Source: a virus (Duplodnaviria; Caudoviricetes). Taken from it: a DNA stretch of 42,006 nucleotides. How positions within the stretch are numbered: position 1 is the stretch's first letter; every line of letters begins with the position of its first letter. The DNA lies in IMG/VR virus record IMGVR_UViG_3300020045_021433, positions 1-42,006 of that record. The stretch is one strand, 5' to 3'. A program made the position numbers and the translations under genes. Positions 1 through 42,006 of the stretch are shown piece by piece. A model generated the notes under the pieces. The model saw nothing but the letters and a program-made list of their open reading frames with translations, was not told where the DNA came from and made no database searches.

Positions 1-324
1 TTGAGACAAGTTTTGGAAGAGATAAAAAAAGTAGATGCCAATGGAGAAGCAATTCCTTTTGATGTTGAGTTTCGAACTTTCAACCGGAATAATGGAATGG
101 GTGGGGTTCTCAAAAAATATGAAAAGGCAAAATTACTGATCGGCAAAAAACAGAAAGGAAAACCTTTTATCGATATCGAACATTTTTACCGAGTGGCACG
201 GACCAGGAAAAACCCAAACCACTACGAAAATACAACCCGAAACATTGAACTTGTTTCTGGCCATATTCGAAAGTTTAATTTTCGATACATCACAAAATTC
301 AACGGACACGAAGTTATTTATTAA
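1..324 (+). CDS. Hypothetical phage protein upstream of the portal (5' end probably cut by the window edge)
   Basis: ORF open from base 1; stop 3 nt before the next gene. Confidence 0.6.
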   Translation: MRQVLEEIKKVDANGEAIPFDVEFRTFNRNNGMGGVLKKYEKAKLLIGKKQKGKPFIDIEHFYRVARTRKNPNHYENTTRNIELVSGHIRKFNFRYITKFNGHEVIY

Positions 325-327
325 ATT

Positions 328-1665
328 ATGAGTAAGCATTATAAAAATATCCACGTAGGAAAAGCAACTTTGGCAGTCAGTGGACTCGGAACTCCTAAAG
401 TTCCTCAAGCTATCAAAGTACAAATAGATCCTTCCAATGAAGAAATAACTGGTGAGTTGGTTCCTTGGGGTTCTAGCAACTTGTACCCACAGGATTTCTA
501 TGATAAAAAGTTTCTAAAAAACGGTGCGGCCGTTGGTGGTATGAATACTTTATCATCGACAACTTACGGGAATGGTTTCAATCTTTACAAAAAAGTCAGA
601 AACGAAACCACTCGAAAAATCGAACTCGAAGAGCAGCTTCTTTCTGACTTCCCGGACATCGATTTGTTTGTCGAGCAAAACCACCTCGACGAATTTTGGG
701 ATGCTAAAATAAAAGACCTCGCACTTTTTGAATTAGCTTTCACCGAGCACGTTCTTTCGGTCACTCAAGAAAGCATCACAGAAGTAAAACGCCATCAAAC
801 TGCACATTGCCGTTATGCCAAGATGGATGAAACGGGAACAATTCCTTATGTTTTCATAAACACCGACTGGAATACTAACAATCCAAAATTCACAGTTCCA
901 ATTCCTTACTTCGATAAAAGGAGGTTTACGACTGCACAAATAAAAGAGATCTGCAAAGCAAAGAAAATATTCAATTTTATTACAGATTCCAAGTACGCTT
1001 TCATTACAGAGAACTATTATCCAAAAGCTGGATGGCACGCTGTTGACCGTAACGGATGGATGGACGTGGCTAACTCAGTTCCCGAATTAAAGCAAGCATT
1101 GTTCGAAAACCAGATGCACTTTAAGTATATCGTTTATATTTCCGATTACTATTTCGAATCCTATTATAAAGAAGAGTGGGATGACTTCGACGCTGAGAAA
1201 CGCCAGAAAATGCGCGAAGACTTGGCCACAACTATTGACGAGCACATGTCCGGAAATAAAGCGAGTGGGCGTTCGTTAACTTCTCCCATCTTCGAAGAAA
1301 ACGGAAAATTTGTCGAAGGTATCAAAGTCGTGCCAATCGACAACAAACTCAAAGACGGCTCCTATCTTCCTGATGCTTCTGCTGCCAATTCGGAAATTCT
1401 TTTTGCCATGGGAGTGAATCCGGCAATAATTGGCGCAGGAACTCCGGGAGGTTCTAACCTTGGAGGCTCCGGTTCCAACATTCGAGAAGCCTACACAGTA
1501 CTTTCAGCAAGCCTAGTCCCAAAACGAATCTACGTTACTGATGATTGGTTGTTCTGGCGAAGCTTCAACAATTGGGACAGAGCTTTAATCGGGATGTTCG
1601 GCAGCGTAAACCTTACCACTTTGGACAAAAATCCAAGTGGCCAACAAAATATTTTAAACGGATAA
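328..1665 (+). CDS. Putative portal protein
   Basis: 445 aa; PWGxxNLYPQ near N-term and EILFAMGVNPAIIG...SGSNIREAY near C-term resemble Bacteroidota phage portals; follows the terminase in circular order. Confidence 0.65.
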   Translation: MSKHYKNIHVGKATLAVSGLGTPKVPQAIKVQIDPSNEEITGELVPWGSSNLYPQDFYDKKFLKNGAAVGGMNTLSSTTYGNGFNLYKKVRNETTRKIELEEQLLSDFPDIDLFVEQNHLDEFWDAKIKDLALFELAFTEHVLSVTQESITEVKRHQTAHCRYAKMDETGTIPYVFINTDWNTNNPKFTVPIPYFDKRRFTTAQIKEICKAKKIFNFITDSKYAFITENYYPKAGWHAVDRNGWMDVANSVPELKQALFENQMHFKYIVYISDYYFESYYKEEWDDFDAEKRQKMREDLATTIDEHMSGNKASGRSLTSPIFEENGKFVEGIKVVPIDNKLKDGSYLPDASAANSEILFAMGVNPAIIGAGTPGGSNLGGSGSNIREAYTVLSASLVPKRIYVTDDWLFWRSFNNWDRALIGMFGSVNLTTLDKNPSGQQNILNG

Positions 1666-1668
1666 CCT

Positions 1669-2619
1669 ATGAGACTCATCAATAATATCGAAGATTTAAA
1701 ACGACACATCATCGTTTCAGCAACTTTTGATTTTCAGAAAGTTTTACCATTTGCCAAACGTGTCGAGCGTAAAATAATCTTAGACCTCATTGGCCAAGAC
1801 CAGTACGATTCTATTGTAGTCCATACTTTCGTTCCGGAAGACACGGCTCCAATAAACCAGGTTAAGGAACTGCTCGAAGAAGCTGTGGCCAATTATTCTT
1901 TGCTTTTGGCAATGCCAACGATTAACATCTTAATCACAAATTCAGGAACCAAAACCTCCGAAAACAAAGAAGCCGTCAATGCTGACTGGAAGGACAAACG
2001 CGACCTGAACCGTTCGCTCTTGAAAACCTACAACGAAGCTCTAGACGATGCTTTCCAAATAATGGAAGAAAACGTTGCTGATTTCCCCGACTGGCAAACT
2101 TCAAAATACTATACAGTTTTCAAAGATTTATTGGTTCAGCAAACAATGACCTTCAATGATCATTTCAGCATCCAAAATAATCGCCAGACTTTCTGTGCGC
2201 TAAAGCCTTACATACGTGAAGTCGAAGATCAGTATTTCAAAGCGATGCTAGGAGCCGAAACGCTCGCCTTGATCAAAGCCAAATCCACTGAAGAAATAAT
2301 TATCGAAGCTCAGGAACTCGCACAAAAAGCCTGTGTAGCTTTTACAGTTGCCAAGGCTGCCATCACGGGAACTTTCGCTTTCACTGATAGTTCTTTCGTT
2401 ATCGCCTCAGATCAGTTGCCTTGGGAAAAACAAAGCGAACTTTCCAAAGAAGATCGCAATGATTTAAAGAAAGACCGACAACTGGCCGGAGAAGAATATC
2501 TCAAGTCCTTAAAAAAATTAGTGGTTGCCAATCCAACTCTTTTTCCTGCGTACCAGGATAAAACCGAAATTGGAATCACAGCAAAAATCATAAAGAAAAA
2601 ATCAGGTTTGTGGCTCTAA
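1669..2619 (+). CDS. Putative head-tail adaptor (DUF6712-like)
   Basis: 316 aa helical protein with two internally similar halves, directly after the portal. Confidence 0.5.
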   Translation: MRLINNIEDLKRHIIVSATFDFQKVLPFAKRVERKIILDLIGQDQYDSIVVHTFVPEDTAPINQVKELLEEAVANYSLLLAMPTINILITNSGTKTSENKEAVNADWKDKRDLNRSLLKTYNEALDDAFQIMEENVADFPDWQTSKYYTVFKDLLVQQTMTFNDHFSIQNNRQTFCALKPYIREVEDQYFKAMLGAETLALIKAKSTEEIIIEAQELAQKACVAFTVAKAAITGTFAFTDSSFVIASDQLPWEKQSELSKEDRNDLKKDRQLAGEEYLKSLKKLVVANPTLFPAYQDKTEIGITAKIIKKKSGLWL

Positions 2620-2624
2620 AAAGA

Positions 2625-2660
2625 TGTCCTTTTCAAAATTCAGTCGCAACCCTATTTTTG
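2625..2660 (+). promoter_or_regulatory. Putative late promoter TGTCCTTTT...TATTTTTG
   Basis: Same motif and 35-36 nt span at 12720, 33913 and 40934. Confidence 0.6.
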
Positions 2661-2676
2661 ATAAAAATTAAAACAA

Positions 2677-3219
2677 ATGCAAGTACAAAGAGTAATCACC
2701 GCTAACGGCATCGACGATATTAAACTCGTTGGCGAAACGGATTTAGAACGTCAGTTCATTAAGCAACTAGCCGAGGCGGGAACTCTTTCTTGCTTGAATC
2801 GTCAAGTGTCGGATTCTGTTTTGTTCAGACCTATTTCCGTGGCTTCTGAGATTAGCAGTTATACATCCAGTAATGGATCCATTCCTCGCTATAATTTTGA
2901 TGTTGTTCAAAACGCATCGCACACAATAGATCTCGTTTTCGACATCAATGACGTGCCTTTAGATCTTAATGATTTCTTAGCGATCAAACTCCAAGTAAAA
3001 CACAGCAAGTCAGCACCGCCAATCATAGATTTAGCCATAGGTTCAGGATTAGCAATTTCAGGCGTTGATTCTAATATTTTGAAAGCGACAATGACGGCCG
3101 CACAAACAAAACTATTGACTTGCGAATCCTATTACTACGATGTTCTAATGAGCAAAACAGATTTGAATAAATATTACTTAGAAGGAAAAATAACTACAAA
3201 AACCACAGCCACAAGATGA
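2677..3219 (+). CDS. Putative tail/baseplate-associated structural protein
   Basis: C-terminal beta-rich domain ending YYYDVLM...YLEGKIT typical of fibre attachment domains; overlaps the fibre gene (ATGA). Confidence 0.45.
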   Translation: MQVQRVITANGIDDIKLVGETDLERQFIKQLAEAGTLSCLNRQVSDSVLFRPISVASEISSYTSSNGSIPRYNFDVVQNASHTIDLVFDINDVPLDLNDFLAIKLQVKHSKSAPPIIDLAIGSGLAISGVDSNILKATMTAAQTKLLTCESYYYDVLMSKTDLNKYYLEGKITTKTTATR

Positions 3220-5339
3220 GCGATACAATAAATATCAAAGTTTACGAAAACACACCCGAAGGAATGCAAGCCGCAATAGCAGCTGCCGAAAATAGATTAG
3301 ATCAAAAGATTGACGATGCATTATTAGATAGCACCGCAATTGGCGATCCAACTATTCCCATCCCCGTAGACGTTACTGGAAATGCTCATTGTTTAGGAGT
3401 TGGTCCTGGTACTTATGCTAATTGGGGTGGGCTTGTAGTTCCTGCTAATAATACAGCTACTTTAAAAAGAATTGGTGGAGTATTTTATATGAGTTTGACC
3501 CTTATGGATTTGAGTGGGAAATTGAATGTTTCTGATGTTATAAATAGTTTGACTTCGGCGGAAACGGCAAAGGCTTTAAGTGCAGCACAAGGAAAGTTTT
3601 TGAATGAGAATAAAGCGAATATTACTTATGTTGATGCAGGTTTAGCTTTGAAATTAGAGGAAAAAGACTTATTAGAGCCTGACTTTTCAACAGATTACAA
3701 TACGGAAGATTTCTCTACTCTCACACTTCAAAATCCAGTTACAGGAGTTGATGCTTATGTAAATAAAGAGGCTAGAGTTACAATTGAGGGAGTTTTGTCC
3801 GCTATAACAGTAAAATCAAGCCAAGCAAGTGTTTTGGTTTTAAAATGTATAACTATCAGCGCGGGAGTCGTAACAGTACTTCATACTTTTGAAACTATAA
3901 CTTTGTTGTCAGGTATAAATACATATAGTATTGATGATAATTTTATACTACCGGTAGATTCTTATATTTCCGCATCGTCTGAACATATATACTATAATAA
4001 TAGCACTAATGGTAGTTTCTTAATAAGTGGATCTGCAACTGCTACTAATTCTCAAGTAAGAGTTTCGGTTAATTTTGAAATTACGACTTTAAAATTAGCT
4101 TACGATATAGAAACTAAAACGTCAGTCGATTTAAAATTATCTACAAAATTAGAAGTAATTGAAGGAGAGAAAAAAAACAACAATGTTGATTTTAGTGTTT
4201 TAACACTTCAAAACGGTGACACTGGTGATGTCTTTTACGTCAACAAAGAATCTAAAATTACAAGAGAAAGCAAGTTAAAAAAAATAACGGTCAAAGCATC
4301 AGGAAGTAACACTTTGAATTTAAAATGCATAAATATAAATGGAAATGTAGCTACTGTTTTACATACTTTTCCAGTAATAAATCTAATCGCAGGAACTAAT
4401 GATTACAATGTAGATTATGATTTTAATTTACCAGCTGGCTCTTATATTTCCGTTTCTTCTTATGTTATTTATTACAACAACACAACTAACGGAAGTTTTA
4501 GAGTTAATAATGATAACAACGTATCTGATTCTCCTGTAAGAGTTTCTGTTAATTTTGAAATTGTTGCTTTAGTTCCTGAACTCAACATTCTTCAAAAAGC
4601 ATTAATAGATAATCAAGTGCTGTTATACGGAACTTCAATTATGTCAAATGATTACCCTTGGTTTAAAAAATCATTAGAATCTATTACTGGAGCTGAAGTT
4701 TATAACGGAGGTTTTAGTGGAGCAACGGCTTCTCAACTTTGTGAAAATTCTAAACTGCAAAGAATATGGGACTATTATCCAAATAAAATTCTTCTTGAAA
4801 TGGGAGGGAATCAGGATGGTGCTATTAATTCTGTAGGCACATTTACAAATATAAACGGAGAGCCTGTAGTGACTGAACCGGATGCTTCTATTGATTATTT
4901 GGGAACTTATTATATTCAAGCTATAAGTTACGTTATTCAAAGAATTCTTCTGGAATATGAAAACTTTAGAGAAAGAGCTAATTTAACAGGTTTAGAAACA
5001 GAACTTGAAAAAGAAGCTAAAATCGATGCTGTAAAAAAAGTAGAATTGATTTTACTTTCTGGATTTCCACAAAAAAGATATAACGACGATTCGGAATTTT
5101 CCAAACCTTCTAATTGGAAAAGAAAAGAAGACGCAATTAAAGAGTGTGGATTGAAATATGGTGTGAAAGTTATAGATATTCAAGATTTATGTAAATACAA
5201 TATGACTTTAGAGCCATATTGGGCCCCCCCTACTGATCCATTAACTAATAATGGTCTTTATTTTATGGATGGTTTACACCCTAATAAATATGGCTATGAA
5301 TTAGTTTCAAGAAAGATTTGTGAAAGCAATAATTGGTAA
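3216..5339 (+). CDS. Tail fibre/receptor-binding protein with C-terminal SGNH/GDSL hydrolase
   Basis: Fibre-type motif NSLTSAETAKALSAAQGKFL; two tandem 125-aa repeats; SGNH blocks LYGTSI, GFSG, EMGGN, DGLHPN. Confidence 0.75.
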   Translation: MSDTINIKVYENTPEGMQAAIAAAENRLDQKIDDALLDSTAIGDPTIPIPVDVTGNAHCLGVGPGTYANWGGLVVPANNTATLKRIGGVFYMSLTLMDLSGKLNVSDVINSLTSAETAKALSAAQGKFLNENKANITYVDAGLALKLEEKDLLEPDFSTDYNTEDFSTLTLQNPVTGVDAYVNKEARVTIEGVLSAITVKSSQASVLVLKCITISAGVVTVLHTFETITLLSGINTYSIDDNFILPVDSYISASSEHIYYNNSTNGSFLISGSATATNSQVRVSVNFEITTLKLAYDIETKTSVDLKLSTKLEVIEGEKKNNNVDFSVLTLQNGDTGDVFYVNKESKITRESKLKKITVKASGSNTLNLKCININGNVATVLHTFPVINLIAGTNDYNVDYDFNLPAGSYISVSSYVIYYNNTTNGSFRVNNDNNVSDSPVRVSVNFEIVALVPELNILQKALIDNQVLLYGTSIMSNDYPWFKKSLESITGAEVYNGGFSGATASQLCENSKLQRIWDYYPNKILLEMGGNQDGAINSVGTFTNINGEPVVTEPDASIDYLGTYYIQAISYVIQRILLEYENFRERANLTGLETELEKEAKIDAVKKVELILLSGFPQKRYNDDSEFSKPSNWKRKEDAIKECGLKYGVKVIDIQDLCKYNMTLEPYWAPPTDPLTNNGLYFMDGLHPNKYGYELVSRKICESNNW
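3708..4562 (+). repeat. Intragenic domain duplication (3708-4082 and 4188-4562)
   Basis: DFSTLTLQN...VRVSVNFEI vs DFSVLTLQN...VRVSVNFEI, 480-nt period. Confidence 0.9.
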
Positions 5340-5415
5340 TTAATGAAAATCCATCTGCCAAAACTAACAGACACCATCATAGAAAAAGTGCTCGATAATT
5401 TAAACCTAATTAACA

Positions 5416-5700
5416 ATGGAATGCACGTATTGTTTTGAAACGGCTACTAAAATTCACAATTCAGAAGAGTTGTGTGATCGTCATTTTAAAATTTTATGTC
5501 CAGAACAATCTAAAACAAATCAATTGCAGGAAGTTCCAAAAAGTTATCGTGAAAAACGATTAAACAAAAGGTACACAAAACGGTTAACCAATTGCAAAAA
5601 CGATGAAGAATTTCAACAAATAATAATCGATTTCAAAGCTGATCTAGCAATCGTCGAAAAACAAAGCAGGTATTATAAAAATAGAGATAAAATAAAATGA
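5416..5700 (+). CDS. Hypothetical protein with N-terminal Cys/His (zinc-ribbon-like) motif
   Basis: CTYC...LCDRH; overlaps the holin start. Confidence 0.55.
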   Translation: MECTYCFETATKIHNSEELCDRHFKILCPEQSKTNQLQEVPKSYREKRLNKRYTKRLTNCKNDEEFQQIIIDFKADLAIVEKQSRYYKNRDKIK

Positions 5701-6200
5701 AAGAATTATTCCTAAAACCAATCATCAAGCCAATGGCGTTGTTAACTGTAATTCCAAATATGGCAATTGCTCCAAAAGTAGATTTAGAATCCGTTGTTTG
5801 GATTTTAGTTTGGTTATTTTTTGCAGATCTATTCACTGGTTTATTTGCTAGCTATTTCAAATGGAAAGAAACAGTACCAAAAGGAAAATATTTCTTTGGA
5901 CAATCACAAGGTTTTTCAAGTGACAAATTCAAAAAATGTTTTATTAAAGGAATGGTGTACACGGGGTTTCCTCTTCTCTTGTTAAAATTCCAACATGCAT
6001 TTTTAATAAAAAACATAAAATTTTCAACCGTATCCGATTCTGAATTTGATATAACAATTGTCTGTCTTTTGGTTTTTTGTGCAAACGAACTCTTTTCTAT
6101 CTTTTGGGAAAACCTGCCAGTTTGCGGTTTGAATCTACCAAAAGCAATCAAGAATCTAATTGTTGGAGTGAAAGATATCACTAACGAAATAAAACCATAA
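5697..6200 (+). CDS. Holin
   Basis: Several hydrophobic segments; ADLFTG and NELFSIFWEN motifs of holin-4-like families; directly upstream of the endolysin. Confidence 0.75.
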   Translation: MKELFLKPIIKPMALLTVIPNMAIAPKVDLESVVWILVWLFFADLFTGLFASYFKWKETVPKGKYFFGQSQGFSSDKFKKCFIKGMVYTGFPLLLLKFQHAFLIKNIKFSTVSDSEFDITIVCLLVFCANELFSIFWENLPVCGLNLPKAIKNLIVGVKDITNEIKP

Positions 6201-6202
6201 CT

Positions 6203-6748
6203 ATGATCTTCATCTCAGCCGGCCACAACCCAAACGGACTTAACCCAGATCCGGGAGCAATAGGAAACGGAAACCACGAAGCCGACTTAACCGTCGAGTT
6301 TAGAAACCTAGTTACAGCAATGCTACGAGCCAAAGGACTCGAAGTCATCACCGATAAAGATGATGAACGCCTTGGAACCTATCTCGAAAGAATCAAAACA
6401 GGTAATGGATCCGTTGTATTAGAATTTCATTTCGATGCAGCAGGAACTTCTACAGCCACAGGAACCACCGTTCTTATAGGTAACGATGCCGACCGTTTGG
6501 ACAAAGCTTTCGCAAAAGAACTAGTCGAAGCCTGTGCAACCACTTTGTCAATCAAAAATCGTGGAATAAAACCCGAATCCGAAAGTCACCGGGGCGGTCT
6601 TGGACTTATGCGCGAACAGGGAGCTGTTGCCTTGCTCGAAATTTGTTTCATTACCAACAAAGAAGATCTTCTCCAGTATCGAAATAATAAAATGTCATTG
6701 GCTTTTAAAATTGCTGAAATTGTAGAACGTTACGAAAAACTGATTTAA
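6203..6748 (+). CDS. Endolysin, N-acetylmuramoyl-L-alanine amidase (Amidase_3)
   Basis: ISAGH...DPGA...HEADL, EFHFDA, ALLEICFITN zinc amidase motifs. Confidence 0.92.
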   Translation: MIFISAGHNPNGLNPDPGAIGNGNHEADLTVEFRNLVTAMLRAKGLEVITDKDDERLGTYLERIKTGNGSVVLEFHFDAAGTSTATGTTVLIGNDADRLDKAFAKELVEACATTLSIKNRGIKPESESHRGGLGLMREQGAVALLEICFITNKEDLLQYRNNKMSLAFKIAEIVERYEKLI

Positions 6749-6798
6749 GTACAGAACCTTAGTACAGAACCTTAGTACAGAACCTTAGTACAGAACCT
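6748..6798. repeat. 13-bp tandem repeat AGTACAGAACCTT x about 4
   Basis: Three perfect copies plus a 12-bp copy between amidase and spanin. Confidence 0.95.
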
Positions 6799-6810
6799 AA
6801 TTCAATTCTT

Positions 6811-7362
6811 ATGAAAAAAATATTTGCAATCTTATTATTTTGTCTAGCATTAGCATTCCTAATGCTTTTCTCTTCCTGCGGTGCTGCCAAATCCGACAAA
6901 ACCAAAACCAACGAAGAAGTAAAAACCGAAAATTCCAATAATTACACTTCGGATAAAAAGGAAGAATCCAACGTAAAGAAAACCGAGAACACCATCATTG
7001 ATGACAAAAACGAAACCGTAATCGAAGAAACGAACTATGAGCCTATCGACAACACAAAACCTGCGAGTATTATTGATCCCGATGGGAAAGAAACCAAACT
7101 CAATAATTCGAAGAAAACCACTCGGAAAACCACTAAAAAAAACAATACCAAAACCGATAATTCCAAAAAATCCGAAGAATTCCACAAATCGGAATTATCG
7201 GAACAATCGGAATCCAAAGGAAAAACCGAAGGAAAAAAAGCAGGATTAGCAGTTAAACGAGAACGTTCGGCTTGGTCAATGTGGAATCTGCTTTGGTTGT
7301 TAATTCCTGTTGGAATTTATTTGGTTTGGAAAAAGTATAGTGATAAAATTTGGTGGATCTAA
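6811..7362 (+). CDS. Putative unimolecular spanin (lipoprotein with C-terminal TM helix)
   Basis: Signal peptide with lipobox FSSC, K/T/N/E-rich linker, C-terminal WNLLWLLIPVGIYLVW; third gene of the lysis cassette. Confidence 0.75.
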   Translation: MKKIFAILLFCLALAFLMLFSSCGAAKSDKTKTNEEVKTENSNNYTSDKKEESNVKKTENTIIDDKNETVIEETNYEPIDNTKPASIIDPDGKETKLNNSKKTTRKTTKKNNTKTDNSKKSEEFHKSELSEQSESKGKTEGKKAGLAVKRERSAWSMWNLLWLLIPVGIYLVWKKYSDKIWWI

Positions 7363-7538
7363 TGGAAGCAAAACTCAGAACCCTAAAACTAAGAAAAGCA
7401 CGCCTTTTCGAAAACATCGAAATGCTCTCCGAAGTAAACGAATGTACATTTACTGAATTTGGTAAACTCGAAGCCGAAATAATGAAACTCGAAAAAAATA
7501 TTGTTCGCGATACCAAAAACACACTCGATGAGAATTGA
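7362..7538 (+). CDS. Hypothetical coiled-coil protein
   Basis: ATG overlaps the spanin stop (TAATG). Confidence 0.55.
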   Translation: MEAKLRTLKLRKARLFENIEMLSEVNECTFTEFGKLEAEIMKLEKNIVRDTKNTLDEN

Positions 7539-8367
7539 TTTTAAAATAGCGCAACATTGGAATGATCTGACCGAGTGGCAAATTCGAGCCATTGGCCGTT
7601 TTATGTTTAATAACAGAAATGAGCAGGTCGAAACTAAACGTTTCAAACAAATCGTGCTTTCTATTCTGATCGTGCCAAAACCAACCTTCAGGAATATTAT
7701 CAAATCTGTGGTTTTATTATCAAATGTGACTTTTTCGGAACTGGAGAAATACACAGATTTTGTCTTTGATCAAAAAGAATTATTGACTCGATTCCCTAAC
7801 CAAATCAAAATAGGTCGCTGGCCATTTCGTAAAATTGTTTATGGTCCGGCTCCAAGATTGGCAAACGTAACCATCGAAGAGCTTTCCTATGCCGATACTT
7901 TTTATTATAAATGGATAACCGAAAATAACCCAGACGATTTGCATCGACTCACGGCTATTTTGTACCGTCCCACAGCTTGGAACCGACGACCTTCTTCCGA
8001 AGACAGGCGAATTCCGTTTTCCAGTCTTTCGTTAGAAAATAATTCTCGCATTACCGATGCGATTCCGCTTCCGGTTAAGTTTATGATTGCACACGCGTAT
8101 TCAGGCTGTCGCCAAAACTTTATCAATCGACATCCAAACGTATTTCCACAACGAAAACTAGCTGAAGGCGAAGAAGAAAAAACGCCAACGAAACCAAAAC
8201 CATACCAACCATTTTCAAAAATCATAGATTCCTTCGCGATGGATGAAGTTCAAATTTTTGGGAATCATCAAGCAGTTGAGAAGGTTTTTGCACCCAAATT
8301 CCTTTCTATTTACGAAGAATCAATCATCAGGGAACGTCAAAAAGAACGAGCTCGTAACACAAAATAA
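7528..8367 (+). CDS. Hypothetical morphogenesis protein (possible tail assembly chaperone)
   Basis: ATG at 7528; WNDLT and LTAILYRP motifs; late-gene context. Confidence 0.55.
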   Translation: MRIDFKIAQHWNDLTEWQIRAIGRFMFNNRNEQVETKRFKQIVLSILIVPKPTFRNIIKSVVLLSNVTFSELEKYTDFVFDQKELLTRFPNQIKIGRWPFRKIVYGPAPRLANVTIEELSYADTFYYKWITENNPDDLHRLTAILYRPTAWNRRPSSEDRRIPFSSLSLENNSRITDAIPLPVKFMIAHAYSGCRQNFINRHPNVFPQRKLAEGEEEKTPTKPKPYQPFSKIIDSFAMDEVQIFGNHQAVEKVFAPKFLSIYEESIIRERQKERARNTK

Positions 8368-8369
8368 TT

Positions 8370-8573
8370 ATGGAAGAGCAATTAAAACTAGCAATCGAAT
8401 ATTTAAAAATAAGGTCTATAAAAACCAATAAAAAAAGCCTTCCTAATGTTCTTAAAATACAGCACGCAGTTTGTCCTATATTTGAAGTTGAAGCAGTATT
8501 AAATATGGTGTTGACCTTAGAATTTGAGGATTTTTATAATGAATTTAAAAAAGAATATCCTAACACTAAATAA
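8370..8573 (+). CDS. Hypothetical protein
   Basis: Tightly packed ORF with TAATTATG junctions on both sides. Confidence 0.55.
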   Translation: MEEQLKLAIEYLKIRSIKTNKKSLPNVLKIQHAVCPIFEVEAVLNMVLTLEFEDFYNEFKKEYPNTK

Positions 8574-8575
8574 TT

Positions 8576-9091
8576 ATGGCCAGAGTATTATCCTTTCAGA
8601 AAGTAGATGACTTTTTCGCAGAATTAGCCACAAAACATGTCGATATCAAAGATTATTGCAGTACTTCGGTTCAGGAGTTAGCCAATAAAATCGCCTCAGT
8701 CGATGGATTGGGATCGCCTTTCTTGGTGTTTTTCGACTATTACGGACACCTAGAAGGCAAAGAACAGCGCACGTTCAATAATAGATCCTTGGCTTTCTCC
8801 ATTCTTTACACCGGAATCAAAACCGATGATTATCCTGGTCAAAGATTGGCTGTAACCAATGCTGAAGAAATAGGCCTAGAAGTTTTGTCCAGGATAAATG
8901 TTCAAAGCAAAATGCAAACCATTGGCTGGCTTTACAACAATTTCGACAAAAACACGGTAACAATGGATGAAGTAATCTCCGAAGGTTCCGATGGTTTTTA
9001 CGGAATGGAGTTTCATTTTGATCTGAAAGTACTTGAACCTTTAGTCGTAACTCCCGCAAAATGGAGCGATAGTAATTTATTTTGTGTCTAA
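8576..9091 (+). CDS. Putative tail terminator/completion protein
   Basis: 171 aa alpha/beta protein in tail region; function inferred from size and position. Confidence 0.4.
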   Translation: MARVLSFQKVDDFFAELATKHVDIKDYCSTSVQELANKIASVDGLGSPFLVFFDYYGHLEGKEQRTFNNRSLAFSILYTGIKTDDYPGQRLAVTNAEEIGLEVLSRINVQSKMQTIGWLYNNFDKNTVTMDEVISEGSDGFYGMEFHFDLKVLEPLVVTPAKWSDSNLFCV

Positions 9092-9159
9092 ATGAGGTTT
9101 CCCGTAAAGAACAACTCTTTTGATTAATTTTATTGCTGACCAATTTAATATAAAATAAC

Positions 9160-9366
9160 ATGAAGAATGATTTGCCTCAAATTATCAGACCACTGATAGA
9201 ATCTACTAACTCTTTACGAGAACACCGAATGGCTTTGCACGAAATGTTTGCTCTAGCAATATCGAACATTCCAGATGATGAAACCGAAAACTTCACCGCC
9301 CGGAAACTCAAATCCACCTATCTCGCTTTGTGTGAGCTGATGGAAAATATACAGGAAACACAATGA
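9160..9366 (+). CDS. Small helical protein, paralogue A (of 11054-11335)
   Basis: 24 of 38 core residues identical to the 11054 protein. Confidence 0.8.
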   Translation: MKNDLPQIIRPLIESTNSLREHRMALHEMFALAISNIPDDETENFTARKLKSTYLALCELMENIQETQ

Positions 9367-9370
9367 AATT

Positions 9371-9399
9371 AAAAACCACTCGTAATTGAGTGGTTTTTT
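9371..9399 (+). terminator. Intrinsic terminator
   Basis: AAAAACCACTC-GTAATT-GAGTGGTTTTTT. Confidence 0.8.
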
Positions 9400-9430
9400 C
9401 TTATATTTACAACTCACTAAAAAATGGATT

Positions 9431-9940
9431 ATGAAAAAAATTATTTTGTTATTGTTGTTGGTTTCGGGGTTTGTGAATGCACAGGAATGTGATTTTAAAA
9501 TAAATGAGTTTGATGCTTTTACTAAATTAAAAAAGACTGAAACAAAACGGCAAGTTGTTGCTGTAACTACATCTACCGGCATTTATTTTTCTTTTTTTAA
9601 AAACAACTATACTTATCTTAAGGTAGGTTATCATACATCAGGAATAAAATCAATTGTTGTGGGTACTGATAATAAAATTAGTTTGATGTTACTAGACGAC
9701 TCCCTTATTGAATTATCTCCGTTAGAAATATATATGGGAGAATTTAATTCTTTAAATGATACTGATATAACTGTAAAATATATAATTACTATTGATGATA
9801 TAAAGAAAATTAGAAGTGTTGGTATTAAAAAAATTAGATTTAATTCTACTAAATATTATTATGATTTTGACGTGAAAAAAGAAAAATGGATTGAAAAATT
9901 AAATAATAATATTGATTGTTTTATTAAAGAAACTAACTAA
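9431..9940 (+). CDS. Exported moron protein (signal peptide), possible superinfection exclusion
   Basis: MKKIILLLLLVSGFVNA-Q signal peptide; very AT-rich; start reassigned to ATG 9431. Confidence 0.7.
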   Translation: MKKIILLLLLVSGFVNAQECDFKINEFDAFTKLKKTETKRQVVAVTTSTGIYFSFFKNNYTYLKVGYHTSGIKSIVVGTDNKISLMLLDDSLIELSPLEIYMGEFNSLNDTDITVKYIITIDDIKKIRSVGIKKIRFNSTKYYYDFDVKKEKWIEKLNNNIDCFIKETN

Positions 9941-10044
9941 TGACCTACATTCCCAGATACAAAAATCCAAAAATAAGAAATTGGTTCTTTCGAGTCCTGA
10001 TTGCAATGATCTTGATTGCGGCAATAAAAAAACTCCTATCGTGA
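9940..10044 (+). CDS. 34-aa basic/hydrophobic peptide
   Basis: MTYIPRYKNPKIRNWFFRVLIAMILIAAIKKLLS; ATG overlaps previous stop. Confidence 0.45.
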   Translation: MTYIPRYKNPKIRNWFFRVLIAMILIAAIKKLLS

Positions 10045-10129
10045 TGATAGGAGTTTTTTTTATCGGGGCAGATGTGCCCCGATATTTGTAATCTTGGCGA
10101 GGAGAATTATCCTCGCCAAGATTACAAAT
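10026..10129. terminator. Three abutting perfect hairpins, first is a bidirectional terminator
   Basis: Stems of 15, 10 and 20 bp at 10026-10060, 10061-10084, 10084-10129 between convergent genes. Confidence 0.8.
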
Positions 10130-10658
10130 CCATTTTAGTTTGATTGTTATTTGCTTTCCATTCTTCAAAAGTTGTTTTTCTAAAAACATCTCGTTCAGTT
10201 CTGATTTCCCTCAAAAGTTTTTCAGCATTTTTGAAATGATTTCGAGCTTCAACTTCCTTATCTACAAAATCATTTAGTCTTCTTTCCTTTTCTTCTATAA
10301 AAACAGCGTGCTCTGTGAAATAATTATAAAGAGCATCATAACATAAGTTTTTGTAAACTTTCAATGCTTCTCTAATTTCTTCTTTTACACTTTTAGATGA
10401 AATTCCAAATAACCATCCTAAAACATATTTTAATGGAATGCAGGACATTTTATATTCTTTTCCATCTGCTCCAGTTGTGGGGCAGAGCTCCATAACTGAA
10501 CATAAAATATCGTCATCTTTCATTTTTTGTAATTGACCGGAATAATCAATTCCAAGTGCTTCACAAATTGGTTTTACAGGTACAAATTTTTGTCCTGATT
10601 CGTCGATTACAATTACAATTCCTTGATTGTTGATTGTCGAAATTAATTCTGTACTCAT
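10122..10658 (-). CDS. Phage antirepressor (P22 Ant N-terminal domain)
   Basis: FVPVKPICEALGIDYSGQLQK...GADGKEYKMSCIPLKYVLGWLFGI. Confidence 0.88.
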   Translation of the reverse strand: MSTELISTINNQGIVIVIDESGQKFVPVKPICEALGIDYSGQLQKMKDDDILCSVMELCPTTGADGKEYKMSCIPLKYVLGWLFGISSKSVKEEIREALKVYKNLCYDALYNYFTEHAVFIEEKERRLNDFVDKEVEARNHFKNAEKLLREIRTERDVFRKTTFEEWKANNNQTKMDL

Positions 10659-10671
10659 AATAAATTGTTTT

Positions 10672-10775
10672 TAAAAGAAAACCCCTAAAGGCCGCCACAG
10701 CACTTTAAGGGTTTCTTATTGGTAAATAATTACCATATATTTTACATAGTGTGACGGTACTACAGTACAAATATA
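10672..10775 (-). promoter_or_regulatory. Antirepressor promoter and attenuator-like leader RNA
   Basis: TATATTTG (minus strand, 10768-10775); leader CCGTCACA complementary to loop TGTGGCGG of a U-tailed hairpin before the ATG. Confidence 0.6.
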
Positions 10776-10896
10776 CATTAATCTATGGATAAACAATACG
10801 TTTTATAATAATTTATCAATTAATCTATGTATATAGTGATTATTTCGCAAATTTTTTTGGGGTATTTGCACTATTGTATTATTTAATAAACTACTT

Positions 10897-11040
10897 TAGC
10901 TTTGCGAAACCATTTAAAACAGAAACATTATGTTTCAACAAATTCAGTTAAATAATCCACCCACAGCATCGAAGTTCGGAGTAAGACCGAATATCTTCAA
11001 GTTTTTCTTGGTTTCGCAGTCTTTGTTGTGGGCTTATTTA
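10897..11040 (+). ncRNA. Promoter plus structured CI/C4-like antisense RNA 1
   Basis: TAGCTTTG -7 box; stem CCCACAGCA/TGTTGTGGG, inner hairpin, bulge TCTTGGTTTCGCA complementary to 10903-10912 and 11055-11067. Confidence 0.6.
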
Positions 11041-11091
11041 AAAATTCTCAAAAATGCGAAACCAAGAGAACCAAAACGAGCTCACGCTTGA
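10930..11091 (+). CDS. Possible 53-aa leader ORF running through RNA 1
   Basis: MFQQIQLNNPPTASKFGVRPNIFKFFLVSQSLLWAYLKILKNAKPREPKRAHA; overlaps the 11054 start out of frame. Confidence 0.3.
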   Translation: MFQQIQLNNPPTASKFGVRPNIFKFFLVSQSLLWAYLKILKNAKPREPKRAHA

Positions 11092-11335
11092 GCAAGCAAT
11101 TCTACCAGTAGTAGATTGCAAAATCAACTTCCGTAACCAACGAAAGTTGCTTCACGAAATGTTTACTTTAGCCGTATCTAATGCTCCAGATGATGAGTCT
11201 GATAACTGGACGGCGAAACAAATCACTCCCTTTTATTTGGCTTTGTGCCAGTTATTGGAAAACCTTGATGATATTGACCAAGTTCACGCGGACAATATTA
11301 TTATGTGTATGGATAATTTAACAAAAAAACATTAA
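11054..11335 (+). CDS. Small helical protein, paralogue B
   Basis: LHEMFTLAVSNAPDDESDNWTA...YLALCQLLEN shared with 9160-9366. Confidence 0.8.
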   Translation: MRNQENQNELTLEQAILPVVDCKINFRNQRKLLHEMFTLAVSNAPDDESDNWTAKQITPFYLALCQLLENLDDIDQVHADNIIMCMDNLTKKH

Positions 11336-11361
11336 CCCCAATTTATTAATGGGGGAATACC

Positions 11362-11515
11362 TATATTTGCACTGACCAATCATTATGCATACGAAGAGTA
11401 CTCCTTGTTAAGATTCTTAACACGGGAGTTCTCAGGTTTCGGGTAGCGGGAAAAAAAACCGTCCGACTTCATTCTTCGTGTGTGATTGGTCAAGCCGTAA
11501 AGGGGATTCCCCTGT
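11362..11515 (+). ncRNA. Promoter plus structured RNA 2
   Basis: TATATTTG -7 box; 5' TGACCAATCA..CATACGAAGA pairs with TCTTCGTGTG-TGATTGGTCA; internal hairpins 11395-11433, 11439-11466, 11501-11513. Confidence 0.6.
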
Positions 11516-11537
11516 TTTGGATTTTAAACAATTTATT

Positions 11538-11783
11538 ATGGATATACCTATTTTAGATTACAAACCAGAAGTCAAAAGACTCATTTCAGAGAACTACGAA
11601 CCGGCTGATGTTTTATCGAAAGAATTTAAAAAAACCACTTTTGAACTCCTTGTCGGTTTTTCGAGTATTCTTCCACCTAATTCTATTGATGAAAATTTAC
11701 TGTATGAAGTTCTCACGGAAATGGGTTTCGAACCAAAAGAAGAAGATCCATTGGTTTTCTTTTGGTATTTTAGAAGGAAATAG
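11538..11783 (+). CDS. Hypothetical protein
   Basis: ATG 11538 after an A/T-rich initiation region; followed by terminator. Confidence 0.7.
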   Translation: MDIPILDYKPEVKRLISENYEPADVLSKEFKKTTFELLVGFSSILPPNSIDENLLYEVLTEMGFEPKEEDPLVFFWYFRRK

Positions 11784-11813
11784 AAAATAATTCACTTATA
11801 AGTTAACTTTCAC

Positions 11814-11835
11814 CACGCTTTCGGGCGTGTTTTTT
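11814..11835 (+). terminator. Intrinsic terminator
   Basis: CACGC-TTTCGG-GCGTG-TTTTTT. Confidence 0.7.
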
Positions 11836-11891
11836 ATGCTTTAAAGTCAATAAAATCGAGCCAAATGTTAAAGTTTTAAAATAATTAAAAA

Positions 11892-11939
11892 ATAATATAC
11901 CAAACTTGGTATATTATATAAATTAACGTCGTATATTTG
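11892..11939 (+). promoter_or_regulatory. Palindromic operator overlapping a promoter
   Basis: ATAATATACCAA-AC-TTGGTATATTAT (11892-11917) then TATATTTG (11932-11939). Confidence 0.7.
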
Positions 11940-12019
11940 TACAAGAGTTAAGGAAGTGATTCACACGGCAAACTTTAAAAAGGAGATCGGCAACTTCACA
12001 ACAAACGGCAAAAATTAAA

Positions 12020-12364
12020 ATGAAAACTTTAGTATTAAATTCAATCACAAAAAAAGCTTCTAAAAACTTTGAAAATAACGTTTCAAAATTATTACCTGAA
12101 GGAGTAAATGAAATTTATCTATCCTCTTGTGGAATGGAAAGAGTTGGAGCAGGTTCATATAATTATTTTTTAGAATTTAAAATTAACGATATTGAATATT
12201 TAAAATTAAAAAAGTTTACCCATAGTTCTCCTGCTTGGGATGAATGGAAAGATATTGAGGCAGGTACAAGAAAGCACGATAACTTTAATAAATCAGTTGC
12301 TTTAATGATCTTAGAAGATTGTAAAAATGAAATTGAAGAATATTTAACAGAAGAAAATGAGTAA
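12020..12364 (+). CDS. Hypothetical protein
   Basis: 114 aa, AT-rich, first gene of a two-gene operon. Confidence 0.7.
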   Translation: MKTLVLNSITKKASKNFENNVSKLLPEGVNEIYLSSCGMERVGAGSYNYFLEFKINDIEYLKLKKFTHSSPAWDEWKDIEAGTRKHDNFNKSVALMILEDCKNEIEEYLTEENE

Positions 12365-12671
12365 TCAAAATCAAAACAAAAACAAAAACGAGCAATGGAT
12401 GTTGCTCGTTTTACTTCTCGATGAAATTAGACAGGAAAAAAAGGTATCAATCAATGAAATTGCTTTAAGATCAGAAATGCTACAAGGTCACGTTTCACGT
12501 TTTTTCTCTTGCAAATTTGAACCCAAACTTTCTACTTTTCTAAAAATTGCCAGAGCAATCAAGGTAAATTTTTTCTTTGAAGATCAGGAAGACAAATCAG
12601 ATCTAAACCAATGCTTCGAACGCGCAATGGAAAGTTTAGGAAGGCGAGTAGATAAATTACCAAAAAATTAA
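12357..12671 (+). CDS. XRE-family HTH regulator
   Basis: IRQEKKVSINEIALRSEMLQGHVSRFFSCKFEPKLSTFLKIARAI. Confidence 0.85.
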   Translation: MSNQNQNKNKNEQWMLLVLLLDEIRQEKKVSINEIALRSEMLQGHVSRFFSCKFEPKLSTFLKIARAIKVNFFFEDQEDKSDLNQCFERAMESLGRRVDKLPKN

Positions 12672-12692
12672 TCAACCTACAAGTTGATTTTT

Positions 12693-12718
12693 AACCACTC
12701 TCCCCGAGTGGTTTTTTT
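12693..12718 (+). terminator. Intrinsic terminator
   Basis: AACCACTC-TCCCC-GAGTGGTTTTTTT. Confidence 0.8.
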
Positions 12719-12719
12719 A

Positions 12720-12754
12720 TGTCCTTTTGCCAAACCCCACAAATCCCGAATTTG
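12720..12754 (+). promoter_or_regulatory. Putative late promoter
   Basis: TGTCCTTTT...CGAATTTG restarts the tail operon after the island. Confidence 0.55.
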
Positions 12755-12771
12755 CATCAAAATTCAAGGAT

Positions 12772-13254
12772 ATGGCTACTACAGATTTCGAAGCAGAAGA
12801 AAAGAAAATAGGCACAGCCGCAGGAAAGGCATTGACAGCTTCTTTTCAGAATCAAATAAAAAAAATGTTTGATCGTCGTTCTGGCAATTTAGAAAAAACA
12901 AATGTTAGACCTCGTTACAAAGAGGGGCGTCTTGATCGCCTGGTTATTTCTTCTCCAAAATATTCATTCACCACGCATTACGGATCTGACAAAAAAGGCG
13001 ATACACCCGAAACTACTCGAAAAAGTGCAGAAGTTCGAAGTTTTGCCCGCCATTTAGAAAATTCAGTAATGGATCACCAAGTCAAAGCCCATACAAGAGC
13101 CGGAGGAACCGTTCAGGCTCACATCAAAGGAATCGATTACCGAGCAACAAATCATATTGCGAAAGCTTTGAAAGCTACTAACGCTCTGGAAGTGTTGGGA
13201 ACTCAGCTAGGAAATAATCGCGCAATTAAAATTCTTTCATCATTTGATTGGTAA
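12772..13254 (+). CDS. Basic structural protein (possible neck/tail completion)
   Basis: RRSGNL and HYGS motifs; precedes tape measure; ATG 12772. Confidence 0.5.
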   Translation: MATTDFEAEEKKIGTAAGKALTASFQNQIKKMFDRRSGNLEKTNVRPRYKEGRLDRLVISSPKYSFTTHYGSDKKGDTPETTRKSAEVRSFARHLENSVMDHQVKAHTRAGGTVQAHIKGIDYRATNHIAKALKATNALEVLGTQLGNNRAIKILSSFDW

Positions 13255-13257
13255 ATT

Positions 13258-16200
13258 ATGAGTGCAGAAAACATAAACAGAAGATTAAACATCTACATCA
13301 ACGACAAAGAAGTCGTGAATTCTATGGGTGGCATCACCCGAGGAATGAATCAAACACGTAATGCTATTCGCAACCTAGAAAAAGGTACTGAAAATTATGA
13401 TGTAAAATTAAAAGCACTGAAAGAAACTTATAAAAAACTTTCGGAAGAGCAAGCCAAAACAAAGGCTGAAATTTCCGAAATGCCCAGTCTTTTACAAAAA
13501 GTAAAAAACTCACTTGGTCCCGTTGCATCAGGAATGATTGCAGCGTTTTCCATTGGTTCATTGGTAAGTGGAGCAATGGCAGCGTTAGGCAATGCCAAAA
13601 GAGTAATATTCGAATTTGAGCAAGGTCTAGCTGATTTGAGTGCCATTACCGGAGCATCAGGAAAAGATTTAGAGTTTCTTAAAAATTCAGCCATAACTCT
13701 TGGTGAAACTACACAAGGAGGAGCTGTTGCCGTTGTCGAAGCTTACAAACTTATCGCCAGTGCAAAACCTGAATTACTTAGTAATGTTGAAGCTCTGAAC
13801 TCAGTTACGGAGGCGACTCTTTTACTTGCCAAAGCATCAGGAATGGAAATGCCTTTGGCAGCCACAAAATTAACGGATGCAATGAACCAGTTTGGAGCAC
13901 CTGCTGATGAAGCTGCAAAATATGTTGATGTTCTTGCTGCGGGTGCTAAATATGGTGCTGCCGAAATTCCTCAATTAACCGATGCGATATTAGAATTTGG
14001 AGCTGTTGCCAAAGTTTCAAATGTTGATATTAAAGAAAGTGTTGGTTTAGTAGAACTTTTGGCCGAAAAAGGACTAAAAGGAGCACAAGCTGGAAATGCT
14101 ATTAAAAATATTTTATTAGAAGTAAATAGCGGTTTCACAACCTCGGAAGCAAGGGATGAACTCGACAGATATGGTATTTCTTGGCAAACTTTAAAAGACA
14201 AATCAATTCCTTTTTCTGAAAAACTGGAAATGTTAAAGCCATTATTGGCTGATACAAATTCGATTGTAAACACGTTCAAAAAGGAAAATGCAGCCGCTGC
14301 CATTTCTTTAATCGAAAATACAACCCGATTAAAAGAATTGACTTCTCAAGTAGGTGAATTTGGCGTTGCAGAAGCTCAGGCGGCCATCAAAATGGATACG
14401 GTAAACAATAAAACTGAACTTTTGAAAAGCAAATATGATTCCTTAATTATTTCGATAGGAAATGGAAAAGGTGTCGTTTCTGAATTTTTTAAGTTTTTTA
14501 TTGATGGAGCGTCCAACGGAATTACAATGCTTAATAGAATGAATTCCTCTTGGAATGAAATCTATGGCAAAGCCGCCGCAAAAGGAAAAACTTTAGGAGA
14601 ATCTGATTTCGAAAAAAGAATGCAATCAGCAGGATTTGCCACTTCGACTGATGTTGAAAAAGCAAATATGGTTCTTGATAAAGCCTTGGCTGAAAGAACT
14701 GAATTATTGAAGCGAAAAAACGAAAATAATAAAAAAGTACTCGAACATACAGGCGAAAAAGCTTATTTAGGTCTTTTTGGAGAAGCTGGAGCTTCCAAAA
14801 GAGCAAAAGCAGAACAGGAACAATTAATCTTAGATATTGCTGCTCGTGATGCCATTATTAGAAAAGCAAAAGCTAAAATGAATCCTTTGAAAAACGATTC
14901 TGGATCTTCAACTTCAGAATTACCACTTTCTGTAGACGAGGCAAAGGCAGCCGATGCAGCCGCAAAAAAACGTGAAAAATCTATTGAAGATCGTAAAAAA
15001 CACTCTGAGGAATTAAAAAAAGAGCTTGAAACATCCCAAAAAGAATTATTGACTTCACAACGTGCAGGTCAAGATGCTGAATTTGCAGGGCAAAAGGAAA
15101 GTTACGACAAAGAATTAGGCCTTTTAAATGAGGAATACGACCGCAAAATTGAGGATACTAAGATAAAAGTTTCAGCACTTCAAGCGGAAATTGCCAAGCT
15201 AAATACGGATGCAAAAGACCCGAAAAATACAAAAGAAGATACAGATGTAATCAAGGCTACAATTGCTTCTAAAATTGCAGCCCAAAAAGAATATACAGGA
15301 ACTTTAGTTTCGATAGAACAACAGAGAGGCTTAAAAATTGGTACACTTCAGGAAAAGTATCTTGAAAAATCATTCCAAAAAGAGCAGGAAGATCACGCTA
15401 GAAAGATTCTTCTTTTAAAAACTGATCAGGACAATCAATTAGCAGGGATAACTACTTTGGCGCAGGCAAAAGAGATTCTTTCAGCTACGATGTCAGAAAA
15501 AGAACTTAGAGGAGTAACCACGCTAGAAGAAGCTAAAAAAATAATAAAAGCAAATTACTTAAAAGAGCAATTAAAATTAGAACTCGAAAACCTTGATAAA
15601 ATAGTAACTTCTTATAAAGCAGCTCTTGATGTTGATTCTCCAGGTTTTATTCTTTTATCCGATGAAGAAAAAGACAAATTAACCGCCGCTCTTGATGAAG
15701 CTAATGCCAAAATTGCTGCTCTAAAATTAACAATGTCTGGCGGTGAAGATCCAGTAGCAAAAGAAAAAGGTGGTGATGTAGATATTTTAGGATTTACGAA
15801 AGATCAATGGTCAGAAGCATTTACAAATATTGATTCTTTAGAGGGAGCCCTTTCTGCTGTAATGATGGTAACTCAGTCATTGACTACGGCTTTTTCTGCA
15901 TATTTTAAATTCCTTGAAGCAGGAGAAGCTCGTCAACTTCAAAAATTTCAAAAATCAGCTGATGGTAAAAAGAAAGCGCTTGCCGATCAGTTGGAAAAAG
16001 GCATAATTACTCAAGAAGTATATAATGCAAGAATGGCAAAAATAGACCAGGATCTAGCCAAGAAAAAAGCAGAGATTGAATACAAGCAAGCTAAACGCCA
16101 GAAACAAATGGCACTTGTAAACGCTTTTATTGGTACTGCTGTAGCGGTAATTAATGCTTTATCTACTCAGCCAGTATGGGCAGGGATAGCGATGGGAGCA

Positions 16201-16659
16201 ATTATTGGAACAATGGGGGCATTGAATATTGCCACGATTGCCAAGCAACCTCTTCCGGATAAAAGCGGTTTCTACGATGGTGGGTACACGGGTTCAGGAA
16301 ACGAACGCAATTCTCCTGGTCCTGTTCATTACGATGAATATGTAGTTCCTAAAAAAGTGCTTTTTTCTAATGATCCGGTTGTGCCTAACATCGTAGGTTA
16401 TCTCGAAGCAAAACGCACCGGAAAACAGCCTACTATTCAAGATGATTCCGGTTCCGCATCAGCAACGAGTCAAGGTGGTTCTGCTAGTGCTTCTACTGAT
16501 CTGCAACTTATAAATGCTTTCAATAGAAATTCAGCAATTCTCGAAAAAATAGAAGACGAAGGTCTGCAAGCTTATTTGGTCAATGATTATCAGGCAGCCA
16601 AAAAAATGAGAGACAAAATCAAAGAAGTGACAAAATTAGAAACTAACGCAAAACCTTAA
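13258..16659 (+). CDS. Tail tape measure protein (TP901-like core)
   Basis: 1133 aa, Ala-rich and coiled-coil; FEQGLADLSAITGASG...VDVLAAGA core; C-terminal TM-like region and GFYDGGYTG...VHYDEYV motif. Confidence 0.93.
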   Translation: MSAENINRRLNIYINDKEVVNSMGGITRGMNQTRNAIRNLEKGTENYDVKLKALKETYKKLSEEQAKTKAEISEMPSLLQKVKNSLGPVASGMIAAFSIGSLVSGAMAALGNAKRVIFEFEQGLADLSAITGASGKDLEFLKNSAITLGETTQGGAVAVVEAYKLIASAKPELLSNVEALNSVTEATLLLAKASGMEMPLAATKLTDAMNQFGAPADEAAKYVDVLAAGAKYGAAEIPQLTDAILEFGAVAKVSNVDIKESVGLVELLAEKGLKGAQAGNAIKNILLEVNSGFTTSEARDELDRYGISWQTLKDKSIPFSEKLEMLKPLLADTNSIVNTFKKENAAAAISLIENTTRLKELTSQVGEFGVAEAQAAIKMDTVNNKTELLKSKYDSLIISIGNGKGVVSEFFKFFIDGASNGITMLNRMNSSWNEIYGKAAAKGKTLGESDFEKRMQSAGFATSTDVEKANMVLDKALAERTELLKRKNENNKKVLEHTGEKAYLGLFGEAGASKRAKAEQEQLILDIAARDAIIRKAKAKMNPLKNDSGSSTSELPLSVDEAKAADAAAKKREKSIEDRKKHSEELKKELETSQKELLTSQRAGQDAEFAGQKESYDKELGLLNEEYDRKIEDTKIKVSALQAEIAKLNTDAKDPKNTKEDTDVIKATIASKIAAQKEYTGTLVSIEQQRGLKIGTLQEKYLEKSFQKEQEDHARKILLLKTDQDNQLAGITTLAQAKEILSATMSEKELRGVTTLEEAKKIIKANYLKEQLKLELENLDKIVTSYKAALDVDSPGFILLSDEEKDKLTAALDEANAKIAALKLTMSGGEDPVAKEKGGDVDILGFTKDQWSEAFTNIDSLEGALSAVMMVTQSLTTAFSAYFKFLEAGEARQLQKFQKSADGKKKALADQLEKGIITQEVYNARMAKIDQDLAKKKAEIEYKQAKRQKQMALVNAFIGTAVAVINALSTQPVWAGIAMGAIIGTMGALNIATIAKQPLPDKSGFYDGGYTGSGNERNSPGPVHYDEYVVPKKVLFSNDPVVPNIVGYLEAKRTGKQPTIQDDSGSASATSQGGSASASTDLQLINAFNRNSAILEKIEDEGLQAYLVNDYQAAKKMRDKIKEVTKLETNAKP

Positions 16660-16662
16660 ATT

Positions 16663-18411
16663 ATGGCATTTTCATCCGTTTTAATAGAATTCAATGAAGT
16701 TCCCAATGTCGATCAGCAGATCAACATACTAGAGGATTTTCTTGGGATAAATATTCTCGAAACATTCAAAGAAGCAAGAGCTGCAGCAGAACAATCGGAA
16801 CTTCCTTTTTATGAAGCAACCTCGGATCGGTATTATAATTTTGTTTCGTCATTATTGGTAGATGCCATTAATTTAGATGCTAATCTCACAGGACAATTTA
16901 CCCTAGATTGGTCAAATGGACCAGATTATTCAGGAATAGGAAACGTTCTGATTACAGCTAACTTTTCGGGTGCTGTTTTTGCCATTGTAACCAACACAAC
17001 CACGGCAGACATTACAATTACGAACGAGGTTTACGTTCCTCCGGTTAACACAGTTTTGCCAACTCCAATAGATTTCAATGTAGTTCGAGGAATTGCAGGA
17101 GCGGTCGCCAAACCTTTGAATATTACCACACTTTTGCCTTGGACAATTACAGGAACTTTGCCTGCTTGGTTAACTTTGCCTAGTCTTAGTGGCACAGGCG
17201 ATGCCGTTGTCAATGCAACTCCGGTTAATTATATCGATTTGGCCGTTGGCGACTATACCACCACTTTTTCGGTTACGATAGACGGAGAAGTTTTTCCTAT
17301 CACAGTCAATTTAAATGTTTCTAATTTTATAGCCAATCCATTCGAACCGGGTAAAATTCATTTTTCGCAGGAACTCGATTATTTGCAATTTTCATCGAAC
17401 ACGCCAGCCACTTATATTGATTTTGATATTGAAATAAAAGTGTTCAAAATCAATACTTACGAGCCAATAATTTATAACCGAACGTATAAGTTTCCATTGT
17501 TTCAAGGCAAAGGAAACTTTCACGTTGGAACCATTGTTCACGATCTTTTCGAAGAAATAAAAGAGCTCGCAGACTTTGTTCCTGATCTGAAAACCAATTA
17601 TTATAAATCGCAATATCGCCCGGCTGAAATTGTGGTTTCTCTTGAAGAAAAAACTTTTGGCGAGACAGTACCAGGATTAATCAGTTTGGTGATGCCAATG
17701 TTCAAAATGGTAAAAGGCCACAAACCCTTCACAACTGAAGGCGAATTGACATTATTAACCGTGGCACAACAGGAAATAACGAGAATCACACCCACTTCTT
17801 TCATTGGAACGTCTTTTATTTATGTGGGAACGCCTCGAATTGTCGTGAAGAAAAACAATGTGATTGTCGATGATTTTACAATTTCGGCAGACGAAAACAA
17901 AGTGATCTATTCTTATTTTAGATTCATCGATAAGTTGAAATCTGGAGATTCTATTGAAATTATTGTTGTCAATGGGTTAGAAACTCGTTCCTCAAGATTC
18001 TTGGTTTTTCAAAATGCAGTGGAAAGTACTTATTTCATTTTTGAAAATGACAACCAAATGCCAGAATCCATTGAGTTTGCAGGAAGAAGAAGAATTAATC
18101 CAAATTTCACGCACATTTTATCCAAAAAAATAAAAAATTTACACGCTTTCGAATCTAAGGTAAAGTCCACAATTCAGGAATCATTTATCATCAACACAGG
18201 TCAGTTAGGAAAATCGGATTATCGTTTAATCACTGCCTTGGTGGCTAGTCCTAACGCTTGGTGTTCGTTCGATAATCCCGACGGTCCTTATTTCAAAGTA
18301 GATGCCACAACGTCAAAATTAAACACTCAAGACACTTCTTCGACCGAAGAAAGTTTCGATATTGAATTTAACCTCTTAGAAGATCTGTATGCTAGTATTT
18401 ATCCACGATGA
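16663..18411 (+). CDS. Tail tip protein with a BACON-like Ig domain
   Basis: Follows tape measure; PWTITGTLPAWLTLPSLSGTGDAVV is BACON-like. Confidence 0.6.
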   Translation: MAFSSVLIEFNEVPNVDQQINILEDFLGINILETFKEARAAAEQSELPFYEATSDRYYNFVSSLLVDAINLDANLTGQFTLDWSNGPDYSGIGNVLITANFSGAVFAIVTNTTTADITITNEVYVPPVNTVLPTPIDFNVVRGIAGAVAKPLNITTLLPWTITGTLPAWLTLPSLSGTGDAVVNATPVNYIDLAVGDYTTTFSVTIDGEVFPITVNLNVSNFIANPFEPGKIHFSQELDYLQFSSNTPATYIDFDIEIKVFKINTYEPIIYNRTYKFPLFQGKGNFHVGTIVHDLFEEIKELADFVPDLKTNYYKSQYRPAEIVVSLEEKTFGETVPGLISLVMPMFKMVKGHKPFTTEGELTLLTVAQQEITRITPTSFIGTSFIYVGTPRIVVKKNNVIVDDFTISADENKVIYSYFRFIDKLKSGDSIEIIVVNGLETRSSRFLVFQNAVESTYFIFENDNQMPESIEFAGRRRINPNFTHILSKKIKNLHAFESKVKSTIQESFIINTGQLGKSDYRLITALVASPNAWCSFDNPDGPYFKVDATTSKLNTQDTSSTEESFDIEFNLLEDLYASIYPR

Positions 18412-20293
18412 TTTTAAATTAGATCTTACTTATTTGAATGTCACTTTCACCGAGCAAAATCCGTGGATGAAAGACGATTTTTCGACTGAGTTTTCGATTC
18501 CGTTTGATGTTTATTTAGATTCGGAATTGTCGAAAAATAGCGGTTTTCAAGCGCATTATAATGCCAATCGAAACACGACTATTTTTAACGGTTGGCTTGA
18601 TAAAGACGGCGAATTGTCTAAGGCTATTTTGAAGTTTTTAAACATAAAAGGCAATAAAATCACGGCTGTAATCAATGCGGGAATTGACAATTTTCCAAGT
18701 TTTGACAAAAAATTATCTCAATTGAATTTAGAAATAAAACCCGTCGATGATATTATTGTCGATGCAAACGAAGTGATTTTAAAATCATATCCCGACACGA
18801 ACTATAATTTTCAAATGGTTCATACCGATAAATATGATCCCACGTCCGATGAATGGAACGGTTTTGGTAAAATCATCAATAATTATGATGCCGGTGCTTT
18901 TCTGGAAAATGAATTGGTAGTTGATGATCTAGATTTGATTAAAAATATTATGCAGCCATTTCCTTATTTGATGCACATCTTGAAAGCGGGAATTGCTGAT
19001 TCTGGCAAAACTTTGGCGGGCGATATTTTAGACGATTATGAACTAAATAGAACTTTAGTTTTTCGAGATGGTCAATATTTTGCACAAACCATCAAAGAAG
19101 AAATTCCCGCCACTTATAAAACAAATGAATGGACGGCTTTAGCTTTTCAAAACAATGGCTATCAATATGTAAATTATACCAAAGAAATCGAAGTTTTACG
19201 CAAAGGCGATTATACTCTTTTTGGTGATATAGAAAGTGTCTTATATACTTGGCATCCATTAGCGGCAAGTGACCGAAGCCGTCGATCTTCGCTAAATATA
19301 AAAATATCCAAAATTCATCTGGGTGTCGAAACTGAAATTTGGAGTTTCAATCTAAGTCGTCAAGGTAGCGGAACTCGACAATTGTCAAAACACATCGATA
19401 CTCGTTCGTTAGACGTTCCCGTTTCATTTGAGGTGGGTGATATTTTGCGAATTATTAAAACGGAACCACAACGGGACCAGGATCCAAATCCAGCAACTCC
19501 AGATAATCCAGAAGCTTTATCTTTAAAATTGATTCCAACCCGTTATCGCAATCCTGACGGTTCGCCAATACTCACTGTTTTGAATTTGAATGAAATCAAT
19601 TTGACCAAAGTTGTTCCAGACATGACCTTTGGCGAATTAATCAAGATTATAAAAAACTTGAAAAATTATGAATTCATTCCGTTTGGAGATTTAGTCTATA
19701 TGAATAAAATTCAAAAGAAATTGAATCGAGAATTGGCAAAAAACCTAACTGATTTTGAAATTGAGGAGCCGGAACGAGAATTCCACGATGATCGTGAATA
19801 CGAATTGGCTTTTACGGATGGATCTACGAACGAAACGTATAAATACGATTCGGTTTTGATTAGTTCCAGTGCTGTTTTGGTTACTAATTATACAGCAAAA
19901 ACAACCGTGAGTTCCATCAAAATAGATGCGCTGCCACTTCCTGTAATTGCCCGCAATGGCGTGACTACTTCTTATAATTTCGAAGACCAACCGTCAAAGC
20001 TTCGTCTTATTTTCAAAAAAGAGCAAGAAGGAGGCGCGCCTGTTGGTTTTTGGAACGAAAAAATGACCATCCCAAAACTTTATGAAAACGATTATAAAGA
20101 TTGGATCGATTTCAGAATAAACTCTATCGCTTGGAATTGGGAATTTGTTGTTTCAGTTGAAAAATTTCGGGAAATAACCATTCAAACGCTGCTTTATGCG
20201 TACCAAAATTATCACGTCTTTTCAGAAATCGAAAAAGAGCGTTTGAATGCGATGTATTGGAGGATTACTGCTAAAACCGAGAGTTTGCTTTAA
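18389..20293 (+). CDS. Tail tip/hub protein
   Basis: 634 aa, last late gene; VVPDMTFGELIKIIKNL motif typical of Bacteroidota phage tail proteins. Confidence 0.6.
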   Translation: MLVFIHDDFKLDLTYLNVTFTEQNPWMKDDFSTEFSIPFDVYLDSELSKNSGFQAHYNANRNTTIFNGWLDKDGELSKAILKFLNIKGNKITAVINAGIDNFPSFDKKLSQLNLEIKPVDDIIVDANEVILKSYPDTNYNFQMVHTDKYDPTSDEWNGFGKIINNYDAGAFLENELVVDDLDLIKNIMQPFPYLMHILKAGIADSGKTLAGDILDDYELNRTLVFRDGQYFAQTIKEEIPATYKTNEWTALAFQNNGYQYVNYTKEIEVLRKGDYTLFGDIESVLYTWHPLAASDRSRRSSLNIKISKIHLGVETEIWSFNLSRQGSGTRQLSKHIDTRSLDVPVSFEVGDILRIIKTEPQRDQDPNPATPDNPEALSLKLIPTRYRNPDGSPILTVLNLNEINLTKVVPDMTFGELIKIIKNLKNYEFIPFGDLVYMNKIQKKLNRELAKNLTDFEIEEPEREFHDDREYELAFTDGSTNETYKYDSVLISSSAVLVTNYTAKTTVSSIKIDALPLPVIARNGVTTSYNFEDQPSKLRLIFKKEQEGGAPVGFWNEKMTIPKLYENDYKDWIDFRINSIAWNWEFVVSVEKFREITIQTLLYAYQNYHVFSEIEKERLNAMYWRITAKTESLL

Positions 20294-20294
20294 T

Positions 20295-20324
20295 AAAAAA
20301 GCCACTAATCAAGTGGCTTTTTAT
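20295..20324. terminator. Bidirectional terminator
   Basis: AAAAAAGCCACT-AATCA-AGTGGCTTTTT between convergent genes. Confidence 0.8.
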
Positions 20325-21506
20325 TTATTTATCTATTCCAAAAGTGATATTAGCTGCTTGAATTACGGTATCACACTCTTTATTCCTTGGAGTATACATT
20401 TCTGTGATTTTAATATCATAATGTCTGGCTTGATCTCTAACTTTAATAGCAGGAATCCCGCTCATCAATAAATCAGTAATACCGGTATCTTTCATCCCGT
20501 AAAATTGATAAACACTAGGTAGATTTAAATCAATTCTCAATTTATCCCAAGCAGTGTCGATTTTTCTAACAGCCATTTTAATTATACCTGGCTTAAATTT
20601 ATCATTAGAAAAAACATAATCATTAGGATTAGCATTTCCTATATGATTTTTTAAAGTGTCTAGAAACTGTGCTGGAATCGTAACTATTTCGGCTTTTTTA
20701 TTTTTAGATACGTTTTTTGGTAAAAAAATAGTATTGTCTTTAAAGTTAATCATCCAAACTTTCATTTTTCCAAGTTCTGTATTCCGAATAAAGCAAAAAT
20801 AGGTTGACATACATACTGTATAAAATTCATATTCATAAGTTAGTAATTGATCGTGGATTTGTTGTTTTAATATTTTTGGAAAAATCTGTCTTTCTTTAGG
20901 AAGTGGCTTCATCGTTTTGATACCTGCTGTTGGATTTTCATTCAATACACCTTTATCTATCAAATAACCACAAAATAATTTTATAAATCCTAAATGATTG
21001 TTTCGAGTTCTGGGTGAAGATTCCCTTTCAATATATATCCAATCAAGATAATTGATACAGAATTTTTTATTAATCTGTTGTCCAAAAACTATCTTGAGTT
21101 CTTTTTCTTGAATGTATTGTTGAACTAAATTAAGATTTGAATTATAAGTTCTCAAGGTATCAGGTCTCAAAATATTGTCTTTTAGTTGCTTTTTTATACT
21201 ATTTAAAAAATCATCTACACAAGATTGAAATGTCTTATAGTTTTTACCTGTTTCCTCTAAAAATGGAGACCAACCTTCAGAAAGTTTTAAATTAATTCCC
21301 AAAACTATTTTTTTTGCGTGTTTAAGTCTTTCTGTTTTTGATGAAATAGATGGAACTCGGAGTCTAATTCGTTCCAGTATAGAAGTTACTGGATCTTTTG
21401 CGTAATAAACAATGATCCATTCTTTATTCTGCCTTAATTCAGCAGGCTTATAATCTATGAATACTGCACTAGATATACTACTTACGTGACTTTCGGGATT
21501 TTGCAT
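20325..21506 (-). CDS. int: Tyrosine integrase
   Basis: SPRTRNNH core-binding region; FIRNTEL (R), SKNKK (K), FYGMKDTG (HxxR variant), QARH, TEMY (Y). Confidence 0.93.
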   Translation of the reverse strand: MQNPESHVSSISSAVFIDYKPAELRQNKEWIIVYYAKDPVTSILERIRLRVPSISSKTERLKHAKKIVLGINLKLSEGWSPFLEETGKNYKTFQSCVDDFLNSIKKQLKDNILRPDTLRTYNSNLNLVQQYIQEKELKIVFGQQINKKFCINYLDWIYIERESSPRTRNNHLGFIKLFCGYLIDKGVLNENPTAGIKTMKPLPKERQIFPKILKQQIHDQLLTYEYEFYTVCMSTYFCFIRNTELGKMKVWMINFKDNTIFLPKNVSKNKKAEIVTIPAQFLDTLKNHIGNANPNDYVFSNDKFKPGIIKMAVRKIDTAWDKLRIDLNLPSVYQFYGMKDTGITDLLMSGIPAIKVRDQARHYDIKITEMYTPRNKECDTVIQAANITFGIDK

Positions 21507-21553
21507 TTTTTTTTATTCTTTTAAAAAAATGAAATTTTTCTAAAAAAATAATG

Positions 21554-21755
21554 TTGACACAAATTTGACACAGACTTTTTATTAAAAACTCCCGAAGCCC
21601 TTTGTGTGCTTGGTTTTTTGGGAGTTCTAGCAGAGAGGAAGGGATTTTCTTTTACTAATATTTAAGAAAATAAATTTCATAACTCACTGATTGTCAACAC
21701 TATTTTATTTTTAAAAAGGGGTTTTTTAATGGTTTTTGACACAAATTTGACACAG
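21554..21755. mobile_element. attP: tRNA-Ser 3'-end core flanked by arm-type repeats
   Basis: Core 21629-21646 reads AATCCCTTCCTCTCTGCT on minus; 20-bp direct repeat TTGACACAAATTTGACACAG at 21554 and 21736; IHF-like site 21680-21692. Confidence 0.8.
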
Positions 21756-21788
21756 GTCAATGCTTCTAATTACCATTAAATAAAGGTC

Positions 21789-22160
21789 TTAATGGTTTTG
21801 CAAGGTTATTTTTTTGATATCTAAATGAAGCTCCTCAAGCTTATTCATTAGGTCTTTCGTTGTCACCGGTTTTGTATATTTTGCCTGTGGTTCACTCAAA
21901 AAACTCTCATTATTTTCTGAAATAAACATTTTTGGATCGTCTTTCAAAAACCAATTCATGTTTAGATCTGGAAAAATATGCATTAATTTATCTATTATTT
22001 TTGTTCCCGCCACTTGACGGCCGCCAATATGGGCATTCCATTGGCTGTAATTCACATCATACTCTTCACAAAACATTGATAGATATGATTTTGGGGGATA
22101 TCCTTTTTCTTTTCCGTACACCTCTATAAGTGTTCTAATTTTTTCGCCGTCTACATTCAT
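21789..22160 (-). CDS. Probable immunity repressor (HTH, no peptidase domain)
   Basis: Divergent from early operon; HIFPDLNMNWFL and SEPQAKY motifs; start likely ATG at 22160. Confidence 0.7.
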   Translation of the reverse strand: MNVDGEKIRTLIEVYGKEKGYPPKSYLSMFCEEYDVNYSQWNAHIGGRQVAGTKIIDKLMHIFPDLNMNWFLKDDPKMFISENNESFLSEPQAKYTKPVTTKDLMNKLEELHLDIKKITLQNH

Positions 22161-22164
22161 AAAT

Positions 22165-22250
22165 CGATAGTTTTTAAAAAATAGATACATTTATCTAAAA
22201 AATAGATAAATATATTTTATTATTAGATATATATATGTATATTTGCTGTA
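22165..22250. promoter_or_regulatory. Divergent promoter/operator region
   Basis: TAGATA/TATCTA half-sites incl. TAGATACATTTATCTA (22182-22197); TATATTTG box for the rightward operon. Confidence 0.6.
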
Positions 22251-22278
22251 CTGAATATGCAAATAAACTGAATTAACT

Positions 22279-22584
22279 ATGAACAAAGATAATATTATTA
22301 TCCAAGAAAAAAACAATGTAATCACCCCAGAGCATACTCAAGAGGCTTTGGATAGTCTTCCTCACAATTATGTGGTTCAGGCTTTAGCTGTTTTAGAAAA
22401 GTGGAAAGACAGCGGAATTATTGACAAATCGTACTCTTCAAGATATGTCATAAAAGTCAAAAAAGGGGAAGAAGGAGCTTTCAATGAAGATATCATGAAT
22501 GCTCTAGTTGCCGTCGGCACAAAAAACAAAGAAGTACAAGAAAAGTTCGGACGTATAACAAAAAAAACCTCTCCATCTAATTAG
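22279..22584 (+). CDS. First early gene (Cro position), hypothetical regulator
   Basis: Position opposite repressor; followed by hairpin AAAACCTC...GAGGTTTT. Confidence 0.6.
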   Translation: MNKDNIIIQEKNNVITPEHTQEALDSLPHNYVVQALAVLEKWKDSGIIDKSYSSRYVIKVKKGEEGAFNEDIMNALVAVGTKNKEVQEKFGRITKKTSPSN

Positions 22585-22612
22585 ATATCGAGGTTTTTAA
22601 AAACATTTAGCG

Positions 22613-23188
22613 ATGACAAATATACAAATTCCCTCCGGTTTAATTGACGAAAACATCGAATTGTTTTCTGCTGAAGGTAAAATGATGGCTACCCATTTGG
22701 GCAGTGTAAAATCAATTTTTGACCTTCCAAAAGAATTTTTAGTGATTCTTAAAAAAGAAATGCTCTCAACTCCTTCGACAGTATTAGCTCTCTCACTTGC
22801 CGGTTACAAAACCCAACGTCAGCAACTCGAAAAATTTGCAGAATGCCGATTTGGTGGTTTTGATTTCATTGCTGATTTCAAAGATGGCAAGTTATCTGAA
22901 TCCGAATATCACGAATGTGGTTTTAGAAGCAACTGCACGATGGAAGGCATTGTGTGTGGCTTCTTCAAAGTCAATGGAAAAATCATTACTCCTTTCGAAA
23001 TTAAAATGATTCATTTTTTGGCCACTGAAGATACACTTCCTGTAATTGCCGAAAAACTACACGTGTGTATGAACACTTTCGAGGTCAAAAAGAAACTGCT
23101 TTATGAAAAGTTGGGTGTATTGTCCAGAGCTCGTCTGGTTGCGATTTGCTATGATTTACAAATTCTAATCCTGCAACCATGTATTTAA
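22613..23188 (+). CDS. LuxR-type HTH regulator with Cys cluster
   Basis: ITPFEIKMIHFLA...IAEKLHVCMNTFEVKKKLLYEKLGVLSRARLV; CGFRSNCTMEGIVC. Confidence 0.75.
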   Translation: MTNIQIPSGLIDENIELFSAEGKMMATHLGSVKSIFDLPKEFLVILKKEMLSTPSTVLALSLAGYKTQRQQLEKFAECRFGGFDFIADFKDGKLSESEYHECGFRSNCTMEGIVCGFFKVNGKIITPFEIKMIHFLATEDTLPVIAEKLHVCMNTFEVKKKLLYEKLGVLSRARLVAICYDLQILILQPCI

Positions 23189-23337
23189 ATATTCCCAAAA
23201 CTAAACAAGCTGCTATTCTCTGCATCAAAATTCAGGAAATAGACCTCTCTGATGATTATAGCGAAAAAGACAAGGCCCAAATAAAGCAGTTTTATCGAAA
23301 AAAGCTAAAGATTATCCAACCAGAAAGAAAATTCTAA
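23179..23337 (+). CDS. 52-aa hypothetical protein
   Basis: MYLNIPKTKQAAILCIKIQEID...; fills the gap, overlaps previous gene. Confidence 0.5.
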   Translation: MYLNIPKTKQAAILCIKIQEIDLSDDYSEKDKAQIKQFYRKKLKIIQPERKF

Positions 23338-23398
23338 AACTCATTACCATCGCCCATCAGCAATGATGGGCTTATTTAACCGAAAAAAATCCCATAAT

Positions 23399-23746
23399 AT
23401 GTCAACAGATATCATACACTCAAAAATCGAACTCCTAGAAGCGCAAATTGAAAACATCGAACGTTCAGGATATTTTACTGAAAAGGAAATTGATAGACTT
23501 TCAGCTCCATTGCGTTCTGAATTAGCAATTCTTAAAGCACATCTTCCAAAGTACGGAATGACTCCAGAGGAATATAACGAAGGAGTTATAATTCACAATG
23601 CTTGTTTCTCAACATTATTTGATGATGTTAAAATTAAAAAAGCAATTATAATACCTGAATTTCATTCAATTGATCCTGATTTAGTTTCGATATTGAAAAA
23701 TCAATGGGAAAAGTATGGTAGAAATTTAATGAACATTCAAGGATAA
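23399..23746 (+). CDS. Hypothetical protein
   Basis: ATG 23399; N-terminal coiled coil. Confidence 0.6.
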   Translation: MSTDIIHSKIELLEAQIENIERSGYFTEKEIDRLSAPLRSELAILKAHLPKYGMTPEEYNEGVIIHNACFSTLFDDVKIKKAIIIPEFHSIDPDLVSILKNQWEKYGRNLMNIQG

Positions 23747-23750
23747 TTAT

Positions 23751-26700
23751 ATGAAGTTCATCAAACAATCCTCTATTGACAATCTTATTGACGAAGTTCG
23801 CATTCTGGATGTGATCAAAACCTCGGAAGATTTGAAGAAAAAAGGCGTGAACTACTTTTGTAATTCTCCTTTTACTGCCGAGAAATCAGCGTCTTTTTGC
23901 GTGAGTGAAGTCAAAAATACCTTTTACGATTATTCGGCTGGCTTTGGTGGGAACGCCATTAGTTTCTTAATGAAACGCCACACGATCAATTATTATGAAG
24001 CCATCGAGAAAGCGGCTTCTATTTGCGGAATCGTGTTGGAATACGAAGAGCAAAGTGAAGATGCCAAGAAAATTCAAGACGAAGCTCTGCAAATGAAACG
24101 CTTTGTGGCTTTGATGGCTGAACAATATCAAACCCAATTTCACAAACTTTCAGACACCGATTGGCCAAAAGAAATGATGATCGCCAAACGTGCTTTCAAA
24201 GAAGACACGCTTCAGTCTTTTATGGTGGGTTATGCTCCAAATGTTGGAAGCTTTATTTCGACTCCTGCCATCAACAACGGTCATTTTGAACTGACAAAAA
24301 CTTTAGGTTATACACTCACAAAGAACGGTTCATCGTATGATTTTTTCAGAGATAGGATTATGTTTCCTATTCATAACGAAAAAGGAGATGTAGTTGGTTT
24401 TGGTGGCCGTGTAAAAAAAGCCGATGAAGAAAAGTATGCAAAATATCTAAATTCTAGAGAATCTAAACTTTACTTAAAAGAAAGGTGCCTTTATGGTTTA
24501 TGGCAAGCAAAAAAGACAGTTGTATCATCAGCTAAGGCAATTCTGCTAGAAGGATATACAGATGTAATCGCTTTACACCAAGCAGGTGTTCAAAATGCAA
24601 TAGCCACTTGTGGAACCTCATTGACTGAAGGTCACGCTAAATTATTACACCGTTTTTGCAAACATGTGATTTTGTTTCGTGATGGAGACAAAGCGGGTTT
24701 GAGAGCTGTTCACCGTGATATCGACATTTGTTTGCGCCACGGATTCAAAGTAGAAGTCGTGATTTGTCCTGATGGCGAAGATCCAGACAGTTTGTCGAAA
24801 ACTACCGACATCAACGCTTTTATTGAAGATAAACGTGAAGATGCCATTATTTGGAAAGCCAAATTTTTGCAGGAAGAAGCCAAAAACCCGGAACTCATTT
24901 CTTTGGAAACAAAACTTCGTGCTGAATTAGACGAGAAAATTGTTCAGGCGAAATATACTTTGGCCACTGAAGAAGAATTGAAAGCTTTGAACGTGACAGA
25001 ACGTAAATTCAAGAAAAAAGAGAACGACAACATTTTCAAATACATTGCCGAGCAAGAGAAAGAACTCAAGATGGAACTTGCCGACATCCCTAGATATGCT
25101 CCGGCATTGATCGCGCAATCTGTTGAGAGTATGGCCAACACGCTCCACGCCATCCCAAACAAAATTGAACAGGATGCTTATGTGAAAATGGTGGCGAAAA
25201 TTCTAGGTCAAAAACCGATTGTTCTTTCAGGAATTATTTCTTCACACGAAGAAGCGGAAGCCAAAGCCAAAAAGAATAAAGGTCAAGAATCCGAGAAAAA
25301 GGAATATGAGGTTCTGGGACTGCCAGAAGGTGCTGACAAGGATCAATATTTAAGAGATCGTTTTTGCATAATTGGGAATTCTTATTGGTTTCGTAAAGAA
25401 AATACTTTCATCAAAGGAACCAATTTCAGAGCGGAAGCCTTATTTCACATAGATGGAACTCGTGAAAATAAAAGACTTTGTGAAATCACGAACCATCTTG
25501 GCCACAAAAGACTGATTGATTTTGATTCTAAAGATTTGATCAACTTTCAAAAATTTCAAGAGAAATTGATAATGGAAGGCTTCTTTGTTTTCGAACCGGG
25601 AGTGTCAACAAATGATTTTAAATTATTGACCAATAATCTGTTTTCGGATTTCAATACTGCCAAAGAGTTGATGATTTTAGGCTTGCAGCCACAAGGTTTT
25701 TTTGCCTTTTCGAACAGCGTTTATTGCGACGATGGATTGATTAATTTCAATAAATACGGAATCGTTCACATTGCTAGTTTGGAAAAATCAGAAGAGGAAC
25801 GCAAAGCCGAAACCGAAACAAAATACAAAGCCGATGTGACTTATTTTTATTCGCCATCGCATTCTGAAATTTACAAATCAGCTAATGAAGGCGATGACCC
25901 TTATGAAAATGACCGTCATTTCATTCATAAAGTTGCACCTATTTCCCTGGACCAATGGGCAAACCAAATGACTAAGGTTTTCGGAGATAAAGGGAAATTG
26001 GGTGTCGCTTTTTGTATCGCTGCCAACTTTAGAGATTTGTTTATCAAACATTATAATTTCTTCCCACTCTTTGGAGGATTTGGACAAAAAGACAGCGGAA
26101 AATCGGGTTTTGGTTCTTGTCTTCAGGCATTCTTTTATCACAATTTGAATCCTTTGGAACTGAACACTTCGACCTTGGTGGGTTTGTCTCGAAAGTTATC
26201 CAGATGCAAAAATACAATTGTGTTTTGCGATGAGATGCGCGACGATATAGACGAAGCGATGCACCAAACTTTGAAAGGAACTTGGAACGGAATTGGTCGT
26301 GAAAAAGGAAAAGGTTTCGACTCCAATAAAACTACGGTTGACCAAATCCACTCGGCCGTTTATTATTCCGGCCAATATTTGCCAACTCGTGACGATGGTG
26401 CTTTGCCTTCGAGATCTATTATTGCCAACTTCGAAAACAAGGAATTCTCCTCAGACGAAAAAGAGCAATACAATAAACTGATCGCTTGGAATAAAGAAGG
26501 GATTTCGTCTTTCATTTTGGATGTAATCAAACACCGGGATTATGTTGCCAAAAACTTAACGAGAGCTTATGCCGAAACCAGCAAGGAAATGAAGCTCGCA
26601 TTGAAAGAACAGGAATATCAAAACCGTGTTTTCGATAATTACATCGTTCTCCTGGTAATTGTAAAAATGCTTCAAGACAAATTCAATTTTCCTTTTACCT

Positions 26701-27260
26701 ACGAAAACTATTTTGATTTGACTAAAGAAGCGATTATCGAAAATTCCGAAACGATTGCTGATAGTGATGGTTTGGCCGCTTTCTGGCGCATTGTCGAATA
26801 CTTGGCAGATCCTGCGCAGCATTCAATAAAACAAGGTCAGGATTTCACCATCGAGAGAGTTCGCTCCTTTGATATTTATCCTAGAAAGGATGAAAAAGTA
26901 GAATACCCAAACAAAAAAGATAGTAAAGGAAGGTATGAGAAGATCTTGTTTATCAATTTCAACAAAATACACCAGGATTATCACAAGGAAGTTACCAAAC
27001 GAAAAAACGAAGAAGTCATTGGAGCCACGACCATTCGTAATTATTTGAAATCAAAGAAATATTACATCGGTCCGTTCAAAAGTAAACGAATGGGAGATAA
27101 AGCTCCGAGTGGTTATGCTTTCAATTATTCGATGATGAAACGATTGGGCATTTTGTATCTGGAAGACGCCAACGATTCTCAAACGGAAATTTCAGAAGTT
27201 TTCGACACACCCAAAAAACATCAGATTATTACAAATCCTAATCAATTAGAACTGAAATAA
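23751..27260 (+). CDS. DnaG-type primase fused to P-loop helicase/ATPase
   Basis: CHC2-like N-term, FRDRIMFPI, GFGGR, KYLNS, TOPRIM EGYTDV and DGDKAG, EDPD; Walker A GQKDSGKS, Walker B VFCDE. Confidence 0.9.
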   Translation: MKFIKQSSIDNLIDEVRILDVIKTSEDLKKKGVNYFCNSPFTAEKSASFCVSEVKNTFYDYSAGFGGNAISFLMKRHTINYYEAIEKAASICGIVLEYEEQSEDAKKIQDEALQMKRFVALMAEQYQTQFHKLSDTDWPKEMMIAKRAFKEDTLQSFMVGYAPNVGSFISTPAINNGHFELTKTLGYTLTKNGSSYDFFRDRIMFPIHNEKGDVVGFGGRVKKADEEKYAKYLNSRESKLYLKERCLYGLWQAKKTVVSSAKAILLEGYTDVIALHQAGVQNAIATCGTSLTEGHAKLLHRFCKHVILFRDGDKAGLRAVHRDIDICLRHGFKVEVVICPDGEDPDSLSKTTDINAFIEDKREDAIIWKAKFLQEEAKNPELISLETKLRAELDEKIVQAKYTLATEEELKALNVTERKFKKKENDNIFKYIAEQEKELKMELADIPRYAPALIAQSVESMANTLHAIPNKIEQDAYVKMVAKILGQKPIVLSGIISSHEEAEAKAKKNKGQESEKKEYEVLGLPEGADKDQYLRDRFCIIGNSYWFRKENTFIKGTNFRAEALFHIDGTRENKRLCEITNHLGHKRLIDFDSKDLINFQKFQEKLIMEGFFVFEPGVSTNDFKLLTNNLFSDFNTAKELMILGLQPQGFFAFSNSVYCDDGLINFNKYGIVHIASLEKSEEERKAETETKYKADVTYFYSPSHSEIYKSANEGDDPYENDRHFIHKVAPISLDQWANQMTKVFGDKGKLGVAFCIAANFRDLFIKHYNFFPLFGGFGQKDSGKSGFGSCLQAFFYHNLNPLELNTSTLVGLSRKLSRCKNTIVFCDEMRDDIDEAMHQTLKGTWNGIGREKGKGFDSNKTTVDQIHSAVYYSGQYLPTRDDGALPSRSIIANFENKEFSSDEKEQYNKLIAWNKEGISSFILDVIKHRDYVAKNLTRAYAETSKEMKLALKEQEYQNRVFDNYIVLLVIVKMLQDKFNFPFTYENYFDLTKEAIIENSETIADSDGLAAFWRIVEYLADPAQHSIKQGQDFTIERVRSFDIYPRKDEKVEYPNKKDSKGRYEKILFINFNKIHQDYHKEVTKRKNEEVIGATTIRNYLKSKKYYIGPFKSKRMGDKAPSGYAFNYSMMKRLGILYLEDANDSQTEISEVFDTPKKHQIITNPNQLELK

Positions 27261-27261
27261 T

Positions 27262-27720
27262 ATGGAAACAATTCAAATCCCCGCAGTAATAAGACCGGCA
27301 TTGAAAGCTGAGTTATTTGGTGAAAGAGACACTCCGATAAGAAATGCTATTTATTTTGTGAAAAAGCACAAAACGAATGAGTTGCAAGGTGTTTTTTACG
27401 TTCACGGAATATTGAATGTGTACACTTTTATCTATCAGTACATTTTTAGAGAATTACACGTCATTGTTACTGAGGGAGAAGGATTTTGTTTCTTGATGAA
27501 TCTAAGATTAGGAGATCAGTTTGATGTGATTGACGGCCGTTTCTTGAGAATAAATTACAGCTATTATATTTTGGAAAGCGATAACACGGTTTCTGGTCCT
27601 CATAAAATTGCCAACGACACCGATCCTTTTGCAATAGCGGCTTTGATTACTTCGAAATCATTGTATGTGGTTGATGAAAATCAGAGTTTCCAACCTTATC
27701 AAATTCAAAAATCAGCATAG
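27262..27720 (+). CDS. Hypothetical protein
   Basis: ORF directly after primase. Confidence 0.65.
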   Translation: METIQIPAVIRPALKAELFGERDTPIRNAIYFVKKHKTNELQGVFYVHGILNVYTFIYQYIFRELHVIVTEGEGFCFLMNLRLGDQFDVIDGRFLRINYSYYILESDNTVSGPHKIANDTDPFAIAALITSKSLYVVDENQSFQPYQIQKSA

Positions 27721-27753
27721 AAAATCAATTAATAATTTAAATAACATTTAGCG

Positions 27754-28032
27754 ATGACAGAAGAAGAATTAAAAAAGAAAATAGCATTTCAAATAGGATT
27801 TGTACTCTTTTCAGGAAAAACTATTGACGAAACGGTCAGGGATTTAATGTCAATAACAAGCGATTATACCCAGTCTTTTAAAAAGAAAGCTGAAAAATGG
27901 GATAAACTTTCAGGAAAAATTAGTGAATGTTATGTAGATGAAAATGGAGACGAACTTTCGGAGGAAGATTCTGAAAATATTGATCTCGGAACAATAGGAG
28001 AAATAGCAGCGTCTGCATTTGGATGGCTGTAA
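27754..28032 (+). CDS. Hypothetical protein
   Basis: Starts in ACATTTAGCGATG repeat; KAEKWDKL motif. Confidence 0.7.
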   Translation: MTEEELKKKIAFQIGFVLFSGKTIDETVRDLMSITSDYTQSFKKKAEKWDKLSGKISECYVDENGDELSEEDSENIDLGTIGEIAASAFGWL

Positions 28033-28060
28033 ATAATAACCCAATTAAAAACATTTAGCG

Positions 28061-28306
28061 ATGGAAAACACTGAATTACCAAAAGACACCGTCAGGGAAT
28101 TATACCTTGAAAAATGCACTCCGGAACAACACATTGAATTGTTGGAACTGGAGATAAAAAATACTGAAGAACAAATGAGGTTTTATGATAAAAGTAACAT
28201 TACTAAAAACCCACTTGAACAAAAGGTAATGATGAATCGATATAAAAGTCATATCGAAAATAAGAGAGTACAAATTAAACAACTTCAAAAGAAAATTTCA
28301 CAATAA
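28061..28306 (+). CDS. Hypothetical protein
   Basis: Starts in ACATTTAGCGATG repeat. Confidence 0.7.
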   Translation: MENTELPKDTVRELYLEKCTPEQHIELLELEIKNTEEQMRFYDKSNITKNPLEQKVMMNRYKSHIENKRVQIKQLQKKISQ

Positions 28307-28326
28307 CCCAATTAAAACATTTAGCG

Positions 28327-28584
28327 ATGCAAAAAACAAAAATCAAAGCTCCGAAAAGTGGAGCAATCAGAAGAAGAGTGAGAACCACAGCCGTTTTCAT
28401 CAACTCCAACAAAGTGCAGCAGGATATCCTGACCACGAACCAAAACCTAAACGCCATCAACAGCAGTCTTTTTGTGGCGAAAAAACACGGCATCAAGCAC
28501 TGGGAATCTGTCTCTCAGAACAGCCGGAACAATACCGAGATCATCCGTGAATTGTATGCGAACCAACTTGAAGTTAAATTTTAA
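28327..28584 (+). CDS. Hypothetical protein
   Basis: Starts in ACATTTAGCGATG repeat. Confidence 0.65.
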   Translation: MQKTKIKAPKSGAIRRRVRTTAVFINSNKVQQDILTTNQNLNAINSSLFVAKKHGIKHWESVSQNSRNNTEIIRELYANQLEVKF

Positions 28585-28596
28585 AAAACAGAAATT

Positions 28597-28926
28597 ATGT
28601 ACTATATCATTTCACTTAAACACACTGCAAAATCAGATAAAATCATTTCGCTCTGGAGACCTGATAATTCGGGATATTGTATGATTGCAAAACTAGCCGG
28701 AATTTATGAAAAGCCTATAGAAGGATATCACGACTCTGAAGACAATATTCCAATTTTAGTTGACGATGCTAAAAAACTTTTTCAACCTGATCCTTTCTCA
28801 ACACTATCGCCAGCATTAGTTCTTCTGAATAATAAGAAAGTTCACGAGTTTTTAGGAGTGAAAATGGGAAAAAGACGTTTAGAAAAAATTAAGAAAATTG
28901 AATTTAAATCACTTTCTAATAATTAA
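28597..28926 (+). CDS. Hypothetical protein
   Basis: YIISLKH...LWRPDNSGYC...AGIY, typical small phage ORF. Confidence 0.7.
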   Translation: MYYIISLKHTAKSDKIISLWRPDNSGYCMIAKLAGIYEKPIEGYHDSEDNIPILVDDAKKLFQPDPFSTLSPALVLLNNKKVHEFLGVKMGKRRLEKIKKIEFKSLSNN

Positions 28927-28930
28927 CGCT

Positions 28931-29035
28931 ATGACTAGAGAAAAACTCCTCGTTACAATTTTATTATGGATTTCCATAATATTCACACTTTCTAATATAT
29001 TCATTTATTGCCTTAGATCTGATGGAAAATTCTAA
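28931..29035 (+). CDS. 34-aa membrane peptide
   Basis: MTREKLLVTILLWISIIFTLSNIFIYCLRSDGKF. Confidence 0.4.
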   Translation: MTREKLLVTILLWISIIFTLSNIFIYCLRSDGKF

Positions 29036-29765
29036 AACAAAATTTCGCCCAATATTATTCTCAACACCAATGGTTCAGGCGTTGCTAGAAAAGAGAAAAA
29101 CAATGACTAGGAGAACCAAAGGATTGGAAGAAGTAAATAAAAATCCTGATGATTGGAAGTTTGAAGCTTTTGGAAAAAATCCTGATAACGAAAAAGACAA
29201 AAGGCTGTGCGCTTATTTTACAATTAAGGGAACTGAAACCTGGTTCTATCAAATTTGCCCTTATCAAGTTGGCGATGTGTTTTGGGTTCGTGAAAACTTT
29301 TACACAGCTTCAAATTGGGATCATTGGAAACCAAGTATGCTGAAATCGGTTAATGTTGAAGTATTTTATGAAGCTGACAGAAATGATGATACTATTTCAA
29401 AACCACTACATAGAGGAAAATCAAGACCATGTATCTTTTTGCCATTTGAATATTCACGGATCTTCCTTAAAATAAAATCCATCCGAGTGGAAAGGCTACA
29501 AGACATTAGCAAGGAAGATATTAAAAATGAAGGTGTGCAACTAACAGTTGACAGAAATGGACACGTATTATTTGAATTAGGCGAAAAACACAATCCGTTT
29601 TCTTTTGCGAAAAAAACATCTATAATGTCTAATCACGAAGTATGGTTAACACATTGGGCAGCACTTTGGTGTAAAATCAATGGGTTTGAATCTTGGAAAC
29701 AAAACCCCTTCGTTTTCGTCTATGAATTTGAGCAAATCGAGAAACCTTTAAACTTCATCGTATGA
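29022..29765 (+). CDS. ASCH/PUA-like phage protein
   Basis: RPILFSTPMVQALLEKRKTMTRR, CPYQVGDVFWVRE, RVERLQDIS, SWKQNPFVFVYEF. Confidence 0.7.
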   Translation: MENSKTKFRPILFSTPMVQALLEKRKTMTRRTKGLEEVNKNPDDWKFEAFGKNPDNEKDKRLCAYFTIKGTETWFYQICPYQVGDVFWVRENFYTASNWDHWKPSMLKSVNVEVFYEADRNDDTISKPLHRGKSRPCIFLPFEYSRIFLKIKSIRVERLQDISKEDIKNEGVQLTVDRNGHVLFELGEKHNPFSFAKKTSIMSNHEVWLTHWAALWCKINGFESWKQNPFVFVYEFEQIEKPLNFIV

Positions 29766-30010
29766 CAACAGTAACTCTCTTCGGTTATTTTATTATTGCT
29801 TCTGGAACAGCAATAGTATTCACTTTGTTGGGTATAGTTTATGAAATGCAAAAAAGTAAAATTACATACACCAGAACCATTCCTGAGCCTCCAAAACATT
29901 TAAAATCTTGTGATCATCGATTCCCAATTCACGAGCCGATAACTAATGAGAATCCAAGATGTATAATATGTGGTAAAAAATTTAATGACGTTAAACTCCA
30001 AAAATTATGA
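29762..30010 (+). CDS. Membrane-anchored protein with C-terminal zinc ribbon
   Basis: N-terminal TM; CDH...CIICGK. Confidence 0.55.
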   Translation: MTTVTLFGYFIIASGTAIVFTLLGIVYEMQKSKITYTRTIPEPPKHLKSCDHRFPIHEPITNENPRCIICGKKFNDVKLQKL

Positions 30011-30336
30011 ACACAACTCACTATTTCCTTGAAAAAGGGCATTGCAATATGATGAAAAGCAAATTGCACGAAGCTATCAGCGATTACTTCAGTTCTCTCT
30101 CTGGTATGCTTATCAAAGGCGATGAACTTGAAACAATGAAGCACATTTTTGCTGAAAAAGTAAACTCGTTAAATGCAGAATTCAAAAGATGCAAGCCTGT
30201 AGAACTTCGGTTTCATTCCTATGGATTTACTAAGGACCAGGAGAAGACTATTTCAGTTCACGGCATAGACGGAATGTCTTTTTCGATGAAGGCGTGTAGC
30301 CTAAGCAATACAGTATTAATACAAACAAATTTTTAA
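30007..30336 (+). CDS. Hypothetical protein
   Basis: ATGA overlap with previous gene. Confidence 0.6.
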   Translation: MNTTHYFLEKGHCNMMKSKLHEAISDYFSSLSGMLIKGDELETMKHIFAEKVNSLNAEFKRCKPVELRFHSYGFTKDQEKTISVHGIDGMSFSMKACSLSNTVLIQTNF

Positions 30337-30345
30337 ATAAACAAA

Positions 30346-30633
30346 ATGGAAAAACTAGAAATTACAGTAATCTTCAAAAGAGTAGAAGACATCAAAGAAG
30401 TGGGAGAAAAGAAGTTTAAAACCCGAAACCTGATCGTCACGACTGAGGAACCGTTTCCTCAAACGTTGGCCATCCAATTTACACAGGATCGTGTGAACGC
30501 TATGGACATCTTTAAACCGGGTGATAAGGTAAAAATAGCCATCAACCTCAAAGGCCGTGAATGGACGAGCCCATCTGGAGATGTTATCGTTATGAATACC
30601 ATCGAGGGATGGAAGATTGAAAAAGCGATCTAA
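30346..30633 (+). CDS. DUF3127-family OB-fold (SSB-like) protein
   Basis: FPQTLAIQFTQDR...GDKVKIAINLKGREW...NTIEGWKIE. Confidence 0.85.
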   Translation: MEKLEITVIFKRVEDIKEVGEKKFKTRNLIVTTEEPFPQTLAIQFTQDRVNAMDIFKPGDKVKIAINLKGREWTSPSGDVIVMNTIEGWKIEKAI

Positions 30634-30812
30634 TGTATTCATTTACAGAAATAGCCTTGATTTTCAGCAATTGCACCTCAAAGGAAGAATGCGGCCACGC
30701 TCGTGAAGCTTTCGCTGCAATTGCTGAAGATTTATCCGGAAGAAAGATATTTTATGTGAGGAACCAACAAAGAACCCGTGAGCGGGAATTAGAACAATTT
30801 AAAACGAAATAG
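30633..30812 (+). CDS. 59-aa hypothetical protein
   Basis: TAATG overlap; MYSFTEIALIFSNCTSKEEC... Confidence 0.5.
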   Translation: MYSFTEIALIFSNCTSKEECGHAREAFAAIAEDLSGRKIFYVRNQQRTRERELEQFKTK

Positions 30813-30817
30813 GAATT

Positions 30818-31594
30818 ATGGTGCTAACTAGATTAGGAAATAAAAGAAGAATGAAGAAAGATTTAGCCAAATATTTTCCAAAACATAAAATGCGTATTGA
30901 ATTGTTTTTTGGAGCTGGAGGCAGTTTTTTTTATTTACCTGAGCCTAAATATGCAATTGTAAATGATTTGGATGATGATGTTACAAATTTGTATTTAACA
31001 ATTCAAAACTCCCTCGAGCAATTGCGTAGAGAAATTGAGATCGTTCCAATATCAGAAAGTTTGATCAAGTACTGGAAGAAAAACCGCGAAACTGAACCAA
31101 TAAAAAAAGCTGTTCGTTTTCTATTCCTTTCAAATTTTACATATATGGGGAAGGGTGATACTTTACGTGCCAGTTTAGATAATTCAAAAGATTCAATTCT
31201 GGACAATCTAACCGCTACTTTCAATAAGCTTCAAAATGTAAAAATAATGAGCCGTGATTTTAGGGAAGTGATTCCAGCAATATCATTCACTAAGGGTTTA
31301 AATGACAAAAATCATTGCTTTGTTTATTTAGATCCGATTTATTTAGGAACAGAACATTATTATAGAGTTCCTAAATGGAAAGAAATAGACACTACAGATT
31401 GCCTTGATCTTATGTTAACATGTGGAATAAAGTCTGCAATGTCAGAGTTTGATCATCCTTATGTAGTTGCTGAAGCTTTAAAAAGAGGTTTGAAAATTAT
31501 TTACCTACGTGAACGGTCAAATATTAAAAACCGAAGAACTGAAATTTTAATAACAAATTATTCTATTGACCAGGTTTCCTTAGATTTTTTGTAA
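30818..31594 (+). CDS. DNA adenine methyltransferase (Dam/D12 class)
   Basis: LGNK, ELFFGAGG, VNDLD, YLDPIY, TEILITNY. Confidence 0.85.
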   Translation: MVLTRLGNKRRMKKDLAKYFPKHKMRIELFFGAGGSFFYLPEPKYAIVNDLDDDVTNLYLTIQNSLEQLRREIEIVPISESLIKYWKKNRETEPIKKAVRFLFLSNFTYMGKGDTLRASLDNSKDSILDNLTATFNKLQNVKIMSRDFREVIPAISFTKGLNDKNHCFVYLDPIYLGTEHYYRVPKWKEIDTTDCLDLMLTCGIKSAMSEFDHPYVVAEALKRGLKIIYLRERSNIKNRRTEILITNYSIDQVSLDFL

Positions 31595-31612
31595 GTAAAC
31601 AAATTAGAAATT

Positions 31613-31900
31613 ATGCCAACAACAAAAATTGAATTATTCAAAAAATATAACATTAACGAATCTCACTCTGAATGGAGTGACACGACTGATAATTGGATGT
31701 CAGTTGAGATTTTTAGAGAAATGCACGAAGGTAGATTGCCAACTCCTGAAGACACGGATTCTAAATACATCACCCAGTTTATAGATAAGGTTTTTGATCC
31801 AAAACACTCAAATCGTTTAATGCAACTACCAAATTTTGGAAGCTTGTATTTAACTGCAAAGAGAATGATCTACAGATATCACGAACAAATTTTAAATTAG
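31613..31900 (+). CDS. Hypothetical protein
   Basis: Packed ORF with AGAAATTATG start. Confidence 0.65.
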   Translation: MPTTKIELFKKYNINESHSEWSDTTDNWMSVEIFREMHEGRLPTPEDTDSKYITQFIDKVFDPKHSNRLMQLPNFGSLYLTAKRMIYRYHEQILN

Positions 31901-31905
31901 GAATT

Positions 31906-32163
31906 ATGAGCCGCAAGATTTTGCTAATAGGAGCTTCCAGAATCACCGCTGAGTTAATTATGGAAATTGCCGCTCAGTATCCCGGAATTATAATTATTTC
32001 GGGTGTAAAACAGGCCTATAAAAGTCCATTTGAATCCGAATCTATTCCCTTTCATAACCTCAAGGATGATTCATTTGATACTTGGACTGATAAACATAAA
32101 TTTTACGAAAATGAACCCAGTAAGTTCATTGGTAAACCTAAAAATAATTTTAAAAAACGATGA
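31906..32163 (+). CDS. Hypothetical protein
   Basis: Packed ORF with GGAATTATG start. Confidence 0.6.
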   Translation: MSRKILLIGASRITAELIMEIAAQYPGIIIISGVKQAYKSPFESESIPFHNLKDDSFDTWTDKHKFYENEPSKFIGKPKNNFKKR

Positions 32164-32327
32164 AAATACAAGAAGTAGAAATCGGATTTAAATTCAAACA
32201 CGGAGAAAAAGGAGAATGTATAGTTGTCAAAAAAACAAAAAGAACAATAACTGTCAAGCATAAGTTCGGAACCACGAAAACGACATATCACTATTCGGAT
32301 CCTGATTTTTCTCCATCACATTTTTAG
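32160..32327 (+). CDS. 55-aa hypothetical protein
   Basis: ATGA overlap; MKIQEVEIGFKFKHGEKGECIVVKK... Confidence 0.5.
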   Translation: MKIQEVEIGFKFKHGEKGECIVVKKTKRTITVKHKFGTTKTTYHYSDPDFSPSHF

Positions 32328-32356
32328 ACATTCCAAAAGCATTATTATCCCATCAC

Positions 32357-32384
32357 AAACCACGCCTACAAGCGTGGTTTTTTT
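32357..32384 (+). terminator. Terminator of early operon
   Basis: AAACCACGC-CTACAA-GCGTGGTTTTTTT. Confidence 0.8.
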
Positions 32385-32394
32385 GCCTCTAGCG

Positions 32395-32870
32395 GTCAGT
32401 AATTAAAATCTGGACAAACACTATGCAATTCCTAAATGCAGCCATCAGTCAGTAATTAAAATTACCCCCGCACCCCCAATAGTAAAAAGTTATCGCCAAG
32501 ATGTGGAACAGTGGAGCTGTGGAACCTAATGTTCGAGATCTATCCGGGGTTAGTGCGAATAGAATCAAAAATTAATTTCAAATTTTCATTTTTTTTTGGT
32601 TTTCCCCCGCACCCCCAATTGGAAAAAAGTTTATGCAAGAGAGAGTGTGAAAAATATTGACAAAAAACGGTTCCACAGTTCCACAGTTCCACAATTTTTT
32701 TTTAATAGTATATAAGTATATAATAATCAAATAATTACATTAAAATTTCAATGTTTTCAATTTGTGGAACTTGTGGAACTCTATTGTAACAGTTCCACAA
32801 ATTCCATCAAGTTCCACGATACTTTTTTATTTAACTGCCTGATTTTCAGAATGTGGAACTGTGGAACTAA
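32395..32870. repeat. Putative replication origin with TGTGGAAC iterons
   Basis: Ten perfect octamers in both orientations, AT-rich core, IHF-like sites, 15- and 16-bp direct repeats. Confidence 0.75.
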
Positions 32871-32938
32871 AAAACTCAAAAAAAGTCAATTAATCTATGT
32901 ATATTTGTTTTTGAAAAAAATAATTTAATTCATTTTTT

Positions 32939-33379
32939 ATGAGCGAAAGAACTGCTATTATAATTAATTTCCCTGTAAAGCCCCACGTTTACAAGTATTT
33001 GCAGAATAAAGTAGGTGAAAAATTAGTGGTAACAAAGAGTGATTTCTTTGGTTCGATGGTTTTGGACATTCTTTCGAAGAATTATTCTGATTTTCAGGCC
33101 GTCAATGACGACTATACTTTCCCGGTTGAAATATCGATGCGATATATGGAGAAGATGGGAGTCTATCTGGATTGCCAGATCATAAGAAAGTTCAATACTC
33201 GTGTAGATGACGTCTTCCGGGAGGAAATGCGAACTTATGTAGGATTAAATTATAGAGTAAACCATATTCCAAAGGAAACATCTTTGAAGCAATTTTTGTT
33301 CAATTACAATTTAGAAGAGGATGATATTAAATTTGAAACTTTGGTCAAAGATTTATCAAGAAATTTAAAATCAGCATAA
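32939..33379 (+). CDS. Hypothetical protein, candidate transcription regulator
   Basis: Own TATATTTG promoter; ribbon-helix-helix-like N-term INFPVKPHVYKYL. Confidence 0.6.
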   Translation: MSERTAIIINFPVKPHVYKYLQNKVGEKLVVTKSDFFGSMVLDILSKNYSDFQAVNDDYTFPVEISMRYMEKMGVYLDCQIIRKFNTRVDDVFREEMRTYVGLNYRVNHIPKETSLKQFLFNYNLEEDDIKFETLVKDLSRNLKSA

Positions 33380-33457
33380 GTGGACAAAAAAAGTTTTTCC
33401 GAAATTGTCCACCATTTTTTCGGCTTTTATACATTAATTAATTGATATTTTGAAATT

Positions 33458-33907
33458 ATGATTCACGCACTTACTTCCGAAAATTACAAAAACATAAACA
33501 AGATTTCGATCTTAGATGCCAGAGACGTTTTTTATCCTATGAAATATGTGTTGCAAAAGCGTGACATCACTTTTGACGAGGATTTGGCACTTGTAATAAT
33601 TCCATTGCCGGAAGACATCAAGTATCCAGCGACTAGCAAAATGACTGATGCGGGAGTTTTGAAGGATTACAAAATAGAAATTTCGATCAATAACCAACTT
33701 CCAGAGACCGAAGCGCAACTGGAACGCAAAGTCAATAGAAAGGTAATTGTGGTTTTGCATCATAATTATGGTAAGATTATTATAGGATCTAACGAGATGC
33801 CACTCGAATTTTTGTATAATGATGACAACTCAGTAAATCCACAAGCCGATAATGGTTATACGGTTACTTGCCGTGGAAATGCTTATTTTTCTAAGGTTTC
33901 CATTTAA
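33458..33907 (+). CDS. Hypothetical protein
   Basis: 149 aa beta-rich ORF before the head protease. Confidence 0.65.
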   Translation: MIHALTSENYKNINKISILDARDVFYPMKYVLQKRDITFDEDLALVIIPLPEDIKYPATSKMTDAGVLKDYKIEISINNQLPETEAQLERKVNRKVIVVLHHNYGKIIIGSNEMPLEFLYNDDNSVNPQADNGYTVTCRGNAYFSKVSI

Positions 33908-33912
33908 AAGAC

Positions 33913-33948
33913 TGTCCTTTTAAAACCTTAGTTATCGCAGTAAAATTG
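33913..33948 (+). promoter_or_regulatory. Putative late promoter
   Basis: TGTCCTTTT...TAAAATTG upstream of head operon. Confidence 0.6.
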
Positions 33949-33983
33949 TATCGTTAAAAAATCTAACGAAACACTTTTACATT

Positions 33984-35291
33984 TTGAGCGTAAAAAATCT
34001 ACATTCTTTAATCAACGGCCGATGGTTTATTGATAAGCCATACGGCCATTCTTTGTTACCTTCTTTGTTTTCAATATTGGAAGGTAAAAACTTAGCCATT
34101 AAGTCGGAGGAACGCGAACCAGATATTTTTCTTTCGAATAGAAAAGCCGAATTAGTTGCAGCTTCAGGATTTGACTCTGGAAACAACCAGGACGAATATG
34201 TTGCCGTAATAAATTTGAAAGATCCTATTTATAAATACGATCAGGAATGTGGACCAAGCGGCACAAAATCGAAAATGCGAAGAATGCAATCTTATGCACA
34301 GGATCAAAAATGTGTAGGAGTGGTTCTCGATATTGATTCAGGTGGTGGCCAAGTTTCAGGAACTCCTGAGTTTTATGATTATTTATCTTCTTTCGGAAAG
34401 CCAGTTGTGGCTTATACCGATGGTTTGATGTGTTCGGCAGCTTATTACATAGGTTCTGCCACTTCTCACATCATCGCCAATAAACGTGCCGATGCCATTG
34501 GAAGTATTGGTGTGATGGTTTCTTTCATTGATTTTACAGGAATTTACGAAAAACAAGGAGCCAAACTGATCACAGAATATGCCACGCAATCGACCGAAAA
34601 AAACAAAGCTTTCGAAGAATTGTTGAAAGGCAATCCGGAACTCTACATCAAAACAGAGTTGGATCCAATCGCTGAAGAATTCATTAATGATATCAAAGCT
34701 GTTAGACCAGGAATTGACGAAGCCGTTTTCAAAGGTGGAACTTGGAACGCTCAGGAATCTTTAGACAAAAAACTTATTGATGCTATAGGCACGCTTCAAG
34801 ATGCCGTCGATAAAGTTTTCGAACTCGCAAATGCAAATTCAAATATTAATAATAAAAATCAATCTATGTCAAACACAAAGAGCTTTCCTGTGCTTCAGGG
34901 AATCCTTGGTATTGAAGGAGAAGGTATCAAAACCGTTTCTGAAATTCTAGGAGCCAAAGGAGTACAGATCACGGAGGCACAACTCGAATTGCTTGAGAGC
35001 AATTTAGCCGGACAGGAAGCGGCTCTTGCTGCTGCCACCGAAAAGGCGACCACAGCCAATAGCCGTGTGTCAGCATTGGAAACTGCAATTGATACAGCTG
35101 TTGCGACTGCTGGATTGACTGCCACTGTTGAAGCTACGGCTACACCAGAAGAAAAAGCTACTTTGCTTGGCGCAAAAGTAGTTGAATACGGAAAACAATC
35201 AGGAGCAAAACCAACTGTGGCACAAGCAGCAGGTGATTCTTTTGAGGAAGAAGCAGAGAGCTCTTCTATATATGAATCTTTAAAATCTTAA
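33984..35291 (+). CDS. S49 (SppA-type) prohead protease with C-terminal scaffold region
   Basis: LDIDSGGG, MCSAAYYIGS, IGSIGV; Ala-rich coiled coil after internal ATG 34866; TTG start. Confidence 0.88.
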   Translation: MSVKNLHSLINGRWFIDKPYGHSLLPSLFSILEGKNLAIKSEEREPDIFLSNRKAELVAASGFDSGNNQDEYVAVINLKDPIYKYDQECGPSGTKSKMRRMQSYAQDQKCVGVVLDIDSGGGQVSGTPEFYDYLSSFGKPVVAYTDGLMCSAAYYIGSATSHIIANKRADAIGSIGVMVSFIDFTGIYEKQGAKLITEYATQSTEKNKAFEELLKGNPELYIKTELDPIAEEFINDIKAVRPGIDEAVFKGGTWNAQESLDKKLIDAIGTLQDAVDKVFELANANSNINNKNQSMSNTKSFPVLQGILGIEGEGIKTVSEILGAKGVQITEAQLELLESNLAGQEAALAAATEKATTANSRVSALETAIDTAVATAGLTATVEATATPEEKATLLGAKVVEYGKQSGAKPTVAQAAGDSFEEEAESSSIYESLKS

Positions 35292-35294
35292 GAG

Positions 35295-36296
35295 ATGGCG
35301 GGAATTAACATTACGCTAGTAGCGGCTGAATTACAAAGATTTGTAATTCAAAACAAAGGGGTTTCTAAGGCAGATTTTGCTAGAGCTGTAAAAGTTCGAG
35401 TAGATGATTACTGTCGTAAAGTGACTAAAATTAAAGGAACTTATCAAGTTCTTGATTCAATCATGACTCACGTTGTGCAAGGTTTCAAAAGCGAATGGCA
35501 AGAATTAGGAACTTTTTCAGTTGCTGATAAAGAGTTGAAAAACTACCATCAAAAAGTGAATTACGGATTTGTACCTGCTGACGTACTTTCAACAGCTTTG
35601 GCTGATTGGTACGAAGAAGACAAAGCTCCAACTGATAAAATGATTTCGAAAGCAATCGTTGATTGGTTGTTGGTTCAAGTTCAGGACGATTTAGAGTTGC
35701 TTTCTTTGATTGGAGAGTACAATGTCGTTACTGCTTCTGGAGCGTTTGGTTTCTCTTTGAACGGATGGAACAAAATCATTGAATTAGCGTTGGCTAACAC
35801 CGCTAGACCAGTGTTTAAAATTCCAGTAGATGCTATTGTTGACAACAACATCTATGATGTAATCTTGTCATACGAACGTGGTCTTCCAAAATTGTTGAAA
35901 GAAAAAACCAAAACTATTTTCATGTCTGAAAATAACTTGGAAAGATTCGAGGTGGATTATATGACTAAATTCAACTTGAGTCCAAATTTTGCCGACAGCG
36001 ACAAAACTAGATCTCCTTTGAGAAAAAGAGAATTAGTTGGATTGTCTAATCTTGCAGATGATGTGATCTTCTCTACGATTGACGGCAATATGTTGAATTT
36101 GTTGGATGTCATCGACAACCCACCAAAATTCACAGATGTGCAGGTTCAAGACTATAAAGTGAAATTGTTCATGGAGTTTTGGAAAGGATATGATTTCTTG
36201 ATAAATGAAGCGGTTTGCGTTGCTGATTTTGTTGGAACTGTAAGAGGTTTAGGTGATGCTGGTAAAATGGCAAAATACTATCCTCACGAACTTTAA
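35295..36296 (+). CDS. Major capsid protein
   Basis: 333 aa right after protease/scaffold; codon usage of a highly expressed gene. Confidence 0.75.
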   Translation: MAGINITLVAAELQRFVIQNKGVSKADFARAVKVRVDDYCRKVTKIKGTYQVLDSIMTHVVQGFKSEWQELGTFSVADKELKNYHQKVNYGFVPADVLSTALADWYEEDKAPTDKMISKAIVDWLLVQVQDDLELLSLIGEYNVVTASGAFGFSLNGWNKIIELALANTARPVFKIPVDAIVDNNIYDVILSYERGLPKLLKEKTKTIFMSENNLERFEVDYMTKFNLSPNFADSDKTRSPLRKRELVGLSNLADDVIFSTIDGNMLNLLDVIDNPPKFTDVQVQDYKVKLFMEFWKGYDFLINEAVCVADFVGTVRGLGDAGKMAKYYPHEL

Positions 36297-36311
36297 TTCT
36301 TTTAAAGAAAA

Positions 36312-36872
36312 ATGGATAAAAAATCATTAGAAATAGCAAAAGAGCTCGGCATTGAGAATGCCGAGTCTCTTACTGCTGCACAATTGACCAAAGCAATTAG
36401 TGTGGCACAAGGTAAAATCGAAGCTTTCACCGCATTAAAGATGAAAGCGAAAGATTTAGGTATTGTTTTCCCGGAAGACATTACCGAAGAAGATTTAGCT
36501 GCTGAAATTTTGGCAACTGAAGAAGCTATTGAAGCTCAACAATTAGTTGATGAATTCAATAAAAAAGCACATGTTCTTATTGAAGGAACCATTGGTTTTG
36601 AAAGATTTGAAGAATTATCTGCTGAGGATTTAGCAGAATATTTAAAATCTCAAATGACAACTGATGCTTTAGAAATTGAAGTTGTTGCTGACGGTAAAAC
36701 CGATAAAACAATCAAATTCAAAGATGTTGAATATGGTTTTGCTGCTAATGCTCCAGCTTCTTTCCGTTTTATGGGTTTTGTAAAAACACAGGAAGAATGG
36801 ATTGCTGATAAAGATGCAATGGATTTGATGATCTCTGGGAATTTAAGTTATGTTAAACCAATAAAAAAATAA
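36312..36872 (+). CDS. Acidic helical protein after capsid
   Basis: Repeated AKELGI/AKDLGI motifs. Confidence 0.65.
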   Translation: MDKKSLEIAKELGIENAESLTAAQLTKAISVAQGKIEAFTALKMKAKDLGIVFPEDITEEDLAAEILATEEAIEAQQLVDEFNKKAHVLIEGTIGFERFEELSAEDLAEYLKSQMTTDALEIEVVADGKTDKTIKFKDVEYGFAANAPASFRFMGFVKTQEEWIADKDAMDLMISGNLSYVKPIKK

Positions 36873-36876
36873 AGAT

Positions 36877-37437
36877 ATGGCTTGTTTTGAAAATATAGCG
36901 GTTGAAGATTTAGACCAATGTCTAAATGCCGAATTACAGGCGGGAGTTTCAGAAGTTGGTGTTTACTATGGAATTCATAGCGACATTACTACTTTCCCGA
37001 TGCCCATCAATTTTGACGATCCTACTTTCACTTATGAAAAAGCAGTTGCAGTAGCTTCTCCGATTGTTTTTACAGCAGGAAAAGGATTTGGAAAAATTGT
37101 CGTGCAATCTGATACTGGAGAAGTTCAGTTGGAAGCTGGAGGAAACAAAGGAAACAAAAAATTAAAATCACTTTTTTCTTTTTATGTTGCCGGAAACGAC
37201 AAAAGGCTTTTGGGTTTTATCCGAACTAGATTGAACACACCAATGCTTTTTTGCGTTGCCGAGCGTAACGGACAAAAAAGATTGATTGGCGACAAATTCA
37301 ATCCAGCATACATTACCGAAGTTAAAGGAACTACCGGTAAAGGTGGTGAGGATGACAAAGGTGTTCAATTTTCGATTGAATCGTATTGTGTGCCAATTGT
37401 GTATGAAAGCACGCTTCAGCTTCCTACAGTAGTCTAA
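36877..37437 (+). CDS. Putative major tail tube protein
   Basis: 186 aa beta-rich; RLIGDKFNPA...GTTGKGGEDDKG motif. Confidence 0.5.
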   Translation: MACFENIAVEDLDQCLNAELQAGVSEVGVYYGIHSDITTFPMPINFDDPTFTYEKAVAVASPIVFTAGKGFGKIVVQSDTGEVQLEAGGNKGNKKLKSLFSFYVAGNDKRLLGFIRTRLNTPMLFCVAERNGQKRLIGDKFNPAYITEVKGTTGKGGEDDKGVQFSIESYCVPIVYESTLQLPTVV

Positions 37438-37743
37438 ATGCGGAAGTATTTTGAAATAGTAAATCTACTTATTCCTTGTGCCTTCATCTTGAATGACGGC
37501 GCAAGGTTTGATTTACGCACCGGAATCCCGAATAATTCACTTGAAGTTTTCAAGACTGGATTTGCACATTTGGGATTAAAGCCTGGTGCGGAAAAGCTTT
37601 TCAAAAAAGAGACAGAAGGAGCAATCATTCTGTTGATTCAGAAAGCCAAACGCATCGAAGACGTTGAAATTTTGGCATTGGCAAAACCTGAAAGCGAAAA
37701 AGTTCAGGAAGCGGCTAAGGCTAAGATTGCAGAATTTAAGTAA
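37438..37743 (+). CDS. Hypothetical protein
   Basis: Abuts previous stop. Confidence 0.6.
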   Translation: MRKYFEIVNLLIPCAFILNDGARFDLRTGIPNNSLEVFKTGFAHLGLKPGAEKLFKKETEGAIILLIQKAKRIEDVEILALAKPESEKVQEAAKAKIAEFK

Positions 37744-37762
37744 CCAATTAAACCTTTCAGAT

Positions 37763-38164
37763 ATGAAAAAAATGTTAATTATTGCAATAGGACTGATGTT
37801 CTCTTGTTTGTCGGCAAAGACTTTGCCCGATCATTATCCGATGATCAATTATGAAAACATTACGATTCAAACACCTCAAGAGTTTTTTGCATCTCCTGTT
37901 TTGAACGTAGAAAATGTTGTTGTTTCTGATTTTGATTTGCAAAGCAATGAATCTGTCCAGAGACAAACTTTCAATTATGATTCGAGTATCAATCTCATTG
38001 ACTTGGCTCTGTTTTATAGGCCAGTGATTTATGAAAATTATACTAAAATCAATCCAGCAGCCGATTACGATATTTATAAGGCGAAGGATAAAATTTCAAA
38101 TAAAATAGTAGTCGACAATAGTTTTCGAATACAGACCGTTCCAGAAGATTTTGAGTTAGTATAA
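37763..38164 (+). CDS. Exported/lipoprotein-like hypothetical protein
   Basis: MKKMLIIAIGLMFSC signal; start reassigned to ATG 37763. Confidence 0.55.
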   Translation: MKKMLIIAIGLMFSCLSAKTLPDHYPMINYENITIQTPQEFFASPVLNVENVVVSDFDLQSNESVQRQTFNYDSSINLIDLALFYRPVIYENYTKINPAADYDIYKAKDKISNKIVVDNSFRIQTVPEDFELV

Positions 38165-38189
38165 TTTTTTTTGGTTAGTTAATTTGGTG

Positions 38190-38223
38190 AAAAGCTCCGG
38201 ACTCGATGTTCGGAGCTTTTTTT
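38190..38223 (+). terminator. Intrinsic terminator
   Basis: AAAAGCTCCGGA...TTCGGAGCTTTTTTT. Confidence 0.8.
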
Positions 38224-38237
38224 AAAAGTTTTAAATT

Positions 38238-38576
38238 ATGAATATATCCTATGTTTTAGCTCACTTTATTGGAGATTTTCTGTTACAAAATGATTGGATG
38301 GCTGTTGGTAAAAAGAGAAGTAATTTTATTTGTACAGTACATATCTTTTTTTATATGATTCCTTTTTTATTAGTTGATTTAAACTGGATTCAATTCATTT
38401 TAATTGCTGTACAACATTGGATTCAAGACAGGACGGGTTTTATTCGTTGGTACTGCAAAACATTTAGATTATTTCAATCTGAATTAAATCAAACAACACT
38501 TCCTTGGGGACATTTTATTGTTGATCAGATTTTTCATTTTATATGGATGTATTTAGTATTTAATTCTTTTCTGTAA
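38238..38576 (+). CDS. DUF3307-family membrane protein
   Basis: LAHFIGDFLLQ, QHWIQD, VDQIFH motifs. Confidence 0.85.
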   Translation: MNISYVLAHFIGDFLLQNDWMAVGKKRSNFICTVHIFFYMIPFLLVDLNWIQFILIAVQHWIQDRTGFIRWYCKTFRLFQSELNQTTLPWGHFIVDQIFHFIWMYLVFNSFL

Positions 38577-38578
38577 AT

Positions 38579-39319
38579 ATGGATATTCAATCGTGGTTTA
38601 CTTCTCAAGGTTCTTATGCTGATGGCTTGAAGCTTTACAGCCAATTGCCAACGTGCAACTCTAATCTTTTGCGAAGTTTTGCCAGAGAGAACTCTTCCAA
38701 TTTCCTGAAACTTAAATACGAGCTCAAAAAGGTGTTATTATCTGGCAAAAGCACAATTGTACCAAAAGAGGAAAAAATTGTCGCTGTGCCAATAATCGAG
38801 CCCAAACCAGAGCCTTTATTGCAGGAAATTATAAAAGCATCGGCAGCGGTTTCTTTTCATAAGGAAACGATGGCCGATTATCCTGCGGAACTACACTCGA
38901 CTTATCGTAAAAGGATCAGTGATTTTTATCTAGCGTGTGAGTTGAAATTCCAATTGAACGCCACGCCAGACGATGACGAAGAGAATGCGCTTAAACTAAT
39001 TATTCAACTCGATGATCTGTGGACCAGGATTGATCGTGCTTGGATGATTCTCGGTCACTGGAAAGACCACAACCGGATTATGCCTACCGAAAGTCACGAA
39101 GATTTCTCTCAGGTTTCTGGAAATAAATTAGTGATGCTCCGAGATAACCTTCAGTCTAGCATCAGCAAAAGAGAAAAAACGATTCTAGGTATTCAAGAGC
39201 GTGTGAAAGCGTCTCCAGAAGACAGAACGGTTTTGAATTTGCTGAATCGAAAGCTGGAGCAGTTGGAGCAGCTGAAAATTGATTTAGAAACTGTTAGAAA
39301 AAAATTGAAAGATGAGTGA
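38579..39319 (+). CDS. Hypothetical helical protein
   Basis: 246 aa, C-terminal coiled coil; overlaps next gene. Confidence 0.7.
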   Translation: MDIQSWFTSQGSYADGLKLYSQLPTCNSNLLRSFARENSSNFLKLKYELKKVLLSGKSTIVPKEEKIVAVPIIEPKPEPLLQEIIKASAAVSFHKETMADYPAELHSTYRKRISDFYLACELKFQLNATPDDDEENALKLIIQLDDLWTRIDRAWMILGHWKDHNRIMPTESHEDFSQVSGNKLVMLRDNLQSSISKREKTILGIQERVKASPEDRTVLNLLNRKLEQLEQLKIDLETVRKKLKDE

Positions 39320-40592
39320 ATTATTATTAGCTCCATTGGAGTGGTCAACCGAAAAAAGAAAAGTTAAGGACCTGATTCCTTACGAATACAATCCTCGAAA
39401 ACTTACTGAGGATAAAAAACAGAAACTCCGTGAGAGTCTGGAAAAATACAACCTTGCCGAAATTCCCGCTATAAACACGAATGACGTGATTATTGCCGGG
39501 CATCAGCGTGTCGTAGTTTTAATGGAAATAGGACGTGGCGAAGAGTTTATCGATGTTCGAGTGCCTAACCGGGAACTGACAGAACAGGAATTCAAAGAGT
39601 ACAATATCCGTTCGAATGTACCAACTGGAGAATGGGATATTGATATTTTGAACGCTATTTTTAGTGATATTGATCTATTGTCTTTAGGTTTAAATGTGGA
39701 GGATATTCCAATGCCGGAGGATAATTTGCCAATGGAACTTCAGTCAGAGGAAGAGTCCGAGTTTGATCCAGAACCACCCAAGGAACCGATCAGTATTTTG
39801 GGTGATGTTTATGAGATGCGTTCGAAACAAAAGAAGCTCGTGCATCGTGTGGTTTGTGGCGATAGTCGATTTAATGAAGTATATGACACGCTTCTTGAAG
39901 GAAAGTTGTTTGACTTGGTTCTGACTGATCCACCGTATAATGTAGATTATACCGGAGGTACTAAAGAACGTCTCCAAATAAAAAATGATAAAATGTCGAC
40001 ATCTGATTTTTATACTTTTCTTTTTGAATTTTATAAAGCAGCTTGTGATCATACTAAACCAGGATCTGGAATTTATGTTTTTCACGCTGACAGTGAAGGT
40101 GCGAACTTTAGAAATGCGCTGAAGGATGCCGGATATAAACTGGCTCAATGCCTTATCTGGTTGAAAAACGGCATCGTGATGGGAAGACAGGATTATCAAT
40201 GGAAGCATGAGCCTTGTCTTTACGGATGGAAAGAAGGCGCAGCTCACAAATGGTATTCGGACCGGAAACAAACTACCGTTATTGAATTCAATAAACCATT
40301 GCGAAGTGAAGACCATCCTACAATGAAGCCTGTTGGATTGTTTACTTATTTTATGAGAAATAGTTCCAAGCAAGGTGATATCGTTGGCGATTCTTTCCTT
40401 GGCTCCGGTACCACTTTGATTTCTTGTGAAATGAACTGGAGACAATGTCGAGGCATCGAACTAGATCCACGTTATGTAGATGTCGATGTGAGGCGTTGGG
40501 TGAAATATATGCGGGAGAACCATTTGGAGTTTGAGTTATTGAAAAATGGTGTTATCCTGGATAAAGTTGAGATTGATCAGTATTTTGAATAA
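39312..40592 (+). CDS. ParB-like domain fused to N6/N4 DNA methyltransferase
   Basis: LIPYEYNPR, IIAGHQRV (ParB); TDPPY, HPTMKP, DSFLGSGTT, GIELDP. Confidence 0.92.
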   Translation: MSELLLAPLEWSTEKRKVKDLIPYEYNPRKLTEDKKQKLRESLEKYNLAEIPAINTNDVIIAGHQRVVVLMEIGRGEEFIDVRVPNRELTEQEFKEYNIRSNVPTGEWDIDILNAIFSDIDLLSLGLNVEDIPMPEDNLPMELQSEEESEFDPEPPKEPISILGDVYEMRSKQKKLVHRVVCGDSRFNEVYDTLLEGKLFDLVLTDPPYNVDYTGGTKERLQIKNDKMSTSDFYTFLFEFYKAACDHTKPGSGIYVFHADSEGANFRNALKDAGYKLAQCLIWLKNGIVMGRQDYQWKHEPCLYGWKEGAAHKWYSDRKQTTVIEFNKPLRSEDHPTMKPVGLFTYFMRNSSKQGDIVGDSFLGSGTTLISCEMNWRQCRGIELDPRYVDVDVRRWVKYMRENHLEFELLKNGVILDKVEIDQYFE

Positions 40593-40610
40593 TTTTTGTA
40601 TATTTGATGT

Positions 40611-40895
40611 ATGGAAAAATTAAACTTAATTGAAAATCAAGCTGAATGGCTTAAGTCTTTTTCTTCTGAAGAACCTAAGTCACTTTCTGTATTTATTATA
40701 GAAAAAGCCATTGCTATGTGTCCTGATTTTGATAGTTTTCATTTAGATGTTGTTCAAATTCCAATAGTGGAGCAACCTTCTGTAATAATTAATAGATCAG
40801 TTTATCCTTCTGAAGAAGAATTTAAATTGAAAATTATATCCTTTAAAAAAAACCATAAATTCAAATTATGGGAATATGATTCTTGTAACTTTTAA
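40611..40895 (+). CDS. Hypothetical moron protein
   Basis: Own TATATTTG box just upstream and terminator downstream. Confidence 0.6.
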   Translation: MEKLNLIENQAEWLKSFSSEEPKSLSVFIIEKAIAMCPDFDSFHLDVVQIPIVEQPSVIINRSVYPSEEEFKLKIISFKKNHKFKLWEYDSCNF

Positions 40896-40902
40896 TTAAT
40901 AT

Positions 40903-40930
40903 CAAAACCCGCTACTACAGCGGGTTTTTT
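40903..40930 (+). terminator. Intrinsic terminator
   Basis: AAAACCCGCT-ACTAC-AGCGGGTTTTTT. Confidence 0.85.
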
Positions 40931-40933
40931 ATT

Positions 40934-40968
40934 TGTCCTTTTCTTACACTTGCCGTTTTACTTCCTTG
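40934..40968 (+). promoter_or_regulatory. Putative late promoter
   Basis: TGTCCTTTT...CTTCCTTG upstream of terminase genes. Confidence 0.5.
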
Positions 40969-40986
40969 CATTAAAATTCAATATTT

Positions 40987-41568
40987 ATGAGTTCTAATGC
41001 TGTGATCGTTCGTAAAAAACAAACTACAGAAGATAAGATACGGAAGTATTATCTGAAGGGAGAAGAGCGTGCAAAACTTACTCCTTATCAAGACGAAATC
41101 CGTATCAAAGTTTATAAAGCTTGGAATTTGATGATTAATTATCATTCGAAAGAACAGGCTATGTCGGTAATGGTCAATGATGGATCTAGTCGTGCTCAAG
41201 CGTATCGATATATCAACAGTGCGTTGGCTATTTTTGGAGATATCCTCAAAAACAATAAAGATGCCAAGCGTTACCTTATTGAAGAAGATCTGATGCGATT
41301 GCAACAACGTGCTATAAAGCAAGGTGATGGAGCATTGGAATTGAAGGTAATCGCGCAAAGAATTAAAATTGGTGGTTTCGACAAAGATTCTGATCCAAAC
41401 TTTGATCCGGATAAACTAAAAGCACAAACTTATATCTTGAAAGTGCATCCATCGGTTCTCAAAGCCATCGAAGCTCGCTCGGATGGTGGTTCGCTTGATT
41501 TCAACGATCTTGATGTTGAAGATATAGATTATCAGGAAGTAAACGACGAGGAAGATGAAGAAGAATAA
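40987..41568 (+). CDS. Putative terminase small subunit
   Basis: HTH-like SRAQAYRYI, acidic tail, overlaps large subunit. Confidence 0.65.
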   Translation: MSSNAVIVRKKQTTEDKIRKYYLKGEERAKLTPYQDEIRIKVYKAWNLMINYHSKEQAMSVMVNDGSSRAQAYRYINSALAIFGDILKNNKDAKRYLIEEDLMRLQQRAIKQGDGALELKVIAQRIKIGGFDKDSDPNFDPDKLKAQTYILKVHPSVLKAIEARSDGGSLDFNDLDVEDIDYQEVNDEEDEEE

Positions 41569-41923
41569 CGAAATCGAGCTCAATCTTGCTCAAATAAGTA
41601 CCATTTCTATCACGAGTAAAAAGGTTTTTAATCCTAAAATCAACCTATGGGTTTGGATTAAAACCATTGTTTTGGAGTGGGCTCGTGGTTCTGGTAAATC
41701 AACAATACTTGGTTGGTTTGTGAAAGAGGCTGTTAAACAAATGCCACGCGCCACTGGCGTTATTGTTTGCGAAACATATCAGCAAGCTTTATCTAGAACA
41801 TTGCCATCTACCAAGGCGGGATTGGAAATGTTTGGCATTTATGAAGGCATTGATTATGTCGTTGGGAAATGCGGGAGAAGTTTAGGATATGAAATGCCGT
41901 TCCAATCACCTGATAAATATTGA
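41555..41923 (+). CDS. Terminase large subunit, N-terminal fragment (truncated)
   Basis: Walker A ARGSGKST; reading frame ends inside the inverted duplication. Confidence 0.75.
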   Translation: MKKNNEIELNLAQISTISITSKKVFNPKINLWVWIKTIVLEWARGSGKSTILGWFVKEAVKQMPRATGVIVCETYQQALSRTLPSTKAGLEMFGIYEGIDYVVGKCGRSLGYEMPFQSPDKY

Positions 41924-42006
41924 ATTTTAATGCAAGGAAGTAAAACGGCAAGTGTAAGAAAAGGACAAATAAAAAACCCGCTGTAGTAGCGGGTTTTGAT
42001 ATTAAT
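41913..42006 (-). repeat. 94-bp perfect inverted copy of 40895-40988
   Basis: Base-by-base reverse complement match to the window end. Confidence 0.95.

What the first reader, a model, noticed from the sequence alone, without database searches (positions are those of the whole stretch)
9092..12718. RNA-switch regulatory island inserted in the tail operon (candidate new system)
Seen: within 3.6 kb there are an antirepressor, two paralogous small proteins, three promoter-proximal structured RNAs each with a loop/bulge complementary to its own 5' end, an exported protein, a small hydrophobic peptide and an HTH operon, bounded by near-identical AACCACTC/GAGTGGTT terminators (9371, 12693), with a late promoter restarting transcription afterwards. 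Known: P1/P7 c4-icd-ant, P4 CI-kil and N15 immA use processed RNAs pairing with upstream and downstream targets to control antirepressor/killing genes. Inference: a Bacteroidota secondary immunity or anti-superinfection locus using several orthogonal RNA-target pairs. I cannot confirm it is undescribed.
Basis: partly seen in the sequence, partly recalled or inferred. Interest (0 to 1): 0.8.

Follow-up and report, generated by a model that had tools for sequence, protein, structure and literature searches.

The report
Stacked antisense RNA switches, Flavobacterium phage
A temperate phage related to Flavobacterium prophages carries, in its tail-gene region, three uncatalogued leader sequences predicted to fold as RNAs, each with its own letter code that matches its own start and changes in step with it in related phages, so each likely works as a self-locking antisense switch like the P1 c4 immunity RNA, and one would also silence a small gene 2 kb upstream.

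Summary
The three RNA leaders are real in sequence, mutually orthogonal by duplex energy and covary across homologues; none matches Rfam C4 or c4-2. The region is not one island. It is a stack of separate cassettes at an insertion site that is empty in distant relatives. orfA and a winged-helix gene occur in 18 of 18 close loci, RNA-C in 17, the antirepressor in 2. RNA-B has a c4/CI-like layout: one guide pairs with its own 5' end or the orfB start codon, and a leader ORF runs through it (5 of 5). The antirepressor leader is a different type: its 5' end pairs with a terminator loop. New here: RNA-C's second target is missing at its own gene but sits before orfA, 0.25-2.5 kb upstream, in 13 of 15 loci (0 of 15 at four control genes). 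The HTH operon has no RNA switch. Expression, processing and immunity are untested.

The parts
8576..9091 (+). 171-aa conserved gene, left flank of the insertion site (no family match; tail-module role inferred from position before the tape-measure gene)
9095..9108 (+). AGG-N-CCGTAAA, resembling the junction at the 3' side of RNA-C; likely a remnant of the 3' half of an RNA-C cassette
   Evidence: 6 of 15 orfA leaders; CCGTAAA in 7 of 15
9137..9145 (+). Displaced RNA-C target (TGACCAAT) 23 nt before the orfA ATG; 9 bp with the RNA-C guide
   Evidence: GAYCAAY in 13 of 15 orfA leaders, 0 of 15 at four control genes; 1 of 80 ATG ORFs of the window
9160..9366 (+). orfA, 68-aa small protein of unknown function, paralogue of orfB
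9371..9398 (.). Terminator-like hairpin, scored on both strands
9431..9940 (+). 169-aa predicted exported protein behind a near-consensus -7 element (9402-9409); swapped for other ORFs in most relatives
   Evidence: homologue in 4 of 18 loci
9940..10044 (+). 34-aa hydrophobic peptide
   Evidence: similar ORFs in L004, L018; tblastn 2 of 18
10122..10658 (-). P22_AR_N antirepressor-family gene
   Evidence: 2 of 18 loci
10659..10775 (-). Antirepressor leader: -7 element 10775-10768, 5' address 10757-10750, terminator-like hairpin about 10716-10677 with the complementary address in its loop (10699-10692), then a U-rich run
   Evidence: same layout with other addresses in L018, L040, L043, L045
10892..11071 (+). 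RNA-B cassette: -7 element (10892 as aligned with homologues, one mismatch; exact match at 10897), 5' target a1 10903-10921, closing stem 10948-10968 with 11024-11041, inner hairpin, guide 11001-11019, start-codon target a2 11054-11071
10930..11091 (+). 53-codon leader ORF running through RNA-B and overlapping the orfB start
   Evidence: open in 5 of 5 homologues, 51-57 codons, same frame offset
11054..11335 (+). orfB, 93-aa all-helical protein of unknown function
11362..11517 (+). RNA-C cassette: -7 element 11362-11369, 5' target a1 11373-11403, closing stem 11419-11436 with 11494-11516, inner hairpin, guide 11470-11492
11538..11783 (+). 81-aa protein with a predicted winged-helix fold (best match RFX5, Z 7.7, rmsd 2.7, 73 aligned)
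   Evidence: 18 of 18 loci
11892..12671 (+). Separate cassette: palindrome with 12-bp arms 11892-11917 (operator inferred), -7 element 11932, 114-aa ORF 12020-12364, HTH gene 12357-12671; no structured leader
12693..12755 (+). Terminator-like hairpin followed by a conserved bipartite motif (likely late promoter); right flank of the insertion site, part of the core genome

Best explanation
The region is a stack of separate gene cassettes at one insertion site of a temperate phage, three of which begin with an address-coded leader that likely acts as a self-locking antisense RNA switch, predicted to let its gene be expressed briefly in a naive cell and to shut it once the small RNA has accumulated. 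Shown in sequence: the addresses, their complements, their covariation and their orthogonality. Computed: in RNA-B the guide pairs with its own 5' end and leaves the orfB start mostly open, and it moves onto the start codon when the 5' end is occupied. In the antirepressor leader the 5' end pairs with the loop sequence before the terminator's 3' arm is made. Inferred: a small RNA is released (by processing for B and C, by termination for the antirepressor leader), binds the 5' end of new transcripts in trans and so makes more of itself. RNA-C is a split cassette: its start-site target has stayed with orfA, which now lies upstream on another transcription unit, so RNA-C would repress orfA in trans. 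What orfA, orfB and the winged-helix protein do is not shown; most likely they are short-lived regulators of the lysis-lysogeny or competition step, as Icd and Ant are in P1.
For: RNA-C, 17 sequences: 5'-paired fold 93.9% of cells paired, 13 of 38 pairs changed on both sides; closing-stem fold 92.2%, 6 of 13 stem pairs changed on both sides; 0 of 500 shuffles each, slid controls 30-54% paired. The two folds share strands, so they are alternatives. RNA-B, 5 loci with three address types: guide with own 5' end -19.2 to -22.2, with other address types -6.0 to -12.4; with own start codon -18.9 to -25.3. Blocking the 5' end moves expected guide pairs from (11.3, 3.7) to (0, 16.3) in the window, and likewise in L018 and L004; start region unpaired 0.73 to 0.06. 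Leader ORF open in 5 of 5. Antirepressor leader: same scaffold, different address, U-rich tail in 5 of 5; cognate pair best in 4 of 5 rows. orfA site: 13 of 15 against 0 of 15 at four other genes; commonest 7-mer of otherwise divergent spacers; 8-13 bp with the local guide, one compensatory change (L005), one G-U change (L022), preceded by A or T so that it reads ATG or TTG in 10 of 13; Thr codon ACC in 12 of 12 although ACC is 52 of 313 Thr codons in nine window genes. L017 shows the unsplit form, RNA-C directly before an orfA-family gene whose start carries the address. RNA-C-like leaders with other addresses in L041 and L045 (weak model hits E 0.021, 0.051; cognate -27.8, -26.5; other -5 to -17). 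Site empty or nearly so in L062, L065, L067.
Against: No transcript, processing site or phenotype was observed. The shuffle controls ignore relatedness, and the structures were drawn on the window sequence. In L008 and L038 the equilibrium fold already covers the start codon without any trans RNA, so the ON state there needs co-transcriptional trapping. For RNA-C, blocking the 5' end does not change access to the winged-helix start (0.50 against 0.51), so how that gene is gated is unexplained. RNA-C addresses hardly differ within this phage group (cognate best in only 7 of 18 and 6 of 18), so they cannot give heteroimmunity among these phages. The orfA site is weak by energy (-10.9; 196 window sites reach below -9 and it is not among the 14 best), is absent in L001 and L021, reads CTG in the window, and has a single compensatory event. 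The window's RNA-B promoter has a mismatch at the aligned position; if the exact element at 10897 is used, the 5' target is cut (duplex -8.2) and orfB is predicted always off. Antirepressor-leader statistics are modest (shuffle p 0.021, 0.001, 0.004, 0.056, 0.40; cognate best in 3 of 5 columns), and its terminator fold is 8.4 kcal/mol more stable than the read-through fold.
Confidence: 0.6

Rival explanations
1. The leaders are purely cis-acting attenuators. The choice between folds is set by transcription speed, by ribosomes on the leader ORF or by a protein, and no small RNA acts in trans. The orfA site is then a relic of an old cassette rearrangement.
For: All cognate pairings except the orfA site can form in cis. 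The leader ORF is kept in 5 of 5 RNA-B copies. The orfA leader carries a second remnant-like motif. Two loci lack the site.
Against: Wholesale re-keying of addresses on a fixed scaffold has little purpose in cis. The orfA site persists in spacers that are otherwise divergent, among phages whose flanking protein is 48-76% identical to the window's, and follows the guide in L005.
Confidence: 0.17
2. One reading: one coherent secondary-immunity or anti-superinfection island in which the three RNAs jointly hold down an antirepressor and killing genes and the exported protein excludes other phages.
For: A true antirepressor-family gene. The divergent pair 'antirepressor leader / RNA-B-type cassette' recurs in L018 and L043. 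The layout parallels c4 and CI (PMC5320573, PMC4825925, passages).
Against: The parts assort independently. No consistent cross-pairing between RNA-B or RNA-C and the antirepressor leader (sequences). The exported gene has no structured leader in the window and no defence-family match.
Confidence: 0.13
3. TGACCAAT is a DNA operator for the winged-helix protein, which represses its own promoter (site at +1) and orfA; the RNA folds are secondary.
For: Winged-helix fold. The motif sits at the predicted +1 of the protein's own transcript and before orfA. The two genes co-occur in 18 of 18 loci.
Against: Covariation extends over 20 pairs well beyond the 8-mer. Variants at the orfA site are those tolerated by RNA pairing (G-U). 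The RNA lies before an exported-protein gene rather than the winged-helix gene in L008 and L015. RNA-B and the antirepressor leader use unrelated addresses.
Confidence: 0.07

Closest known systems
Phage P1/P7 immI: C4 antisense RNA (Rfam RF01695), icd, ant1/ant2 (PMC5320573, PMC8198154, PMC12197685; passages read)
   Same: A structured RNA inside its own leader with exposed sequence complementary to targets; one target on the translation start; specificity re-keyed between related phages; antirepressor-family gene in the locus.
   Different: No Rfam match. One long guide instead of two short loops a' and b'. Targets cover start codons, and Bacteroidetes lack Shine-Dalgarno sequences (PMC7366714, passages). 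The antirepressor is not on the RNA-B or RNA-C transcript. Three switches are stacked, and RNA-C's second target is on another transcription unit.
Satellite phage P4 CI RNA with seqA and seqC (PMC4825925, one passage; the kil reading frame running through cI is recalled, not from a call)
   Same: RNA pairs with targets upstream and downstream of itself. RNA-B has a leader ORF through the RNA. The antirepressor leader is predicted to work through termination.
   Different: No sequence family match. The antirepressor leader has only the upstream target, with the address in the terminator loop itself. The controlled genes are not replication genes.
Gifsy-1 IsrK (PMC4825925, passages)
   Same: A short RNA form acts in trans on the long form of its own transcript and shifts it between two folds.
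   Different: IsrK activates translation, while the computed direction for RNA-B is repression. The possibility that RNA-C activates rather than represses orfA is not excluded.
Rfam c4-2 (RF02944; PMC5737381, one passage; supplement unreadable)
   Same: Described as a distant C4 homologue; an earlier scan note reports a Bacteroidota copy.
   Different: No match at E up to 10 in this genome or four related virus records.

Membership tests
Rfam C4 (RF01695) / c4-2 (RF02944) | Match to the covariance model | tested here: not met
   No match in 8400-13600 at E up to 5, in 7 homologous loci at E up to 1, or in 5 virus records at E up to 10.
P1/P7 immI | RNA, icd and antirepressor in one operon | tested here: not met
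   ant is on the minus strand, divergent from RNA-B; RNA-C lies 0.7 kb away facing away from it.
P1/P7 immI and P4 CI | Targets both upstream and downstream of the RNA (RNA-B) | tested here: met
   Guide pairs with 5' end and start codon in 5 of 5 loci, three address types.
P1/P7 immI and P4 CI | Downstream target at the gene behind the RNA (RNA-C, antirepressor leader) | tested here: not met
   0 of 15 winged-helix starts carry the address; guide with that start -7.6, antirepressor loop with ant start -4.7. Present in the unsplit locus L017.
P1/P7 C4 | Two short single-stranded loops a' and b' on a three-stem cloverleaf | tested here: not met
   Predicted released forms have a closing stem, one inner hairpin and one guide of 19-23 nt.
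P1/P7 C4 and P4 CI | Processing to a stable small RNA (RNase P at a GGW for C4) | not testable with these tools
   No RNA run listed. An invariant GG starts the RNA-C closing stem; RNA-B has none there.
P1/P7 C4 | Address differs between related phages and covaries with targets | tested here: met
   RNA-B and antirepressor leader; RNA-C only against distant scaffold relatives, nearly fixed within the group.
P4 cI-kil (feature recalled) | Reading frame running through the RNA | tested here: met
   RNA-B, 5 of 5. RNA-C in the window has only an 8-codon frame (sequence).
P1 icd / P4 kil | Gated gene inhibits division or kills | not testable with these tools
   No family or fold assignment for orfA or orfB.
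P22_AR_N antirepressor family (PF10547) | Profile match above cut-off | tested here: met
   106 bits against a cut-off of 30.7; antirepressor activity itself untested.
Winged-helix DNA-binding proteins | Fold | tested here: inconclusive
   Model pLDDT 85; top matches are winged-helix proteins but best Z is 7.7 and Foldseek E 0.09; binding untested.

The most novel reading that the evidence does not exclude
RNA-C defines a split c4-type circuit. A constitutive phage RNA keeps its upstream self-target for positive feedback, but its start-site target has moved with orfA onto the end of the morphogenesis transcript. An immunity-type RNA thus gates a late-transcript gene in trans across 0.25-2.5 kb of freely exchanged cargo. 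Several such address-coded locks can be stacked without cross-talk as plug-in control units for phage accessory genes.
Probability: 0.45. Interest if true: 0.72.

Novelty: new variant of a known kind. Interest (0 to 1): 0.6.

Why it matters
C4- and CI-type immunity RNAs are described from proteobacterial phages; the searches listed found no paper on such RNAs in Bacteroidota (listings only). Here three uncatalogued scaffolds sit side by side, each giving exact predictions (which bases pair, which swap should rescue), in a genus with a tractable laboratory strain. If the split RNA-C circuit holds, it shows how a cis-wired immunity RNA becomes a trans regulator, and how antisense control works without Shine-Dalgarno sequences, by covering start codons. 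The orthogonal addresses would also be ready-made regulatory parts for Bacteroidota.

Tried and rejected
My first reading, that the inner seed pairing with a downstream stretch is the regulatory pair, was dropped: that pairing is better read as the closing stem of the released RNA. Cross-talk from RNA-B or RNA-C to the antirepressor leader: an 8-nt match (RNA-B stem strand with the antirepressor loop, seen by eye) and a -12.7 duplex (RNA-C guide with the antirepressor 5' end) occur in the window but are not repeated in L018 or L043 (read); rejected as chance. A wider RNA-C regulon: 1 of 80 ORF starts in the window carries the address, and two extra copies in related records are not at a start codon. 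Homology of RNA-B to RNA-C: the RNA-C model does not hit RNA-B at E up to 10. orfA and the winged-helix gene as needed tail genes: not found behind the flanking gene in most distant relatives. Homology of orfA/B to the small helical proteins behind related RNAs: not supported (best 4.8 bits; hhalign probability 0.5%). Fold search for orfB: only generic helical hairpins, best Z 6.0. No PDB sequence match for the left-flank protein. No similar DNA in GenBank phages. orfB alone found no viral locus. The RNA-B pattern scan gave two known loci and two chance matches, L034 and L035. No RNA holder was listed; this is not evidence. Complex prediction of orfA with the winged-helix protein gave no answer (score 0.00); this is not evidence. 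GGA-N5-TCC (recalled as a Bacteroidetes SOS box) is absent from 8400-13300. Rows left out: duplicate fetches of one contig (L019, L023, L031, L048, L050, L060 with L013; L020, L029, L033, L051 with L001; L025, L027, L037, L052 with L018; L028, L036, L054 with L008; L030, L056 with L021; L024, L049, L053 with L022; L055 with L032), L011 (23-residue partial hit), L003, L004 and L009 from the 18-locus table (contigs end inside the site), L007 from alignment A3, and L003, L004, L009, L010, L017, L032 from the orfA-leader test (no orfA-family gene directly behind the flanking gene in the DNA held).


Full report
Setting. The window is a 42,006-base virus record, 99% complete by CheckV, with integrase, primase, portal, holin, endolysin and tape-measure genes. 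Close relatives are prophages in Flavobacterium genomes (record titles). The finding lies between a 171-aa gene (8576-9091) and a 175-aa gene (12727-13254) that precedes the tape-measure gene. Neither flank has a family match, so 'tail operon' rests on position.

Observation. The listed parts exist. The three leaders follow Bacteroidetes-type -7 elements (TAnnTTTG; PMC7366714, passages) and fold better than shuffles (z -3.0, -3.2, -5.4); the leaders of orfA and of the HTH operon do not (z -0.2, +0.7). Each internal address pairs best with its own 5' end: RNA-B -20.3, RNA-C -29.9, antirepressor loop -15.2; cross pairs between cassettes are -4.7 to -12.7. Start sites are inferred, 4 nt behind the -7 element.

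Not one island. Searches with the 81-aa protein and the orfA/B family gave 18 distinct loci, the window included, that span the whole site. orfA-family and 81-aa genes occur in 18, RNA-C in 17, the exported protein in 4, RNA-B and HTH in 3, the antirepressor in 2. These loci were fetched by those genes, so I also searched with the left-flank protein. Of 10 viral loci, the 7 at 59% identity or more were the contigs already known to carry RNA-C; one was cut off, and two at about 40% gave no RNA-C or orfA match in the DNA held. Of 401 Flavobacteriaceae genomes 9 matched, one of them already known. In L062, L065 and L067 the conserved bipartite motif follows the flank gene within 8-63 nt, and genes resembling the 175-aa and tape-measure genes come next (read by eye). 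So this is an insertion site whose right-hand terminator and promoter-like motif (19 of 19 loci) belong to the core genome.

RNA-B. Order: 5' target, start of a leader ORF, closing stem, inner hairpin, guide, closing stem, start-codon target. Five loci carry it (window, L004, L008, L018, L038) with three address types. Guide with own 5' end is -19.2 to -22.2 against -6.0 to -12.4 for other types; with own start codon -18.9 to -25.3 against -9.9 to -21.6. The leader ORF is open in 5 of 5 and ends 35-41 nt past the next ATG in the same frame offset. Blocking the 5' target, as a trans RNA would, moves the guide onto the start codon in the window, L004 and L018; in L008 and L038 the guide already prefers the start codon at equilibrium. 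The window's aligned -7 element has one mismatch and an exact one lies 5 nt downstream; from there the 5' target would be cut and orfB predicted always off. The cassette stands before different proteins in L004 and L038 and dictates their first codons.

RNA-C. In 17 aligned sequences (L007 left out) both alternative folds covary: the 5'-paired fold has 13 of 38 pairs changed on both sides, the closing-stem fold 9 of 23; 0 of 500 shuffles reach either, and slid controls pair 30-54% of cells against 92-94%. These controls ignore relatedness. Cognate duplexes average -29.6 against -23.9, and -18.4 against -14.8 (0 of 20,000 permutations), but the cognate is best in only 7 and 6 of 18, because the address is nearly fixed in this group. 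A model built on it hit 2 of 150 Flavobacterium genomes, both known loci, and weakly hit two leaders with other addresses, L041 and L045, whose guides pair with their own 5' ends. The gene behind RNA-C is usually the 81-aa protein, an exported protein in L008 and L015, and an orfA-family gene in L017. The 81-aa protein models as a winged helix (pLDDT 85; best Z 7.7 to RFX5; Atlas neighbours include regions of VapE-type proteins); DNA binding is inferred.

The displaced target. The RNA-C address is absent near the start of the 81-aa gene and of three other genes (0 of 15 each) but present within 40 nt before orfA in 13 of 15 loci where orfA follows the flank gene. It is the commonest 7-mer of those divergent spacers (11 of 15 exact) and marks only orfA among 80 ATG ORFs of the window. 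It gives 8-13 contiguous pairs with the local guide, follows the guide's change in L005, takes a G-U in L022, and begins an ATG or TTG codon in 10 of 13: a 3-4-codon frame in 7, an in-frame extension of orfA in 3; the window has CTG. orfA starts 250-2,497 nt upstream of the RNA-C promoter. L017 has the unsplit order, and 6 of 15 orfA leaders keep a second motif from the 3' side of the RNA. The simplest history is a cassette whose target half moved behind the flank gene. Against function: the duplex is weak (-10.9; 196 window sites fall below -9), L001 and L021 lack it (two changes on a poorly resolved tree), and one compensatory event is thin.

Antirepressor leader. Of 10 matches in 7 of 401 genomes plus L018 and L026, four showed the window's layout by eye (L018, L040, L043, L045): a 5' address, then a hairpin with the complement in its loop and a U-rich tail. 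L026 has an RNA-B-type leader instead, and L038, L041 and L042 have short plain leaders. The cognate pair is best in 4 of 5 rows and 3 of 5 columns; shuffle p 0.021, 0.001, 0.004, 0.056, 0.40. Before the 3' arm is made the 5' end pairs with the loop sequence (-16.6); in the full leader the hairpin wins (-28.9 against -20.5). Read-through would therefore depend on kinetics, and the terminated RNA's loop could capture new 5' ends. L018 and L043 repeat the divergent pairing with an RNA-B-type cassette.

Mechanism. Shown: addresses, complements, covariation, orthogonality, independent assortment. Computed: the fold switches. Inferred: release of small RNAs, action in trans, positive feedback, transient expression after infection. 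I put the RNAs being functional switches at about 0.85, c4/CI-like trans action at about 0.65, and a working orfA target at about 0.45-0.5. How RNA-C affects the winged-helix gene is unexplained.

Comparison. It works like P1 c4 (PMC5320573, PMC8198154, PMC12197685; passages) and P4 CI (PMC4825925; passages) but fails family membership: no Rfam match, no two-loop cloverleaf, no RNA-icd-ant operon. N15 immA is recalled only; one search was a listing I did not read further. PMC2864571 (passages) lists c4 for Proteobacteria and phages. PMC5737381 (one passage; supplement unreadable) and PMC8040213 (passages; supplements not opened) may hold relatives. Searches listed no paper whose title or abstract start describes such RNAs in Bacteroidota. 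This scan's own notes describe the class on other genomes, and two of them turned my reading to the guide-5'-end view, which I then tested; none matched these sequences.

Verdict. A new variant of a known kind: real, uncatalogued, testable RNA switches stacked at an accessory-gene site, with a split circuit as the distinctive feature. Interest 0.6.

Noticed in passing
window 21557-21575 and 21737-21755: An 18-nt direct repeat upstream of the integrase gene, a candidate attachment-site element; next to it a divergent pair 21789-22190(-) / 22279-22584(+) with palindromes at 22182-22211, likely the primary immunity switch.
   Followed up: partly
window 8370-8573: About 200 nt between the 288-aa gene and the left-flank gene, with a 67-aa ORF and an exact -7 element at 8477. 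In most close relatives the two genes are only a few to 40 nt apart, so the window may transcribe the flank gene and orfA from an extra promoter.
   Followed up: partly
window 10027-10129: Three abutting hairpins between the 34-aa peptide and the end of the antirepressor gene, the last with 23-nt arms at 96% complementarity.
   Followed up: no
window 11892-11917: Palindrome with 12-bp arms over the -33 region of the HTH operon promoter; L002, L003 and L021 show similar palindromes by eye, and the ORF before the HTH gene is not homologous among them.
   Followed up: partly
L038:519-760, L004:1434-1700: The RNA-B cassette is plugged onto different small helical proteins, whose first residues are set by the RNA address (the same first six residues in L038 and in window orfB).
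   Followed up: partly
L041:2787-2977(-), L042:474-671, L045:2042-2231, L026 about 2760-3000, L043 near 2650: Further address-coded leaders with other scaffolds or addresses near P22_AR_N genes in Flavobacterium genomes and phages; L045 has two types next to a distant homologue of the same left-flank gene.
   Followed up: partly
window 23751-27260: 1169-aa protein with a DnaG-type primase N-terminus and a further C-terminal region; the stand-alone 81-aa winged helix resembles regions of VapE-type proteins in the Atlas, so a link to replication is possible.
   Followed up: no
L058 about 4730-5700: At the same insertion site a distant phage carries what reads by eye as a response-regulator-like ORF followed by a small lipoprotein-like ORF; L032 has a similar small ORF followed by a hydrophobic ORF.
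   Followed up: no

Follow-up and report, generated by a model that had tools for sequence, protein, structure and literature searches.

In this study, we report a leader RNA (RNA 2) of a temperate phage whose antisense stretch, the address a*, is complementary to the translation start of a small gene (gene A) lying upstream of it. From the sequences compared, this complementarity is real, conserved and partly co-evolving. Given that the address matches the gene A start and that both change together in some relatives, RNA 2 likely silences gene A at a distance, and we assign a probability of about 0.62 to the repression of gene A translation in trans. A trans-acting silencer of gene A had been proposed in a first-pass annotation of this DNA. 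In its favor, 7 of 11 loci conserve the target, and RNA and target co-change in two lineages, while 3 or 4 of the 11 keep the RNA without a good target; the repression itself is what we infer from these data.

The window, that is, the whole stretch of DNA analyzed (42,006 nucleotides), is a 42 kb virus record that is 99% complete. It represents a temperate phage of Flavobacterium type that encodes an integrase, a primase, a portal protein, a holin, an endolysin and a tape measure protein, and its relatives are found in Flavobacterium bernardetii and in a Flavobacteriales MAG. Two conserved genes (8576-9091, hereafter gene 8576, and 12727-13254) bound a variable cassette (Table 1). It holds gene A (9160), a cargo gene and, encoded on the minus strand, a P22_AR_N antirepressor, together with two RNA-gene units (RNA 1 ahead of gene B at 11054 and RNA 2 ahead of gene C at 11538) and two more genes. 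Portal, lysis and unnamed genes form a + strand run from 328 to 9091, and gene A is placed at the end of this late run. No + strand terminator-like site was found between 7400 and 9160 in a scan covering 7400-12800, and no conserved promoter was identified ahead of gene A (a promoter-like box lies within 1.3 kb upstream in 4 of 11 loci, at unrelated distances). Both results fit the read-through from the late operon into gene A claimed at first pass, which is plausible. In addition, inspection by eye revealed a terminator hairpin behind each of the 12 gene A copies and, therefore, gene A and RNA 2 would be on separate transcripts.

The products of genes A and B share 48% identity over 62 aa and belong to a family with 26 cluster representatives, modeled as a helical hairpin (pLDDT 86). 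None of genes A, B, and C matched a Pfam or PHROG family. The fold search with the A/B family gave no match (best Z 5.4), which is no proof of a new fold. The term paralogue, used at first pass for gene A, holds with respect to gene B but not to gene C, the gene located behind RNA 2. Gene C is predicted to encode a winged helix. Among the closest predicted structures were C-terminal portions of VapE-like proteins, at a TM of ~0.65, which is below the bar for naming. Gene C had no Foldseek match at E<=0.001 and no detectable similarity to the primase-helicase of the phage itself.

Table 1. Features of the RNA 2 cassette and its surroundings (positions in the window)
Feature	Positions	Strand	Remarks
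Imperfect palindrome or small hairpin	9094..9108	+	Contains a copy of CCGTAAAG; just past the gene 8576 stop
Target box 1	9137..9144	+	In the gene A leader; probably left over from the start of an ancestral, longer B-type gene
Target box over the gene A ATG	9158..9170	+	13 pairs, one G-U
Gene A	9160..9366	+	68 aa; unnamed helical family; paralogue of gene B
Bidirectional terminator-like hairpin	9371..9398	+	Parts the gene A message from RNA 2
RNA 1	10904..11032	+	Sister element, same design, other address; a1 10904-10912, a* 11005-11018; predicted to be aimed in cis at the gene B start
Gene B	11054..11335	+	93 aa; paralogue of gene A; predicted target of RNA 1
Promoter -7 box, TAnnTTTG type	11362..11369	+	Kept in 13/13 aligned homologues; predicted +1 ~11374
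a1	11373..11398	+	5' self-target pairing with a* (rod, state I); two helices, paired to 94% and 90%, with double-sided changes in 3 and 4 pairs
b0:b* hairpin	11396..11433	+	State I; b* = 11424-11433
Internal hairpin P2	11439..11466	+	Common to both folds
a*	11466..11494	+	Antisense address complementary to a1 and to the gene A start region
b1 and T-rich run	11502..11518	+	b1 (11502-11511) is the state II partner of b*; 91.5% paired, 4/10 pairs changed on both sides
Gene C	11538..11783	+	81 aa; predicted winged helix resembling the C-terminus of VapE-like proteins; start lacks an address in the window
Terminator-like hairpin	11814..11829	+	Ends the RNA 2-gene C unit

The duplex of 13 nt over the ATG at 9160 described in the first-pass annotation was reproduced: 11469-11481 is complementary to 9158-9170 over its whole length, with a single G-U pair in place of a Watson-Crick pair. 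Its second box is likewise exact, with 11485-11492 fully complementary to 9137-9144, and both boxes fit, in the bipartite order proposed, into one antiparallel duplex with a 12-nt loop in the target. When the 57 gene starts listed in the window genome were ranked, the address (11466-11494, with limits chosen after the fold and the finding had been seen) paired best with the 9160 start region (-27.8 kcal/mol, rank 1/57; others -10.8 +/- 3.2, z -5.4), and 0 of 5000 dinucleotide shuffles were as good. Among 8390 sliding windows on both strands, this pairing was surpassed only by the opposite strand of the address itself and by the 5' end of the same RNA. The rank of the gene A start as top target held for the address stretch and for the 5'-trimmed core, which in two-strand folding placed 9160 first of 57 (-20.9 versus -14.6 for the next), but not for the folded full-length RNA, with which 9160 was outside the top 6 of 57. 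It must also be considered that the 13-nt box is partly coding sequence, which counts against trans-repression. In contigs of relatives, the differences listed include no substitution in box 1 or in 9160-9170 and one G-U-compatible change at 9159; three of these contigs cover the leader and they were not counted as evidence.

Further loci were gathered by anchoring on the A/B family, gene 8576, gene C and RNA patterns, and duplicates were counted once (L045, L038, and L022 as L004; L012 and L033 as L037; L006, L031, and L035 as L005; L007, L023, and L036 as L003; L025 as L034). Co-occurrence, a check suggested at first pass, was observed, with RNA 2 and an upstream gene A present together, 250-2500 nt apart, in 11 distinct loci including the window. 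A twelfth gene A copy, in L042, is on a contig that stops before the RNA. The genus and family searches yielded 2/401, 4/401, and 1/401 genomes. No match to RNA 2 or gene B was obtained in 50,697 phage records, and none in the single-protein locus search. Likewise, no sequencing run was listed as containing the RNA. Of 21 RNA-pattern matches, 14 were rejected by eye as not being RNA 2, and 2 further matches together with 11 genome matches were discarded because they did not match model R1 at the pattern site.

With respect to the target, 7 of the 11 loci beat the shuffles, 1 was weak and 3 lacked it. In those 7, no more than 3 of 2000 shuffles reached the energy of the own pair; the pairing was poor in L046, L005, L040, and L039 (80, 126, 554, and 986 of 2000 shuffles as good, respectively), all four of which still keep the RNA. 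Box 1 was located at positions -20 to -26 in 9 of 12 gene A leaders versus 0 of 254 other ORF starts; its own identity of 90% is partly a product of construction, since it was picked by pattern. The 20 nt upstream of it are only 45% alike across leaders. In L039 (8195-8494), the N-terminus of gene A is 30 residues longer and its start resembles box 1 with two G-U pairs, the total pairing being at chance.

Addresses that change between phages together with their targets, as in P4 CI and P1 C4, were found in L044, in L004 and in nine elements in which the RNA stands side by side with its gene. In L044, three boxes are altered on both the RNA and the target. Its own pair reached -25.0 kcal/mol. 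Combining its RNA with the targets of other loci gave -7.1 to -17.0, and combining its target with the RNAs of other loci gave -12.5 to -21.2. The gene A leader of L044 has not been copied from its a1. The own pair of L004 (-21.0 kcal/mol) includes an 8-pair match over the ATG that is unlike the common one, and in this locus RNA 2 lies alone between two terminators with no gene behind it. Cognate pairs were better than permuted pairs (1565/200000; 14916/200000 without L044) among loci that are related to each other, and the signal of co-evolution comes mostly from one locus, L044. Since few of the deep forks are settled by the gene 8576 tree, at most two independent address changes were counted.

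The RNA had been taken at first pass to begin at 11362. As 11362-11369 is the -7 box of the promoter, its start is placed near 11374, according to the Bacteroidota promoter consensus and spacing described in PMC6847099; RNA 2 has its own Bacteroidota promoter. The region folds far better than shuffled sequences (z -5.85). The self-pairing alternative noted earlier was borne out, the 8-mer of box 1 (9137-9144) being present also at the 5' end of the RNA (11373-11380) and two exclusive, covarying folds being detected. In state I, a rod formed by a1:a* and b0:b*, 91% of the cells were paired and 11 of 33 pairs had changed on both sides (13 homologues), a value that 0 of 500 shuffles reached. In state II (b*:b1), 92% were paired and 5 of 16 pairs had changed on both sides (13 homologues), and 6-10 of 500 shuffles reached this covariation. 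Each of the 13 trimmed cores adopts the b*:b1 pairing, but taken by itself the core is no stabler than shuffles (z -0.7). State II is thus only moderately supported, because related sequences can pass such shuffles without having a structure. Alternatively, the b1 region folds as a small terminator-like hairpin (11501-11513).

The energetics of these folds bear directly on how RNA 2 could act. In the whole transcript, the rod is favored over state II by 23 kcal/mol, which counts against the switch. To open a*, 13-32 kcal/mol must be spent in the whole RNA, compared with 8-15 in the 5'-trimmed core. The net binding to gene A was unfavorable with the full-length RNA in 10 of the 10 loci tested and with the core in 3 of 10, which also counts against repression. 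Since the address is buried in the full-length RNA, an action on gene A needs the 5' part to be removed or occupied, and we infer such a step by analogy. In the mechanism that we propose, RNA 2 would be a promoter-driven leader RNA with two folds, similar to P4 CI and P1 C4, the likely processed core of which would pair with the leader and start codon of gene A. The new transcript would fold as a rod hiding the address. Once the 5' 50 nt had been removed, possibly by an RNase P-like cut in analogy to CI and C4, or once a second copy had occupied a1, b*:b1 could close and expose the address. The core would then bind gene A from -24 to +11, where Flavobacterium ribosomes are expected to need unpaired, A-rich RNA, as taken from PMC6847099. 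The same core could also bind a1 of new RNA 2 transcripts, favoring termination before gene C, and RNA 2 probably controls this gene as well. The gene C start offers no downstream address site (-7.6 kcal/mol); sites of this kind were found for RNA 1, L008, and L047. Additionally, the need for silencing a gene of the late operon by an RNA with a housekeeping-type promoter is not obvious, which counts against the proposal.

The sister element RNA 1 carries a different address. In the window, the energies of RNA 2 on the starts of genes A, B, and C were -27.8, -7.9, and -7.6 kcal/mol, and those of RNA 1 were -13.9, -24.4, and -6.0, respectively; the two addresses are orthogonal. Regarding the promoter of RNA 1, the box homologous to those of relatives (10892-10899) has one mismatch, and a perfect TAnnTTTG is found 5 nt downstream (10897-10904), the use of which would remove most of the 5' self-target of RNA 1 (region 10892-10912). 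Leader RNAs of similar design with other addresses were observed in distant phages with gene C homologues (31-52% identity), namely in L063 (5200-5390), L068 (5827-6000), and L059 (5627-5790); those of L063 and L059 were tested and that of L068 was assessed by eye only. In L059, the upstream paralogue was rejected as target of the RNA (-9.7 versus -26.1 kcal/mol for the next gene).

The side-by-side elements also inform on the origin of the distant arrangement. In L008, from F. bernardetii, the same RNA with the same address directly precedes a gene of the A/B family and pairs with its ATG, and in 9 of the 9 side-by-side elements checked, L008 included, the address is matched to the start codon of the gene behind it (-8.1 to -25.3 kcal/mol). 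Because the L008 RNA both precedes and addresses an A/B-family gene, the distant wiring was probably derived, as far as sequence comparison can tell, from a side-by-side cassette. The gene A product lacks the 7 N-terminal residues seen in that of gene B, and box 1 precedes the gene A ATG by 7-8 codons (in frame in L004 and L046), suggesting that box 1 would be the old start of a B-type ancestor. An ancestral cassette with RNA and gene side by side, as in L008, may have been split or duplicated; gene A may then have moved to the end of the late operon and restarted 7-8 codons downstream, with the pairing being extended over the new ATG.

This history opens the reading that RNA 2 is only a cis attenuator of gene C and that the match to gene A was left over from the ancestral cassette. 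The position and address of the RNA in L008, the location of box 1 where a gene of B type with 7-8 more codons would start, the loss or weakness of the target in 4 of 11 loci and the burial of the address in the full RNA agree with it. However, box 1 persists while the flanking spacer has decayed to 45% identity, and RNA and target co-change in L044 and L004. Moreover, L008 pairs over only ~9 nt and the distant forms add boxes over the new ATG, an extension that argues for selection and against a mere relic. We consider this reading unlikely.

Repression of gene A by RNA 2 would have its closest precedents in the antisense immunity RNAs of phages P4 and P1. CI of P4 is described as processed from a leader and pairing with seqA upstream and seqC downstream (PMC4825925), and C4 of P1 as blocking translation around the ribosome binding site and setting the specificity of immunity (PMC12197685; PMC8198154; PMC8201110). 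Both are reported as RNase P substrates (PMC5499578; PMC3632133). RNA 2 shares with CI an antisense stretch in a leader, a complementary upstream site, alternative folds and a probable need of processing (PMC4825925; PMC5499578), and, like seqA, its a1 is a complementary site upstream in the same transcript. In contrast to CI, the second target of RNA 2 is on another message 2.3 kb upstream and not downstream in its own transcript, the host and promoter are of Bacteroidota, Rfam gave no match and the target family was unrelated by any search. The likeness to C4 of P1/P7 (RF01695) and c4-2 (RF02944) consists of a phage-specific address, the translation start of a small gene as target (PMC12197685), a split pairing and a putative closed stem with inner hairpins. 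It differs from C4 in that no icd-ant operon follows RNA 2 and the P22_AR_N antirepressor is on the opposite strand with its own leader. C4 is listed in Proteobacteria and their phages (PMC2864571), and c4-2 is named as a distant homologue (PMC5737381).

Two other RNAs resemble RNA 2 in part. IsrK of the Salmonella prophage Gifsy-1 has a short leader isoform that is described as acting in trans on the long one and switching folds (PMC4825925), but it activates translation of its own long form, whereas RNA 2 is predicted to repress a remote gene. The Bacteroidales-1 motif (RF01693) is a Bacteroidota RNA located right behind a consensus promoter, with ends that look complementary in the consensus (PMC2864571, supplement file 6); RNA 2, however, gave no Rfam hit, and the covariance model of RF01693 had no match at E<=10. 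In the whole window, no Rfam family reached its gathering score and only unrelated families at chance level appeared at E<=10. RF01695 (cut-off 45 bits) was found in 0 of 4 records at E<=10, and RF02944 (cut-off 41 bits) was over its cut-off in 0 of 4, with one 9.7-bit match in G004 and none in G000. In the literature, the titles and opening lines of abstracts that were searched contained no description of RNA 2 or of a CI/C4-type RNA in Flavobacterium phages. The design class is long known from P1 and P4, and the variation here would be the rewired, trans form of such antisense immunity RNAs.

The comparison with P1 also leads to a reading, compatible with repression in trans, in which gene A is a growth inhibitor, similar to icd or kil, and RNA 2 its antitoxin, as in a split type I toxin-antitoxin system that would stabilize the prophage or exclude related phages with the same address. 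The A/B family occupies the place of icd of P1, which is described as a division inhibitor behind C4 (PMC8198154; PMC8201110), addresses differ between phages, and RNA 2 shares with the RNAs of type I systems its antisense match to the translation start of a gene for a small protein. Nevertheless, neither sequence nor fold searches connected gene A with a toxin or with Icd, and the RNA is kept in loci that have lost the target. This function appears improbable.

A different role for the same pairing would be that of a decoy, the abundant late message with its gene A leader soaking up RNA 2 so that read-through into gene C occurs only once late transcription has begun. The data on conservation and co-change fit it equally, gene A is at the end of the late + strand run without a conserved promoter, and the start of gene C, having no address in the window, would have the fold switch as its only means of control. 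For a pure decoy, a pairing over the ATG would be superfluous, yet the ATG is spanned, also in both lineages with changed addresses, and in L004 no gene follows the RNA, leaving nothing to derepress in cis. We give little credit to a decoy as the main role.

Repression of gene A and titration by its message could also be parts of one circuit. We tentatively consider, as a possibility well short of even odds, that an immunity RNA of CI/C4 type has turned into a free regulator linking two units: it would silence the paralogue at the end of the late operon, and the late message would titrate the RNA and release the winged-helix gene. Together with RNA 1, there would be two orthogonal, address-coded circuits on two paralogues, an intermediate from cis leader to trans sRNA. 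If true, the step from a cis antisense leader to a trans-encoded small RNA would be visible in one phage family, with both states preserved naturally (side by side in L008; apart in the window, L044, and L004) along with losses (L005, L040, and L039). It would also provide an RNA-target pair open to direct testing, with compensatory variants supplied by nature, in a phylum where ribosomes do without Shine-Dalgarno pairing, and the natural orthogonal addresses would be possible regulatory parts for Flavobacterium.

It is very improbable that the shared 8-mer is instead a protein-binding DNA site, for example of the gene C winged helix, at the RNA start and before gene A, with the complementarity only following from the a1:a* pairing: box 1 is identical to the first bases of RNA 2 and is the most conserved part of the target, and gene C has a predicted DNA-binding fold, but the target changes are G-U tolerant or compensated (L037 and L044) and the ATG boxes match a* better than they resemble a1.

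A further shared motif, CCGTAAAG, had been noted at 9102 and 11495. Both positions are right, but the motif is not part of the duplex, as the two copies are identical on the same strand and not complementary. It was rejected as a second target box because it is a same-strand motif of a TTACGG-N4/5-CCGTAA-type palindrome that is also found without the RNA. The copy at 9102 is the right arm of an imperfect palindrome, which with a variable middle follows gene 8576 in 7 of the 12 gene A loci. CCGTAAAG is missing in L044, L004, and L046, all of which keep the target, and L056, with neither gene A nor the RNA, has a near-perfect palindrome. The latter (~5915-5937) lies directly between the gene 8576 homologue and gene C and is a candidate binding site for the gene C winged helix. 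In the window, a short ORF from the gene 8576 stop (9092-9127) covers the palindrome; it begins with M-R-x-x-V-K in 6 of the 7 palindrome loci and its length varies. An RNA hairpin, a DNA site and a leader peptide are the candidates for this stretch.

Other traits of the genome were observed around the cassette. The antirepressor gene (10658-10122) has a promoter and a structured leader at 10660-10775 on the minus strand. The 5' end of this leader resembles its own start-codon region, and it is probably a third leader switch; its value of -26 overlaps its own query and was discounted. Past this gene, at 10061-10129, there are two adjoining strong inverted repeats (10 and 20 or more pairs) like short chromosomal repeat elements. 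The slot after the gene A terminator (9431-9940 in the window) holds swappable cargo genes, also in L004, L005, L037, L040, and L046, which have signal-peptide-like starts behind a common promoter-like box, as in a moron hotspot. Many copies of the motifs TGTGGAAC/GTTCCACA, in both orientations, are present at 32500-32870, past the replication genes, and resemble the iterons of an origin. Finally, a direct repeat of ~20 nt, TTGACACAAATTTGACACAG, occurs twice upstream of the integrase gene (21560-21760), flanking a fragment similar to a tRNA 3' end, and these may be attachment or arm sites.
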